Shown piece after piece: positions 1 to 64,000 of a stretch of DNA of 64,000 bases (the stretch's first letter is position 1; each line of letters starts with the position of its first letter). A model generated the notes under the pieces. It worked only from the letters and a program-made list of their open reading frames with translations. It was not told the origin of the DNA and searched no databases. The position numbers and the translations under genes were made by a program. The DNA comes from an uncultured delta proteobacterium (GTDB lineage: Bacteria > Desulfobacterota > Desulfobaccia > Desulfobaccales > 0-14-0-80-60-11), in NCBI GenBank assembly GCA_963812015.1, contig CAWETI010000002.1, forward strand, positions 1,056,001 through 1,120,000, written 5' to 3'.

Positions 1-268
1 CTACCAGGAGTGGCGGGGAGTCGCCTCCCAGATGGCCGCCGAAAACACACACCACCTGCGGTTGGACGATTTTAGCCGCCAGATAAAAAACCCGGGCCGC
101 GGCCTTGCCGGAAAAATACCAGCCGGCATGGGGCACGATGCCGCCATAGACTTTGGTCCCTGAGGGCAGGGGCGTGGTCCCGGCGATGAATTGGTCGATT
201 TCCGCCTTACAGGCGCTGGGGCTGGCGGGATACCACCCCACGGGCAACATCCGTTCCCGGGTTCGCAT
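1..268 (-). CDS. amrB: AmmeMemoRadiSam system protein B / MEMO1 family, N-terminal part (runs off window)
   Basis: Not in ORF track. Manual translation from ATG 268 (SD AAGGAGG): MRTRERMLPVGWYPASPSACKAEIDQF...GGIVPHAGWYFSG, with the GxWYP and PHAGxxFSG motifs. Confidence 0.8.
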   Translation of the reverse strand, partial: MRTRERMLPVGWYPASPSACKAEIDQFIAGTTPLPSGTKVYGGIVPHAGWYFSGKAAARVFYLAAKIVQPQVVCVFGGHLGGDSPPLLV

Positions 269-423
269 GGTCGCCTCCTTTTTTGAGGACCGCTCATCCA
301 GGTTGGCGACGCCCCTGGGTGGGGAGCGCCAACCGGCCGGCCAAGCCTTTGAATTACGCCGGATTTTAGCTGTATTAAAGCCGAGGAGGTTATCTTTGTC
401 AAGGGATGGGTGTCAACGTGAAT

Positions 424-500
424 CGAAGAGGAAATCCCCCTAAAGCCCCCTGTGCCAAAGGGGGACTTTTCATTTTACCCCCTTTTCTCAAGGGGGAGCG
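424..500. repeat. REP-like GC-rich palindromes (CCCCCT..AGGGGG), possible terminator
   Basis: CCCCCTGTGCCAAAGGGGG and CCCCCTTTTCTCAAGGGGG in an intergenic spacer. Confidence 0.4.
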
Positions 501-534
501 TTGCCAGGCGTGGCCAAAGACCGGCCTTGAAAAA

Positions 535-1104
535 TTAATGGCTGTCGGCCAATTGGCGGATTCTTTCCACCAGGCCCAATTGGACGAACAGGGTGGACAC
601 CGCCCCGGGGACCAGGTGCTCCCAGGGTTGGTCTTGGACAATTTTTTGGCGAATCAGGCTGGAGGTGAGCCCCTTTTCGGCCTTGGTCTTGCGCCACAGG
701 ACCTCGACGTGCAGCCCCAATGATTCAAACAGCTTCAACTTCCTCTCCCCCCAGGCGTCATAGATGGTGAGATAAAAGACGGCCTTAAGGGGCACGTAAT
801 ACTGATAGAGTTCGGGAAAATTGATGGGGAGCGGCACCAGGGAAAATTCCCGGTGGTGGATACCTTGTTCCAACAGGGTCTCTTTGAGGATGACATAACG
901 TTCGTAATAGGTCAGGGGGTTGTCGGCTGGACTGCTGCGATGCGGGTCGGCCTGGTCGTATTTGGTCAGGGTGGGGTCGGGGTTGGTGATGGCCACGATG
1001 AGGTGGCGGCAGCGGGCTTTGGCCGCCAGGATATACTTCACATGGTCATGGTGGAGCACCTGGAACCGGCCGTGGGCCACCCCGGTTTCAGCTAACGTGG
1101 TCAT
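535..1104 (-). CDS. Nucleotidyltransferase, NMN/NaMN adenylyltransferase-like (HxGH superfamily)
   Basis: HGRFQVLHHDH motif, NPLTYYER, TSSLIR. Confidence 0.8.
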   Translation of the reverse strand: MTTLAETGVAHGRFQVLHHDHVKYILAAKARCRHLIVAITNPDPTLTKYDQADPHRSSPADNPLTYYERYVILKETLLEQGIHHREFSLVPLPINFPELYQYYVPLKAVFYLTIYDAWGERKLKLFESLGLHVEVLWRKTKAEKGLTSSLIRQKIVQDQPWEHLVPGAVSTLFVQLGLVERIRQLADSH

Positions 1105-1152
1105 GTCTCGCAAGGTCTCCGATTGTCGGCGGACGGCGCCCCATCTTCCGCC

Positions 1153-2478
1153 TTACTTGATGGCCAGGGGCTTATACCGGCCGGGGAAGAAGGGTTGATC
1201 CCAGGGAGAGTCCATGAGGCCGTAAAGCTTGCCCCGATCGAGAAAATTAAGCACCAGATACATGAGCTCCCGGCCTCTGACGGTGCCCAGGGCCCCGGCG
1301 GCGCAACTGACTTCGTCAAAGCGTTTCACGGCATCCCGGCGGGTATAGCGGCCGATCATGCACAGGGGCACGCTCTCGCCGGAATGGATCATCCGGCCGG
1401 CGCTGTTGGTGGAATGGTCCGCGGTGATTACCAGGAGCACGTCGGGGGAGGACACGATGTCCTCCAGGGCGAAGGCAAAGGCCTTATCCAGGTCCTCCAA
1501 CACGGCGCGTTTGATCCGGGGGTTTTTGGTGTGGGCCGCTTCATCGGGGGCCTTGGTATGGACGTAGATGAAATCGTAATCGGTGGCCGACCTGGCCAGC
1601 TCCAAGCGTTGCCGCAGGTCATCACCGGGCCGGTCGGTGTCCTGCACCGGGTGCCGGGTCATGCCCAGGTACTGGCTCAAGCCTTTATAGAGCGCCCCGG
1701 AAGCGATGGCCAGGGAGCGCAGACCCCACTTTTCCGGAAAGGGCTGCACCGGTTTCCATCGACCGGCGCGCTGGGTGCCGACGGCATTGATGGGGGGGAG
1801 TCCAGCCTTACGTCTCCGGTCGTTAATCGGGTGCCGACTGAGGCGATGGTAACACCAGGTCAAATAGAGGTTCAGTGCCGCCGCGGTCTTGCGGGCCCGG
1901 AGATCATTGTGGTGGGTCGCACAAGGCAAGACCTCCATGAGCGGACGCCCTTCATAAATCGGGTTGGAGTCAGTGATTTCCGGGGCCACCTCCTCCCCCT
2001 TCACCAGCACGATCCCCCCAATCCCCTTGGTAGGAATAAACTCCACCTCCAGCCCTTCGTGCCGGAAATGCCTGATCTCTTCTTGCAACGTCAAACAGGT
2101 CTCAGGGTCGAGCTTGGGGTCTTCCACCTCCAGAACTAAATGGCCCTGGTCCTCCCGGACCGCAAAAATTCTGGATAGAAGGGCGATTTCCCCCGGACCG
2201 ACCGGGATATTTTCCCCCAAAGCTTCGATATAGCCGCGGCCCGGAAAATCCTTGAGGTCGTAGCCGAACAGGAGAAAGTGCGCGATTTCGCTGGGCAGGG
2301 TGATGCCCTGAAGCCAGGGGTGTAAGAGGCCGTTCATCCCCAGGGCGGCCAGGCGATCCAGGTTGGGAGTGCGGGCCTGCTGCAACGGCGTCTTGCCGCC
2401 AAAGGCCGCGATGCCTCGGTCACCTAACCCGTCAAGTATCACGAAGATACATCTCATGGCTGAAGTTGCTTCATTCAT
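1153..2478 (-). CDS. Cofactor-independent phosphoglycerate mutase-like (ApgM/alkaline phosphatase superfamily)
   Basis: LDGLGD, TPNLD, PSEIAH, PGRGYIEALG, PDEAAH, TADHST, HSGESVP. Confidence 0.85.
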   Translation of the reverse strand: MNEATSAMRCIFVILDGLGDRGIAAFGGKTPLQQARTPNLDRLAALGMNGLLHPWLQGITLPSEIAHFLLFGYDLKDFPGRGYIEALGENIPVGPGEIALLSRIFAVREDQGHLVLEVEDPKLDPETCLTLQEEIRHFRHEGLEVEFIPTKGIGGIVLVKGEEVAPEITDSNPIYEGRPLMEVLPCATHHNDLRARKTAAALNLYLTWCYHRLSRHPINDRRRKAGLPPINAVGTQRAGRWKPVQPFPEKWGLRSLAIASGALYKGLSQYLGMTRHPVQDTDRPGDDLRQRLELARSATDYDFIYVHTKAPDEAAHTKNPRIKRAVLEDLDKAFAFALEDIVSSPDVLLVITADHSTNSAGRMIHSGESVPLCMIGRYTRRDAVKRFDEVSCAAGALGTVRGRELMYLVLNFLDRGKLYGLMDSPWDQPFFPGRYKPLAIK

Positions 2479-2493
2479 AAAGGCACGGTAACT

Positions 2494-3543
2494 TTAAGGC
2501 TCCAACCTGATCCTTCCCGGGGCTTGGCCGGTCACCTCGCCGATGAGCGCCGCCTTGATACCGTTGAGCTTTAGGCAATCCATAAGGACCGCCGCCCGGT
2601 CCGCGGCTACGGCGAGGAGCAGTCCGCCGTTGGTCTGGGCGTCACTGCAGAGGTCCACCAGCAGCGGATCGATCCCTGTTGCCACCGTAAGGCTCTTGGT
2701 GCAAAAGTTACGGTTGGCGAAACTGCCGGCCGGCACCAACCCCATGGCGGCATATTCCCGGGCCGCGGACAGGATCGGCACTTGATGGACTACAAAAGTA
2801 AGCTCGACGTTGCTGGCCACCGCCATTTCCAGGGCGTGACCCAGGAGGCCGAAGCCGGTGATGTCCGTGATGGCATGCACCGCCAAGTGGTCCAGGCACG
2901 CCTCGGGCAGCCGGTTCAAGGTCGTCATGACCTGGATGGCCTCGGCCTCCGCCTCCGGGGAGGCCAGGCGCCCTTTCACCGCGGTGGCGATAACACCGGT
3001 CCCCAGGGGCTTGGTAAGGATCAGCCGGTCGCCCACCCGGGCCCCGCCGTTGGTAAACACCCGTTCCGGGTGGACCACCCCGGTTACGGAGAGGCCGTAT
3101 TTCAACTCGGTATCGTCGACGCTATGGCCACCCAGGAGCAGGGCCCCGGCCTCATGAATCTTATCCAGGCCGCCGGCCAAAATAGCCTGGAGCACCTCTT
3201 TGGGCACGGTCTGGCAGGGGTAGCAGACAATGTTGAGGGCCGTTAAAGGCCGGCCGCCCATGGCGTATACGTCGCTTAAGGCATTGGCCGCGGCAATCTG
3301 GCCAAAAGTGTAGGGATCGTTGACCACGGGGGTAAAAAAGTCCACCGTCTGGATCAACGCGATCTCGGGTGTCAGGCGATACACGCCCGCGTCATCCGCC
3401 GTCTCCATGCCCACCAGCAGGTTGGGATGCGACTGGACGGGCAGAGTCTGCAAAATTTCCTCCAAGATCCCGGGAGGAATTTTAGCAGCTCAACCGGCGG
3501 CGCGGACCTGCTCCATCAAAGGCTGATAGCTTTTTTCGGTCAT
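2494..3543 (-). CDS. selD: Selenophosphate synthetase, selenoprotein form (Sec18), 349 aa
   Basis: ATG 3543 gives MTEKSYQPLMEQVRAAG-U(TGA 3490-3492)-AAKIPPG, in frame with DDAGVY, QTVDFFTP, AANALSDVYAMGG, GGHS, TDITGFGLLGH. Confidence 0.95.
3448..3489 (-). promoter_or_regulatory. Bacterial SECIS-like hairpin immediately 3' of the selD UGA
   Basis: CUGC-UAAAAUU-CCUCC-[CGGGAUCUU]-GGAGG-AAAUUUU-GCAG stem-loop with G-containing apical region. Confidence 0.75.
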
Positions 3544-3640
3544 GGTTCTCTCTCGGGTCATGGCTTCAAGAAGCCCGTTACTTTCTAGTATACCAGGTTT
3601 ACCCCTGCCTCCGCACCAGTCTGATGGCCCCTGGCCGGCC

Positions 3641-4444
3641 TCAGGACCGCGCCAGGGACCTCGATCCTTGGTTCAGAAATTCCCGCACCATTGCTAAGGT
3701 TTGCAGGAGCGCCGCTTCTTCCCGCAGTTCCAGCACCCACCAGGTGCACAGGGGCAATTTTTGCAAAAGCAAGAGACGCTCCCAGAGGTCGGACAGATTT
3801 TGGGGGGGCAGATGGCCGCTGGTACGCTCTTCATGATAGATGTGGGCGTTTAAAAACCGCTCGGGATGGGGCATGACAAAGTCAGCGACGCGAAACAGGC
3901 GACTCTCCACCGAGGGGCTGACTTGTGCATGGCCGATGTCGATGGTGCCCCAGACGTTGGTGGTCCGGAGGAGCTTTTCGAAGAGTTCCGGACGGCTGGT
4001 CCAACCCAGGGCCAGGTTTTCCAGGCAAAGGCGCACCCCCAGATGGTTGGCGAAGCTGACTAGGTCCGCCAACCCTTTCACGGTCCGCTCCCAGCAGAGG
4101 TCCAGGGTGTGGCTCAACCCCAAGCCGATATGGATGGTGAGGACGCGGCCCCCCACTTTGGAGACCAGACGGCAGACCCGGCGAAATACTTGCTTGGCCT
4201 TCTGGGCCTCGGCCGGATTTTCATTGCCCAGGTCCATGTTGTTGAACGGGCAATGATAGCGAACTTCCAAAGGATGCAGTAGGGAGATGGCCTTGACGTA
4301 AGACGATTCAGCCGCCGGACTGCCGGGCAAATCTTCCGGAAAAAAGCTCCAATCCACCCCTTCAAACCCGTGGGTCAGGGCGAATTCCTTCAAGGCTGCC
4401 ACGTCCGGCAGGAAATTACAGCAAGCAAGTCGCACGCTATTCAC
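3641..4444 (-). CDS. Sugar phosphate isomerase/epimerase family (xylose isomerase-like/AP endonuclease 2 TIM barrel)
   Basis: YHCPF, TIHIG, LCLENL, DIGHA, AHIYHEE, GHLPP, WVLE metal motifs. Confidence 0.8.
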   Translation of the reverse strand: MNSVRLACCNFLPDVAALKEFALTHGFEGVDWSFFPEDLPGSPAAESSYVKAISLLHPLEVRYHCPFNNMDLGNENPAEAQKAKQVFRRVCRLVSKVGGRVLTIHIGLGLSHTLDLCWERTVKGLADLVSFANHLGVRLCLENLALGWTSRPELFEKLLRTTNVWGTIDIGHAQVSPSVESRLFRVADFVMPHPERFLNAHIYHEERTSGHLPPQNLSDLWERLLLLQKLPLCTWWVLELREEAALLQTLAMVREFLNQGSRSLARS

Positions 4445-4638
4445 TTATGGTTTTTTCCCTGGAGCTTGGCGCACCGCAGTCTGCCGAGAAGCCGCGGGTT
4501 TTCGCAGCATGCCTCCGGCGTTCAGGTGAACCCTGGCAGGGGTGGGGCTGAGATAGGCGGGAAAGGTGGGAAGGTCTAAAACCGGATCTGGCGGGAAGGG
4601 AGCATGAGATCAGGCATACACTCTGCTGCTTCTCCCCG

Positions 4639-4753
4639 GGTGACCCCGCCTGCCCAAGCCGTTATGTCCTCGAGAGCCTTGCCAAGGCCTCTCGGAGCCA
4701 GGGTTCAGGATTTGGCGTAACTAGGAAACATCGGCCGAAGCACCCGGGTCACC
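4639..4753 (-). ncRNA. Unidentified structured RNA (riboswitch/leader or independent sRNA candidate)
   Basis: Perfect 8-bp closing stem GGUGACCC/GGGUCACC with nested stems, located about 16 nt after the predicted TSS. Confidence 0.55.
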
Positions 4754-4775
4754 TCCCTAAATAAGATTATTCGCA

Positions 4776-4805
4776 ATTATAAGGCCATTTGGCCGAAAAA
4801 ATCAA
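4776..4805 (-). promoter_or_regulatory. sigma70-type promoter
   Basis: TTGATT-N18-TATAAT on the minus strand. Confidence 0.6.
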
Positions 4806-4880
4806 CGACCATTTGCCGTCGGCCCCAAAGCCGGTGGTGAGAGGCTCTTGGACCGGTCAAGTTGAAGCCGGCGACGACTT

Positions 4881-5351
4881 TTAGGACCGGAGGGTCGCGG
4901 TCAGACCGGCCGGAACCAGCAGCAGATCCAGGGCCTCGAGGATGCCCGGAACCACCACGTCCGCGGCCATCAGCGCCTCCACCGCCAGTCCTTCCGCCTG
5001 GAGCAGGGCGATCCCCAGGATCGCCTCCTGAAGCATGAGCCGGTCATTTCTGCCGTTGCCCACGGCCACCGTGTGGTCGCGCCCCAGCCGCCGCACGTAT
5101 TCGGCTTTGGCGTGGGCCTGATCTCCGGAAGGAATGACGACAAGATCAGCGGGCAGGTGGGCCACTTGGTCCCTGACCGTCCCGAAAGTGTCGGCCGTCA
5201 AGATGTGGATCGTCAGGCGGGGAGCCAGAACCTCCAGCTTCGGATGGACGCCCTGGATGAGCCGGCCCTGACAGGCAAGGGTGCCGTTATAGTCCAGAAC
5301 CAGGTGCGCCAGCCGCAAGTCCTTGAAACCAGGTATCGTTATGCCGATCAT
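4881..5351 (-). CDS. HAD-superfamily hydrolase (soluble P-type ATPase-like)
   Basis: DYNGTLA, TADTFGT, VGNGRND motifs. Confidence 0.85.
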   Translation of the reverse strand: MIGITIPGFKDLRLAHLVLDYNGTLACQGRLIQGVHPKLEVLAPRLTIHILTADTFGTVRDQVAHLPADLVVIPSGDQAHAKAEYVRRLGRDHTVAVGNGRNDRLMLQEAILGIALLQAEGLAVEALMAADVVVPGILEALDLLLVPAGLTATLRS

Positions 5352-5422
5352 CTTATCTCCGCCCAGCGCAATGTGGTGAGATGCGCCGGACCTTGCAATT
5401 CTTGCAGCTCAAGCTTAGGGCT

Positions 5423-6283
5423 TCAAAATCCTATTCTATCAAGCAACAGCACCGCGGTGGCAAAAAACAGGCAATAGCAGCCGAAGAGTGGCCAGCGGCC
5501 CTGTTCCAGCCAGCGGGAAAGCCATTTGAGGGCCAGAAAGCCTGAAACACAACTCAAGACCATGCCCAGCAGGCTCGGATAAAAGAGGGCGACGGAGCTG
5601 GCCCCCTGAGACCAGGCAAAGGCATGGGCCTTCAGCAGCCTCAGCACTTCGCGCAGGATTACCGGCGGTGTCAGGACCACAGCCAGGGCAAAACTGAATT
5701 CCTCGAGCCGGTCTTTGGCCACCCCCATCACCAGTCCGGTGGATATCGTGGCGCCGGAACGGGAAAACCCCCGGAAGGGAAGGCAGACGCCCTGCACCGC
5801 ACCGATCCAGGAAGACTCTTTTATCCCCAGGGAGGACCTCTGGGTGGGGCGCGGTTTTCGAAGTCCGGCATAGATGATGAATAAACCCACCGCCGCCAGG
5901 GCCGCGGCAATCAGGGGCAGGTTACCAAAAAGCAGCTCCACTTCGGCATGGGGCACGTTCCTGAACACAAACTTTTCGATCACATATTTCAGGGTCAATC
6001 CCACCAAGCCGGTAAAGGCCGTAGCCACTACGACCAGCTTGGCAAAATGTCGCACCCCGGTCCCTGAGGAAAAGTAGTTGATTTTCCAGGAGTTCCAGAA
6101 ATAAGCGATGACTGCGAACATCGTACCGGTGTGGAGCATGACCAACAGCAGCGTCATCTCGGGGGTGGTGGGGTCAAGGCCCAGCAATTTGGCCGCCACG
6201 ATGACATGGGCGGAACTGGAGACCGGCAGCAGCTCGGCCGCTCCCTGGACCATGGCCAGAATGACAATTTGGACGAGGGACAT
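5423..6283 (-). CDS. uppP: Undecaprenyl-diphosphate phosphatase (BacA)
   Basis: VQGAAELLPVSSSAH, GFSRSGATIS, multiple TM segments. Confidence 0.9.
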   Translation of the reverse strand: MSLVQIVILAMVQGAAELLPVSSSAHVIVAAKLLGLDPTTPEMTLLLVMLHTGTMFAVIAYFWNSWKINYFSSGTGVRHFAKLVVVATAFTGLVGLTLKYVIEKFVFRNVPHAEVELLFGNLPLIAAALAAVGLFIIYAGLRKPRPTQRSSLGIKESSWIGAVQGVCLPFRGFSRSGATISTGLVMGVAKDRLEEFSFALAVVLTPPVILREVLRLLKAHAFAWSQGASSVALFYPSLLGMVLSCVSGFLALKWLSRWLEQGRWPLFGCYCLFFATAVLLLDRIGF

Positions 6284-6495
6284 TAAAGCGCACCTTACTC
6301 TTTCGGTTATGAGGCGAGGCGGGCACAGAAGCATGCCTTCCCGTAATTTCCTGCCGACGACTGGCAGTTCCAGGCCGGATGGCCTGCACTATTATAAGTC
6401 CTGGGAGGCAATTTGCCACCCTCTGAGGCGGGTGACCGGGTGAATTTTGGGACCGCGGCAAGGCATAAGGCCTTTGAACCGGGCTTAAAGGATGC

Positions 6496-7878
6496 CTAGC
6501 GCGTCAGCCAGTGGCGATTGCGCACGGTGAGGCAGGCGTAAGGGTAGATCCACTGAAGCAGGAAAAAGGCGTAGTAGGCATAGATGATGCCATAGACGAA
6601 CTCCAGATCCCGCTCCAGCCAGAGATAATAGAGCAGGTTGACCAGGGAGACCACCCCCAGGGCGGCCAGGAGTTTGAGCAGAATCAGGGGGTAGACTGCC
6701 ACCGAAGCCACGAGCAGCCCCAAGAAGAGCAGCGTCAGGGGGTATTCCAGCTGGGCCAGGAAGAATTCCACGATGGGCAGCAGGCGATAGTTATCCCGGT
6801 ACCGGGTAAACAGGTAGCCCAATTGGACGCAGGACTCCCGCACGTTGCCCCGCTCCCAGCGCAGGTACATCCGGCACACGCCTTGATAAGTCTCGGGGAC
6901 CAGGGTATAGACCACCGCGGTCCGCTGATAATACGTATAATGACCGCCCCGGAGGATAAAATTGGTCAGGGCCCGGTCTTCGCTGTGGTGGCAGGGGGCT
7001 CCCAGGAAGGTTTGCCGCCGCCAGGCCGTGAGGTGCGGCATCAGGGCGGTGCGCCGATAGGCCGACAGCGACCCGGGGGTGCAGATCACCGCCCGGTACA
7101 GGGACTGAGAGGCCCGGAGATAATCCAGGTTCACGAAGCGCACGCCTTGCATCTTGCCCGTGAGGCTGCCGTGGCGGTTGTGGACCTTGACGTTGCCGGC
7201 CGTGGCGCCGATCCGGCCGTCGTGCATCAGGGGGGCCACCAGGTGGCGCAGGGCATTTTCGGCGATGATGCTGTCGGAATCGATGGTGACGAAGATCTCC
7301 CCCCGGCCCCGGGTGAATCCGGCGTAAAGCCCCTCTTTTTTCCCCCGGTTGGCGCTGAAGCGAAGAGGCGTCAGCAGGTGGGGGTAGCGCCGCCGCGCCC
7401 GCTGGATATAGAACCAGGTGTCATCCCGGGAGCCGTCGTCGATGCAGATGATTTCCAACCGGTCAGCCGGATAGTCGCAGGTGGCCACGGCATGGATGGC
7501 CTGCTCCACCATGGCTCCTTCATTATAGGCGGGGATGATGACGGTGAGGCTGGGCCAGGGCCCGTCCGTCAGAGGGTATGGCCGGTAGCAGGCCCAGAGG
7601 ACGGTGCGGAAAAGCTGAAACAGGAGCATCACCAAGGCGTAGCCGGCTGCCAGGGCGGGCAGGCAAGAGGTGTAGGTCTGGCGGCGCAAGAGCTCCGCAT
7701 AGGCCGTAAAGGAGCCGAGCTTGACGGCCATGACCAGGAAGACCAAAAGCAGGACCGGCACCATGACCTTCAACCCCGGGTCCAGCCATAGGATGCAGGC
7801 CGTGCGCTGACGAGGGGTGGGGGAGGCCGCCGGGTGGTCCATCGGTGGCCAGGACAGGGTCGGAGTAGCGTTGGACAT
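6496..7878 (-). CDS. Processive GT2 glycosyltransferase, hyaluronan synthase/NodC-like
   Basis: IPAYNE, DDGS, DSD, SEDR, xxLRW, with N- and C-terminal TM helices. Confidence 0.8.
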   Translation of the reverse strand: MSNATPTLSWPPMDHPAASPTPRQRTACILWLDPGLKVMVPVLLLVFLVMAVKLGSFTAYAELLRRQTYTSCLPALAAGYALVMLLFQLFRTVLWACYRPYPLTDGPWPSLTVIIPAYNEGAMVEQAIHAVATCDYPADRLEIICIDDGSRDDTWFYIQRARRRYPHLLTPLRFSANRGKKEGLYAGFTRGRGEIFVTIDSDSIIAENALRHLVAPLMHDGRIGATAGNVKVHNRHGSLTGKMQGVRFVNLDYLRASQSLYRAVICTPGSLSAYRRTALMPHLTAWRRQTFLGAPCHHSEDRALTNFILRGGHYTYYQRTAVVYTLVPETYQGVCRMYLRWERGNVRESCVQLGYLFTRYRDNYRLLPIVEFFLAQLEYPLTLLFLGLLVASVAVYPLILLKLLAALGVVSLVNLLYYLWLERDLEFVYGIIYAYYAFFLLQWIYPYACLTVRNRHWLTR

Positions 7879-8021
7879 GAGACGGGTCGAGCCTCCTCAA
7901 GGGCTAGAGCAAAAAGCCGGACAATTGGCCAGCAAAAGCCGCCCAGGCTTTGGTGGGGCGGCTGTCCCTGGCCGCCATCCTTCCCCTCTCAAAGCGTCGG
8001 CAGGCGGGCCCATCCGGCATT

Positions 8022-8834
8022 TCAGGATGGTGAGGTGACGCCTTGGTCCGGGGGGGCGTCGTCCGGCAGCTTGTCCGCCGACCTGGCTTCCCGGGCCAGG
8101 CCTCGAAATAAACCCATCAGGGCGGCCCGGGTCTTTTCGGCATAGGCGTCAGTCAGTTCATAATCCCAGCCGTGCTGACGGAAAATCTGGCGGACCTGGG
8201 CCCGGTAGTTCAAGGGGTCCATCATCACTTCCCCGGCATAGGGGGCGATGAGCTCATGCAGCCGAGCCGGATTCATGGGCAGCATCGGCGCGATGAAGAC
8301 CCAGGGGGTGAGACCCGCCTGGCGCAACTTCCTTAAGGTGGCGATCCGGGCGTCGATGGGCGGGGCCTGGGGCTCCAGCACCTTGCGCACCCGGTCGTCG
8401 TCCGTGGGGATGGACAGCCCGACGCTCACCTCGGGGATGGCGGTGAGGAGATCCAGGTCCCGGGTGACCAGGGGTGAGCGCGTCAAGATGCTGATGCCCC
8501 AGCCGAATTCGGCCAGGATTTTGAGACACCGGCGAGTCAAGCGGTATCTGAGTTCCACCGGTTGATAGGGATCGCAGACGCTGGACAGGAAGGCCCGTCC
8601 CCGGATTTTTTTCCGCGCCAGCTCATGGGAGAGGACTGCGGCCAGGTTGACCTTGACCTCCACAAAGCTGCCCCAGGGGGCCCCGGCATGGTGGCGGGCA
8701 TAACGACGCATGAAGGCCGCATAACAATACCGGCAGCCATGGCCGCAGCCCAGGTAAGGGTTGATGACATAATCCACCCCCGGAATCCGGGACCTGACCA
8801 GGACGGTTTTAGCGGTGATTTCTGTGAGGTCCAT
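8022..8834 (-). CDS. Radical SAM protein, spore photoproduct lyase-like family
   Basis: NPYLGCGHGCRYCYA, DPYQPVE, LEPQAP. Confidence 0.85.
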   Translation of the reverse strand: MDLTEITAKTVLVRSRIPGVDYVINPYLGCGHGCRYCYAAFMRRYARHHAGAPWGSFVEVKVNLAAVLSHELARKKIRGRAFLSSVCDPYQPVELRYRLTRRCLKILAEFGWGISILTRSPLVTRDLDLLTAIPEVSVGLSIPTDDDRVRKVLEPQAPPIDARIATLRKLRQAGLTPWVFIAPMLPMNPARLHELIAPYAGEVMMDPLNYRAQVRQIFRQHGWDYELTDAYAEKTRAALMGLFRGLAREARSADKLPDDAPPDQGVTSPS

Positions 8835-9033
8835 AAGGTGCGCAGCCGCCGGGAGAGAAGTGGAGACCAGGATGGCTGTCCAGGTGCATGGCGTGGCTCC
8901 GGTGATTTTTAACGGTCAGAAAAGGCTCGGTAAATTCTATCACCTCTGAGTTATTTGGCAAATCCGCCGCGTTGACATTCCCTGGGGGGGGTCCTGACTG
9001 GCGGTGCGTGCAGGTTTCGCCGGTTTAACGAAT

Positions 9034-9465
9034 TTATTTTATGGCCTTGGAAGATTTTTTCGGGGAGCCGGGACGGGAGGGGCGCCCCTTGCGGGGTTCT
9101 CTGGCCGTGGCCAATTGATTGGTGGGGGACTCGGGATGGAGGTAGGCATAAAGAGGTTGTTCGTCAGGTGTCTTGGTCGTTGGCTGAACCAAAGCGTCGA
9201 AGCTCACCGGAGCGACGGTCTCGTCATTCGCCCATACCGTAGCGAGGTATCTCCCCGGGTGTGGTTGGGGTCTTTTTTCAGCGGGGCACACCGAGAGCAA
9301 AACGAGAATTCCCAAGGCTAATCCCCCACCGGCGATCAGGACGCGTCCTCCAGATCGCCGGCAGCGTTTCGGTTGGAACATCCGGTTTTTTCCAGCCACC
9401 CACCTTGATAGGAGAGTGTATGCCACGAATGCCCCGCAGATGAGACAGATTGTTGCCATCACCAC
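9034..9465 (-). CDS. Hypothetical membrane protein
   Basis: ORF with two hydrophobic segments and no recognised motif. Confidence 0.4.
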   Translation of the reverse strand: MVMATICLICGAFVAYTLLSRWVAGKNRMFQPKRCRRSGGRVLIAGGGLALGILVLLSVCPAEKRPQPHPGRYLATVWANDETVAPVSFDALVQPTTKTPDEQPLYAYLHPESPTNQLATAREPRKGRPSRPGSPKKSSKAIK

Positions 9466-9873
9466 CTATCCCGAGGAACCTCTGATAAGATGATTACTCC
9501 CACGACCGCGCCAGGTATATCTGGCGTGTCTGGTTTGAGGTAAGACCTATTATAATTGCATCTTTACCTCAGGTAAGCCTTTTGTCGCAATCAGAGTTTT
9601 CCTGATTTTCCCTTGGCAAAACCCTAAAAATACCATTCGTGGCGTTCCGGATACGATATTTTCGGCCGCCGGCCCTCGCCGCCCCCGCCCCTTTCCCCCC
9701 AAAAAAATATACCAAAAAGTAAAACATCTATATTATAAAAATACTAAAACGTATAACAAATCTAATTATAATTGACATTATCGTACAATAAATACCGGTA
9801 AGGCATAGAAGGATTTCAGGTAGAAGTTTTATAAATAAGTAAAAACAATATGTTATGTTGATTGCGGTAAGAG

Positions 9874-9889
9874 TGGCATAAGGCTTGCT
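9874..9889 (+). promoter_or_regulatory. sigma54 -24/-12 promoter of the nif operon
   Basis: TGGCAT-AAGGC-TTGCT (GG-N10-GC) about 40 nt before nifH, with an AT-rich upstream tract. Confidence 0.75.
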
Positions 9890-9912
9890 TCTTAATGTAG
9901 GCAAAATTCTGA

Positions 9913-10752
<840 letters not shown>

Positions 10753-10770
10753 GCGGAAGGGGAGGGAACC

Positions 10771-10890
10771 ATGAATCTTATCAGCGCCGTGCTGGTAAAT
10801 CTTTGGGTGGCAGGTTGGGCGGTGGCCGCCCTACGAGCATCTCTCAAGGCCAAGGCCGCAACCATTGACGGCCCGATCTCAAGCAAGTGA
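10771..10890 (+). CDS. Small hydrophobic ORF (39 aa) between nifH and nifI1
   Basis: SD GGAGGG then MNLISAVLVNLWVAGWAVAALRASLKAKAATIDGPISSK*. Fills the spacer. Below track cutoff. Confidence 0.45.
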   Translation: MNLISAVLVNLWVAGWAVAALRASLKAKAATIDGPISSK

Positions 10891-10919
10891 CCAGGAAAAA
10901 CGTAACAGGAGGAAGAGTC

Positions 10920-11276
10920 ATGATCATGATCAGATCGGTGGTGAGGCCGGAAAAAGTGGACGCGGTCCTGGCCGCCTTAATGGAAGCGGGATTCCCTGCG
11001 GTCACCAAAATGAGCGTGGTGGGCCGGGGCAAGCAGCGGGGCATCAAGATCGGGGAGATCACCTATGACGAAATCCCCAAGGAACTGCTGCTCACCGTGG
11101 TGAAGGATGCGGACAAGGATTTCGTCGTCAAGACCGTCCTCAAGGCGGCGCGCACCGGCGACAAGGGGGCTTTCGGCGACGGCAAGATCTTTGTCTCCCA
11201 GGTGGAGGAAGTCTACACCATCAGCTCCGGCATCAAGGAAAGCGGGGCCGGGGAGTTGGAAGAGGTAACGGTATGA
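10920..11276 (+). CDS. nifI1: PII-family nitrogenase regulator NifI1
   Basis: RPEK, GRGKQRG, GDGKIFV, located between nifH and nifD. Confidence 0.9.
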   Translation: MIMIRSVVRPEKVDAVLAALMEAGFPAVTKMSVVGRGKQRGIKIGEITYDEIPKELLLTVVKDADKDFVVKTVLKAARTGDKGAFGDGKIFVSQVEEVYTISSGIKESGAGELEEVTV

Positions 11277-11653
11277 AAGAGATTATGGCCATCGTGCGCA
11301 TCAATATGATGAATAAGACCAAGAAGGCCCTGGCGGAGGCGGGCATCTCCTCCATCACCGCCCGGGACGCCTTGGGGAGGGGCAAGGGCCTGGTGGACCT
11401 GACCCTGCTGGAAGGCGCGGAAAAAGGCTATGAGGAGGCCATCGTCCAGTTGGGCCAGAGCCAGCGTCTCATCCCCAAACGCATCTTCTTTGTCGTGGTC
11501 CCGGACCGGTTGGTCAAAAAAACCGTGCAGACCATCATTGCGGTGAACCGCACCGGCAAATCGGGCGACGGCAAGATCTTCGTCATGCCCGTGATGGACT
11601 CGGTTCGGGTGCGGACCGCCGAGTCCGGCGACCAGGTCTTGGACGAAGCCTGA
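11273..11653 (+). CDS. nifI2: PII-family nitrogenase regulator NifI2
   Basis: MKEIMAIVRINMMNKTK, GRGKG, GDGKIFV. Confidence 0.9.
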   Translation: MKEIMAIVRINMMNKTKKALAEAGISSITARDALGRGKGLVDLTLLEGAEKGYEEAIVQLGQSQRLIPKRIFFVVVPDRLVKKTVQTIIAVNRTGKSGDGKIFVMPVMDSVRVRTAESGDQVLDEA

Positions 11654-11687
11654 GCCAGACCTGCAGCAATCATACGGAGAAAGACCC

Positions 11688-13343
11688 ATGCCTGTAATAC
11701 CAGACAAAGACTTGAGTTCGACAATCTTGGAACTCGATGCGGCCGAGGTGAAGCGGGAGTTGATCAGCAAGTATCCCACCAAAGTCGCGAGGAAGCGCGC
11801 CAAGCAGATCGTCGTGAACGAGGTGGGCCCGGACAGTTGCGTGCCGGAAATTCAGTCCAACGTCAGGACCATCCCCGGCATCATCTCCCAGCGGGGCTGC
11901 ACCTACGCCGGCTGCAAAGGGGTAGTGTTGGGCCCCACCCGGGATATCGTCAACATCACCCACGGCCCCATCGGCTGCGGCTTCTATTCCTGGCTCACCC
12001 GCCGGAACCAGACCCGGCCCAAGAGCCCGGAAGACCATAATTTCATGACGTATTGTTTTTCCACGGACATGCAGGATGAGCAGATCATCTTCGGCGGCGA
12101 GAAGAAACTGCGGCAGGCGGTGCAAGAGGCCTATGATCTCTTCAAGCCCAAGGCCATCAGTATCTTCTCCACCTGCCCGGTGGGCCTCATCGGCGACGAC
12201 GTTCACGCAGTGGCCCGGGAGATGAAGGAAAAGCTGGGCGTCAACGTCTTTGCCTTTAGTTGCGAGGGCTACAAAGGGGTGAGTCAGTCCGCCGGCCACC
12301 ATATCGCCAACAACGGCATCTTCACCCACGTGGTGGGCCTGGACGACACCGTCAAGGAAGGCAAGTTCAAGATCAACATGCTGGGGGAATATAACATCGG
12401 CGGCGACGCCTTCGAAATCGAGCGCCTCTTTGAGGACATCGGCGTCACCCTGGTGGCCAGCTTCAGCGGCAACTCCAGCTACGATTATTTTGCCAACTCC
12501 CACACCGCGGACCTCAACCTCATCATGTGCCACCGCTCCATCAACTACGTGGCCGAGATGATGGAGACGAAATTTGGCATCCCCTGGATCAAGGTCAACT
12601 TCATCGGGGCCGAGGCCACGGCCAAGTCCTTGAGGAAGATCGCCGATTATTTCGACGACCCTGAATTGACCGAACGGGTGGAAGCGGTTATCGCCCGGGA
12701 AATGCCCGCCGTGGAGCAGGTGCGGAACGCAGTCAAGCCCAGGTGCGACGGCAAAACGGCCATGCTGTTCGTGGGCGGCTCCCGGGCCCACCATTACCAG
12801 GAACTCTTCCGGGAGATCGGCATGGAGACCATCGCCGCGGGCTACGAGTTCGCCCACCGGGACGACTACGAAGGCCGGCGGGTTTTGCCCAACCTCAAGG
12901 TTGACGCGGACAGCCGCAACATTGAAGAGCTACACATCGAACCGGACCCCAACCGCTACCAGCCCCGGTTGAGCGAGGCGGATAAGGCCCGGCTGGAGCA
13001 GGCCGGCATCAAGCTCAGCGAATACGAGGGCATGATGGCGGAGATGGAGAGCGGCGCCCTGGTCATCGACGATATCAGCCAGTTCGAAACCGAGCGGCTC
13101 ATAGAAATCTACCGGCCCGACATCATCTGCGCCGGCATCAAGGAAAAGTACGCCATTCAGAAGAGCGGCGTCCCCATGAAGCAACTGCACAGCTATGACT
13201 CCGGCGGACCGTATGCCGGCTTTAAGGGGGCCGTCAACTTCTACCGGGAGATCGACCGAATGGTCAACAGCAAGGTCTGGAAGTATCTGAAGGCGCCCTG
13301 GCAGGAGAATCCCGAACTGGCCGCCAAATATGCGTGGGAATGA
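11688..13343 (+). CDS. nifD: Nitrogenase MoFe protein alpha chain (group II-type with insertion)
   Basis: P-cluster Cys motifs RGCTYAGC, GPIGC, STCP. FeMoco ligands MCHRS and KQLHSYD. Confidence 0.97.
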   Translation: MPVIPDKDLSSTILELDAAEVKRELISKYPTKVARKRAKQIVVNEVGPDSCVPEIQSNVRTIPGIISQRGCTYAGCKGVVLGPTRDIVNITHGPIGCGFYSWLTRRNQTRPKSPEDHNFMTYCFSTDMQDEQIIFGGEKKLRQAVQEAYDLFKPKAISIFSTCPVGLIGDDVHAVAREMKEKLGVNVFAFSCEGYKGVSQSAGHHIANNGIFTHVVGLDDTVKEGKFKINMLGEYNIGGDAFEIERLFEDIGVTLVASFSGNSSYDYFANSHTADLNLIMCHRSINYVAEMMETKFGIPWIKVNFIGAEATAKSLRKIADYFDDPELTERVEAVIAREMPAVEQVRNAVKPRCDGKTAMLFVGGSRAHHYQELFREIGMETIAAGYEFAHRDDYEGRRVLPNLKVDADSRNIEELHIEPDPNRYQPRLSEADKARLEQAGIKLSEYEGMMAEMESGALVIDDISQFETERLIEIYRPDIICAGIKEKYAIQKSGVPMKQLHSYDSGGPYAGFKGAVNFYREIDRMVNSKVWKYLKAPWQENPELAAKYAWE

Positions 13344-13414
13344 ACCGGGGAGAGCCCGCCGGTCTGAGAGCCGCCGCGGCGCACCGCCCCGGATGAGGAA
13401 CCGAGGATAACGCC

Positions 13415-14791
13415 ATGTTATTAAGACATACTCCCTGTGAAATTACGGAACGCACGGCCTTGACCATTAATCCGGCCAAGACCTGCCAGCCCATCGGGGC
13501 GATGTACGCCGCCCTGGGCATCCACAGTTGCCTGCCCCACAGCCACGGCTCCCAGGGGTGCTACGCCTATCACCGCAGCGCCTTAACCCGCCACTACAAA
13601 GAGCCGGTGATGGCGGGGACGAGTGCCTTCACCGAAGGCGCCTCCGTGTTCGGGGGGCAGGCCAACCTGCTCCAGGCCATCAACAACATCTTTACCATAT
13701 ATGAGCCCGAGGTCATTGCGGTTCATACCACCTGCCTGTCGGAGACCATCGGGGACGACATCCCCCAGATCATCGCCAAGGCCAGGGATGAAGGCAAGAT
13801 TCCTCCGGGCAAATACGTCATCCATGCCAATACCCCCAGTTACGTGGGGTCCCATGTCACCGGCTTTGCCAACATGGTGAAAGGCATGGTGGATTATTTC
13901 GCCACGGCCAACGGCCACAAGGAGAACCGGATCAACCTGATTCCCGGCTACGTGGAGCCCTCCGACATGGAAGAGATCAAGCGCATTGCCGGTGAGCTGA
14001 GGGTGCCCATCATCATGTTCCCCGACACCTCCAATGTGCTCAACGGTCCCCAGACGGGAAAATATCACATGTATCCCGCCGGGGGCACCTCGGTGGCCGA
14101 TTTGATCCTCGCCGGGAGCAGCATGGGCACGGTGGCCCTGGGGCCCCTGGCCTCCGGGCCGGCCGCCCGGGCTTTGGACACCAAGTGCAAGGTGCCCTGC
14201 GAAATCCTGAACCTGCCCATCGGCCTTATGGCCACCGACAATTTTATTGACACTTTAAGAAGGATCGCTGGGGTGACCGTGCCCGACTCCCTCAATATTG
14301 ATCGGGGCCGGCTCCTGGACGTCATCACCGACATGCACCAGTATTTCTACGGCCGTAAGGTGGCCCTGGCGGGGGACCCGGATCAACTCATTTCCCTCAC
14401 CGAGTTTCTGGTGTCCATCGACATGTGGCCCATCCATATCGTCACCGGTACCCCGGGGAAAAAGTTCGAAGCCCGGATCAAGGAGATCACCAAAGAAGTG
14501 CCACATCCGGTTAACGTCAAGAGCGCCGGGGATATGTTTTTGCTGCATCAGTGGATCAAAAACGACCCGGTGAATCTGCTGATGGGTAACACCTATATGA
14601 AGTACATCGCCCGGGATGAAGACATCCCCCTGGTGCGCTTTGGCTTTCCCATCCTGGACCGCGTCGGCCACAGCTATTTCCCCACCGTGGGCTATCGGGG
14701 CGGATTGCGCCTGCTGGAAAAGATCCTGGACGCCCTGCTGGACCGCCAGGATCGGGATGCCTTGGAAGAGAGCTTCGAGTTGGTCATGTAG
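13415..14791 (+). CDS. nifK: Nitrogenase MoFe protein beta chain
   Basis: INPAKTCQPIGA, HGSQGC, TTCLSETIGDD, TPSYVGSH. Confidence 0.97.
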   Translation: MLLRHTPCEITERTALTINPAKTCQPIGAMYAALGIHSCLPHSHGSQGCYAYHRSALTRHYKEPVMAGTSAFTEGASVFGGQANLLQAINNIFTIYEPEVIAVHTTCLSETIGDDIPQIIAKARDEGKIPPGKYVIHANTPSYVGSHVTGFANMVKGMVDYFATANGHKENRINLIPGYVEPSDMEEIKRIAGELRVPIIMFPDTSNVLNGPQTGKYHMYPAGGTSVADLILAGSSMGTVALGPLASGPAARALDTKCKVPCEILNLPIGLMATDNFIDTLRRIAGVTVPDSLNIDRGRLLDVITDMHQYFYGRKVALAGDPDQLISLTEFLVSIDMWPIHIVTGTPGKKFEARIKEITKEVPHPVNVKSAGDMFLLHQWIKNDPVNLLMGNTYMKYIARDEDIPLVRFGFPILDRVGHSYFPTVGYRGGLRLLEKILDALLDRQDRDALEESFELVM

Positions 14792-14841
14792 AACCGCCGC
14801 CCCCGGCGGCGGTGCCACATTTCTGGAGAAAGGGAAAAACC

Positions 14842-15147
14842 ATGGAAAAACCTGAACATCATATCTTCGTGTGCATGAGTTTCCGGGGCCTGGAGCCTAA
14901 AGGCAAGTGTATCAAGAAAAACGCCCCCGAGTTGCTGGGTTATTTGGAATCGGAACTGGCGGACCGCGGCCTGGACAACGTCATGGTATCCAGCACCGGT
15001 TGCTTGAAACTCTGCGAAAAAGGGCCGGTGGTGTTGGTCTACCCGCAAGGGTATTGGTATCAGGGGGTAGACGGTGAAGACGCCATCGACGCCATCCTGG
15101 ACGGCCTGGAAAACGGCGGCCCGGCCAAGGAGTATTTGGTGGACTGA
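14842..15147 (+). CDS. Thioredoxin-like [2Fe-2S] ferredoxin
   Basis: HIFVC..C..TGCLKLCEKGPVVLVYP. Confidence 0.9.
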   Translation: MEKPEHHIFVCMSFRGLEPKGKCIKKNAPELLGYLESELADRGLDNVMVSSTGCLKLCEKGPVVLVYPQGYWYQGVDGEDAIDAILDGLENGGPAKEYLVD

Positions 15148-15219
15148 GATGGTTGGGAAGGGGGGCTAAGGGCTTTTTCATAAATGCCCTTACCCCCTTC
15201 CCCAAACAAGGAGTTATCG

Positions 15220-16569
15220 ATGAAGCCAGCCATTTTTGAAGAACGTCGGGACCAGATCCACCGCAAAGGCGCCCAGCCCTTCCGGATGGAGTGCGACCGG
15301 GAGAGCCTGGCCGGGGCGGTGAGTCAGCGGGCCTGCGTCTTCTGCGGCTCCCGGGTGGTGCTCTACCCCATCGCCGATGCCCTGCACCTGGTGCACGGCC
15401 CCATCGGCTGCGCCGCCTACACCTGGGACATCCGGGGGGCCCTGTCCTCGGGGCCGGAACTCCACCGCCTGAGCTTTTCCACCGACCTTCAGGAAATGGA
15501 CGTGATCTTCGGCGGCGAATCCAAGCTCTACCGGGCTTTGAACGAACTCATCGACCGGCACCACCCCAAGGCGGCCTTCGTTTACTCCACCTGCATTGTG
15601 GGGATTATCGGCGACGACCTGGAGGGCGTCTGCAAAAAGGTGAGCGAAGAGAAGGGCATCCCGGTCCTGCCCGTCCAATCCGAAGGGTTTAAGGGCAACA
15701 AGCGGGCCGGCTACGACGCCGCCTGCCAGGCCATGTTCCGCCTGGTGGGCACCGGCGAGACCACCGGCATCAGCGATAAGAGCCTCAACATCCTGGGAGA
15801 CTTCAACCTGGCCGGGGAGATCTGGATCATCCGGGACTACTTCAAGCGCATGGGCATCGAAGTGGTGGCCAACATCACCGGCGACGGCCGGGTGGATGAC
15901 ATCCGCCGGGCCCACGGCGCCGCCCTGAACGTGGTCCAGTGCTCCGGGTCCACCATGGACCTGGCCAAAATGATGGAAGAAAAATATGGCACCCCGCACC
16001 TCCGGGTCTCCTATTTCGGGGTGGAGGACATGGCCGAATCCCTCTACGACGTGGCCCGGTTCTTTAAGGACCCGGAGATGATGGAGCGCACCAAGGAGTT
16101 GGTCCGGGAAGAGCTGTCGGTCCTCTATCCCAAGCTCCGGGAATACCAGGAAGCCCTGTTCGGCAAAAAAGCCGCCATTTATGTGGGTGGGGCCTTCAAG
16201 GCCTTTTCCCTGGTCAAGGCCTTTCGCCTCCTGGGCATGAAAGTGGTCCTGGTGGGCTCCCAGACCGGCACCCAGGAAGACTACCAGGAACTCCACGATA
16301 TCACCGACGACGGCACGATTATCGTGGACGACTCCAATCCCCTGGAACTGTCCAGCTTTCTTAAGGAGCAGGACGTGGACATCTTTGTGGGCGGGGTCAA
16401 AGAACGCCCCATCGCCTATAAGCTGGGGGTGGGCTTCTGTGACCACAACCACGAACGTAAGGAAGCCCTGGAAGGCTTCGTGGGCATGCTCAATTTCGCC
16501 CAAGAGGTCTACAATACCGTGATGAGCCCGGTGTGGCGCTTCGTGCCTCGGCGGACGGGACAGAATTAG
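15220..16569 (+). CDS. nifE: FeMo-cofactor scaffold NifE
   Basis: SQRACVFCG, HGPIGC, STCIVG, VQCSGS. Confidence 0.95.
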   Translation: MKPAIFEERRDQIHRKGAQPFRMECDRESLAGAVSQRACVFCGSRVVLYPIADALHLVHGPIGCAAYTWDIRGALSSGPELHRLSFSTDLQEMDVIFGGESKLYRALNELIDRHHPKAAFVYSTCIVGIIGDDLEGVCKKVSEEKGIPVLPVQSEGFKGNKRAGYDAACQAMFRLVGTGETTGISDKSLNILGDFNLAGEIWIIRDYFKRMGIEVVANITGDGRVDDIRRAHGAALNVVQCSGSTMDLAKMMEEKYGTPHLRVSYFGVEDMAESLYDVARFFKDPEMMERTKELVREELSVLYPKLREYQEALFGKKAAIYVGGAFKAFSLVKAFRLLGMKVVLVGSQTGTQEDYQELHDITDDGTIIVDDSNPLELSSFLKEQDVDIFVGGVKERPIAYKLGVGFCDHNHERKEALEGFVGMLNFAQEVYNTVMSPVWRFVPRRTGQN

Positions 16570-16636
16570 TAGGGGAAGGACGGCAGGGAGCACTTACGAA
16601 AAAGCCCCCTGCCCCAAAAGTAAAAAGGACAAGATC

Positions 16637-17995
16637 ATGAAGAACTCTGGCGAACCATACGTCTCCACCACCAACGCCTGCAAGCTGTGCAAGCCGTTGG
16701 GGGCCTGTCTGGCCTTCCGGGGGATTGAAGGGGCGGTGCCCTTTCTCCACGGCTCCCAGGGTTGTGCCACCTATATGCGGCGTTACGTCATCAGCCATTT
16801 CCGGGAGCCCATGGACATTGCGTCTTCGTCTTTGGGGGAGAAGCACGCCATCTATGGCGGCGGCCCCAACCTCAAGCAGGGCCTCAAAAACGTCATGACC
16901 AAGTATGGCGCCGACCTCATCGGGGTGGCTTCCACTTGTCTCACCGAGACCATCGGCGACGACATGCCCGGATTGGTGAAGGAGTTTCGCCGGGAGTTGA
17001 ATGAGGGCGAATCGCCGGAGATCGTCACGGTCTCCACCCCAAGCTACAGCGGCACCCACATGGAAGGCTTTCGCGCCGCGGTCAAGGCGGTGGTGGAGCA
17101 CCTGGCCCAGGGTGGCGAGCCCACTGGCGCGGTCAATCTGCTGCCGGGGTTCGTCTCTCCGGCGGACCTGAGATATTTGCAGGAAATCCTGGCGGATTTC
17201 GGTCTGACCGGCATCACCCTGCCGGATTATTCCGATACCCTGGACGGGGGGGCCCAACTGGACTATGAGAAGATTCCCGCCGGTGGAACGCCCCTGGCGG
17301 CGATTAAGGCCATGGGCGCGTCCCGGGCCACCCTGGAGTTCGGGCGCACCCTGTTTCCCCAGGAGACCGCGGGTCGCCTCCTGGAGGAACGCTTCGGGGT
17401 GCCCTGGCGCCCCCTGGGCCTGCCCATCGGTCTGCGGGAGACGGACGAGTTCTTTAAGGTGCTGGAAGACCTGGCCGGGCGTATCACCCCCGACAAGCAC
17501 GCCGCGGAGCGTGGCCGCCTCATCGACGCTTACGTGGATGGACACAAGTACATCTTTAACAAGCGGGCGGTGGTGTTCGGCGAAGAGGACCTGGTGGTGG
17601 GCCTCGTGTCCTTCCTGGCGGAGATCGGCGTTAAGCCGGTGCTGTGCGCCTCCGGCGGGCGGAGCGGCCGCCTGGCCGCGGCGGTGGCCGAAGTCACCGG
17701 GACCCTGCTGCCGGAGCCCCCGGTGGTCCGGGAAGGGGCGGATTTTTTTGAGATCGCCGATGAGGCCGAGGCACTGGCGCCCGATCTGCTCATCGGCCAC
17801 AGCAAGGGCTACCATCTGGCCAAGCGCTGGCAGGTGCCCCTGGTGCGGGTCGGGTTTCCTATCCACGACCGCTTCGGCGGCCCCAGAATACTGCACCTGG
17901 GTTACCGCGGGGCCCAAAGCCTTTTGGACCGGATCGTCAACGCTATGATTGAAGGCAAGCAGGAAACCAGCCCAGTAGGCTATGGCTATATGTAA
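16637..17995 (+). CDS. nifN: FeMo-cofactor scaffold NifN
   Basis: NACKLCKPLGA, HGSQGCATY, STCLTETIGDD, follows nifE. Confidence 0.9.
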   Translation: MKNSGEPYVSTTNACKLCKPLGACLAFRGIEGAVPFLHGSQGCATYMRRYVISHFREPMDIASSSLGEKHAIYGGGPNLKQGLKNVMTKYGADLIGVASTCLTETIGDDMPGLVKEFRRELNEGESPEIVTVSTPSYSGTHMEGFRAAVKAVVEHLAQGGEPTGAVNLLPGFVSPADLRYLQEILADFGLTGITLPDYSDTLDGGAQLDYEKIPAGGTPLAAIKAMGASRATLEFGRTLFPQETAGRLLEERFGVPWRPLGLPIGLRETDEFFKVLEDLAGRITPDKHAAERGRLIDAYVDGHKYIFNKRAVVFGEEDLVVGLVSFLAEIGVKPVLCASGGRSGRLAAAVAEVTGTLLPEPPVVREGADFFEIADEAEALAPDLLIGHSKGYHLAKRWQVPLVRVGFPIHDRFGGPRILHLGYRGAQSLLDRIVNAMIEGKQETSPVGYGYM

Positions 17996-18081
17996 ATTGC
18001 GAGGACAATGTTTCGAGAGGGCAGGGGGCATGACCTCCCCCCAACGGAAAACTCGAAATTCCCCATACAGGAAATACGGTC

Positions 18082-19344
18082 ATGATGAATACTGATCGAC
18101 ATCCATGCTTCAATGTGGCAGTCAAGGGAGAATGCGGGCGGGTGCACCTGCCGGTGGCCCCCAAGTGCAACATCCTGTGCAACTATTGCAACCGGAAATA
18201 CGATTGCGTCAATGAGAGCCGCCCGGGGGTCACCAGCGCGGTGCTCAAGCCGAAGCAGGCCATCGCTTACCTGGAACGGGTTCTGGAGGCCGAGCCCCGC
18301 ATCACCGTGGCGGGCCTCGCCGGCCCGGGAGACCCCTTCGCCAACCCTAAAGAGACCCTGGAGACCATTCGCCTGATTCGCCGGCGGTTCCCGGACCTCT
18401 TGCTGTGTCTGGCCACCAACGGCCTGGGCTTGCCCCCCTATCTGGATGAACTGGCGGAGCTCCAGGTCTCCCACGTCACCCTGACGGTGAATGCGGTGGA
18501 CCCGGAGATCGGCAGCCGGATTTACAGTTGGGTGCGGGACGGCAAAGTGATCTATCGGGGCCGGAAGGCGGCGGAAGTCTTGCTGGAGCGGCAACTGGAG
18601 TCTATCGGCGGCCTCAAGGCCCGGGGGATTACGGTCAAGATCAACACCATCATCATTCCCGGGATCAACGACCACCACGTGCAGGAGGTGGCCAAACGGA
18701 TGGCGGAACTGGGCGTGGACATCCTCAACTGCATGCCGGTGTTCCCCAACGCCGATACGCCCTTCGGCCACCTGCCGGAACCGCCCCCGGAGCAAATGAC
18801 CGGAATCCGCCGGGAGGCGGAGAAGATTATCCCCCAGATGCACCATTGCACCCGGTGCCGGGCCGACGCGGTGGGGTTGCTGGAAGCGGACCGCACCGAT
18901 GAATTCCGGGGCTGCCTGTCGGCTTGCGCCAATCAGGTCCCGGCCCCGGCCGACCGGCCATACGTGGCCGTGGCCACCCAGGAGGGGGTGCTGGTGAACC
19001 TGCACCTGGGGGAAGCCCCTGGCTTCCAGATTTGGGGACCCATGGACAACGGCTTTCGGGCGATGGAAGTGCGGCAGGCGCCGCCCCCCGGCGGCGGGTC
19101 CGACCGGTGGTGGACTTTGGCGGAAACCTTGAAAGACTGCCGGGCGGTGCTGGTGAGCGGCATCGGCGACACCCCCGAGGCCGTGCTGAGCGAAGCCGGG
19201 GTGGAGCCGGTGGTGATGAACGGCTTCATCGAGATGGCCCTGACCGTCATCTACGGGGGCGGCGACCTGTCGGGGCTCAAAGGCCGCAGGTCCGGGGTCG
19301 CCGGGGGCTGCTGCAACAAGAAGTCGGGGGAGGGGTGCGGCTAA
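18082..19344 (+). CDS. nifB: FeMo-cofactor biosynthesis radical SAM protein with NifX-like C-domain
   Basis: HPC, HLPVAPKCNILCNYC, NESRPG, AGPGDP, HCTRCRADA, NLHLGEA. Confidence 0.96.
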   Translation: MMNTDRHPCFNVAVKGECGRVHLPVAPKCNILCNYCNRKYDCVNESRPGVTSAVLKPKQAIAYLERVLEAEPRITVAGLAGPGDPFANPKETLETIRLIRRRFPDLLLCLATNGLGLPPYLDELAELQVSHVTLTVNAVDPEIGSRIYSWVRDGKVIYRGRKAAEVLLERQLESIGGLKARGITVKINTIIIPGINDHHVQEVAKRMAELGVDILNCMPVFPNADTPFGHLPEPPPEQMTGIRREAEKIIPQMHHCTRCRADAVGLLEADRTDEFRGCLSACANQVPAPADRPYVAVATQEGVLVNLHLGEAPGFQIWGPMDNGFRAMEVRQAPPPGGGSDRWWTLAETLKDCRAVLVSGIGDTPEAVLSEAGVEPVVMNGFIEMALTVIYGGGDLSGLKGRRSGVAGGCCNKKSGEGCG

Positions 19345-19736
19345 CCGTTCATGGATCGATCTTAACTGAAGAGGTCCACCGTCTAACCCGTCGGCCCTGG
19401 CGCCCTGTCCAGGGCCGATGCTTTCTTGAGCAGGCGGTTTAAGACCAGGCATGATTATTCTGGGAGCAGCGCCGGACCTCAGCTTTCCAAGATGGCGAGA
19501 TGCGGCGCGACGCTCCGTACAACCATGGCCGCCCAGGCTGTGTCTGGGTCTTGAGCGCGAGGCTTCCAATACGAGTGGTGCCGCAGGCGGGAGAAGTTGG
19601 GATAAGCGCGGCGTCCGGCGCGAAGAAGAGTTGCCAGCCGGACCCCGGTAATTTATAATTACTATTCGAGATAGCGCGATTAACCGGGGGCTGGCCGCAC
19701 CCGGAAATTTTTTTATGTTTGTAAAGGACGGATACT

Positions 19737-20408
19737 ATGGTTGTGGGAGAAAGAAAACCCCTCTCCGAAATCCAGGAGATGGTGCGCCCCTATGGCAAAA
19801 TTCTCATCGCCGGGTGCGATACCTGCACCGCGGAATGTTTGAGCGGCGGTCGCAAGCAGGTGGCGGAACTGGCTGCCGCCCTGGACATGGCCTGCCGCCT
19901 GGAAGGCAAGACGCTGGAAATCCAGGAAATAAGCGTCGATCGCCAGTGCATCCATGAATTCCTCCTGGATGTCATCGATAAGGCCGAAGGCGCTGACGCG
20001 GTGCTTTCCATCGCCTGTGGCGCCGGGATTCAGAGCCTGGCGGAACGCCTGCCGGGTAAAGCGGTGTTGCCGGGCCTCAACACCATGTTCATCGGGGAAA
20101 CTGCGGGCTCCGGCCTGTGGCAGGAGCGCTGCCAGGGATGCGGCAACTGTGTCCTGGGCACGACCGGGGGCTTGTGCCCGGTGACCCGCTGCGCCAAGGG
20201 CCTGCTTAACGGCCCCTGCGGCGGCTCCCAGGGCGGCAAATGCGAAGTCTCGGTCACCTTAAAACGTGATGTGCCCTGCGTCTGGGCCATGATTTATGAC
20301 CGCATGAAAGAGTTAGGCGAACTGGAGCGCCTCACGGCCTATTGCGAACCCAAAGACTGGCGCCCCGCCGGCGGCAGCGGCCCCCGGGAGTTGGTGCGGC
20401 AGGATTAG
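19737..20408 (+). CDS. Methylene-THF reductase C-terminal (MetV-like) Cys-rich protein
   Basis: GCDTC, RQC, ACGAG, CQGCGNC, CPVTRCAKGLLNGPCGG, CVW. Confidence 0.85.
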   Translation: MVVGERKPLSEIQEMVRPYGKILIAGCDTCTAECLSGGRKQVAELAAALDMACRLEGKTLEIQEISVDRQCIHEFLLDVIDKAEGADAVLSIACGAGIQSLAERLPGKAVLPGLNTMFIGETAGSGLWQERCQGCGNCVLGTTGGLCPVTRCAKGLLNGPCGGSQGGKCEVSVTLKRDVPCVWAMIYDRMKELGELERLTAYCEPKDWRPAGGSGPRELVRQD

Positions 20409-20452
20409 GGGGGCAGGACCGGGAGCACTAAGCTCCCCATAATTTTCTTTGC

Positions 20453-20483
20453 AGGGCCGGCCGCGTCGCCGGCCCTTTTTTTT
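20453..20483 (+). terminator. Rho-independent terminator
   Basis: AGGGCCGGC/GCCGGCCCT stem followed by a T-run. Confidence 0.8.
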
Positions 20484-20536
20484 GCGTTGCGGCGCCCATA
20501 GAGGAAAAGCTTTGATTTGATCAGAAGGAAACGGGA

Positions 20537-21958
20537 TTAATCCCCGCGGTAACTGTCGGACTTGATGCCCAGGCGGCGCATGATTTTCTGGAGGGAGGCC
20601 CGGCCCAGGCCGCTTAAGGCCGCGGACCGGGAGACATTGCCACCGGTTTTTTCCAGCAGGTTCGACACGTAGGTAGAAGTAAATTGCTGGACCAGGCGTT
20701 CCTTGGCCTGATTGTACGATTCAACTCCCTCATCAGCCCTCTCCCCCCAAAGTTCCCAGACCGGGCCGGAATTCCCCCCGACCCCTTCCAGGGCCCGGAG
20801 TTCCGCGGAGCGAACCACGCTTTCCGGCGAAAACATCACCACCCGGCGCACCAGGTTTTGCAATTCCCGGACGTTGCCGGGCCAGGGACGCCGCATCAGC
20901 TCTTCCAGGGCCCCGGCGGTAAAGCGTTTGGGGGCCAGGCCCAGTTCCGAACACGCCAGGCGGGAAAAGTGGTTGACCAGCAGGGGGATGTCTTCCCGGA
21001 TTTCGGCCAAGGCCGGAGTTTTGAGGGTCACGACATTCAGCCGGTAGTAGAGGTCTTCTCGAAAGCTGCGGTCCCGGATCTTGGCTTCGATATTCTGATT
21101 GGTGGAAGACAGGATGCGGGCATCGACTTTGAGGGTTTTCGTAGCCCCCAGGGGTCTGACCTCCTGCTCCTGGAGGGCCCGGAGTAATTTGGTTTGGAGG
21201 GCGACCGGGATATCGCCGATTTCATCCAGGAACAGGGAACCGCGGTTGGCTTCTTCGAAGAACCCGATATGATCCTGATCGGCGCCGGTGAACGCCCCCC
21301 GCCGATGTCCGAAGAACTGGCTTTCCAGGAGATGTTCGGGGATCGACGGGCAGCTGACCGCCACCAGGGGGCGGTGTTGCCGCTTGCTCAGGGCATGGAT
21401 GGCCCGGGCGACCAACTCCTTGCCGGTGCCGCTCTCTCCCCGGATGATCACTGCATAGTCGGTGGGGGCGATGGCCTGGATTTTCTCATAGAGGCGGCGC
21501 ATAGGTGGGGACTGGCCCACCAGACCGGCAAACCCGGCGGTGTCGGCTACCCGGAGGCGGAGGTGGCGGTTTTCCCGGATGAGCCGGTTGCGTTCCAGGC
21601 CTTTGCGCACCGCCCGGAGGAGTGGTTCCTTCGTGAAGGGCTTGGTGATGAAATCATAGGCTCCCCGGCGCATGGCCTCCACCGCGATCTCGATGCTGCC
21701 ATAGGCGGTCATCATGATCACGGTGACCCAGGGGTCCTCTTTCCTGAGGGCCTCCAGGAGTTCAAAGCCATCGACCTCCGGCATGCGAATGTCCAGCAGG
21801 ACCAGGTCAACGGGCACCTGCCGCACCAGGCGCAGGGCCTGGCGGGCCCGGGAAGTGGTGGTAACTTCGACCTCCTCCAGATGCTGGTTGAAGATGCGCC
21901 GCAGGCCTTCCAGCATATCCGCTTCGTCATCAACGATCAGGATTCTTTCCTGAAGCAT
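20537..21958 (-). CDS. sigma54-dependent response regulator (REC-AAA+-HTH, NtrC family)
   Basis: LLDIRMP, GESGTGKE, GAFTGA, LFLDEIG, WPGNVREL. Confidence 0.95.
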   Translation of the reverse strand: MLQERILIVDDEADMLEGLRRIFNQHLEEVEVTTTSRARQALRLVRQVPVDLVLLDIRMPEVDGFELLEALRKEDPWVTVIMMTAYGSIEIAVEAMRRGAYDFITKPFTKEPLLRAVRKGLERNRLIRENRHLRLRVADTAGFAGLVGQSPPMRRLYEKIQAIAPTDYAVIIRGESGTGKELVARAIHALSKRQHRPLVAVSCPSIPEHLLESQFFGHRRGAFTGADQDHIGFFEEANRGSLFLDEIGDIPVALQTKLLRALQEQEVRPLGATKTLKVDARILSSTNQNIEAKIRDRSFREDLYYRLNVVTLKTPALAEIREDIPLLVNHFSRLACSELGLAPKRFTAGALEELMRRPWPGNVRELQNLVRRVVMFSPESVVRSAELRALEGVGGNSGPVWELWGERADEGVESYNQAKERLVQQFTSTYVSNLLEKTGGNVSRSAALSGLGRASLQKIMRRLGIKSDSYRGD

Positions 21959-21964
21959 CGCCCC

Positions 21965-24523
21965 TTACCTCGATTCCCCTAACGGCAGCTCGATGGTGAA
22001 CCGGGTCCATCGGCCCGGCTTACTCTCCACCTGGATGTCGCCGCCATGGTCCTTGACAATCCCGTAACTGACCGACAGCCCCAGGCCGGTGCCTTCCCCG
22101 GTCTTTTTGGTGCTGAAGAAGGGATCAAAGATGCGGTCAATGATCTCCGGAGGTATCCCGGGGCCGTTGTCCCAGAAGGTGATGTGCACCTTACCGTCGT
22201 CTTCGAGGAAGCGCGTCCTGATGCGGATGGCGCCACGGCCATTGATCGCCTGTCGGGAATTCATCAGCAGGTTCAAATAGACCTGCTTCATCTTGTTGGC
22301 ATCGACCTTCGCCAACGGCAATCCGGGGGCGAGGTCCAGTTCAATGGGGCAGTGTTGTCGCCGGAACTGGGGCTCCACCATGCGCACCACTTCTTCGATG
22401 GTGGCATTCAGGTCGGTGGGCTGGCGGGCCGTCTCCTGGCCCCGGGCAAACTCCAGGAGATCAGCCACAATACGTTGACAATTGACGGCATGCTTCTCGA
22501 TGGTGGCCACGTCCTTGAAACCCTGGGGAAAATCGGCCAGCTGGCTCTTGAGCAAATCCGCGTAACAGAGAATCACCCCCAGGGGATTGTTGATCTCGTG
22601 GGCGATGCCTCCGGCCAGTTGTCCCAAGGAGGCCAATTTTTCCGCATGCTGGATGCGGTGCTCCACCCGCTTTTCGGCGGTGATGTCCTTGGCGTTGCGC
22701 ACGATGCTGACCACCTCGCCCCGCTCGTCGACAATGGGGTAGTAGTGCATCAGAAAAATTTCCCCCTTGCCGCTCTGGACCTCTTCGGTCATCGGCTGCT
22801 TGGTTTGAAAGACGGTTTCCAGGCTACTTTGGGGGAGGGGACAGTTACCGTCGCCGGCAAGGGAACCGCACGGCTGGTCCAACACTTCTGCCAGGGTCAC
22901 CCCGTAGTGTCGGAGATAGGCCTGGTTGACCATCTTGATGCGCCGGTCCCGATCCAGGAGGACCATCATATCGGTGATGCCATCAAAGACGGACTGGAGG
23001 AGGTCCTTGCTGTGCACCAGTTGTTCCACATTTTGCAGACTTTCGATGGTGATGCCGATCTGTTGCCCCACCGAATGCAGCAGTTCTTGCCTCTCAGGGG
23101 TGATCTCGTTGAAATCCACCTGCACGAAGGTCATGACCCCCAGAACCTTACGCCGGCAAACCAAGGGCACATTCAGACAATTCTGTCCCTCAGGGCAGGG
23201 GAAAAAACTCATGCGGCCACTCGCGGCTTGGGCCAGGGAAGCGGACAGTTCGGTGACGCCTCCGGCCTGAGCGGCCTGGATCTGGCCGGGATCAATATTC
23301 ATGCAGGCCAGGAGGTGGACGGCATTTTCCTGATACTGGAGTTCCAGGCGGGGGGGATCGTCCCGTAGCAGATACAAGGCTGCCCCCCGGGCCGGGATCA
23401 ACTTCAAGGTCTGGAGCAGCACCCGGGGCACAATATCCGCCAGATTGACCGCCCGGGTAATCAATTCGGCGATGGTGTTCAGGGTGTGAAGCTCCTGGTT
23501 GCGGGCCGCGATCTTCTCCTGCAGCTGGCGCTGGGATTCTTCCAGGGCTTCGGTGCGTTGGCTCACCTTGACTTCCAGGTTTTCGGCGTATTCTTCCAAT
23601 TGCTGGCGGGTGTCCCGGAGATGACCCACCATGACCTGGGCGGCGGCGGTGATCTCGCTGATTTCGTCTTTGGCTTTGGCCTCCGTCAACAATTCCAGTT
23701 CTTTTTCGTCCCGGAGACCGTGGCGGAAGACATCCAGCAAATCCCTCAGACTGTGGATGACCACCCGGTTGAAGCAGAAGAAGATGCCCACATAGAGGAG
23801 CGAGAGGCCAAAGAAACTGAGGCCGAAGATGGAGATGGCCCGTTCCTTGATCTTGGCCAGGGCGAGGTCCACCGGGATGATCACCGCGGTCACCCCGGCG
23901 ATATCCCCGGGTTTGTAGCCGAACCCCCGCGTGCGGCCATAGAGCTTCAGGAGGTCCGGGGGTGCGCTGTCGGGATTGCCATGGCAATGCATGCAGTCTG
24001 GAGTGAAATAAACCGGGCGGGAATGAACGAAACTGTTCTGGCCGGCGATCTGGACGATGCCCTGCCAGCTTTGCAGCTGCGAGTTGGCGGCGAAAAAATT
24101 GATCAGCTTCACCTCGAAGGGTTTGGGGTCGGAAGCGGGATTCCGGGCGTGCAGGGCCACTCGTCGGATCTGGTATTCCGGCAGGGTCTCCTTGAGGCGG
24201 TCCATCACCGCCCGGCCCACGTAGGAGGTGGACATGGCTTCCAACAAAAAGGCGTTACGGCCTAACACCTGGTACATCTTGGGCCGCAGCACCTCCTGGA
24301 CGTAACTCCGGGTGGCCTCCGCGGCGGCCATGACCATTTCGGCCTTGTCATGGGCCGCTTCTTCCAACAGCCGCTTTTCCCGGGAATAGATGAGCAGGGC
24401 GATGATTAAGCAAAAGCCCAGGAAAATGACTCCCACCCCCAGGAGAAATTTGCGTTGGAGGCTGAGTGACCTGTGGAGACGCGTGGTTTTTTGCCCCGGG
24501 GGCGTTGGCTGCAATTCTGGCAT
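21965..24523 (-). CDS. Sensor histidine kinase with periplasmic c-type haem (DUF3365-like), GAF and PAS domains
   Basis: CMHCH between two TM helices, AHEINNPL H-box, DNGPGI, GTGLGL. Confidence 0.9.
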
Positions 24524-24618
24524 AGCCTGAAGCTCCTCGCCGCTGGAACCGCGCCTGCGGTCGGCTAAGAGGATTTGATCCGACTATAAAGAAAAATCGT
24601 TAAGAATGCCACCCCGAA

Positions 24619-24658
24619 GAAGCATAAAATGCTTCCGCAAGGAAGCACTAAAGGCCTT
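24619..24658. promoter_or_regulatory. Probable enhancer (UAS) for the sigma54 regulator
   Basis: Perfect palindrome GAAGCAT-AAA-ATGCTTC (24619-24635) plus a degenerate second copy, 100-130 bp upstream of the sigma54 promoter. Confidence 0.55.
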
Positions 24659-24750
24659 GTCGGCCTGGCCGGGCCTGGCAGCTCGTAAATAACCCATTGC
24701 TATTACAGACAAATAATCTCTATACCTCAACCGCTTTTGCTGTCTTCTTT

Positions 24751-24766
24751 TGGCACTTTCCTTGCT
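24751..24766 (+). promoter_or_regulatory. sigma54 -24/-12 promoter
   Basis: TGGCAC-TTTCC-TTGCT, near-consensus. Confidence 0.8.
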
Positions 24767-24913
24767 TGGTCCATGAGCAGAACCGCAAAAATCTGGCGGG
24801 AAACGAGATTCCGGATGGTGACGGACCGCTGGTCACCTGGATAATCAAGCGAGGAGGAGTGCTTATGACCAACCACCACCAAGAAACTTCACTTATTATC
24901 AGGAGGTTATGAC

Positions 24914-26353
24914 ATGGAAGGAAAAAAAGGTATCAGCGAAGACTGGTTATCCTTATGGATGGGGCTGTTTATCTTCGTCCTCGGCCTGGGCATGTTTGTG
25001 GGACTGGACACTCTGGGGTGGGGTATCAAGACCAGTATCTGGGTTGATATCAACAAGGCCCTGTCGCCAATCTCCGGAAGCCTCAAAGGCATGCCGGGAC
25101 TCATTTCTCTTTTTCTGACTTATCTCTTTATGCTCATGGTCACCATGATCGGCGCGGCGGCCATGGGGGTTAACGCCAGACGTTTTCTGGTGGGTTTCAC
25201 CCTGGTCTTCTGGATAAGTTACGGTTGTTTTCTTTTGGGCCATTTTGCCTATTTTGCGGCCAATACCCCGGAAATGATGAAGAGTATGGGCCTCGGCTGG
25301 TCATTGAAGCTGACGGGAGAAGGGGGGTTTATTGTCGCCCTCATCGCCGGCTTGCTCGTGGGTAACTTTATCCCCGGACTGGCCAAAGCGATGGAAGCCG
25401 CCACCCGCCCCGAGCTCTATATTAAAACGGCTATCGTCATCTTGGGCGCTCTTTTAGGGGTGAAGGCAGCAGGGTCCGTGGGACTGGCTTCGGCGGTCAT
25501 GTTCCGGGGACTGTGCGCCATCATTGAAGCTTACTTGATCTACTGGGCCGTGGTTTACTTCGTCGCCCGGAAGTATTTCAAGTTCAGCCGGGAGTGGGCC
25601 GCGCCCCTGGCCTCCGGCATCTCCATCTGCGGGGTCTCGGCGGCCATCGCCACCGGCGGCGCCATCCGGGCCCGTCCGGTGGTGCCCATCATGGTCTCTT
25701 CCCTGGTGGTCATCTTCGCGGTGGTGGAGTTGCTGGTCCTGCCTTTTTTGGCCCAGGCGTTTTTATGGTCCGAGCCTCTGGTGGCCGGGGCCTGGATGGG
25801 GCTGGCGGTTAAGACCGACGGGGCCGCGGTGGCCAGTGGCGCCATCGTCGACTCCCTGATCCGGGCCAAGGCCTTGGCTGAGAGCGGAATAAATTATCAG
25901 GCGGGCTTTATGGTTATGACGGCCACCACCGTGAAGATCTTCATCGATATCTTCATCGGGGTTTGGGCCTTTATCCTGGCGGTGATCTGGTGCACCAAGA
26001 TCGAATGCACCGGCGGCCGTATTAAGGCCATCGAGATCTGGGAAAGGTTCCCCAAGTTCGTTCTCGGTTACGCCTTGACCTTTTTCCTGATGTTGATTAT
26101 CTGCCTGTCGTCTCCAGCCACTTTGAAAACGGCTAACGCCGCGGTGGCGGGTATGGACACCTTCCGGGTCATGTTCTTTGTCCTGACCTTCTTTACCATC
26201 GGGATGGTGTCCAACTTCAAGAAGCTCTGGGAAGAAGGCATCGGCAGATTGGCGGCAGTGTATGTGCTCTGTCTCTTCGGATTTATCATCTGGGTGGGTC
26301 TGCTGATATCGTGGATCTTTTTCCATGGGGTCAAGCCGCCCCTGGCGGGCTAA
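24914..26353 (+). CDS. YeiH/putative sulfate exporter family membrane protein
   Basis: GISICGVSAAIA, GAWMGLAVKTDG, ERFPKFVLG, many TM segments. Confidence 0.85.
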   Translation: MEGKKGISEDWLSLWMGLFIFVLGLGMFVGLDTLGWGIKTSIWVDINKALSPISGSLKGMPGLISLFLTYLFMLMVTMIGAAAMGVNARRFLVGFTLVFWISYGCFLLGHFAYFAANTPEMMKSMGLGWSLKLTGEGGFIVALIAGLLVGNFIPGLAKAMEAATRPELYIKTAIVILGALLGVKAAGSVGLASAVMFRGLCAIIEAYLIYWAVVYFVARKYFKFSREWAAPLASGISICGVSAAIATGGAIRARPVVPIMVSSLVVIFAVVELLVLPFLAQAFLWSEPLVAGAWMGLAVKTDGAAVASGAIVDSLIRAKALAESGINYQAGFMVMTATTVKIFIDIFIGVWAFILAVIWCTKIECTGGRIKAIEIWERFPKFVLGYALTFFLMLIICLSSPATLKTANAAVAGMDTFRVMFFVLTFFTIGMVSNFKKLWEEGIGRLAAVYVLCLFGFIIWVGLLISWIFFHGVKPPLAG

Positions 26354-26372
26354 TTTGCCAAAGGAGGTAGTC

Positions 26373-26582
26373 ATGGCTGAAGAAATCAAATTGCCGCCCG
26401 AGGAAGAACCGGTAGTGCCCCCGGCGGAAGAAGCCAAGTTGATTGATGAATTGCGGAAGATGGAGTATGAACCGCTTCTACCCATCGAGAAAAAACTCAT
26501 CTCCTGGAGCCTCATCATCGGAGTGGTTTCCCTGGGCTTCCTGGTCTGGGTCAGCTACACTTTTTTTCCCGGCGGCCATTAA
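26373..26582 (+). CDS. Small single-TM protein co-transcribed with the YeiH gene
   Basis: SD AGGAGG, MAEEIK...EPLLPIEKKLISWSL. Confidence 0.75.
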   Translation: MAEEIKLPPEEEPVVPPAEEAKLIDELRKMEYEPLLPIEKKLISWSLIIGVVSLGFLVWVSYTFFPGGH

Positions 26583-26748
26583 GCCGGGTACGTGAAATGC
26601 AGAAAGCCCCGGGCGCGGTTGGGCCTGGGGCCTTTTTTATAAGGTTTCGAGTGCCACATTTGTTGTAAGGGCCGATATAGGTGTCGGCCCTTTTTGAGGG
26701 CGGACCCGCGAGTTTGCCGCTACAGTTCTCTTTGATGGCGACCCGGCA

Positions 26749-27570
26749 TCAGGCCTTCGGGGGGCCTTTGGCCAGCACCGTGAACCACATGTTTTCATCC
26801 AGGGTCGCCACCGCGATGAGGGGCGTGGCCGTGAGACGCATCAACAACTTATCCAGTTGGGCCCCCAGGATGCCGGAGAAGATATACCAGTCCTTGTTGA
26901 GAAACTCCGGTATATCTAAAAGGTCCAGGAGCACGTCCAGGTGGATATTGGCCAGGGCCAGGCTTGCCGGCAGGTGGGCGAAATGCCGGGCATCGGCCTG
27001 GATGAGGTGCACTTCGGACCGGCGTTGATTATGCTTCAGGTTCCGGGCACAGGTTAGCACCGCCAGTTCGTTGTACTCCACCGCCACCACCCGCTGCGCC
27101 CCCAATGACAGAGCCGCCAGGGCCAGGATGCCGGTGCCGGTGCCCAGGTCCAGGACCCGCTGGGGGGTGTCCGCCTCATAGACCCGGCGCAGCAGGGTAA
27201 GGCAGGTTCGAGTGGTGGGGTGGTAGCCGGAGCCGAAGGCCAGGCCCGGCTCCATGCGGATAACAAGTTCGCCCTCTGCCGGGGCCGGGGTCTCCCACAC
27301 CGGGCAGAGGTGAAACCCCGCCATGGACGTTTTCTGTAAGGGCTGGCCCGCCTCCCAGTCGGCGTAGTTCATGACGCTCTCGGAGGAGTAGCGGGCGTTG
27401 GCGAGGGTGGCCACCCAGGCCTTGACCCGGCCTTCTTTGGGGTGCCCGAAGAAGAGGTAGGAATAATCCCCCTCCCGCCAGCAGCCCAGGAAATCATCCC
27501 CGGTGAGGTCGTCCGGCGGGTAGACGCGGCCCTGGATTTCGTAGATGAAGAGTTTTTCCGGCGGCGGCAT
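26749..27570 (-). CDS. prmA: Ribosomal protein L11 methyltransferase-like
   Basis: PGLAFGSGYHPTT, LDLGTGTGILA, ANI. Confidence 0.7.
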   Translation of the reverse strand: MPPPEKLFIYEIQGRVYPPDDLTGDDFLGCWREGDYSYLFFGHPKEGRVKAWVATLANARYSSESVMNYADWEAGQPLQKTSMAGFHLCPVWETPAPAEGELVIRMEPGLAFGSGYHPTTRTCLTLLRRVYEADTPQRVLDLGTGTGILALAALSLGAQRVVAVEYNELAVLTCARNLKHNQRRSEVHLIQADARHFAHLPASLALANIHLDVLLDLLDIPEFLNKDWYIFSGILGAQLDKLLMRLTATPLIAVATLDENMWFTVLAKGPPKA

Positions 27571-27903
27571 AATGCTTAATTTTAACCACAAAGATGCCGG
27601 GGGCACGAAGAAAAAAACACCATGCGCTTCTCTTGGGGTGCTGGGCGTTGTGCTCGTTGAAAATTCTCGTCACGTTCGCAAGCCGACCCCTGGGAAGGAG
27701 GTCAATGACCGGGGCTCCGAAACTGTTGGGGGGGGCGAGGTCACCTTACCCCGGGGAAAATCCCCTCCACGGGGCCGACCACCGGCAGAACCGGTCAAGA
27801 ACCCGGTCCGCCGAATCCTCCAATTATTTTTCCCAAAGTCTTGCCTCCTGGCGCGTTTTATGGTTATTTTGATAGATTAAAACCAAATCAAGGGAACTCT
27901 GGT

Positions 27904-28407
27904 ATGGAACTCAAAGGGAAAGTGCACAAGTTCGGTGATGACGTCAACACCGATGAGATCATTCCGGCCCGGTATCTCAACACCTCCGACCACCAGGAAC
28001 TGGCCAAGCACGCCATGGAGGACGCGGACCCGGAGTTTGTCAACAAGATGAAGCCCGGGGATTTTATCGTGGCCGGCAAGAATTTCGGCTGCGGCTCCTC
28101 CCGGGAGCACGCCCCCATCGCTTTGAAGGTTGCGGGCATCGCCGCGGTGATTGCCGGGAGTTTTGCCCGGATCTTCTTCCGCAACTCCTTCAACATGGGT
28201 CTGGCCATTTTCGAGTGCCCGGAGGCCGCGGCCGAGATCAAGGACGGCCAGAATATCAGCGTTGACCTGGACACCGGGGTCATCACCGACCTGACTACCG
28301 GCAAGAAATATGTGAGCCAACCCATTCCGCCGTTCATGCAGGAACTGCTGGCGACCGGCGGCCTCATGGCCTTTGTCAAAAAGCATCTGGAGGCGAAATC
28401 AGCATGA
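27904..28407 (+). CDS. leuD: 3-isopropylmalate dehydratase small subunit
   Basis: NTDEIIPARYL, NFGCGSSREHA. Confidence 0.93.
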   Translation: MELKGKVHKFGDDVNTDEIIPARYLNTSDHQELAKHAMEDADPEFVNKMKPGDFIVAGKNFGCGSSREHAPIALKVAGIAAVIAGSFARIFFRNSFNMGLAIFECPEAAAEIKDGQNISVDLDTGVITDLTTGKKYVSQPIPPFMQELLATGGLMAFVKKHLEAKSA

Positions 28408-29471
28408 GTACTTATAAGATCGCAGTTATCCCCGGGGACGGCACCGGCCCGGAAGTGGTGGCCGAGGGCATCAAGGTCCTCAATGCCGTGGCGGGTCCCG
28501 CGGGCCTCAAATTCGACTACACCTATTATGACCTGGGCGGCGAGCGCTACAAGCGCACCGGTGAAACCCTGCCGGAGTCGGTCATCCAGGAATTGCGCCA
28601 GTTCCAAGTTATCTATCTCGGGGCCATCGGTCACCCGGACGTAGCCCCGGGCATCCTGGAAAAAGGCATCCTCCTCAAGGCCCGTTTCGAGCTGGACCAG
28701 TACATCAATTTGAGGCCCGTAGTGCTCTATCCAGGGGTGGAGACGCCCCTGAAGGACAAGGGCCCCAAAGACATCGATTTTGCGGTGGTGCGGGAAAACA
28801 CCGAAGGCCTGTACGCCGGGGCCGGGGGCGTTCTGAAATTCGGCACCCCGGACGAGGTGGCTGTCCAGGAATCCATCAACACCCGGAAGGGCGTGGACCG
28901 CTGCTTGAAGTTCGCCTTCGAGCTGGCCCGGAAGCGCAACCGGGCCAAGAAGCTCACCCTGGTGGCCAAGACCAACGTCCTCACCTTCGCCTCCGGCCTG
29001 TGGTTCCGGGCCTTTGAGGCCATGGCCCCCCAATATCCGGACGTGGCCACCGATTACGCCCACGTGGACGCCACCTGCATGTGGTTTGTTAAAAACCCCG
29101 AGTGGTTCGACGTGGTGGTGACGGATAATTTGTTCGGCGATATTATCACCGACCTGGGAGCGATGATACAAGGCGGCATGGGTGTGGCCGCGGGAGGCAA
29201 TATCAACCCCGAAGGCGTGTCGATGTTCGAACCCATCGGCGGGTCGGCCCCAAAATATACGGGTCTGGGGGTGGTGAATCCTCTGGCCGCGATCGGCGCG
29301 GCCCAGATGATGCTGGACCAGCTGGGCGAGATCAAGGCCGCGGCCGCGGTGGAAGCCGCCATTCGGAAAACCGCCGCCAACGACATGCAGAGCATGGCCG
29401 CCGGGAAGATGGGCTTGTCCACCAGCCAGGTGGGCGATAAGGTGGCCAACTACGCGGTAGAAATGGTATAA
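28404..29471 (+). CDS. leuB: 3-isopropylmalate dehydrogenase
   Basis: PGDGTGPEV, RENTEG, NLFGDIITD, FEPIGGSAP. Confidence 0.93.
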   Translation: MSTYKIAVIPGDGTGPEVVAEGIKVLNAVAGPAGLKFDYTYYDLGGERYKRTGETLPESVIQELRQFQVIYLGAIGHPDVAPGILEKGILLKARFELDQYINLRPVVLYPGVETPLKDKGPKDIDFAVVRENTEGLYAGAGGVLKFGTPDEVAVQESINTRKGVDRCLKFAFELARKRNRAKKLTLVAKTNVLTFASGLWFRAFEAMAPQYPDVATDYAHVDATCMWFVKNPEWFDVVVTDNLFGDIITDLGAMIQGGMGVAAGGNINPEGVSMFEPIGGSAPKYTGLGVVNPLAAIGAAQMMLDQLGEIKAAAAVEAAIRKTAANDMQSMAAGKMGLSTSQVGDKVANYAVEMV

Positions 29472-29571
29472 TCGGTGAACAGTGAGCCGTAAATGATGAG
29501 CCTAAAGGAAAATTGACAGAGATTCTTTTAGCTGAAAGCTGAGAGTTATTTCCCCAGGAGAGTTTGCAATC

Positions 29572-30699
<1,128 letters not shown>

Positions 30700-30717
30700 G
30701 CTCCAAAGGAGCAGTCG

Positions 30718-31290
30718 ATGCGCATCATCGCCGGTGCATTAAAGGGCCGCCGGCTGGCCCCGGTGCAAGGCAGGATCCGGCCCACCGCGGCCAAGGTCCG
30801 GGAGGCGGTGTTCAACATCCTGGGGCCCGCGGTGGTTGGGGTGAGGGTGCTGGATCTGTTTGCCGGCACCGGCGCCCTGGGGATCGAGGCCTTGAGCCGG
30901 GGGGCGACGAGCGCTTTGTTCGTGGAAGAGCACCCCGGGGCCTTGAAGGTGCTGCGTCGCAACCTGGAGGATCTGGGTCTGCTGGACCGAATTACGGTCT
31001 GGCCGCTGCCGGTGGCCGCGGCCCTGAAGAAGCTGGCCGGTCGGGGCGAGCGCTTCGGCCTGGCCTTCCTGGACCCCCCTTACGGCGGCGGGGCGGCGGC
31101 CGCGGCCTTGCAAGCCCTGGCCGATCTTGACCTCCTTACCCCCGGGGCCCGGGTAGTAGTGGAGCACAGCCGCCGGGAGACCTTGCCGGAGGTTTGCGGT
31201 CAACTGGCTCCCCTTGCGGTGCGGCGTTATGGCGACACCCAGGTGGCTTTCTATCTGAAGGAAGAACCAGCAGAACAGGAGCATGAGTAA
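30718..31290 (+). CDS. rsmD: 16S rRNA m2G966 methyltransferase
   Basis: MRIIAG, RPT, LDLFAGTGALG, DPPY, RYGDT. Confidence 0.95.
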   Translation: MRIIAGALKGRRLAPVQGRIRPTAAKVREAVFNILGPAVVGVRVLDLFAGTGALGIEALSRGATSALFVEEHPGALKVLRRNLEDLGLLDRITVWPLPVAAALKKLAGRGERFGLAFLDPPYGGGAAAAALQALADLDLLTPGARVVVEHSRRETLPEVCGQLAPLAVRRYGDTQVAFYLKEEPAEQEHE

Positions 31291-31293
31291 CTG

Positions 31294-31779
31294 ATGCCCG
31301 ATATCGCAGTCTATCCCGGCTCATTCGACCCCATCACCAACGGCCATCTGGACCTGATCCAGCGGGCTTTAAAGGTCTTTGACCGGATCATCGTGGCGGT
31401 GGCCACCAACGCCTTCAAAAAATCCCTCTTCACCATTGAAGAGCGGATGGAAATGATCCGGGTGTCCCTGGCGGATTACCCCATGGTCACCATTGACACC
31501 TTCGACGGCCTGCTGGTGAAGTACGCCACGCGTCAAAAAGCCCGGGCCATCCTGCGGGGTCTCAGGGCCGTTACCGATTTCGAGTACGAATTTCAGCTGG
31601 CCATGATGAACCGCCGGCTGGAACCGGAAATCGAGACGGTGTTTCTCATGACCGGCCTGCGCTGGGTCTTTCTGAGCTCCAGCATCCTCAAAGAAGCGGC
31701 GGTGCATGGCGGCGACATCGCGGGCATGGTGCCGGAAATCGTGTTTCACAAACTTCGGGAAAAATTTGGCTTAAAGTAA
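31294..31779 (+). CDS. coaD: Phosphopantetheine adenylyltransferase
   Basis: YPGSFDPITNGH, RGLRAVTDFEYE. Confidence 0.97.
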   Translation: MPDIAVYPGSFDPITNGHLDLIQRALKVFDRIIVAVATNAFKKSLFTIEERMEMIRVSLADYPMVTIDTFDGLLVKYATRQKARAILRGLRAVTDFEYEFQLAMMNRRLEPEIETVFLMTGLRWVFLSSSILKEAAVHGGDIAGMVPEIVFHKLREKFGLK

Positions 31780-31791
31780 GGGGCGGAGCCA

Positions 31792-32211
31792 GTGCGAATC
31801 TGCGTTATCGACGGCCAGGGTGGCGGCATCGGCGCCGCGCTCATCAAGCGCCTGAAAGAGGTCTACCGGGAGGAGCACGAGGTCATCGCCCTGGGCACCA
31901 ACGCGGTGGCCACCGCCCAGATGATGAAGGCCCGGGCCAACCGGGGGGCCAGCGGGGAAAACGCCATCGTCCGCACCGTGGCCACGGCCGATGTCATTTT
32001 GGGCTGCCTCTCCATTGTCCTGGCCAACTCTATGATGGGGGAAGTGACCCCCAAGATGGCCGAAGCCATTGCCTCGGCCCCGGCCCGGAAGATTTTGCTG
32101 CCCTTGACTCAAGAGGCGGTGGAGATCGTCGGCCTGATCCCCGAACCTCTCCCCCACCTGGTGGATAAGATCGTCAGCCAGAAGTTAAAGGAGGTAATCG
32201 ACCATGTGTGA
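31792..32211 (+). CDS. DUF3842-family protein
   Basis: IDGQGGGIG, GTNAVAT, ASGENA, SMMGEVTP. Confidence 0.8.
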   Translation: MRICVIDGQGGGIGAALIKRLKEVYREEHEVIALGTNAVATAQMMKARANRGASGENAIVRTVATADVILGCLSIVLANSMMGEVTPKMAEAIASAPARKILLPLTQEAVEIVGLIPEPLPHLVDKIVSQKLKEVIDHV

Positions 32212-32392
32212 AGCGACGGCGTACCTGTTAAAAAACGGCCAGGAGGAACTGGTTCTCAAGGATGTGGATGTTATCGAGCCGGATGGCGACAGCGTCAGGA
32301 TTGTCAATATTTTTGGGGAACAGAAGGTGTTGAAGGCCCAGATCCACAGCCTGAATCTGATCAATCATAAGGTCTTGCTGGTGGAAAAATAA
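32204..32392 (+). CDS. CooT-family small nickel-binding protein
   Basis: MCEATAY...IFGEQK...LINH. Confidence 0.8.
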   Translation: MCEATAYLLKNGQEELVLKDVDVIEPDGDSVRIVNIFGEQKVLKAQIHSLNLINHKVLLVEK

Positions 32393-32393
32393 C

Positions 32394-32606
32394 GGTTTTC
32401 GGTTTGCGGTTTTCAGTAAAAGCAAAACCGCTTCAAACTAATAGCGACCATGTTTATAAGAAAAGAGGTAGGGTGGGCGATGCCCATCCTACCTCTTGCT
32501 TATGATACGCTCTTCTGGGTTAGCGGAGATTATCAGCCGGGCCAGGGCCTGAGGCCCGGCTTTAGGTCTTAATCACCGAAAACCGAAAACAGGAAACAGA
32601 AAACCA
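32394..32606. repeat. Inverted heptamer arrays (GGTTTTC)n ... (GAAAACC)n enclosing a REP-like palindrome
   Basis: Left 32394-32416, right 32575-32606, with GGTAGGGTGGGC-GAT-GCCCATCCTACC inside. Confidence 0.75.
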
Positions 32607-32609
32607 GTT

Positions 32610-33743
32610 TTACTGCACCTTGACGTACTTGCCGCCTTTGACTTCCAGCAGATAAACCCCTTCAGTGCCGGCGCGCACCACGTCGTGCTCCTTATTAAAC
32701 GACAGTTTGCCGGTGACGCCGTCAAAATCTTTCATATTGTCCAGGTATTTCTTGATGCCTTCCGCTGTGGGGCCGTCCTTTTTCATGGCGTCAAGGAGCA
32801 TGGAGGTGGCATCGTAGTGGAGGGCCGCAAACATGATGTTCAAGGGATCATTGTTCTTTTTGGCCAGATCGAAGTAGGCTTTCTTGAAGGCCTCGTTCTT
32901 CGGGGTATTATATTCTTCGTCGTATTCACCCCCGATGAGGTGGCCTTCGGCGTTGGGACCGGCCAACTGGATATAGACCGGGTCCATGTCGCCGTAAACC
33001 CCCAAAATCTTCTGCTTCATGCCCAATTGCCGGGCCTGGGCCGCGGCGGGGGCGGTTTCCGGGGTATAGCCGGGGATGAACAGGATATCGGGGTTGGTGG
33101 CTTTGATCTTGGTGAGCTGGGCCTTGAAGTCCCGGGAGCCCCGCATAAAGGATTCGGTGGGCACCACCTTGATGCCGTTTTTTTCAAAGAACTTGGTGAA
33201 AAGATCGGCGCAGCCCTTACCATACGGTTCGTTGGAGAACAGAATGGCCACGGTCTTGGGCTTCCAGTTCTTCACCACATAGTCGGTCAGAACTTGGGCC
33301 TGCTTGTCGATGCGGGAGCAGCCGCGGTAGAGATAGGCGCCGTAACCGCTGAGTTTGGGGGTAGTGGCGGTGGGGCTGAGTTCCACTACTTTAGCGTCAT
33401 TGGCGATTTTGCCTGCGGCCATCATGCCGCCGGAGGTCATGGGGCCGATAATGGCCAAGACTTTGTCCACGTTGATGAGTTTCTGCACCGCATTCACCGA
33501 CGCCGCGGGAGAGTCTTTTTCGTCTTCAAATATCACTTCCACTTGGCGGCCATTGATGCCGCCGGCCTTATTGACCTGATCCACTGCCAGTTCCACCCCC
33601 CGTTTGGAGGGGATGCCGTGCTCGGCGCCCACGGACAGACGCAGCACCGCGCCGATCTTGATGGGCTCGGCCCCGAAGGCGAGACCGGCGGTTAGCAAGG
33701 TGAGGGCCAGAGCGACCACCAAAATTTTGCGTATACTCATCAT
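32610..33743 (-). CDS. Branched-chain amino acid-type ABC substrate-binding protein (LivK-like)
   Basis: Signal peptide, GGINGRQVEV, DFKAQLTKIK, FDGVTG. Confidence 0.9.
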   Translation of the reverse strand: MMSIRKILVVALALTLLTAGLAFGAEPIKIGAVLRLSVGAEHGIPSKRGVELAVDQVNKAGGINGRQVEVIFEDEKDSPAASVNAVQKLINVDKVLAIIGPMTSGGMMAAGKIANDAKVVELSPTATTPKLSGYGAYLYRGCSRIDKQAQVLTDYVVKNWKPKTVAILFSNEPYGKGCADLFTKFFEKNGIKVVPTESFMRGSRDFKAQLTKIKATNPDILFIPGYTPETAPAAAQARQLGMKQKILGVYGDMDPVYIQLAGPNAEGHLIGGEYDEEYNTPKNEAFKKAYFDLAKKNNDPLNIMFAALHYDATSMLLDAMKKDGPTAEGIKKYLDNMKDFDGVTGKLSFNKEHDVVRAGTEGVYLLEVKGGKYVKVQ

Positions 33744-33828
33744 GTTCAATTCCTCCTTATCTTTTCCTTATAGGGTATTTCCGGCGGAAAGAAAATTAAA
33801 ATTGTGCCCCGGCTGGCTGCCTATCTCC

Positions 33829-35079
33829 TTATTCGGAGCCAAGCTCCTTCAAGGTGATGTGGGCGTTGATGCCCAGGTTTTCCTGAAGGTGGCGCCGGGC
33901 CCGGCGGCACAGCATCTCCAGGGCCTTGATCTCATCGGAGAAGAAACTCTCTGCCACGATGAGGTCGATTTCCAGGACCTCCAGGCCTTTTTCCGTGACC
34001 ACCCGGTGGCGATACTCCGGGAGCGCCCCCCCCATGACTTCCTGGAGGAGCAGGCTGATCTGGTCCGGGTGTACTTTGATGCCCCCCACGGAGAAGATGG
34101 GATCGGTGCGTCCGGTGATTTCCCCCAGGCGCACCAGGGTGCGGCCGCAGTCACAGGTTTTTGGTAAGAGCGACGTCCGGTCGCCACTGCGAAAACGGAC
34201 CAACGGGAAGGCCACGGTGCTCAGGGTGGTGATCACCAGCTCCCCGGGGGTGCCGGGGGGGAGCGGGGTCCCGGTCTCGGGGTCGATGATCTCCGGGTAA
34301 AAGTGGTCCTCGGAGAAGTGGAGGCCGCCGTCGGCGCCGCAACTGAAGGCCAGCCCCGGCCCCATGACTTCGGTGATGCCGTAGGCCGTGGCGAGCTTAA
34401 CCTGGAAGCCCGCCTCGATCTCCCGGCGCACCTCGCCGGGGAGCGGCGAGGCCACCAGCAGGGCCTGCTTGAGGCTAAGTTCCGCCGGGGTCAGGCCCAT
34501 GCGGGCCATCACCGTCAGGAGATGCCGGGCCAGGGGCGGCGTGGTGACCAGGACCGAGGTCTTGTAATCCCGCATCACCATGAGTTCCTTGGCAAAATTG
34601 AGGGTTGCCGGCGGGATCACCGAGGCTCCCAGGTATTCGGCCCCGGCTTGGAGGTCCCGGCGCCAGTTGGCCAACCCGGGGGGCAGGATAATTTGCAGGA
34701 TGTCTTCCCGGGTGACTTCGGCGGCGGCGTATAACCGGGCCAGGAGCTCCAGCCAGAGCTTGACGTCCTGGGCGGCATAGCCCACCACCAGTGGCTTCTC
34801 CGTGGTGCCGGGGGAGGAGAGGATGCGGACGATGTCCCGGAGAGGCACGGCGAAGAGGCCGTAGGGGTAGTTTTCCGACAGGTCTTTCCGGCTGGTGCAG
34901 GGGAGCTTCGCCAAATCGCCCAGGCTCCGGAAGTCATCCAGGTTCAGCCCCAGGCGGTCGAACCGGCGGCGGTAGAATTTCACCTGACGGTAAGCCCGGG
35001 TGAGGGTGCTCTGGAGGCGCTCCAGTTGCAGGAGCTCCAATTCCCCCCGGTCCATGGCCTCAATTTCCGGTTGGCGCAT
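33829..35079 (-). CDS. Phenylacetate-CoA ligase-like paralogue with degenerate motifs
   Basis: NYPYGLFAVP, SSPGTTEKP, YGITEVMGPG, EDHFYPE, GRTD. No C-terminal GKAKR. Confidence 0.8.
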   Translation of the reverse strand: MRQPEIEAMDRGELELLQLERLQSTLTRAYRQVKFYRRRFDRLGLNLDDFRSLGDLAKLPCTSRKDLSENYPYGLFAVPLRDIVRILSSPGTTEKPLVVGYAAQDVKLWLELLARLYAAAEVTREDILQIILPPGLANWRRDLQAGAEYLGASVIPPATLNFAKELMVMRDYKTSVLVTTPPLARHLLTVMARMGLTPAELSLKQALLVASPLPGEVRREIEAGFQVKLATAYGITEVMGPGLAFSCGADGGLHFSEDHFYPEIIDPETGTPLPPGTPGELVITTLSTVAFPLVRFRSGDRTSLLPKTCDCGRTLVRLGEITGRTDPIFSVGGIKVHPDQISLLLQEVMGGALPEYRHRVVTEKGLEVLEIDLIVAESFFSDEIKALEMLCRRARRHLQENLGINAHITLKELGSE

Positions 35080-35099
35080 GTGTCCTCCCTCCCTATCTC

Positions 35100-35131
35100 A
35101 CGCCAAGACGCAAAGACGCCAAGGCGCAAGG
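35100..35131. repeat. Short ~9-mer tandem repeat (CGCCAAGA/CGCAAAGA type)
   Basis: CGCCAAGACGCAAAGACGCCAAGGCGCAAG. Confidence 0.55.
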
Positions 35132-35153
35132 TTCATATCATCAGCATTAGACC

Positions 35154-35891
35154 TTACCGCCCCTCGGTAAATTCCTTGTAGTCCCGGCCCAGATAGGCCC
35201 GGGTCACCTGGCGGTCCTGGAGCAGGTCGGCGGCATTGCCGCTCAGGATAATGCGGCCCGTTTCCAGGACGTAGGCCCGGTCGGCGACCTTGAGCGCCCC
35301 CCGGGCGTTCTGCTCCACCAGAAGAATGGTTACCCCTTCGGTGCGCAGTTGGCTCAGCCGGGCCAGGATGTCCTCCACCACGATGGGGGCCAGACCCAGG
35401 GAGGGCTCATCCAACAGCAAGAGCCGGGGGCGGGCCATGAGGGCCCGGCCGATGGCCAGCATTTGCTGTTCCCCGCCGCTCATGGTGCCGGCCTGCTGGG
35501 CCAGACGGTCCTTGAGGCGCGGAAAAAGCTGAAAGACCCGTTCCAGGTCTGACTGGATGGCGGCGCGGGCCTCTTTGCGGTAGCGGCGGTAGGCCCCCAG
35601 CTCCAGATTTTCCGCCACGGTCATGGGCGCAAAGAGCTGGCGGCCTTCGGGGACCTGGGAGATCCCCAACCCCACGATCTCCTCCGGGGCCAGGCCGCGT
35701 AACGTGCGCCCGGAGAACTCCAGGTCGCCGTCTTTCCGCACCAGCCCGCAAATGGCGTTGAGCAGGGTGGTCTTCCCCGCGCCGTTGGCCCCAATGAGGG
35801 TGACGATTTCGCCCTCCCGGACGCGACAGGTCACGCCGCTGAGGGCTTTCACGGAGCCGTAGTAGGCGGAGAGGTTACGGATTTTTAGCAT
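35154..35891 (-). CDS. livF: ABC ATP-binding protein LivF-like
   Basis: GANGAGKTT, MSGGEQQM, DEPSLGLAP. Confidence 0.9.
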   Translation of the reverse strand: MLKIRNLSAYYGSVKALSGVTCRVREGEIVTLIGANGAGKTTLLNAICGLVRKDGDLEFSGRTLRGLAPEEIVGLGISQVPEGRQLFAPMTVAENLELGAYRRYRKEARAAIQSDLERVFQLFPRLKDRLAQQAGTMSGGEQQMLAIGRALMARPRLLLLDEPSLGLAPIVVEDILARLSQLRTEGVTILLVEQNARGALKVADRAYVLETGRIILSGNAADLLQDRQVTRAYLGRDYKEFTEGR

Positions 35892-35893
35892 TA

Positions 35894-36128
35894 CGGTTTT
35901 CAGTTTTCGGTTTTCGGTTAAAAAGATTACCCATCAATCAAAAATTATCCCTTTTGGCAGTTATTGTATGGTGGGCACGGCCCAGCATACATCCAAAGGC
36001 TGGCGGGCAATGCCCGCCCTACATTGTTTGCATGGGTGGAACGGGCTTTCCAGCCTGTTCTGCACAGGCGAGACGCCTGTGCCACCAAGGCTTTTAATTA
36101 AAAACCAAAAACCAAAAACGAAAAACCG
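35894..36128. repeat. Inverted heptamer arrays enclosing REP-like hairpins
   Basis: (GGTTTTC)n 35894-35919 and (AAAAACC)n 36100-36128, with CACAGGCGAGACGCCTGTG inside. Confidence 0.75.
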
Positions 36129-36134
36129 GCTTCT

Positions 36135-36903
<769 letters not shown>

Positions 36904-36911
<8 letters not shown>

Positions 36912-37872
36912 GGAAGGTCCCTCCTTCCCGCTTGTAGCGCCGGAATTCGTAAAGGTCCAGGATGCCCCGGACCAGGCCCCGGGGCAGGAAGATCATCACC
37001 ACCATGAGGATGGCTCCGAAGATGACCACTTCAAAATCGTGAAAGACCGTGAGCGCCTCGGGGAGCACGGTGAGCGCCCCGGCCCCCAAAAGCGAGCCCC
37101 AGATGCTGGCCATACCGCCCAGGACCACCATGGTCACCAGTTTGATGGAAAACATGAAGCCGAAGGACGCCGGGGCGACGAAGTTGAGGGTATGGGCATA
37201 GAGGCTGCCGGCCAGGGAGGCGTAGAGGGCGCTCCAGACAAAGATCTTGAGCTTCATGCGGAAGGTGTCCACCCCCAGGGACTCGGCCCCGGCCTCGCTG
37301 TCGTGGAGGGCCCGGATCGCCCGACCGGTGCGGGAGTTCACCAGGTTGGCGCTGATATACAGGATCAAGCCCAGAATAATCCAGATCAACAGATAGAGGC
37401 GCCGGGGAGTGTTGAGGGCCAAGCCGGCCAGGGAGAGGGGGGGGATGCCGCTGAGGCCCGAGGGTCCCCCGGTGAGGCCCTGGGCCTCGTTGAGGATGAT
37501 GTAGACGATGATGCCGAAGCCCAGGGTGGCCATGGCCAGGTAGTAGCCCCGGAGCTTCAGGGCCGGGATGCCGATCAAGAAAGCGGCGGTGCCGGAAACC
37601 GCCAGCCCCGCCACCAGGGCCAGCCAGGGATTGACCCCGTAGGTGGCGGTGAGGATGCCGGAAGTATAGGCACCCAGGCCGAAGAAGGCGGCGTGTCCCA
37701 GGGAGATCTGGCCGGCATAGCCCAGGAGCAGGTTGAGCCCCACCACCAACAGGGTATGGATGCCGATGAAATTGAGGAGGGTGTAGTAGTAGTCATGGTC
37801 CATGAAAACGGCGATGGCCACGACCACCAGGGCAAAGAGGAACCAGCGGTTCAGGAATCGGAGCCGGGTCAT
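36904..37872 (-). CDS. livM: ABC permease LivM-like
   Basis: GYAGQISLGHAAFFG, LRGYYLAMATLGF, TGGPSG. Confidence 0.9.
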
Positions 37873-38738
37873 TTCCGTCCTCCCACCAGCCCCTGGGGGC
37901 GCAGGAACAGGACCAGGAGGAGCAGGAGAAAGGCCACCGCATCCCGGTAGCCGGAGGAGATGAAGCCGGTGGCCAGGGCCTCGGCTACGCCCAGGACCAA
38001 GCCCCCCAGGACCCCGCCCCAAAGGCTCCCCAGGCCCCCGATGATGGCGGCGGAAAATCCCTTGAGGCCCAGCATGGTGCCCATGTCATAGACACCCAGG
38101 GTGAGGGGGGCGATGAGGATGCCGGCCCCCGCCCCCAGGGCGGCGCTGACCCCGAAGGAGAGCTGGACCATGCGGCCGGCGGCGATCCCCACCAGGCGGG
38201 CGGCCCGGGTGTTATAGGCGCAAGCCCGCATGGCCTTGCCCACCAGGGTAAGCCGAAAAAAGGCCTCCAGGGCTGCCACCGAAATCGCCGTGATCCCCAG
38301 CACCCAGAGGTTTTGGGGCAAAATGGTAGCCTCCCCCAGGTGGATGGGGGTATTGCCGGAAAAGGGCGGCAGGATGTAAGCCTCTTTGCCCCACAGGAGC
38401 ATGGCCACGCCTTTGATCAGGACGGCGCCGCCCACGGTGATGATGATCAGGGTGATGGGGCTGGGGTCTTTGACCGGACGCAGGGCCAGGCGCTCAAAGA
38501 CCAGCCCCACGATGGTCACCAGGATGACGGCGCCCACAAAGGCCAGGGGGAGAGAGGGGATCACCTGGTAGATGCTGATGGCGCACAAGGCCCCCAGCAT
38601 CACCATCTCGCCCTGGGCGAAGTTGATGATGGTGGTGGCATTGTAAATGATGCCGAACCCCAGGGCGATGAGGGCGTAAATCGCGCCGTTGGTCAGGCCG
38701 GAGACGAGATACTGCAGCAGGTCGGCAAGGATCTCCAA
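37869..38738 (-). CDS. livH: ABC permease LivH-like
   Basis: GAIYALIALGF, NFAQGE, GKAMRA, AAIIGGLGS. Confidence 0.9.
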   Translation of the reverse strand: MEILADLLQYLVSGLTNGAIYALIALGFGIIYNATTIINFAQGEMVMLGALCAISIYQVIPSLPLAFVGAVILVTIVGLVFERLALRPVKDPSPITLIIITVGGAVLIKGVAMLLWGKEAYILPPFSGNTPIHLGEATILPQNLWVLGITAISVAALEAFFRLTLVGKAMRACAYNTRAARLVGIAAGRMVQLSFGVSAALGAGAGILIAPLTLGVYDMGTMLGLKGFSAAIIGGLGSLWGGVLGGLVLGVAEALATGFISSGYRDAVAFLLLLLVLFLRPQGLVGGRK

Positions 38739-38759
38739 GGGGAGTGAACTGCCTCCATG

Positions 38760-38953
38760 ATCAGTAGTCAGTTGCCAGTAGTCAGTTAAAAAATAGTCCG
38801 GGCATGATCGGAACGACTAACTGCTACCGGCCATGGTAAGGATATCTATTGCATGCTCCAGTCAGCAGCAGTTGCCAGGCCAACGCCAGGAGTACCGCAA
38901 GGAAGGTCCTGGACGCCGGCAAATGGCAACTGGCGACTGACTGCTGACTACTA
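38760..38953. repeat. Inverted heptamer arrays (TCAGTAG)n ... (CTACTGA-like)n
   Basis: Left 38760-38787, right 38918-38953. Confidence 0.7.
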
Positions 38954-40114
38954 ATCGATCAGCTGGAATTCGCCGTTGTGAATCTTGACCATCACAAAGG
39001 CGGCCGGGGACAGGCCGTTGTGGTCTTCCGGGCTCATATTGAAAATACCGCTGATGCCCACGAAGTTTTTGAGGCCTTCCAGTTCGCCGCGGATTTTCTC
39101 CTGGTTGTCGCCGGCCTTGGCCAGGGCCTGATTCAGCATGCGAATGGCGTCATAGGCATAGGCCCCGAAGCTGGATTCCGGCGCCTTAAATTTGGCTGAA
39201 TACTTTTCGGCGTATTCCTTACACACGGCCTTCTGAGGGTCGGTGTCGGGCAGCTGCTGCCAGATCACCAGCTTGCCGGCGGGCATGATGATTCCTTCCC
39301 CCGCATCCCCGGCCAGTTCGATGAATTTTTTGGAGGCCGCACCGTGACTCTGAATTAAGGGCAGGGTGAGACCCAGCTGTTTCATATTTTTGGCTACCAG
39401 GGCCGGGGCCGGGCCGGTGCCCCAACAAATCACCGCCTGGGCCGAAGTGCCCCGGAGCTTGGTGAGCTGGGGGGTCATGTCGGTGTCTTTTTCCCCGAAG
39501 ACCTCCTGGGCCACTATCTCGAAGCCGTACTTGGGGGCCAGGGCCAGGAGCTGCTGCTTGCCCGAGACCCCGAAACCGGTGGACACAGTGAGGATGGCCA
39601 CCTTTTTGAGATTTTGCTTTTGCAGGTACTGAAAGATGCGGTCCACCGCCATCTGGTCCGTTTGGGCGGTCTTGAAGACCCAGACGCGGTCCTTGGCCGG
39701 GGAGGTGATGTCAACGCCGGCGGCGCAGGAAATCAAAGGCAGTTTAGCCTTCTGGGTGATTTCCAGGGTGGTCATGGAGGTGTGGGTGAGACTGGGGCCG
39801 ATAACGGCCAGGACGCTTTTGTCCTGAGCCAGCTTGGTGGCATGGAGCCGGGCCTTGGTCACGTCGCCTTCGTCATCATAAATGACCAGCTTCAGCGGGT
39901 GACCATTGATGCCTCCCGTGGCGTTGACGGTCTCTGCCACCAGTTCCATGGAATTGCGTTCGGGCTCCCCGAGATAGGAGGCCGGGCCGCTGATGGAGAA
40001 GATGCCGCCCACCACGTAGGGCTCGGTCTTTTTGGCGCCGCCGCAGCCCAAAAAGATGAGGCCCAGACCGGCCAGGGCCAGGGTTACGCCAACCAGAATT
40101 GCCTTTATTTTCAT
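38951..40114 (-). CDS. ABC substrate-binding lipoprotein (LivK-like; aromatic acid/amino acid)
   Basis: Lipobox FLGC, GGINGHPL, DTDMTPQL, DHNGL. Confidence 0.9.
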   Translation of the reverse strand: MKIKAILVGVTLALAGLGLIFLGCGGAKKTEPYVVGGIFSISGPASYLGEPERNSMELVAETVNATGGINGHPLKLVIYDDEGDVTKARLHATKLAQDKSVLAVIGPSLTHTSMTTLEITQKAKLPLISCAAGVDITSPAKDRVWVFKTAQTDQMAVDRIFQYLQKQNLKKVAILTVSTGFGVSGKQQLLALAPKYGFEIVAQEVFGEKDTDMTPQLTKLRGTSAQAVICWGTGPAPALVAKNMKQLGLTLPLIQSHGAASKKFIELAGDAGEGIIMPAGKLVIWQQLPDTDPQKAVCKEYAEKYSAKFKAPESSFGAYAYDAIRMLNQALAKAGDNQEKIRGELEGLKNFVGISGIFNMSPEDHNGLSPAAFVMVKIHNGEFQLID

Positions 40115-40134
40115 AAGCTCTCCTCCCCGATAAT

Positions 40135-40566
40135 TTAAAGTCGATATACTTCCTCGCCCTTATAGATGTGGATGCCTTCTTTCTGGAGCAATTCGATGGC
40201 CTGCTCCAGGTTGTCGAAGCGGAAGATGATCACCGCGTTCTTGCCGCTATGCTGGACGAAGGCGTACATGTATTCCACGTTGACGCCGGCTTTGGCCAGG
40301 ATTTGGAGCACCAGCCCCAATCCCCCGGGCCGGTCCGGCACCTCCACCGCCACCACCTCCGTCTTGCCGACGGTAAAGCCTTTATCCTTCAAGATCTCCC
40401 GGGCCCGATCGTACTGGTCCACGATGAGCCGCAGGATGCCGAAATCAGTGGTGTCGGCCAGGGAGAGGGCCCGGATGTTGATCCCGGATTCGCCCAGAAC
40501 CCGGGTGACTTCCGCCAGGCGGCCAGCCTTGTTCTCCAAAAATACCGAGATTTGTTCCACTTTCAT
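40135..40566 (-). CDS. Tandem ACT-domain protein
   Basis: [25 protein letters not shown]. Confidence 0.9.
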
Positions 40567-40725
40567 GGTTGTGCTCCCTCATCGACGATGAACTTTACCT
40601 GCAGGAAAGAAGGCGGCCGGGGACGGCTGCCCCACCGGCCGGTTTAAACCGCCGCCCCCGGCGATTCTCAAGCCGGCGAGGGCGCTGGCGCCACATTTTC
40701 ACAAGAAATGTGCTTTAGCGAAGCC

Positions 40726-42027
40726 CTAAAGTTGCCGCTTGTCAATGACCCGCTTGGCCTTGCCTTCGCTGCGGGGGATGGATTGGGGCTCCACCAGTTT
40801 CACCTTGACGGAGACGGTGAAGTAATCCTTGATCTTCCTCTGGATGCCCTGGGCCAGGGCCTGTAATTGCTTGACTTCATCGGAGAAGGCGGTTTCATCT
40901 ACTTCCACCTGGACTTCCAGGGTATCTAGTTGCCCCTCCCGGTCGACGATGAGCTGGTAATGGGGCGCCACTCCCGGGGTTTCCATGAGCACGGACTCGA
41001 TCTGGGACGGGAAGACGTTCACGCCTCGAATAATGAGCATGTCATCGCTGCGGCCCTGGAAACGACTGATGCTGGCCATAGTCCGACCGCAGATGCAAGG
41101 GGCGTAATTCAGGGAGGTGATGTCCCGGGTGCGGTAGCGCAGCAGCGGGAAGGCCTCTTTGGTGAGGGTGGTGATGGCCAGTTCGCCTAACTCACCCGCC
41201 GGGACCGCTTCCAGGGTCGCCGGGTTGATGACCTCCGGCAGAAAGTGGTCTTCAAATATGTGCAGCCCCTGCTTGGCTTCGAGGCACTCGATGGCCACCC
41301 CCGGCCCCAGGATCTCGGATAGGCCGTAAATGTCCAGGGCATCGAGGTGGAGGCGCTTTTCGACTTCCTGGCGCATACCCTCGGTCCAGGGTTCGGCCCC
41401 GAAGACCCCCACCCGGAGCTTGGTCTTGGCGAAGTCCACCCCCATTTCCTGGCCCACCTCCGCCAGGTACAGGGCGAAGGAGGGGGTGCAGCAGAGGACG
41501 GTGGGACCGAAGTCCTGAATAAGCATGATCTGGCGGCGGGTCTGTCCCCCGGACACGGGGATCACCGCGGCTCCCAGGCGTTCAGCCCCGTAGTGGGCCC
41601 CCAAACCCCCGGTGAACAGGCCATAGCCGTAAGCCACGTGGATGATGTCGCCGCGATGGGCGCCCGCGGCCGCCAGGGCCCGGGCCATCAGCTCCGCCCA
41701 GGTTTCCAGGTCCCGCTGGGTATAGGCCACGGGAGTAGGCTTGCCGGTGGTGCCGGATGAGGCGTGAATCCGGACAATCTGGTCCATGGGGGCGGCAAAC
41801 ATACCGAAGGGGTAGTTGTCCCGCAGGTCCTGCTTGGTGGTGTAAGGCAGATGGCGAAGATCCCCCAGGGTGCGGATGTGTTCCGGCTTAACCCCCAACT
41901 CATCCATCCGCCGGCGATAGAACGGCACCAAATGATAGACCCGTTCCACCACCGCTTGCAGGCGTTTAAGCTGTAAGGTTTCCAGGTCTTCCCGGGGCAT
42001 AGTTTCATGTTCAACGTCACGGATCAT
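40726..42027 (-). CDS. paaK: Phenylacetate-CoA ligase
   Basis: [44 protein letters not shown]. Confidence 0.92.
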
Positions 42028-42179
42028 GTAACCTTGTACTCCTCCCTGATAGACATTTGTTAAAGATAGCACAAAGTCCCGCCGGGGGTCAAATATGCTT
42101 TTGCAGTTTTCTGAGCCAAGTGGTGAAAAACTGGAGGGATAGGGTGGCAGTTGGTCCGGGCGGCTCACACTTCCGGGAG

Positions 42180-42836
42180 TCAGGTTTCCAGGCTGTCGGC
42201 CCAGACCAGCAAGAAGCGGGTTGCCAGGGCGTAGCGGACCGCGGCGGAGCGGGCCTGGTTGTGGCGCAGCAGTCCGGCCCGGAGCAATTTCTGCAGGTAT
42301 TCCCAGGCGGTTTTGCGATCTATCCCGAAGTGCTGTTCGAAGTCTTTCAGGCGGAACCAGCCGCCCCGGGTGTGACCCAAAAACTCCCAGAGCTTTGCCC
42401 GGCTGAGCTTGCGGTGGGCCCGGCGGGGCAACAGGCCCAGGCCTTCTTCCTGAAACCAGGCGCGCAGCAGGTCTTCCCGGAGCGCCGGTGGGGCTGGGGT
42501 GAGGGCCGCCTGGGGCCGGCCCCCCATGGGGTCAGAGGGTTTGAGGGGGGTGCCGGTGACCAGGGGATAGTTAACGGGAAACCAGCGATCCACCTTACGG
42601 AGCAAGCGGTGGAAGCGGTCCAGGGTGACCCGCCCGGCCAGATGCGTGATCAGGGAATCTTTGAGGCGCTTTTTGACCACCTGCCGCTGGGTTTTGGGGT
42701 CAAAGGAGGAACCGCCGGTTTCCAGGATCACTTCCAGCATCAACCCGTTTACCAGGGCCCGGTCCAATTTTTCTTCTTCCGGTCCGGGGCCCTTCTGAGC
42801 TCCTTCCCAGACCCCGGATCTTTTGCTCCCATCCAT
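42180..42836 (-). CDS. Hypothetical protein with C-terminal winged-HTH-like region
   Basis: [30 protein letters not shown]. Confidence 0.6.
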
Positions 42837-42943
42837 CGCCGCCGCCGGGCCCGGGAGAGATGGAGGCGTTTCTCCCCGGGGTTCTGCACGTGAGTTCCAG
42901 GCAAGAGAACGTTACCGTTCCCGGCCCTGGTGCGGCTAAGAGA

Positions 42944-42959
42944 TGCAAGATCCCGGCCA
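42944..42959 (-). promoter_or_regulatory. sigma54-type promoter upstream of the wHTH gene
   Basis: TGGCCG-GGATC-TTGCA (GG-N10-GC). Confidence 0.5.
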
Positions 42960-43058
42960 GAAAGGTTAAAAGGCTATGAGCTGAATATAATTATGAAATT
43001 ACGAAGGTGATTGGATCTCCTTTTAAAATGTCCCATTGCCTGTCCCAAGGGTATCCCA

Positions 43059-43646
43059 CTAAGCTTCGGGCTGGCCGCCATACAAGACCATCTGGCAGGC
43101 GGGGCAGCGCACCTCTCCCCCCAGGGCGCCGATGATGGCGTCTAAAAAGGCCGGCAAGTCGCTGGGCTGACGGGCCGTGATGAGGTTGCCATCCACCACC
43201 ACTTCGGCATCTTTGTAGGTGGCCCCGGCATGGACCAGGTCATCTTTGATGGCAGAAAAGCAGGTGACGGTTTTCCCGGCCACCACTTCGGCGGAGGCCA
43301 ACATCCAGGGCCCGTGGCAAATGGCGGCGACGATCTTGCCGTGACGGGCCATCTCCCGGATGAAGGCCACCATGGCGGGATGACGGCGCATGCGGTCCGG
43401 GGCGTAACCCCCCGGCACCACCACCGCCTGGAACTGCTCCACGTCCACCTCCCGGATGGCTTTATCCACGGTGACGGGGTAACCGTACTTGCCGTGATGC
43501 ACCCTGGCCTCGCCGGAGCCCACCACCACAACCTCGGACCCCTCTTCCTTCAGCCGCAGCAGGGGATACCACAGTTCCAGGTCTTCATAGAGATCCTCGG
43601 CAAAAATCGCCACGCGTTTGCCCTTCAAGCGCTTGTCCAATGGCAT
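43059..43646 (-). CDS. PfpI/DJ-1 family (type 1 glutamine amidotransferase-like)
   Basis: YEDLELWYP, PGGYAPD, AICHGPW, VVVDGNLIT. Confidence 0.92.
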   Translation of the reverse strand: MPLDKRLKGKRVAIFAEDLYEDLELWYPLLRLKEEGSEVVVVGSGEARVHHGKYGYPVTVDKAIREVDVEQFQAVVVPGGYAPDRMRRHPAMVAFIREMARHGKIVAAICHGPWMLASAEVVAGKTVTCFSAIKDDLVHAGATYKDAEVVVDGNLITARQPSDLPAFLDAIIGALGGEVRCPACQMVLYGGQPEA

Positions 43647-44282
43647 GTGCGATACCTCCTTGAACAGGAAAATCTAGAAAAAAGATAAGGGCAGCCGCGG
43701 GCCGGCGCAAGGTAAAGACGAAAACGCAGATGATTTTGCCTCTTTAAGGGGGTTATTTCACTACCCCTGTACCGCTTCAGGAAAAACAAGCGGGATATTT
43801 ACTGCTAAGTTGCTGATTTGTAATGGTGATTATCGGCGCCGGAACGGAACGCCACCACGAGGGCGCCGCTGACGAACCGCGGGTGTACCGCGCCGGTGCC
43901 GCTGGAAAAGGCGCGAAAACCGCAGCCGAAAAAATTGTTCCCTACAGTGACGGAGTTCGGTGCGCATGGGTCTCACTTTAAGGGAAGGGAGAAAGATTGC
44001 CAGAACAGGGGCAACGATTGACCGGGTTTATTAAGGCGGCCGCAGGGGAGGTGGAGGCGTCAAAGGCTGCGGATTATTTTTATTCGGGCAGATGCCGACT
44101 CATGAGGATATGCCGATCATATCGGCAACTCTTTGATATTTTAGAGATTTGTTGATAGTGGCAAGATAGCCGCTATTCTTGCACATCTATAATTGAGCGA
44201 AGGGTTGTGAAGGCTTTTACAGTAACTTTTGTATTATATTTAGTAGGGATAGCTTGATTTTCTTGGAGGTGGCGGACAACTT

Positions 44283-44317
44283 CAAGGGGCATTCTGGTTC
44301 AAACAGAATGCCCCTTG
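44283..44317. terminator. Hairpin/terminator-like inverted repeat
   Basis: CAAGGGGCATTCTG/CAGAATGCCCCTTG. Confidence 0.55.
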
Positions 44318-44381
44318 CCGTTATAGCCATCGAAGTGTTAGTCCGGGTCCTCTGTGAAGAGAGTCTGCAAAGAGAGATGGA

Positions 44382-44642
44382 CTAGTGTCCGGCAAATCGG
44401 ATTCCTTCCCGCACCTGGTTGATGGCCTGGTCGATAAACTGAATGGCTCGTTCTCTATGGCCCCCTTTATTCGGGGTCGCTTTTTCCAACGCGACCTTGG
44501 CGGCCTGGAGATGATGCAGAGCATTATCCATGTGTGGTTGATTGCCATACGCCAGGGGGATGGCCGCACCGAGAAACAATCCAACCAGGAGAATAATCAC
44601 GTACGGGTACTTGTTGTTCTTCCGTGGGTGCATCGATTCCAT
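44382..44642 (-). CDS. Small secreted helical protein
   Basis: Signal peptide followed by NQPHMDNAL...KGGHRERAI. Confidence 0.7.
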   Translation of the reverse strand: MESMHPRKNNKYPYVIILLVGLFLGAAIPLAYGNQPHMDNALHHLQAAKVALEKATPNKGGHRERAIQFIDQAINQVREGIRFAGH

Positions 44643-45304
44643 TGGTAATCTCTCCCAAATAGTTTAGTTATTAATCAAAGTTACCACTTTTTCCTTCCGA
44701 GCCCAACAGACATAAAGTAATGAAGCACAAAAATTTCTTAAAATCAATTTTTTTATCCCCCCGGCCAGATTAATGCTGACGCACGACCAAAACCCCGGGG
44801 AAGACGCTGGCGGCGTGGTGCCCGGGAGGAATTAGGGTCAGGGTCTGGGGTTATCGTTATACCTGGGAGCTCTCATGCGTCAATAGAGATATCCTGGAGC
44901 TGGGCCTGTCGATCCCCTATTTCGATATGTGGATCATATTGCTAATTTTTTGAAGTTTTTGGAAAGTTTTGGTTTTGGCAAGGTATATGGCACCTAGCGA
45001 AGTGCACAAGTTCTTCAAAATAGCTATTGTGATGGGAGGCTCATGAAGGGATCTGTGAGGGCGTGGGAGTGAGATTCCTCCGGTCTAGCCGGCGTCGTCC
45101 CGATATTAGTGGAGAAGCCCAAACTGAATACTTGACTATACTTTTTTGCAACCTAACTTTAACGTATCTATCACCTCATCCCTGGGAAAAAGGGGGAGGT
45201 GGCCCGGCAATTTAATTCTCCCATTGGCGAGGAGTATCGCTCTTGGCAACTACAACCTCTTTCCTGGCTATAAATACTTGGTCGCCGATTAACGAGGAGG
45301 CAGA

Positions 45305-46159
45305 ATGAGCAAACGAATCTTGGCAGGACTGGTTTGTTTGGCGTTTTGGGCACTGACGGGTAGCGCCCTGTCCCAGGAGCAACAGCAAAAGCCGCAGGCC
45401 CCACCGCCGGCAGCCCCTCAGGCCGAAAAGGCGCCGGCGCCGGCACCGGCACCTGATCCCCTCCAAATTGCCCAAAAGATGTGCGATTTCCTTAAATCTC
45501 AACAGCAATTTACTTACAAAGCCGAGGTCGCCGTCGACGAGGTGTATTACGGCAGCAAAAAAATTCAGTATGAGACTGGCCTGGAATTCTTTGTGAAGCG
45601 GCCCGACCAGCTCAGGGTCAATGCCGTGGGCGACCGGGTCGACAAGCAGTTCTACATCGACGGCAAGACCATCACCCTGTACGACAAAGACCATAACGTC
45701 TACGGCACCCTGGAGGTCCCTCCCGATCTCGAAAGCGCCCTGGAAAAGGCCCATAAGGAATTTGGGATCCGGGTTTCCTTGAGCGACCTGGCCAGCCCTG
45801 ATCTTTGGGAATTAATGGAAAAACACATCAAACACTCCCTTTATGTGGGCAAGTCCAGGATCCGCGGGGTTCTCTGCCACCACCTGTCCTTCGATGGGGA
45901 AAATGTCCAGTTCCAGCAGTGGATCGATGCCGGGGAACAACCCCTCCTCCGAAAGATCGTGATCACCTATAAGAAATTGCCCGATTCTCCCCAATGGACC
46001 GCGTACATCAGCGACTGGAATTTCTCCCCCCAGCTTAATGCCAACCTGTTTGCCTTTACTCCCCCTCCGGGGGCCGAAAAGATCAAGTTTGTCCCGGTTG
46101 CGCCCAGCCAGGCCCCGAAACCGGAACCAGGGATGAAAAAGGAAGGAGGCAAATCATGA
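45305..46159 (+). CDS. DUF2092-like periplasmic protein (LolA-like fold inferred)
   Basis: SD GAGGAGG, signal peptide, RPDQLR, DGKTITLYD, CHHLSF, FAFTPPPGA. Confidence 0.75.
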   Translation: MSKRILAGLVCLAFWALTGSALSQEQQQKPQAPPPAAPQAEKAPAPAPAPDPLQIAQKMCDFLKSQQQFTYKAEVAVDEVYYGSKKIQYETGLEFFVKRPDQLRVNAVGDRVDKQFYIDGKTITLYDKDHNVYGTLEVPPDLESALEKAHKEFGIRVSLSDLASPDLWELMEKHIKHSLYVGKSRIRGVLCHHLSFDGENVQFQQWIDAGEQPLLRKIVITYKKLPDSPQWTAYISDWNFSPQLNANLFAFTPPPGAEKIKFVPVAPSQAPKPEPGMKKEGGKS

Positions 46160-46725
46160 AGCTGAGAAAACTCAGGTCTCCTATTTGGAGCCTTTTCGCA
46201 GTGGCGTTAGTATTGACTTTGCCCTTTGTGAGCTCGGCGGCTGGGCCAAAGGGGGGAGGCGGCGGAGGCGGGCATCCCGCGGGCGGTGGTCATGCCGCCG
46301 CCGCCCCTCATGGCGGCGGTTTTAGCGGCGGCAGCTTCCGCCCGGCGCCGGCCCCCCGCGCAGTGCCAGCCCCCCGGGGCGGCGCAGTGGCGAGAGGACC
46401 CCGGGGAGGTACGGCCGTCCGAGGCCCCTCTGGCGGCGCGGCTGTTAAAGGATCCCGTGGAGCCTACGGTGGCGGCTATCCTGGTGGAGGTTATGGCGAG
46501 GCCTGGGCCCCCTATTATGGTCCGGAGTATGGCGGGGGAGGGGGACTCGCCGCCGCGATTATCGCCGCTTTGGCGATTGGCACAATTCTGGAGGCTTTGC
46601 CCTCCGGGGCCTCCCCCCAGGTATATGGGGGTCAGACCTACTACTATGACGGCAGCAACTATTATCAGGCCTGCTATCAGGGTACTGACCTTAATTACTG
46701 CGTGGTCCCGCCTCCCGGCGGGTGA
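46156..46725 (+). CDS. Secreted Gly-rich protein
   Basis: Overlaps the upstream stop. Signal peptide, (A/V)RGP repeats, C-terminal YYY..C..C. Confidence 0.7.
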   Translation: MKLRKLRSPIWSLFAVALVLTLPFVSSAAGPKGGGGGGGHPAGGGHAAAAPHGGGFSGGSFRPAPAPRAVPAPRGGAVARGPRGGTAVRGPSGGAAVKGSRGAYGGGYPGGGYGEAWAPYYGPEYGGGGGLAAAIIAALAIGTILEALPSGASPQVYGGQTYYYDGSNYYQACYQGTDLNYCVVPPPGG

Positions 46726-46856
46726 GACTCTTGAGGATAAAGCGGACCGGGAAGGCTAAGCGCTCACTTTATTCGGTTTTGGTGCTGGCCCTGGGCCTGT
46801 TATTGGCCTGGGGCCAGGATCATGGGTTTGACACCACTGAGAATGAGGAATCAGAA

Positions 46857-46950
46857 TGGCCTGCCCCCCAAAACTGATCCACAAGTTATGTTAGAGTGGG
46901 GTACCGATGGAGATGAAACAAAAGAGGTTTACCAGGGGAGAGATCATGGA
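46857..46950 (+). mobile_element. IS3-family left-end remnant
   Basis: TGGCCTGCCCCCC..TGATCCA IR-like end, then GGAG-ATG MKQKRFTRGEIM (OrfA-like start), then lost. Confidence 0.5.
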
Positions 46951-47451
46951 AAGGCGCGCTAAACCATTGTGGCGATAACTGCTATTAATGCGCTCATCAA
47001 GAGGGTCTGGAAGTATTTCACTATCCAGATCATAGCTGCAACTTTTCCGGGAGGGGATAATTGCCTGGTTTGGCAAGATATTCGCTTATCCTGGCTTTTC
47101 TCTGAAAATAGCAAAATACCCGCTCCACCAACTAAATAGGCTGAGAGCGGAGTCGATGCCTCCATGCGACGTAATAGGTTCATTTCTCCTCGCCTTTCTT
47201 TTCTCATCATTATCGGCCGGTGCTATTCTGGGTTATGGGGCTGGAAATCATATCTGGACTAATTTTCTCTAGCGTCTAAAACCCGCAAGGAGAGATTTTG
47301 GGAAAGTTTCCTGATATCATGTTCCTCACAACTGGGGTTACTTTCGCAAGGAGGATGGTTGCGAAGTTCGAAAAATAGTTCAGATCACCTAAGTTAAGGT
47401 AGCCATCGCCTGGTTGCCGCCGACTGTCGGTTAGTGAGGAGTTTTAAAGCT

Positions 47452-49074
47452 ATGCGGGCTTTGTTGGTATGTCCCGAGTTTCCCCTGTCCTTCTTCAGTT
47501 TCCGAAATGCTGTGCGGGTCCAGGGGGCGAAAAGTTCTTTTCCACCTTTGGGGCTGCTGACGGTGGCAGCCTTGCTGCCCACTGAATGGGAACTGCGTCT
47601 GGCCGATCTCAACACCAGCAGGCTGACGGAGCAAGATTGGCAGTGGGCCGATCTGATTATGCTATCGTCTATGTTCATTCAGCGGGAAGGCTTGTTAGCC
47701 CTGATACAAGAAGCCAAACGCCGGGGCAAGACCGTGGTCGCCGGAGGGCCTTACCCCACTTCGCTTCCTGAGGAAGCCCTGGCGGCAGGCTGTGATTTCG
47801 TGGTGCGGGGCGAGGGCGAGAATACGATTCCCTTGCTTCTGGCGGCGATGCGCGACGGCAAGACCGGGGTGATCGAAAACTCCGAAAAACCGGACCTGAC
47901 TGCTTCAGCGATCCCGCGCTTTGATTTGCTGCGATTGCACGATTACGCAGGCTTATCAATTCAGACTTCCCGGGGATGCCCGTTTGACTGCGAATTTTGC
48001 GATGTGGTGAATCTTTTCGGACGCATACCCCGTTACAAGACCCCCAAGCAGGTCATCGCAGAATTGGAGACCCTCTACCGGCTGGGGGCCTCCGGAGAAG
48101 TGTTCATTTGCGATGACAACTTCATCGGGGACAAGAAGCATGCCCGGGCCATCCTGCAAGAACTCACCTCCTGGATGAAGAGTCGAGGCGCCCCCTTCAC
48201 CTTTGTGACGGAAGTATCGGTGAATCTGGGGCAGGATTTGGCTCTGGTGGATCGCATGACCGCAAACAACCTGGGGCGAGTCGTTATCGGGATCGAGTCT
48301 CCGGATGAAAAGGTGCTCGAAACCAGCCGTAAATATCACAATATTAAGAATCCTCTGGTAGAATCGGTCAACAACCTCAAGAAGAATGGGATGACGGTGA
48401 TGGGCAGCTTCATCCTCGGGCTTGACGGGGAAACGGCAGGGGCCGGCAGGCGAATCTGCTTTTTCATCGAACAGGCTGACATCCCAATAAATATGCTGGG
48501 GCTCTTGCAGGCCCCGGCGCATACCCGCCTGTGGCAACGCCTGGAACGGGAAGGGCGGCTGCGGCGGGATATCGGTCACGACGGGGGCACCTTCTCGCCG
48601 CTGAATTACGACCCGGATCGACCGGAAGCCGAGATCATGCAGGAGTACATCGATGCCTGGGATTATCTTTATGAGCCGTCCCGTTATCTGGCCAGGACCT
48701 ATCGCTACTACCTGGCCATGCGGCCCACGCGCCTGGCCATGGCTATCGCCAAAGGGGCCCCCCGGCCACCCGACAGCCTCCCCGCCTACAAGAAGACTTG
48801 GCGCACTAGTTTCTATGAAATCCGGGCCTTGCTGATGATCCTGTGGCGGCAAGGGATACGTCCATCGTACCGGCGCCAGTTTTGGACCCAGTTGATCGGC
48901 ATGTGGAAACAAAACCCTAGCCGCTTGGTCAATTATCTGACGGACTGCAGCACGGGCGAGGACTTCTTCATCCTGAGAAAAATTGTGCGGGAAAAAATTA
49001 CCGCGATCATGATGCAGCGGGGCCTCGAGGTTACCAGGGGAACTCAGCGCCGGGGGGCGTCTTCGGGAATTTGA
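47452..49074 (+). CDS. B12-binding radical SAM protein (HpnP/DUF4070-like)
   Basis: PPLGLLTVAA, VAGGPY, GEGE, RGCPFDCEFC, DDNFIG, GIES. Confidence 0.85.
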   Translation: MRALLVCPEFPLSFFSFRNAVRVQGAKSSFPPLGLLTVAALLPTEWELRLADLNTSRLTEQDWQWADLIMLSSMFIQREGLLALIQEAKRRGKTVVAGGPYPTSLPEEALAAGCDFVVRGEGENTIPLLLAAMRDGKTGVIENSEKPDLTASAIPRFDLLRLHDYAGLSIQTSRGCPFDCEFCDVVNLFGRIPRYKTPKQVIAELETLYRLGASGEVFICDDNFIGDKKHARAILQELTSWMKSRGAPFTFVTEVSVNLGQDLALVDRMTANNLGRVVIGIESPDEKVLETSRKYHNIKNPLVESVNNLKKNGMTVMGSFILGLDGETAGAGRRICFFIEQADIPINMLGLLQAPAHTRLWQRLEREGRLRRDIGHDGGTFSPLNYDPDRPEAEIMQEYIDAWDYLYEPSRYLARTYRYYLAMRPTRLAMAIAKGAPRPPDSLPAYKKTWRTSFYEIRALLMILWRQGIRPSYRRQFWTQLIGMWKQNPSRLVNYLTDCSTGEDFFILRKIVREKITAIMMQRGLEVTRGTQRRGASSGI

Positions 49075-50685
49075 TCGCCGGGCCGCTCTATGATGGGAAG
49101 AGTGGCCGGTGATAGAGCAAGGAAAATCGGCTAAGCATTTCTACGACTATCTGCTATGTATACGCCCTTTTGGGTACTCCCAAAACGCTTTGATACTTTA
49201 TCCATATGTGCTCTCTGTTGGCTGGCCCCGCCGTCGTTTTTCGGCTGCCGTTGTCCCTACGACCGTGGGGGTAAAGTTTCCACGGTTATCGCGCCCAGAG
49301 CGCAGGCGTACCATCAGGGTCAACGGTCCTGGAGGGTAGGTTCGTCTCCCTCGGCCCGTCGCGGCCATGTGGGGACCGCCGCCGCCTGCACCGATGGCCC
49401 GGTCACCCATCGACTCCGAATCCCCGACCCAACCCGGCAGGGCGTGTTCACGACCTGTCTAAAGGCCAGGCTGAGGCGATGAGAGCCCGCCCTTGAGATG
49501 ATCACCCGCCCCCTGGCCGGGTTGCACCACCTTCCCCTTGGTCGGTAAGTTTCGACGACGCGGGGGCCGTGTCCTGGCCTTATTGATGCCAACCCAGCAC
49601 CCCGTCACCTGGAGCTCTGCTGTACCCAGCCCCCGGCCCCTACGCCCAGCACCCCACGTCCACACACCCACGCATGGAGCGCCTCCCCCGCTCCCCAGCA
49701 CCCTGCCGCTTCGCCACGGCCAGCCTCGCTACGGGGGGGGGCCGCAGGCCAGCCGCCGCCCGCCGCGCCCCGCTCCTCCCCCCGGTCCTTGCCTGAAGGA
49801 TTCCCGGCCCGGAAACCCAATGTCGGGGACTCACGGTACCCCCCCTGCATTTCAAAGGTGGTACGGAAATTTTTTCAACAATATAGCTGGTTAATGATTA
49901 AACAAGGGTGAAGGTCACAAGGCAGATTTCATGTGGTTGTGGTGGAGAATTTTTTCATCTGCGATGATCCACCCTGTGGTGGCCCCCCCCTTTATGGGAC
50001 TCATGGCAAAAAATTTTTACGCAAAAATCCGGCCGGGGTACATGGTCATTAAGATGCGATTTCTGGCCCTACATGAGGTACCCCTACCCAAACTTGGCCA
50101 CCCCTAATCGTAGCTTCCTGGCCCCCAGGATGGCCGTCAGCCCCGTGCTCATCAACTTCTTTTCATGGGCCGGGGAAGGCTTTTGGGCTGGCCGGGGAAT
50201 AGATGATCTGGCGCAACATTCCAACAGGCCGCGGCTTTTCACCGAGAAATTATCCATAATGAATTTGGAGGTAACCCAAGAGTTCCTGGCGGGATCAACA
50301 TGCAGCTATCGGAAGAATATCAAAACATTTTTATTTGGTATGGAGTAGCGGAAATATAGCAGTTAGCGACACCTCGTATGGTTGCGCAAGGACAAAGGAG
50401 ACTCCAGAATTTCCTATGCCTACATTATCCGAGAGGCTTTTTCCTCCAGAAAGTAATCTGTAAAGAGATATTACATACTGTAATTTTATCTGACATATTT
50501 TTAGATGGTATAAAATTGGTATCCATAACTCATTGATATCTAAATGGGTTTCAATTAATATAAAAATGCTGGTTAGGCGCAGTTTATGCATAATAACCCA
50601 CCTATATGTTAACCAGTGCATTTTTTGGTATAGTCAGGACCTCTGCCCAACCTACTGAAACAAGAACCACTAGGACTAAGCTGAA

Positions 50686-52116
50686 ATGCACCATCTGGAA
50701 AACCGCGCCAAGAAATTCGATAACGCCATGGCCTACGCCACCTTGATTTGTCGCCGCTTCTTTAACGCCTTTTTCGTTCTCCTGCTCCTGGCCGGGATGG
50801 CAGTCGCGGACCAGCCCACACCTGACGCCAACCCATTAACCCATACGATCACCACCAACCCCCAGGTAAACCCCTTTCTCAATGGGTGGGGGAAACTGGG
50901 ACTCTTGCTGGGACTGAGCGAGGAGTCCGGAATACGTCTGGGCGGCATTTTTATTCCCCAGCTCAACTGGACGGTCTCCGGCGGGGTCAGGCCGCACTCG
51001 GTGTTCGGCGGTTTGCTGCTGGGACTTAATCTGGGGGTTGACATGCAAAAGGCCCTCAGTATTCCCGGTGGCACCTTCGGCATCGAATTCCTAGAATACA
51101 CCGGGGGTTCGACCAACCCTGCGGCCGGTTCCGTCCAGCAATATGATGGCTTGAACGGGCCGTCGCCCCGAGCTCGCCAGGAGCTTATGCAATTGTGGTG
51201 GCACCAGCGCTTGTTTGATGACAAGTTGATCTTCCAATTTGGCAAGATGAACGCCGCGGGCAGCTTTGGTGCAGTTCTGGCGCCAGTCGCGATCAGCGAC
51301 CCCAAGCTTCAGGATATCGACATCAGCGTCCTCCTGTGGTCGCCGTCGGGCATCAACCCGACCATGTTTGGCAGGCTGCCGATTTATCCCAACACGGCTT
51401 ACGGGGCAGCGGTGCATTTTGCCCCCACCAAGAACCTATATGCTTCCTACGGAATTTTCGATGGCAACGCCGCGCAAGGCAAACAGACTGGGGTGATATT
51501 GGGACCGCGCATCAACAGCTACAAATTCAATGTTGGCGAGTTAGGGGTTACCTGGCTCCTCGGCGCAGAGGACAAGCCCGGCAGGTTCGGGATTGGGGGC
51601 TGGGTGCAAACCGGGGAGCTTTTAACGACCTATCTCACCAAGCAAAACGGCGCTACGGGCTATTATCTGTTTGCTAATCAGCGACTCTGGTACCGACATC
51701 CGGACAGCGACAACTCCGGACTCGTTGGCTTCCTGCAATTCGGCCACACCAGTGACAATGCGGCTATGGCCAATACTTATTTTGGTGCCGGTCTGACCGG
51801 CGTTGGCTTGGTGCCCGTACTGCCCAACAATAGGATAAGCATCGGTATGGCGTGGTCTCAACTGAACGACTCGCCTTTTGCGGGTGCCTTCTTCTTTCCC
51901 AGCGTGCCGTCGGATTCAACCAGACTAAGAGCGAGCGAATTAATGCTTCAGGTCGCCCTTCAGACGACATTCGTCTTCCCGCTGCCAAAGGGTTTCTGGA
52001 CCCCCACTGCGCCCCTCACTGCGGTGGCCGCTTACACCTGTATCCCCACCCCGGGGGAGCGTCCGGACCTCCCTGCGGCCCACATGCTGACGGTTCGACT
52101 TGTCTCAATGTTCTAA
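50686..52116 (+). CDS. Carbohydrate-selective porin (OprB family)
   Basis: ELMQLWWHQRLFDDKL, FGK, YGIFDG, C-terminal Phe. Confidence 0.75.
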   Translation: MHHLENRAKKFDNAMAYATLICRRFFNAFFVLLLLAGMAVADQPTPDANPLTHTITTNPQVNPFLNGWGKLGLLLGLSEESGIRLGGIFIPQLNWTVSGGVRPHSVFGGLLLGLNLGVDMQKALSIPGGTFGIEFLEYTGGSTNPAAGSVQQYDGLNGPSPRARQELMQLWWHQRLFDDKLIFQFGKMNAAGSFGAVLAPVAISDPKLQDIDISVLLWSPSGINPTMFGRLPIYPNTAYGAAVHFAPTKNLYASYGIFDGNAAQGKQTGVILGPRINSYKFNVGELGVTWLLGAEDKPGRFGIGGWVQTGELLTTYLTKQNGATGYYLFANQRLWYRHPDSDNSGLVGFLQFGHTSDNAAMANTYFGAGLTGVGLVPVLPNNRISIGMAWSQLNDSPFAGAFFFPSVPSDSTRLRASELMLQVALQTTFVFPLPKGFWTPTAPLTAVAAYTCIPTPGERPDLPAAHMLTVRLVSMF

Positions 52117-52529
52117 CGAGGCTTCTGTTCAGACCATCGAGGGGGTGCTGTTACCTTGGCGTTGCTGCCTGAATCAATCGAAAGAGGAATTTGTGCCCCC
52201 TTCCGGGACAAGGGCGGGCTGCCAATTTCCTGAGCAAAAGTCACTTTTGCCGGGCCGGTTCTCGCATAATGGTCGCGGCAGGGAAGGGAAGATCGTTACA
52301 TTTTGTCAAAAATGCTGACAGTGATGATAGTAAGAGAGGGTGAGTAAAACTGCTCGTTTCGGTTTCCGCCAGGCGTCAATTTTCTGGGGCCGAGTCGCAA
52401 AGGCCTCTGGCCCAAGAGTTGGCGCGGCCATTGGTCAGCTGTGGCAGTTTCCGACCGGACAATTCGTGTGGCCATGCAGCACTGGTTGCCTGACTGTACC
52501 ATCCTATATCTTTTTCGCAGGAGGGTAAA

Positions 52530-54932
52530 ATGAGCGCGAAGCACGAAGAGGTTTCAAAAGGCGCGGTGGTTGATTCACCACTGGGGCAGAAAAAGATCGA
52601 TTCCGAGGGAGCACCAATCTCCGGGGTCAGGATGGAAGTCTCCAGGGCCTACGCCGGAATCCCCGGGTTGCTCCAGAAGGTGATTAAAGACAACGATGCG
52701 GCCGCCTGGAGGGAGATAACCAATAAGATCGATTATATCTATGACAACCTCAATTATTCCTTAGCGGGCCTGGATAGGGAGACCGGCTTTGCCGGCGAGG
52801 TGCAATCGCAGATCAGATCAGGCAAAAAACTGTTATTCAAGCCCAACCTGGTATGTCCGTCGGTCATAGACCCTGTGACCCATGGCGAAGGCGAGGGTGC
52901 TCCTATTTGTACGGAATGGCCTTTGATAGCTGCCTTGATGAGGTGGTTTCACGACAAGCTTGACCTGAGTTATTATCAGATGGCACTGGGAGAGGCTGCA
53001 AGCGCTACATTCACCCTGGCATGCATGTACAGTGAAGCCATAGGAAAGGCCATAACCACAGAGGCAATCATAGAGGGACGCAGCGGAGATTTCTATGGCG
53101 GCTGGGGGTTTTATTTTGTTCGCAGGTACCTGTCAGAGCGCCATCCTGTCTCCCATACCGACGATCCCATGAGGGGCCACGAAGACAGCGTGGCCGGAGG
53201 ATTTCTCCAGCCAGGCCGAGCCGGAGACCGGCTGATGGTCTATGACCTGAACAAGATTCAAGATGAGCCCTCCAAAGGAAGGACTATAGCAGTTCCGGAT
53301 GGGGCTAATTACCAGGAAATCACCCTGCACAAAGCCATCGTGGGTGGTGACCCGGATGACCCTAGCGACCGCAGAGACTATCCAGGCTGCGTCCTGGTAA
53401 ATGTTCCCAAGCTGAAGCTTCATTTACAGGACCTGATTACCAATGCCATCAAAAACCTGGGGATCGGCCTTTATCCGATGCTATGCACCTTTGGGGATGA
53501 TAAAAGTGGTGCCTCATGGAAATATTGTTGTCCTTCCAAAGCCTTGCCACTCTACAAAGCCACACTGCCGCATATGCCCTGGGTTCTCAAGATGGATGCG
53601 GCTACCAATTTGCCGGTGAAAGATGAGAAGGGGGAATATATTGCTACCAAGACCGCAGGCATGCCGGGAACTCAGGCCGACGCCATCAGGGCGGTGCAGG
53701 GCCAGAATGTGTTCATGGTACACGTGGTGGACGCGCTAGAGATGATAAATCACAGCCATAATCCGGATGGCAAAGCCGTGAGAGTTCCTGAAGGCTATGT
53801 TTGGTCATCTCTGGACTGTGTGGCCTTGGACCTTTCCTGTGCCAGGTACTGTTTTAAGACTGTCCCCATGCGGGAAGCCCTGCAACTGAAGGAGGAGAAT
53901 GGCTGGCCCACCGAGTTTGTCCATCAGGTACCTGTGGCCAGGGTGGATGGGGCCAATATAGTAACCGGGGAAGGGCTCGATTCGCCGCTCTTCAGATATA
54001 ACCTATACCGGTATGCTGAAAAGAGAGGTGTGGGGCAACAGAGGTACTATATCGTGGGCTGGGACAGCCTGACAGAAACGCCTTTGGCTTCTCTGGGGGG
54101 GCATCTGGGCAGGATAGATAACGGGCAATTCCTCGAGCTGACAACGAAGACCATGTACTTTAATCTTAGCTGCCTGCTCTGGGATTTGCAAAAGACCCTC
54201 TTGAGCTATGCCAAAGCCCACGATGACTTGACCGGCTCCACGCTTTTCAAGGAATTCATGGACACCTTTGACGAGAATAATGACGGTATAATCGATTACG
54301 ACGAGATGGGGCGGAAAGGGTTCTGGATGACAACCCCCTACCTATCAGTTCGTGGTACTGATCTTGGGTTAGGCGAAAAATATGGTCCGTTAAAAGGGAA
54401 CTTCTATGGAAATGCCAACCGGATGAAAGCGGTCAATAAAAATTGGAATCCACAAGGCCATGACTTCGCGGAAGAGTTTTTGCTTGAGTTTATTGGGGAA
54501 GTGGCCTTTGCCTTGTCTCAATCTGAAGAGCCGATTGCAGACCTCTTTATCCCGGGAATGATCTTTGGCCAGGGCAGGTGGCCAAGCTGGCAGACAGCCA
54601 CCTATATTTTCTTTACCCGTTGTATCTATGGTTCTAACTCGCCTAACAGTCTCAGCCCCCAAACACTTTACGGTCTGGCATTCCAATATGCAGACAAGGC
54701 TCTCAACGGAGGTTCTTATACCGGCAGCAAAAATGCAATGGCATGCGATCCAAATTCTTTGCAAAACTATTTAAGGGCTGTATCTGAGGGGGCAGGTCCT
54801 CTGAACTTCATCCTCTATGTCCCCGCGGGCTATGGAAGCCTGGAGAAGGTCAAGATCCCTAATGTGGAGGAGACGGAAGACCCGAATAAGATCTTCACGG
54901 TTCATTTTAACGGCGGACAGGAGGTCTGGTGA
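52530..54932 (+). CDS. Large DUF362-domain protein with EF-hand-like loop
   Basis: FKPNLV, NVPKLKLH, TNAIKNLG, SLDCVALD, DENNDGIIDYDE. Confidence 0.75.
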   Translation: MSAKHEEVSKGAVVDSPLGQKKIDSEGAPISGVRMEVSRAYAGIPGLLQKVIKDNDAAAWREITNKIDYIYDNLNYSLAGLDRETGFAGEVQSQIRSGKKLLFKPNLVCPSVIDPVTHGEGEGAPICTEWPLIAALMRWFHDKLDLSYYQMALGEAASATFTLACMYSEAIGKAITTEAIIEGRSGDFYGGWGFYFVRRYLSERHPVSHTDDPMRGHEDSVAGGFLQPGRAGDRLMVYDLNKIQDEPSKGRTIAVPDGANYQEITLHKAIVGGDPDDPSDRRDYPGCVLVNVPKLKLHLQDLITNAIKNLGIGLYPMLCTFGDDKSGASWKYCCPSKALPLYKATLPHMPWVLKMDAATNLPVKDEKGEYIATKTAGMPGTQADAIRAVQGQNVFMVHVVDALEMINHSHNPDGKAVRVPEGYVWSSLDCVALDLSCARYCFKTVPMREALQLKEENGWPTEFVHQVPVARVDGANIVTGEGLDSPLFRYNLYRYAEKRGVGQQRYYIVGWDSLTETPLASLGGHLGRIDNGQFLELTTKTMYFNLSCLLWDLQKTLLSYAKAHDDLTGSTLFKEFMDTFDENNDGIIDYDEMGRKGFWMTTPYLSVRGTDLGLGEKYGPLKGNFYGNANRMKAVNKNWNPQGHDFAEEFLLEFIGEVAFALSQSEEPIADLFIPGMIFGQGRWPSWQTATYIFFTRCIYGSNSPNSLSPQTLYGLAFQYADKALNGGSYTGSKNAMACDPNSLQNYLRAVSEGAGPLNFILYVPAGYGSLEKVKIPNVEETEDPNKIFTVHFNGGQEVW

Positions 54933-54989
54933 CGAAGCCGTCATCAGGCTGGTTTTAAAAAAACCCCAACAAAAATTAAGAGGTTGACC

Positions 54990-55784
54990 ATGTTCAAGTT
55001 TGAAGACCATAAATGTTACCAGATGCCCGCCCATTTTGGCGGTTGGGACTATAACCCCACGGGAACCATCTACCGGGATACGGTGCAAATATCCTATGCT
55101 TATGCCACGGATGGAAACCGGCTAGCCGACTATCTGCCCGAGGGCTTTGAGCTGTTAAGACCGGAATTGCTGATCGCTTGCGTCCAGAGCCGTGAGGTCG
55201 AGTGGCTGGGGGGGGCAGCTTATAATCTGATCGAGGTTAGCGTCCCGGCCCGCTTCCAGGGTCGCCAAGATCGAGTGGAGGGGCAGTTTGCCCTGGTGGT
55301 CTGGGAGAATAAAACCGCCCCCATCCTGGGAGGACGGGAAGAATGTGGCATCCCGAAAATCTTTGCGGATATCCAGGATCTGCATAAAGTTCAGCAGAAT
55401 TACTTCACGAATGCCAGCTACGAAGGGAACACCTTTTTGCGTCTGGAGATGCATGGGGCACAACCCCTGGACGCACAGAAACTGGCGGAAATTAAAGCCC
55501 ACCCAGTCGAAAGAGTGCTCTTTGGGTGGCGCTATATTCCTAAGGTCGGGAATCCGGGGGCGGAATTGAGCCAGCCCATACTCTATCCCCAAAGCACGGA
55601 GGTTAATGGTGCCTGGATCGGCAAGGGCACAGTGCAATGGACGCAGCTCAAGCCGGAGCAAAGCCCACAGCAATGGCACATCATTAAGGCACTGGCGGAG
55701 TTGCCTATGAATGAGCTGACCCCGGCCATGATGGTGCAAGGTGTCAGTACATTAAAATCCATGCAGGCGCGCGTTCTCATATAG
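54990..55784 (+). CDS. Acetoacetate decarboxylase-like family protein
   Basis: YLPEGF, VWEN..PILGGREECGIPKIFADI with Schiff-base-position Lys. Confidence 0.85.
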   Translation: MFKFEDHKCYQMPAHFGGWDYNPTGTIYRDTVQISYAYATDGNRLADYLPEGFELLRPELLIACVQSREVEWLGGAAYNLIEVSVPARFQGRQDRVEGQFALVVWENKTAPILGGREECGIPKIFADIQDLHKVQQNYFTNASYEGNTFLRLEMHGAQPLDAQKLAEIKAHPVERVLFGWRYIPKVGNPGAELSQPILYPQSTEVNGAWIGKGTVQWTQLKPEQSPQQWHIIKALAELPMNELTPAMMVQGVSTLKSMQARVLI

Positions 55785-55882
55785 ACCGGCTACAATCTCT
55801 TAGCGCCTTGACACCTAACGCCACGATCCAAAAAGCAGCCCCCGGCTTTGTCCGGGGCTGCATGCCCTACAGGAGGAAGGAC

Positions 55883-56683
55883 ATGCAAGTTGAGGAGTAT
55901 TTCCATGGCAAGGGGTGTGTGGTTACTGGCGCCGCCTCGGGCATCGGTTTTGCCCTGACTAAAGCGCTGCTGCAAGCGGGCGCGGTGGTCTTTATGGCGG
56001 ACCGGGATACGCAGACGCTCACTTCCGCGGTCGAACAACTTACCGCCCCTGCCGGGCGGGTTCATTCCATGTCGGTGGACGTGACCAAGCAGGAGCAGGT
56101 TCAGCACATGGTTGAAGAGGCGGCCTCACGTCATGGCCGGCTTGATGTTCTCTTCAATAACGCCGGAATTGGCAGCCTTATCCAGATTGGCGAAGCAACG
56201 CTGGATCATTGGCGCCGCATCATCGACATCAATCTTTGGGGGGTCATATACGGAATTCATGCCGCCCTGCCCATCATGCGCCGCCAGGGCGGAGGCCACA
56301 TCGTTAACACCGCGTCCTTTGCCGGGCTTGCCCCATTTGCGTTCGAGGCTCTGTACTGCACCACCAAGTACGCGGTGGTCGGTCTCAGCGAAAGCCTGCG
56401 CTTCGAGTTGGGGGACGAGGGCATTCATTTCTCCGTGGTGTGCCCCGGACCTGTCGCCACACCCATGTTTGGAACCGTGAAGCCCCCGGAAATCGCCATC
56501 TCCGCTGAGGAGGCCGCACAGATTGCCCTGGAGGGCGTCGCCAACCAACAGGGCATCATAGCATTACCCGAAAAAATCCGGCAGATGTGGCGTCGGTACT
56601 GGAGTTCCCCTGAAGCCTTCGAGAGTGAGCTATGGGATCTGGCCCGGCAGCGGCGGACCCTTTCTCAAAAAAAAGGATCGTAA
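55883..56683 (+). CDS. Short-chain dehydrogenase/reductase
   Basis: TGAASGIG, NNAG, YCTTK, CPG. Confidence 0.93.
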   Translation: MQVEEYFHGKGCVVTGAASGIGFALTKALLQAGAVVFMADRDTQTLTSAVEQLTAPAGRVHSMSVDVTKQEQVQHMVEEAASRHGRLDVLFNNAGIGSLIQIGEATLDHWRRIIDINLWGVIYGIHAALPIMRRQGGGHIVNTASFAGLAPFAFEALYCTTKYAVVGLSESLRFELGDEGIHFSVVCPGPVATPMFGTVKPPEIAISAEEAAQIALEGVANQQGIIALPEKIRQMWRRYWSSPEAFESELWDLARQRRTLSQKKGS

Positions 56684-56856
56684 TACTAAGCCCGCGGAAC
56701 TTCGTCCGCCATTTTTCCAGGGGTTTCACGACCACCCTGCTCGCTTACGGACCCCTCTTCTCATGGCCGGGAGGGGGGTAGGGGGTGAAGTCTGGAAGCG
56801 AACCCTATCGGCAACTGGGGCTATGGAAAGCAAGGAGATAAAGGAGCACACGGATA

Positions 56857-57336
56857 ATGCAGTCGGTTGATTCTTACATCCGCACGCAAGGAATTAATTG
56901 CGCCGTGATCAACATGGTAATCAACCCCGTGGTGGCATGGCTCGGCAACCGACAGATGGAATTTATGCCGCTTTCGGGAGGAAGCGGCATTGTCGTCGAT
57001 ACCGCGGTGACGTCCATCGTCCTGTCGCTGTTGGTGGCACTGTTCATTGCCTCTGGGGTGCGTCAAGCTCTTCATGCGGGGACCCTGAACACCACTGACG
57101 GATCTCCCCGGGCGGGACGTCTGCTCACTCATCTGCCCAGGAAGGCATGGGCTCTCGGACTGCTACTTGGCCTTGGCGTCGCTTGCGTTTTCACCCCGCT
57201 CACCTTCGGGCTGTTCTATGCCCTTGGTTTTTCCGGACTTTCCTTCTGGGGATTCGCGCTGTTCAAGGCCATCTACACCGCCCCCCTGGGGTTTGTCGTC
57301 ACGCGCTGGGTGATCCTCCGGCAGTTATCGGGTTAA
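56857..57336 (+). CDS. Hypothetical 4-TM membrane protein
   Basis: SD AAGGAG, four hydrophobic segments. Confidence 0.7.
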   Translation: MQSVDSYIRTQGINCAVINMVINPVVAWLGNRQMEFMPLSGGSGIVVDTAVTSIVLSLLVALFIASGVRQALHAGTLNTTDGSPRAGRLLTHLPRKAWALGLLLGLGVACVFTPLTFGLFYALGFSGLSFWGFALFKAIYTAPLGFVVTRWVILRQLSG

Positions 57337-57635
57337 ATGTTCGGACACCTCAGGGGCGGCGAGTTGAATCTCAGCAGTGCCTGTACGGCCAACCTCTGCC
57401 GCGCCACGACGACACCGGATTCCAGGCCCGCCGCCCCGAGGACCAGCGCCTGTTAGCCTTGTGTGCAAATTAGTAGACTACGCCTGAATTGTTCCATCTG
57501 AAAATCAATATAACTTGCCAAAACCTTCCCTTATCACCGGCCCAGCAAAAACTGCAGCTATGATCTCGATATGCTTCAAGGGCGATAGACTTTAAAAGTA
57601 AAGGAATTTCTTGCAGTTTTTGGTAACCTAGATTT

Positions 57636-57782
57636 GCAACTGCCGCCGCTGGCTACTACAACCGCATTTTGTGGGAAGGGTTGATGGGCAACAAGCTTTA
57701 TCCCGCAGCGCCGACAGGCATGGACTTGAGCCAAAACCGCGAAGAGCTCCTGGCGCGTTACCACCGGCTCTATCTAAAGTAA
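57636..57782 (+). pseudogene. Start-less C-terminal fragment resembling beta-propeller/phosphoesterase protein tails
   Basis: ...YYNRILWEGLMGNKLYPAAPTGMDLSQNREELLARY...*. Resemblance is from memory only. Confidence 0.35.
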
Positions 57783-57857
57783 AAAAGTGGCGAGGGACAC
57801 AAGGCTGATTAACTTGGCGTATACGGAAAAAAGAATGCCACAACAGGGAAAACCGTT

Positions 57858-58922
57858 ATGAGAAAATTCGCATTAGTTTTCCTCCTCATTTTCGTGTCCT
57901 GCTCATGTGCCGGACATCCGTATTCCGATGACAAGGCGGTTCCAGGCGCCTCTACTCTCATCTGGCCTGCCGGTCTGCCGGTCTATGATCACATCATAAT
58001 TGTTGTGGAGGAGAACAAAGATTACGAAGAGATCATCGGGAACTCAAACGCGCCTTATATCAATAGCGTGCTAAAAAAAGAGGGGGCTAACTTCACGCAG
58101 ATGTATGGCGAGGAACACTTCAGTCAGGGCAACTACTTCTGGATATTTTCAGGCGACAATCATACCATCGGCTTCATTGACCAGGTTCCGTCGAAAGAGA
58201 ATAATCCCAACTACCCGTTCGAGACGACCAATCTGGGAGAGCAATTGATCAATAAGGGACTGTCATTCAAAGGCTATGCGGAGAGTCTGTCTACAATCGG
58301 TTTCACAGGTGATATGGCGTCGGCGGGCCTTTATGCAAGAAAACATGTCCCCTGGATCAGCTTTGCCAACGTTCCCAACGGCACAACGATCGCGACATCC
58401 TCCAACATAAGGTTCGCGGACTTTCCTTCCGACCCTGCCCAGTACGACACCTTACCCACCGTTGCCTTCGTCATTCCCAACCTAAAAAACGACATGCACG
58501 ACGGTCCCATCATAGAGAGCATTCCGGCAGGCGACCGATGGTTGCAGAAGAACATCGATCCCTACTATCAATGGGCTAAAGATCACAACAGCCTTCTGAT
58601 CCTCACATTCGATGAAAACGATGATAAAAGGCGCTATCTGGGATTGACAAATCCGTTGGTGGATCCACAGACCTGTACTGGCGAGGGTCGCGATCACGAG
58701 TACTGCGTCGACTTGCAGAATCGCATTGTCACGATTTTTGCGGGGGCGCATATCAAGCCCGGTGATTACCCCGAGGGCAAAGGAATTACACACGTCAACA
58801 TCCTGCGCACACTCGAGGCGATGTATGGATTGTCAAAAGCAGGCGCCCAACAACCCAACGCCGCGGGAGGAGGCATCACCGACAACTACATTGTCACTGA
58901 TGTTTTTGAGATCAGAAAGTAA
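57858..58922 (+). CDS. Secreted/lipoprotein acid phosphatase (phosphoesterase family)
   Basis: DHIIIVVEENK, HFSQGNY, YARKHVPW, NDMHDG, TFDE. Confidence 0.85.
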   Translation: MRKFALVFLLIFVSCSCAGHPYSDDKAVPGASTLIWPAGLPVYDHIIIVVEENKDYEEIIGNSNAPYINSVLKKEGANFTQMYGEEHFSQGNYFWIFSGDNHTIGFIDQVPSKENNPNYPFETTNLGEQLINKGLSFKGYAESLSTIGFTGDMASAGLYARKHVPWISFANVPNGTTIATSSNIRFADFPSDPAQYDTLPTVAFVIPNLKNDMHDGPIIESIPAGDRWLQKNIDPYYQWAKDHNSLLILTFDENDDKRRYLGLTNPLVDPQTCTGEGRDHEYCVDLQNRIVTIFAGAHIKPGDYPEGKGITHVNILRTLEAMYGLSKAGAQQPNAAGGGITDNYIVTDVFEIRK

Positions 58923-59330
58923 CGGTGCATCTGAGCAGTCGTCTCTAGTTCCGCATTAGCAATCATACTGTCTATGCTTTGTACAAAGAGATTCAACAGA
59001 AGTATCGCTCCTCTATAGGTAACAAGGCATAAATTAGCTACTTTTCTATACGACCGGTTTTCCCCGATCATATAGACATTAAGGGAGGCCCCTCGATGGC
59101 TGACATTCTTCGCTTCGCAAATAAATTGGGGTTGATATCTTGCCAGGACCAAAACTTATCAAATTTCCAGAGAAAATTTATGATATACTTTTTATATCGA
59201 AATGGGGGTGCCAACTATCCCCTTATTGACTGACGGGGGGGGTCACTATAACTCACCATAGGCTGGGCAAAGAGCATAGGCCTTTGAAGCATCAGGTCCC
59301 CTTTCTCATTGCATTGCCTGAGGAGAGGGC

Positions 59331-59654
59331 ATGTCGAATTGGGTCTCTATATTTACCTTGCTTGTAGTAATATTAATCAATGGTTGCGCGGCGCCGCCAA
59401 AACCAAATGCCAGGAGCGATTTTGAAGAGCTGTGCCAAACCTTAGGCAAAACTGACGGCAAGATCAGTAAAGAAGATCTGCTGGCTGCGGTTAGCGATAG
59501 AGAACAGGCTGAGAAGATTTTTGATATGTGTGAGAAAAATAAACAGGGTTTTTTGACGGTGGAAGAAGCAGCGCGCCAAGACTGGGCGATTAGGCAACTT
59601 TTAATGCTCTATCTACCACCCAAATTGCCTCCACCGCGAGGAGGTCGAAAATAA
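59331..59654 (+). CDS. Small lipoprotein with EF-hand-like motifs
   Basis: Lipobox INGC, DGKISKED, NKQGFLTVEE. Confidence 0.65.
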   Translation: MSNWVSIFTLLVVILINGCAAPPKPNARSDFEELCQTLGKTDGKISKEDLLAAVSDREQAEKIFDMCEKNKQGFLTVEEAARQDWAIRQLLMLYLPPKLPPPRGGRK

Positions 59655-59936
59655 TTTTAAGACAAATCGCAACTTGTAACTAGCTTGCCACGAGATGGAC
59701 TTATCGGTGGAGCAGGAAAAATTGCAGATATGGGTTGGATATGCGAAGCTTTCGGGGCCTCGATAAGTTCCCCGGAAGGACTCTCATCTCCGATTGATGC
59801 TTGAGGTCAGGCGAGCACCAGGTACAGAGACACCAAAGGCATGAATCAAACTGAGACTAGGACAAAGTCCTCAGAGGCCGCCTGGGCTGATGGCGGCCTC
59901 CAGGAATTTATAAAAATAAGTTATCGTATGAAGGGT

Positions 59937-61160
59937 CTAGGCCAGCAACTCCAAGGCCTGACGCATGAACTCCGTGATGGCCAGGCCGCGCGGACAGGCC
60001 TGCTCTGCCTGGGAGTAGTCGATCTCGGTCAACCGGCGCCTAACCTCCTCGGATAGCCCAGAGAAGGTCAGCCTTGCCAGGTCCGGCTCGCCATAGTACT
60101 GGTGGTACATGAGGCAGCGCATGACCTCGCTCACCGGGACAGTCCCGCCCACAGCCTCCTGGCAGATTTTGCCGCAGCCGGCGCAGTAGTCCGCCTCCGT
60201 CTCCAGGGCATACCGGCGCATCGTTTCGACCTCCTCCCGGGTCAGTTTGGTCAGATCCCGGGCCGCAGCCACGTTGGACGAGAGGATGGTCAAATTGTGC
60301 ATCTGGGAGCAAATGCTGGCGATTTTAGGGTTTTCCCACACGATCTTGAGGTTGGCCTGCTTGTCCGTGAATCCCCGCTTTAGAAACCGGTTAGCCATTT
60401 CCAGCCTGGTTTCACTGGAGAGCTTCTCTGGCCCCGGTCTGCCAGCCTGGCTCTTCATGGCCACCAAACCGATGCCGGCCTGGCTAGCGGCATTGACAGC
60501 TCCCTGCATCTTGAGGGTGTTCATGACCTGGAAGTTGTAGGTAAACATCACTGCGTCGATCCAGTCCAGCTTGGCCGCGGCCACGAGACAGTCTTCCATG
60601 TTGGTGTGGGTGGCGAAGCCGAAGAACTTGAACTTGCCGGCCTTTTTCATTTGTGCGGCCCAATCCTTGATGGCCGGCGTCAGTTCGTCGATGGTGCTGA
60701 GGGCAGGCATCAAAAACAGATCCAAGTATGCAGTTTGCAGCCTTTGCAGACACTTGTCCAGGCGCTCGGTGAAGTCGCCACCCTTGGTCTGGAGCTTGGT
60801 CACCAGGAAGATCTCCTTGCGGGCGTCGGGATTGCGGGAGAAGAAGCGGCCAATGCCTTCTTCGCTCAAGGTGTTGCCGTAGTGCTCGGCCGTGTCCCAG
60901 TGCGTGACGCCCCATTTCAGGGCCTGCTTGAGGAGTAGCTGATTGTTGATAGTGTCGAACATGCAGCCCAGGGAGAGGATGGAAACATCCACCCCGGTCT
61001 TCCCCAGCTTGCGCCTGGGCACGGTGTCAGCCTGGGCCGCAGGCGGCGGCGCGGCCAGGGCAGCGGTGGCGTCGGCCCCAGCCATGGCTAAGCCTGCGAG
61101 TCCGACGGTAGTCACGAACTCCCGGCGGGTAAGATCGGCATCTTTAGTTTTCCGGCTCAT
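59937..61160 (-). CDS. Tat-signal aldo/keto reductase with C-terminal Fe-S cysteines
   Basis: TRREFV, RKLGKTG, WDTAEHY, CAGCGKIC, ACP. Confidence 0.88.
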   Translation of the reverse strand: MSRKTKDADLTRREFVTTVGLAGLAMAGADATAALAAPPPAAQADTVPRRKLGKTGVDVSILSLGCMFDTINNQLLLKQALKWGVTHWDTAEHYGNTLSEEGIGRFFSRNPDARKEIFLVTKLQTKGGDFTERLDKCLQRLQTAYLDLFLMPALSTIDELTPAIKDWAAQMKKAGKFKFFGFATHTNMEDCLVAAAKLDWIDAVMFTYNFQVMNTLKMQGAVNAASQAGIGLVAMKSQAGRPGPEKLSSETRLEMANRFLKRGFTDKQANLKIVWENPKIASICSQMHNLTILSSNVAAARDLTKLTREEVETMRRYALETEADYCAGCGKICQEAVGGTVPVSEVMRCLMYHQYYGEPDLARLTFSGLSEEVRRRLTEIDYSQAEQACPRGLAITEFMRQALELLA

Positions 61161-61356
61161 GGCAGTCTCCTCCTCTTGGCCCCGGTATGCCGTTAAATGA
61201 ACAGGCGTCCCGGGTGGGAACGGGATTCATTCTCACTGTATATGCGGATGGCGCGCTGGCCCGATACCGGGCATTCAGGTTCGCACCTGCCGCAACCGAT
61301 GCACTCGGCGGGGTCCATGTAAGAACGGGGCAATCGCATCACGTTTTCCGGCCAAC

Positions 61357-61971
61357 TTATTGGGAGATTTTCTTCCCCTGGTTGAGATCGTATATCGGGG
61401 CAAATTTCAGATCCTGGCGCAAGAATTTTTCCGGAGATTGGTTGAGGAGTTCCCCGTTCTTTTGGATAAAACGCAGTTCGGCCCCGACCCCGTAGCCCTC
61501 CTGGCAGGCCTGCTCCAGTTTGGATTTGGTGGGGCCATACTCCGGTTCGGTCTTGCTCTGGCCATGGAACTGGCGCCGATAGTCAATCCATTGTTGGGGA
61601 GTCAGGCCACTTTGGTCGATGAAGACATAGTAGATCACTTTATCCGGACAGTCCTCCTCCAGATAGAGAGTATACTCTGCAGGCTGGCCCGGACTGCCTG
61701 CCCTGCCCTGGGCATTCTTGGCGCCCGCCTCGATGAGCCAGGTCGTGGGGCATTTGCGGGAAGCAACAAAGGACTTAATTGGACCGAAAATGAAGTCCGG
61801 GGTCATCTCTTCGGCCACGAAATTGCCGGCCAGGAACTTCTCTGGGGGGGTGAAGATGGTTAGGCTATTAGTTTTCCGCAGCGCCGTGGCCTTCTGGCTC
61901 GCCGCCGAGGCTGCGGAGCTATTACCCACCAAAAGCAGACACCCCAAGAATAATGGCAATAGACGCATCAT
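61357..61971 (-). CDS. Hypothetical secreted protein
   Basis: SD GGAGG, signal peptide, no recognised family. Confidence 0.65.
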   Translation of the reverse strand: MMRLLPLFLGCLLLVGNSSAASAASQKATALRKTNSLTIFTPPEKFLAGNFVAEEMTPDFIFGPIKSFVASRKCPTTWLIEAGAKNAQGRAGSPGQPAEYTLYLEEDCPDKVIYYVFIDQSGLTPQQWIDYRRQFHGQSKTEPEYGPTKSKLEQACQEGYGVGAELRFIQKNGELLNQSPEKFLRQDLKFAPIYDLNQGKKISQ

Positions 61972-63074
61972 AGCCCATCCTCCCTGGTCACGAGATGTTC
62001 AAGGTAAGGAATGTGTCCCCTAACTTTCAATGACTCCTTATATATCAATTTTTACTAAAAACACTTGAAAAATTAAGGGAAGGAATTGGCAGGCAAAGGC
62101 TCCAAAATGGAGTTGATGATGGTTTAATGTTAGTCACCCAAAAGTGAAGCTACCTTGCCACTATCCGCCCTTCTGCTAATCATTCCATATGATTCGTATA
62201 TTGGAACCTTTGCAAATAGAGGCTGAATTGGGAATTCTCCCGAAAAATTGAAAAAATTCCGGGGAGATCGTATTGATTGAGGGGGAGTCCCTCCCGAGGT
62301 GTCCGGTTCCCGACATAGACCAAGGGCAGGGGTGCGGGACCGGGCAGTCCTGAAGCCGGAAGCAGCAGACATTAAGAAATCTGCACGGGGTATCGTGGTC
62401 CTCTGTTCAAAATGAAAAATTGCAAAAATTTCCTCCATTAACCACGCGGCCAGGGGTCCGCCGGAACCATCCCCAGCCGCCCGGATGCCGCCACAGCCCC
62501 AGCCCAACCCCCCCCGCTACCCAGACCGGATTTTTGTTATAAAATTTTTGGGGGTCCGTAAGACCCGGGGGGTGTTCCAGGCCGGGATCTTCCTGGGATG
62601 AAAAACGTTATTGACGAAAATATGGAGGTCGGGGTCCGGACCGGGCATTGATAGTACGGGGGGGGAGTCCCTGGTCCCGGGGTTCCGGGTTCGCGGCTGG
62701 CGCTAGGTGCGATTAGGGGGCAGGTGGTGGGGGGCCAGGGCTGGGCTGGGGGGCGAGGGCGGCAGTCCATCACTCCTGGACTGCGTTGGCGGGGGCGCCG
62801 GGTCGAGGGCGGTGGTCTGGGTCCGGGGCCAGGGACGGGGCGGTTAAGCGTAGAGGTCTGGAAGGCTGAGGCTGTCCTGGCCGGCCGGGGGGACGGGCGA
62901 TTAAGCGCACCCCCCCATCCTTCCCCACGGATTTTCCCTTCCGGAAATGGGGGGGGCGCGTCCTGCGGAAAATGCGTTTCCACCTAATCCCCTTAAAAAT
63001 TTAGTGAATATTGCCGGAGAACGCGAGGGACGGGAGAATAGGGGGAGTATATCAGGAAAAAATCGCTTTTTCGC

Positions 63075-63102
63075 TTGACAATATAGACGCAACGCCTATA
63101 AT
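63075..63102 (+). promoter_or_regulatory. Consensus sigma70 promoter with overlapping palindromic operator
   Basis: TTGACA-N16-TATAAT, with TATAGACG-CAA-CGCCTATA inverted repeat at 63082-63100. Confidence 0.75.
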
Positions 63103-63109
63103 TAATGGC

Positions 63110-63325
63110 ATGAAGGGACGCTATCTAACCGAATGGCGAAAACGGTGGGGCCTGACCCAAATCAAGCTGGCCCAGGTTTTGGGTGTTGATGTGATGACCG
63201 TCAGTAGATGGGAGCGGGGGGTTCAGGGTCCCACACCCGTTCTTCGCCTGGCCCTGGAGGCCCTGGAACATCGGATAACGAAGGAAGCCGGATACAAGGA
63301 GAAAGACCATGGCGATCTTAGCTGA
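63110..63325 (+). CDS. XRE-family HTH regulator (probably leaderless)
   Basis: GLTQIKLAQVLGVDVMTVSRWERG. Confidence 0.85.
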   Translation: MKGRYLTEWRKRWGLTQIKLAQVLGVDVMTVSRWERGVQGPTPVLRLALEALEHRITKEAGYKEKDHGDLS

Positions 63326-64000
63326 GTGCCCCATATGCCACATGCAGCAGGCAGTCAAGCATCGAAATTGCGTCTGTGGTGAGGACCTGGTGAAGGCCAA
63401 GCGGTTGAAAAAAGTCCGCTACTGGGTCAATTACCGGCTCGCTAATGGGAAACAGCGCCGGGAGGCCGTGGGGTATCTCATTGAGGAGGCCCGGGCCGCA
63501 GAGGGCAAGCGCAAGGCTCAGAAATATGAGAACCCGGTGATCTTGGAAAAGGTACCGGCGGAGAAAATGATCTTTACCGAGCTTGCTGACTGGTATCTTG
63601 AACAGAAATCTATATAGAAACTGTCTTCCTTCAATCGTATAAAGGGAATCCTGGGCAACTTCAATGAAGTTTTTGGCGGCCGGATTGTCAGCAGCACTAA
63701 ATTTCAGGACCTGGAAGAGTACCAGGACAAGCGGGAAGAGGAGGGCCGGGCGCCGGCCACCATTGACATGGAAATCAGCATCGTCAAAACCATGGTGACC
63801 AAGGCATTCGACAATGACCTGGTGGATGGTAGGACGGTGAAGGCATTCCGGCGCGTTAAAAGGAAATTGAGGCGGGGAGCCAATGCCAGACGGCGCACTA
63901 TCACCATTGCTGAATATCTCAAGCTAGTGGAGGTGGCCGCACCGCATCTCAAGAGAATCTTGACGGTTACCTATAACACCGGCATGAGAACGGCCGAAAT
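63309..64000 (+). pseudogene. Tyrosine recombinase/integrase with in-frame TAG at 63615-63617 (runs off window)
   Basis: Same frame continues after TAG: KLSSFNRIKG...RAPATID...YNTGMRTAE (box I). N-terminal CPIC..CVC. Confidence 0.8.

Follow-up and report, generated by a model that had tools for sequence, protein, structure and literature searches.

The RNA that opens the selD operon transcript, on the minus strand of the window (the whole 64,000-nucleotide stretch of DNA analysed here, from an uncultured Desulfobaccales bacterium), is on balance probably a selenocysteine-insertion-gated attenuator with a Rho-dependent output, a view of the whole mechanism built from sequence comparison and computed folds. 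Homologues of the element exist, they co-vary and they precede selenium-related genes, and the idea in the preliminary description that it is a new selenium-linked cis-regulator holds up. Its other suggestions, that the RNA is a riboswitch with a ligand or serves the operon as a partner or substrate, find no support: the conserved features are translation signals instead.

In the proposed mechanism, when Sec-tRNA is scarce, ribosomes would pause or stop at the UGA codon of a short leader ORF, reload repeatedly on its strong Shine-Dalgarno (SD) sequence and hold the 5' strand of the leader. A G-rich strand would then be free to pair with a C-rich tract, Rho would be unable to load, and the operon would be ON. 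We speculate that twelve codons match about one ribosome length and would let two ribosomes cover the 5' strand. With ample Sec-tRNA and SelB, a ribosome would read through the UGA, unzip the helix between the G-rich strand and the tract, and stop at the tract's edge. Afterwards the G-rich strand would fold back onto the start region to form a rod, re-initiation would be blocked, and the bare tract would let Rho end the transcript 5' of the first gene. The regulated set, selenium-supply genes (yedE/yedF, selD) and selenium-free cysteine (Cys) back-ups, would be off when selenium is plentiful. It is very likely that the leader senses selenocysteine (Sec) supply at the UGA, and we hold with much the same assurance that the operon is ON in low selenium, a direction inferred because of the target genes. 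That the output is Rho termination seems likely.

The leader and its relatives

Minus-strand positions 4639-4753 had been described as a structured RNA that folds into a rod, and re-reading bore out the sequence, helices and distances given for it. The rod as drawn has a predicted free energy of -53.7 kcal/mol (z -3.0), with one of 200 shuffles equally stable; the TTGATT-18-TATAAT promoter at 4805-4776 is the sole promoter-like site in 4400-4950; and translation of the first CDS would begin 195 nt 3' of the rod, at 4444. The Rfam check agreed that no known RNA family is involved, with no match at gathering score across the window and, near the element (4400-4900), two chance microRNA matches alone (E 2.6 and 5.1). 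Resemblances to tRNA, SRP, TPP, ZTP and cyclic-di-GMP RNAs were considered and dropped on this result. A dispersed repeat or mobile element was also rejected, as copies lie behind promoters, run in sense with the next gene and occur as five distinct versions in this genome.

The fold is real, but the rod is half of a leader and not free-standing. The true element opens with the SD sequence at 4757 and reaches as far as the C-rich tract, at about 4525. It has two folds, one of them the rod, and an ORF that the preliminary description overlooked lies inside the rod. The features of the leader are as follows:

4796..4821, minus strand: terminator-like hairpin and U run after an upstream 156-aa ORF (consensus match only)
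4776..4805, minus strand: sigma-70-type promoter TTGATT-18-TATAAT (1 found, 0.2 expected)
4749..4757, minus strand: Shine-Dalgarno sequence GGGAGGTGA of the leader ORF (read in the sequence)
4705..4743, minus strand: leader ORF, GUG at 4743-4741, 12 codons (MLRPMFPSYAKS), UGA at 4707-4705 (conserved frame)
4576..4704, minus strand: continuation of the leader ORF on read-through, 42 codons, TAG at 4578-4576 (frame reading)
4671..4694, minus strand: SECIS-type hairpin, GGC triloop at 4683-4681, 21 nt after the UGA (covariation and SECIS model)
4626..4660, minus strand: G-rich switch strand, predicted partner of the ORF start (rod) or of the C-rich tract (folds and permutation test)
4525..4608, minus strand: C-rich, G-poor tract, candidate Rho utilisation site (from composition)

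The closing helix drawn for the rod, GGUGACCC/GGGUCACC, is not the one that is kept; the conserved helix is CCRGGUG/CACCYGG over the start codon, with 93% of cells paired among 40 sequences. In a relative with about 93% identity, seen in contigs from four runs, two of the eight pairs of the drawn helix are broken and all eight of the conserved helix are kept, as we read its variants. The GCCA/UGGC hairpin and the C(UUCG)G loop are likewise absent from the conserved features of the alignment, in which a GGY hairpin is kept. A -10-like box is present in 51 of 68 copies and TTG at the -35 spacing in 46. In the window, the terminator-like hairpin overlaps the leader's -35 box; just 5' of this hairpin ends the 156-aa ORF (4881-5351, minus strand), which has no Pfam match and a HAD-like motif by eye.

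The first homologues came from a DNA search of 61 related genomes. A profile from 19 of them found seven copies in the genome of the window, of which five are distinct, two pairs stemming from a 4,054-bp duplication. This duplication (G000:C2, ~292.3-296.4 kb and 806.0-810.1 kb; 99.98% identical) holds two back-to-back leaders; both copies have a short ModA-like gene (103 aa), and in one of them the hydrogenase-2 operon breaks off behind the small subunit. Scanning GTDB contigs by pattern (21 of 64 parts) gave at least 120 loci, 20 true and 100 chance matches, and the chance set served as a control. The 20 true loci are labelled Desulfobaccales, Desulfobacca, Syntrophobacterales, Deltaproteobacteria, Thermodesulfobacteriota or Proteobacteria. 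A covariance model had matches in 32 of the 36 further genomes from this family, in none of 14 from the sister family and in none of 10 others; in a phylum-wide draw it found one strong match among 146 genomes outside the family, and four weak ones that do not have the architecture. The outside copy (L208, G186:C183:699-835) lies 5' of a formate-dehydrogenase-like gene. With the 67 elements that remained after removal of identical copies it makes up the working set of 68, nearly all in one Desulfobaccales family and related to each other (15 sequence clusters). A sequence-independent scan, which asked for an SD, a short ORF, a UGA and a hairpin with a GG loop, detected no leader of this kind at 30 yedF loci (1.5 kb flanks), nor, in other families, in 28 yedE/yedF regions of 212 kb. 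Metatranscriptome contigs of relatives span the leader and begin 5' of the predicted start; as contigs, they carry no readable ends or levels.

Alternative folds and the C-rich tract

The putative switch consists of a G-rich strand 3' of the hairpin and a C-rich tract that lies about 100-170 nt after the UGA. In the window, 4561-4546 is predicted to pair with 4660-4644, and the best 50 nt of the tract contain 27 C and 6 G. The read-through frame stops beside the C-rich tract in the 67 copies. Pairing partners were compared with permuted ones across the 15 clusters, with one copy per cluster in each of five draws. The G-rich strand and the tract pair better with their own partners than with permuted ones (p 0.0004-0.0012), as do the ORF start and the G-rich strand (p 0.0008-0.037), and the control combination of ORF start and tract does not (p 0.29-0.55). 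This indicates that the G-rich arm co-varies with both the mini-ORF and the tract, giving two mutually exclusive predicted folds. RNAalifold, run on the 40-sequence alignment, returned the GGY hairpin and fragments only, which is expected because the folds compete; the named helices were afterwards counted one by one.

Support for the switch from folding is modest. The free 240-nt leader of the window folds by default into the tract-pairing form, and blocking 30 nt at the read-through stop of the window copy yields the rod. In the free leader, a mean of 0.44 of the tract Cs are unpaired across 40 copies. This share is 0.43 when a footprint is placed at the UGA alone, 0.38 when it spans the entire ORF and 0.55 when it lies at the read-through stop. 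Shuffled versions of the 240-nt leader are no less stable than the leader itself (z 0.03).

Classical leader-peptide attenuators of the trpL/hisL type end in an intrinsic terminator hairpin with a U run. No such terminator is found 40-300 nt after the UGA in any of the 68 copies, and none lies 3' of the element in the window. The C-minus-G skew of the tracts has a median of 18. For 1104 control upstream regions the median is 6; 3.2% of them reach 18, and 31% reach the skew of the weakest tract (9).

The layout resembles that of mgtL/mgtA and corL/corA in Salmonella and E. coli. In the available text on these systems, a leader ORF likewise lies in a three-way junction with two exclusive folds, the OFF fold sequesters the leader SD and bares a pyrimidine-rich rut site, and efficient leader translation represses, as we propose here (PMC12360218, PMC11552253). 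The likeness is one of layout: the signal described there is magnesium acting on proline or acidic codons, and here it would be a UGA with a SECIS-type hairpin. The features of this type of leader recur in ours, namely a leader ORF that its signals should make translatable, exclusive computed folds, a C-rich and G-poor tract, and a rho gene. For tnaC and speFL, too, the excerpts available describe ribosome position at the leader stop as governing Rho access, with a ligand and a specific peptide stalling a ribosome that covers rut (PMC12360218, PMC6386406). Unlike in those leaders, the peptide here appears variable, with a K/R-S/T end and a frequent R-P as the features that most copies or many of them share; some 100 nt separate the UGA from the tract, which would be hidden by a predicted helix.

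The same sensor could in principle have a different output, in which UGA read-through acts on mRNA decay or on a long-range fold that covers the next ribosome binding site (RBS). The Rho step is itself inferred from sequence, and the Salmonella speF leader ORF, as far as the available part of its report goes, combines Rho, RBS unfolding and RNase G decay (PMC6386406). RBS occlusion nevertheless fits poorly with the variable distance at which the first called ORF follows the UGA (127 to 647 nt in 60 of the 61 copies with such an ORF), and the tract is of Rho type in its composition. We therefore regard a different output as unlikely, and Rho termination as the output to prefer.

The UGA codon, its hairpin and the leader ORF

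The hairpin behind the UGA is the best conserved part of the element, and five of its eight pairs show changes on both sides. Bacterial SECIS elements have an apical loop of 3-9 nt on a stem of 4-16 pairs, a G in the first two loop positions, 16-37 nt from the in-frame UGA to the loop, and a free energy of -7.5 kcal/mol or lower (PMC13188914); 66 of the 68 copies fall within all four of these limits and two do not. In the window, the hairpin has a GGC triloop, a stem with five contiguous upper pairs and a free energy of -14.2 kcal/mol (family median -12.9). By a strict pattern, the loop is GGC in 30 and GGT in 33 of 67 copies. The spacing from UGA to loop is 21-24 nt across the family, and the offsets of 21, 22, 23 and 24 nt cover all three frames. 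Loop size, first-position G, spacing and stability are thus shared with bacterial SECIS elements, which normally lie inside a selenoprotein gene; this one lies in a leader with an unconserved product (PMC13188914).

The genome of the window encodes selB, tRNA-Sec and rho. The sole tRNA-Sec found (G000:C4:18351-18448) sits at the extreme end of an 18-kb contig. The co-occurrence of selB is uninformative, because the gene is present in 57 of the 61 relatives, including those without the leader. As a motif-only search for selenoproteins was too unspecific, Cys-to-UGA alignments were used instead, and these place Sec codons of this genome in MvhD, HdrA, HdrD-like, rhodanese and formate-dehydrogenase genes. 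Most of them (MvhD, HdrD-like, formate-dehydrogenase) are followed by a GG-first loop 18-23 nt downstream, and the MvhD gene at C2:7445 has a CCU-GGC-AGG top identical to that of the leader. A rhodanese-like gene (G000:C3 ~238779-239243, minus strand) contains two in-frame UGA codons four residues apart, both of which align to the Cys-x-x-x-x-Cys of a leader-controlled paralogue.

The strong conservation of the hairpin would also suit a SelB operator or sink, in which SelB with Sec-tRNA represses from the hairpin, or the leader titrates SelB, and translation of the ORF is incidental. E. coli selAB sets a precedent: a SECIS-like hairpin in its 5' leader similarly reports Sec-tRNA via SelB (bioRxiv 10.64898/2026.03.03.709296). 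That hairpin, in the part of the preprint available, is 3 nt from the adjacent selA SD, which it blocks, and no leader ORF is described there. The hairpin here is about 230 nt from the first gene, so that the selAB-type adjacency to the SD of the regulated gene is absent; conservation extends to an ORF, a UGA and a distant switch; and the element serves many operons. An operator would moreover leave the SD, the 12 open codons, the in-frame UGA and the kept read-through length unexplained, and we consider it improbable in comparison with a gate that depends on translation.

The leader ORF carries the marks of a translated frame. An SD-like word is present in 66 of 67 copies by a loose pattern, and a stricter one finds it in 20/20 true copies and 5/100 chance matches. 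The start codon is GTG at the 12-codon position in 64 of 67 copies; one copy has ATG, one has TTG and one has a GTG ten codons before the stop, which gives an ORF of 12 codons in 66 copies and of 10 in the last. Internal stops are absent from all 67, and the two other frames over the mini-ORF are interrupted in 27 and 13 of the first 40 copies. All 68 ORFs end in UGA. The open frame, the hairpin and the read-through length are each found in 20/20 true copies and in 62, 7 and 22, respectively, of the 100 chance matches, a control that favours our reading in that the true set was picked by the profile. These signals suggest that the leader is conserved as a translation unit. A metabolite-binding riboswitch or an independent non-coding RNA, as first envisaged, could account for the stable rod, the three-way junction, the promoter of its own and the two alternative folds. 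The junction sequences vary, however, and it is the SD, the start codon, the UGA and the GG loop that are invariant; as an aptamer would not be expected to conserve a reading frame, this explanation is very improbable.

Beyond the UGA, the frame stays open for 27-43 codons in 67 of 68 copies (30-33 codons in 43), a range chosen after the data were seen and in copies that are related (15 clusters); the exception is the copy from outside the family, with a 55-codon read-through. The other two frames fall within this range in 7 and 25 of 67 copies and spread from 0 to 105 codons. The read-through ends at TAA in 34, TAG in 21 and TGA in 12 of the 67 copies. In copies whose spacer before the hairpin is longer or shorter by one or two bases, reading continues in other frames and stops at similar distances (27, 37, 42; 31; 32 codons). 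Read-through therefore appears to be constrained in length and not in sequence. An SD, a start codon, a UGA and a SECIS would suffice for a selenoprotein gene, but a small selenopeptide acting as a protein is hardly credible, given that the read-through sequence is unconserved and the same DNA is read in different frames between copies. Most leader peptides end in Lys/Arg-Ser before the UGA and many have Arg-Pro at positions 3-4, and tnaC and speFL are described in the available text of PMC12360218 as stalling at their own stop codons; an arrest peptide or release-factor sensor for a non-selenium signal, with the hairpin as a stalling aid, is nonetheless just as implausible, because the last two residues are also RT, ST, KC, RA, SP or SS, the invariant UGA stands against a read-through stop that varies, and the targets are selenium genes.

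Genes behind the leader and what they imply

In the window, the leader is followed by these genes and signals:

3641..4444, minus strand: first gene, xylose-isomerase-like TIM barrel, 267 aa (PF01261, E 7e-18)
3587..3595, minus strand: possible internal extended -10 promoter (TG-G-TATACT) before selD (by eye)
2494..3543, minus strand: selD, with an in-frame UGA at 3492-3490 (A-G-U-A-A-K) and a hairpin behind it (TIGR00476, above cut-off)
1153..2478, minus strand: ApgM-type phosphoglycerate-mutase-like gene, 441 aa (TIGR00306, 323 bits, cut-off 320)
535..1113, minus strand: nucleotidyltransferase-like gene, 192 aa (PF01467; NMN adenylyltransferase models below cut-off)
2..268, minus strand: 5' part of a Memo-like gene that runs over the edge of the window (PF01875, below cut-off)

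The start of selD is the ATG at 3543; the standard ORF call shortens the protein to 323 aa. The mutase-like protein has a further match, below cut-off, to the model of PhpG, a phosphonoformyl transferase (E 5e-55). Elsewhere in the window, nifH, two PII-like genes, nifD and nifK were recognised by reading translations (9922-14791, plus strand); they are unrelated to the leader.

The element had been presented as lying at the start of the selD operon transcript. The selenium-gene context is right, but the leader is not specific to selD: the TIM-barrel gene is headed by seven of the 68 copies, and selD was seen in second place here and in genome G011 only. The TIM-barrel, mutase and nucleotidyltransferase trio follows the leader with or without selD (the window, L091, L190), in other genomes with no selD in between, and a -10-like motif precedes selD; selD may accordingly have a promoter of its own, and the leader's control of it may be partial. 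The same TG-G-TATA-x-T motif lies before selD in G011 (L207 ~1566-1575); the promoter scan did not flag the motif at 3587..3595. The trio may represent an undescribed module for selenium or selenophosphate handling.

First recognisable genes were assigned to classes by motif, with families confirmed on 59 and 13 chosen proteins. Across the 68 copies they are MauE-like (with rhodanese) in 16, Cys-MvhD in 9, the TIM barrel in 7, YedF/TusA in 6, double-cubane reductase and Cys-HdrA in 5 each, and YedE in 4. A Cys HdrD-like, a ModA-like, a hydrogenase-2, a VhuG-like and a formate-dehydrogenase-like gene are single cases; five copies precede other genes, and in six the sequence is too short. In the genome of the window, three kinds of gene that follow other copies of the leader, Cys MvhD, rhodanese and HdrD-like, have UGA paralogues elsewhere in the genome. 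A fourth copy precedes a selenium-free hydrogenase-2 operon, and the same genome has two hydrogenase large subunits with DP-UGA-xxC, in both of which the UGA is at the metal-binding position. No UGA paralogue was found in this genome for the ModA-like and double-cubane targets. Other leaders head a VTT/DedA-domain gene that has a SaoL-like lyase close by (L199), and transglutaminase-like and alginate-export-type outer-membrane genes (L178, L185). The VTT/DedA, transglutaminase-like and alginate-export-type genes are candidates for new selenium-regulated genes.

Repression of Cys back-ups in adequate selenium, as we propose here, has also been described in Methanococcus maripaludis, where the available text names the LysR-type protein HrsM as the repressor (PMC11097638). 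Here the sensor would instead be an mRNA with its ribosome. The same text calls the selenium-sensing step unknown even in this best-studied archaeon (PMC11097638).

Among titles and abstracts of the open literature, with subscription journals mostly outside the search, we found no bacterial leader attenuator that uses a Sec codon, and the table of leader-ORF Rho attenuators in a 2025 review, as available to us, lists no selenium case (PMC12360218). The gate, a UGA with a SECIS-type hairpin, would be new, and the layout would be the one known from mgtL and corL. The reading that we favour with moderate confidence is a recoding-based switch, in which a dummy selenoprotein gene gauges Sec-tRNA and SelB and runs a multi-operon selenium-starvation regulon through a fold that controls Rho. 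The leader offers a concrete candidate mechanism for selenium sensing that three reporter point mutations could test, and it could possibly serve as an in vivo read-out for Sec insertion. It would also mark genes as selenium-regulated, including the unstudied trio of TIM-barrel, mutase-like and nucleotidyltransferase genes. If this is true, relatives of sulfate reducers possess a natural switch in which programmed stop-codon recoding is the sensor.
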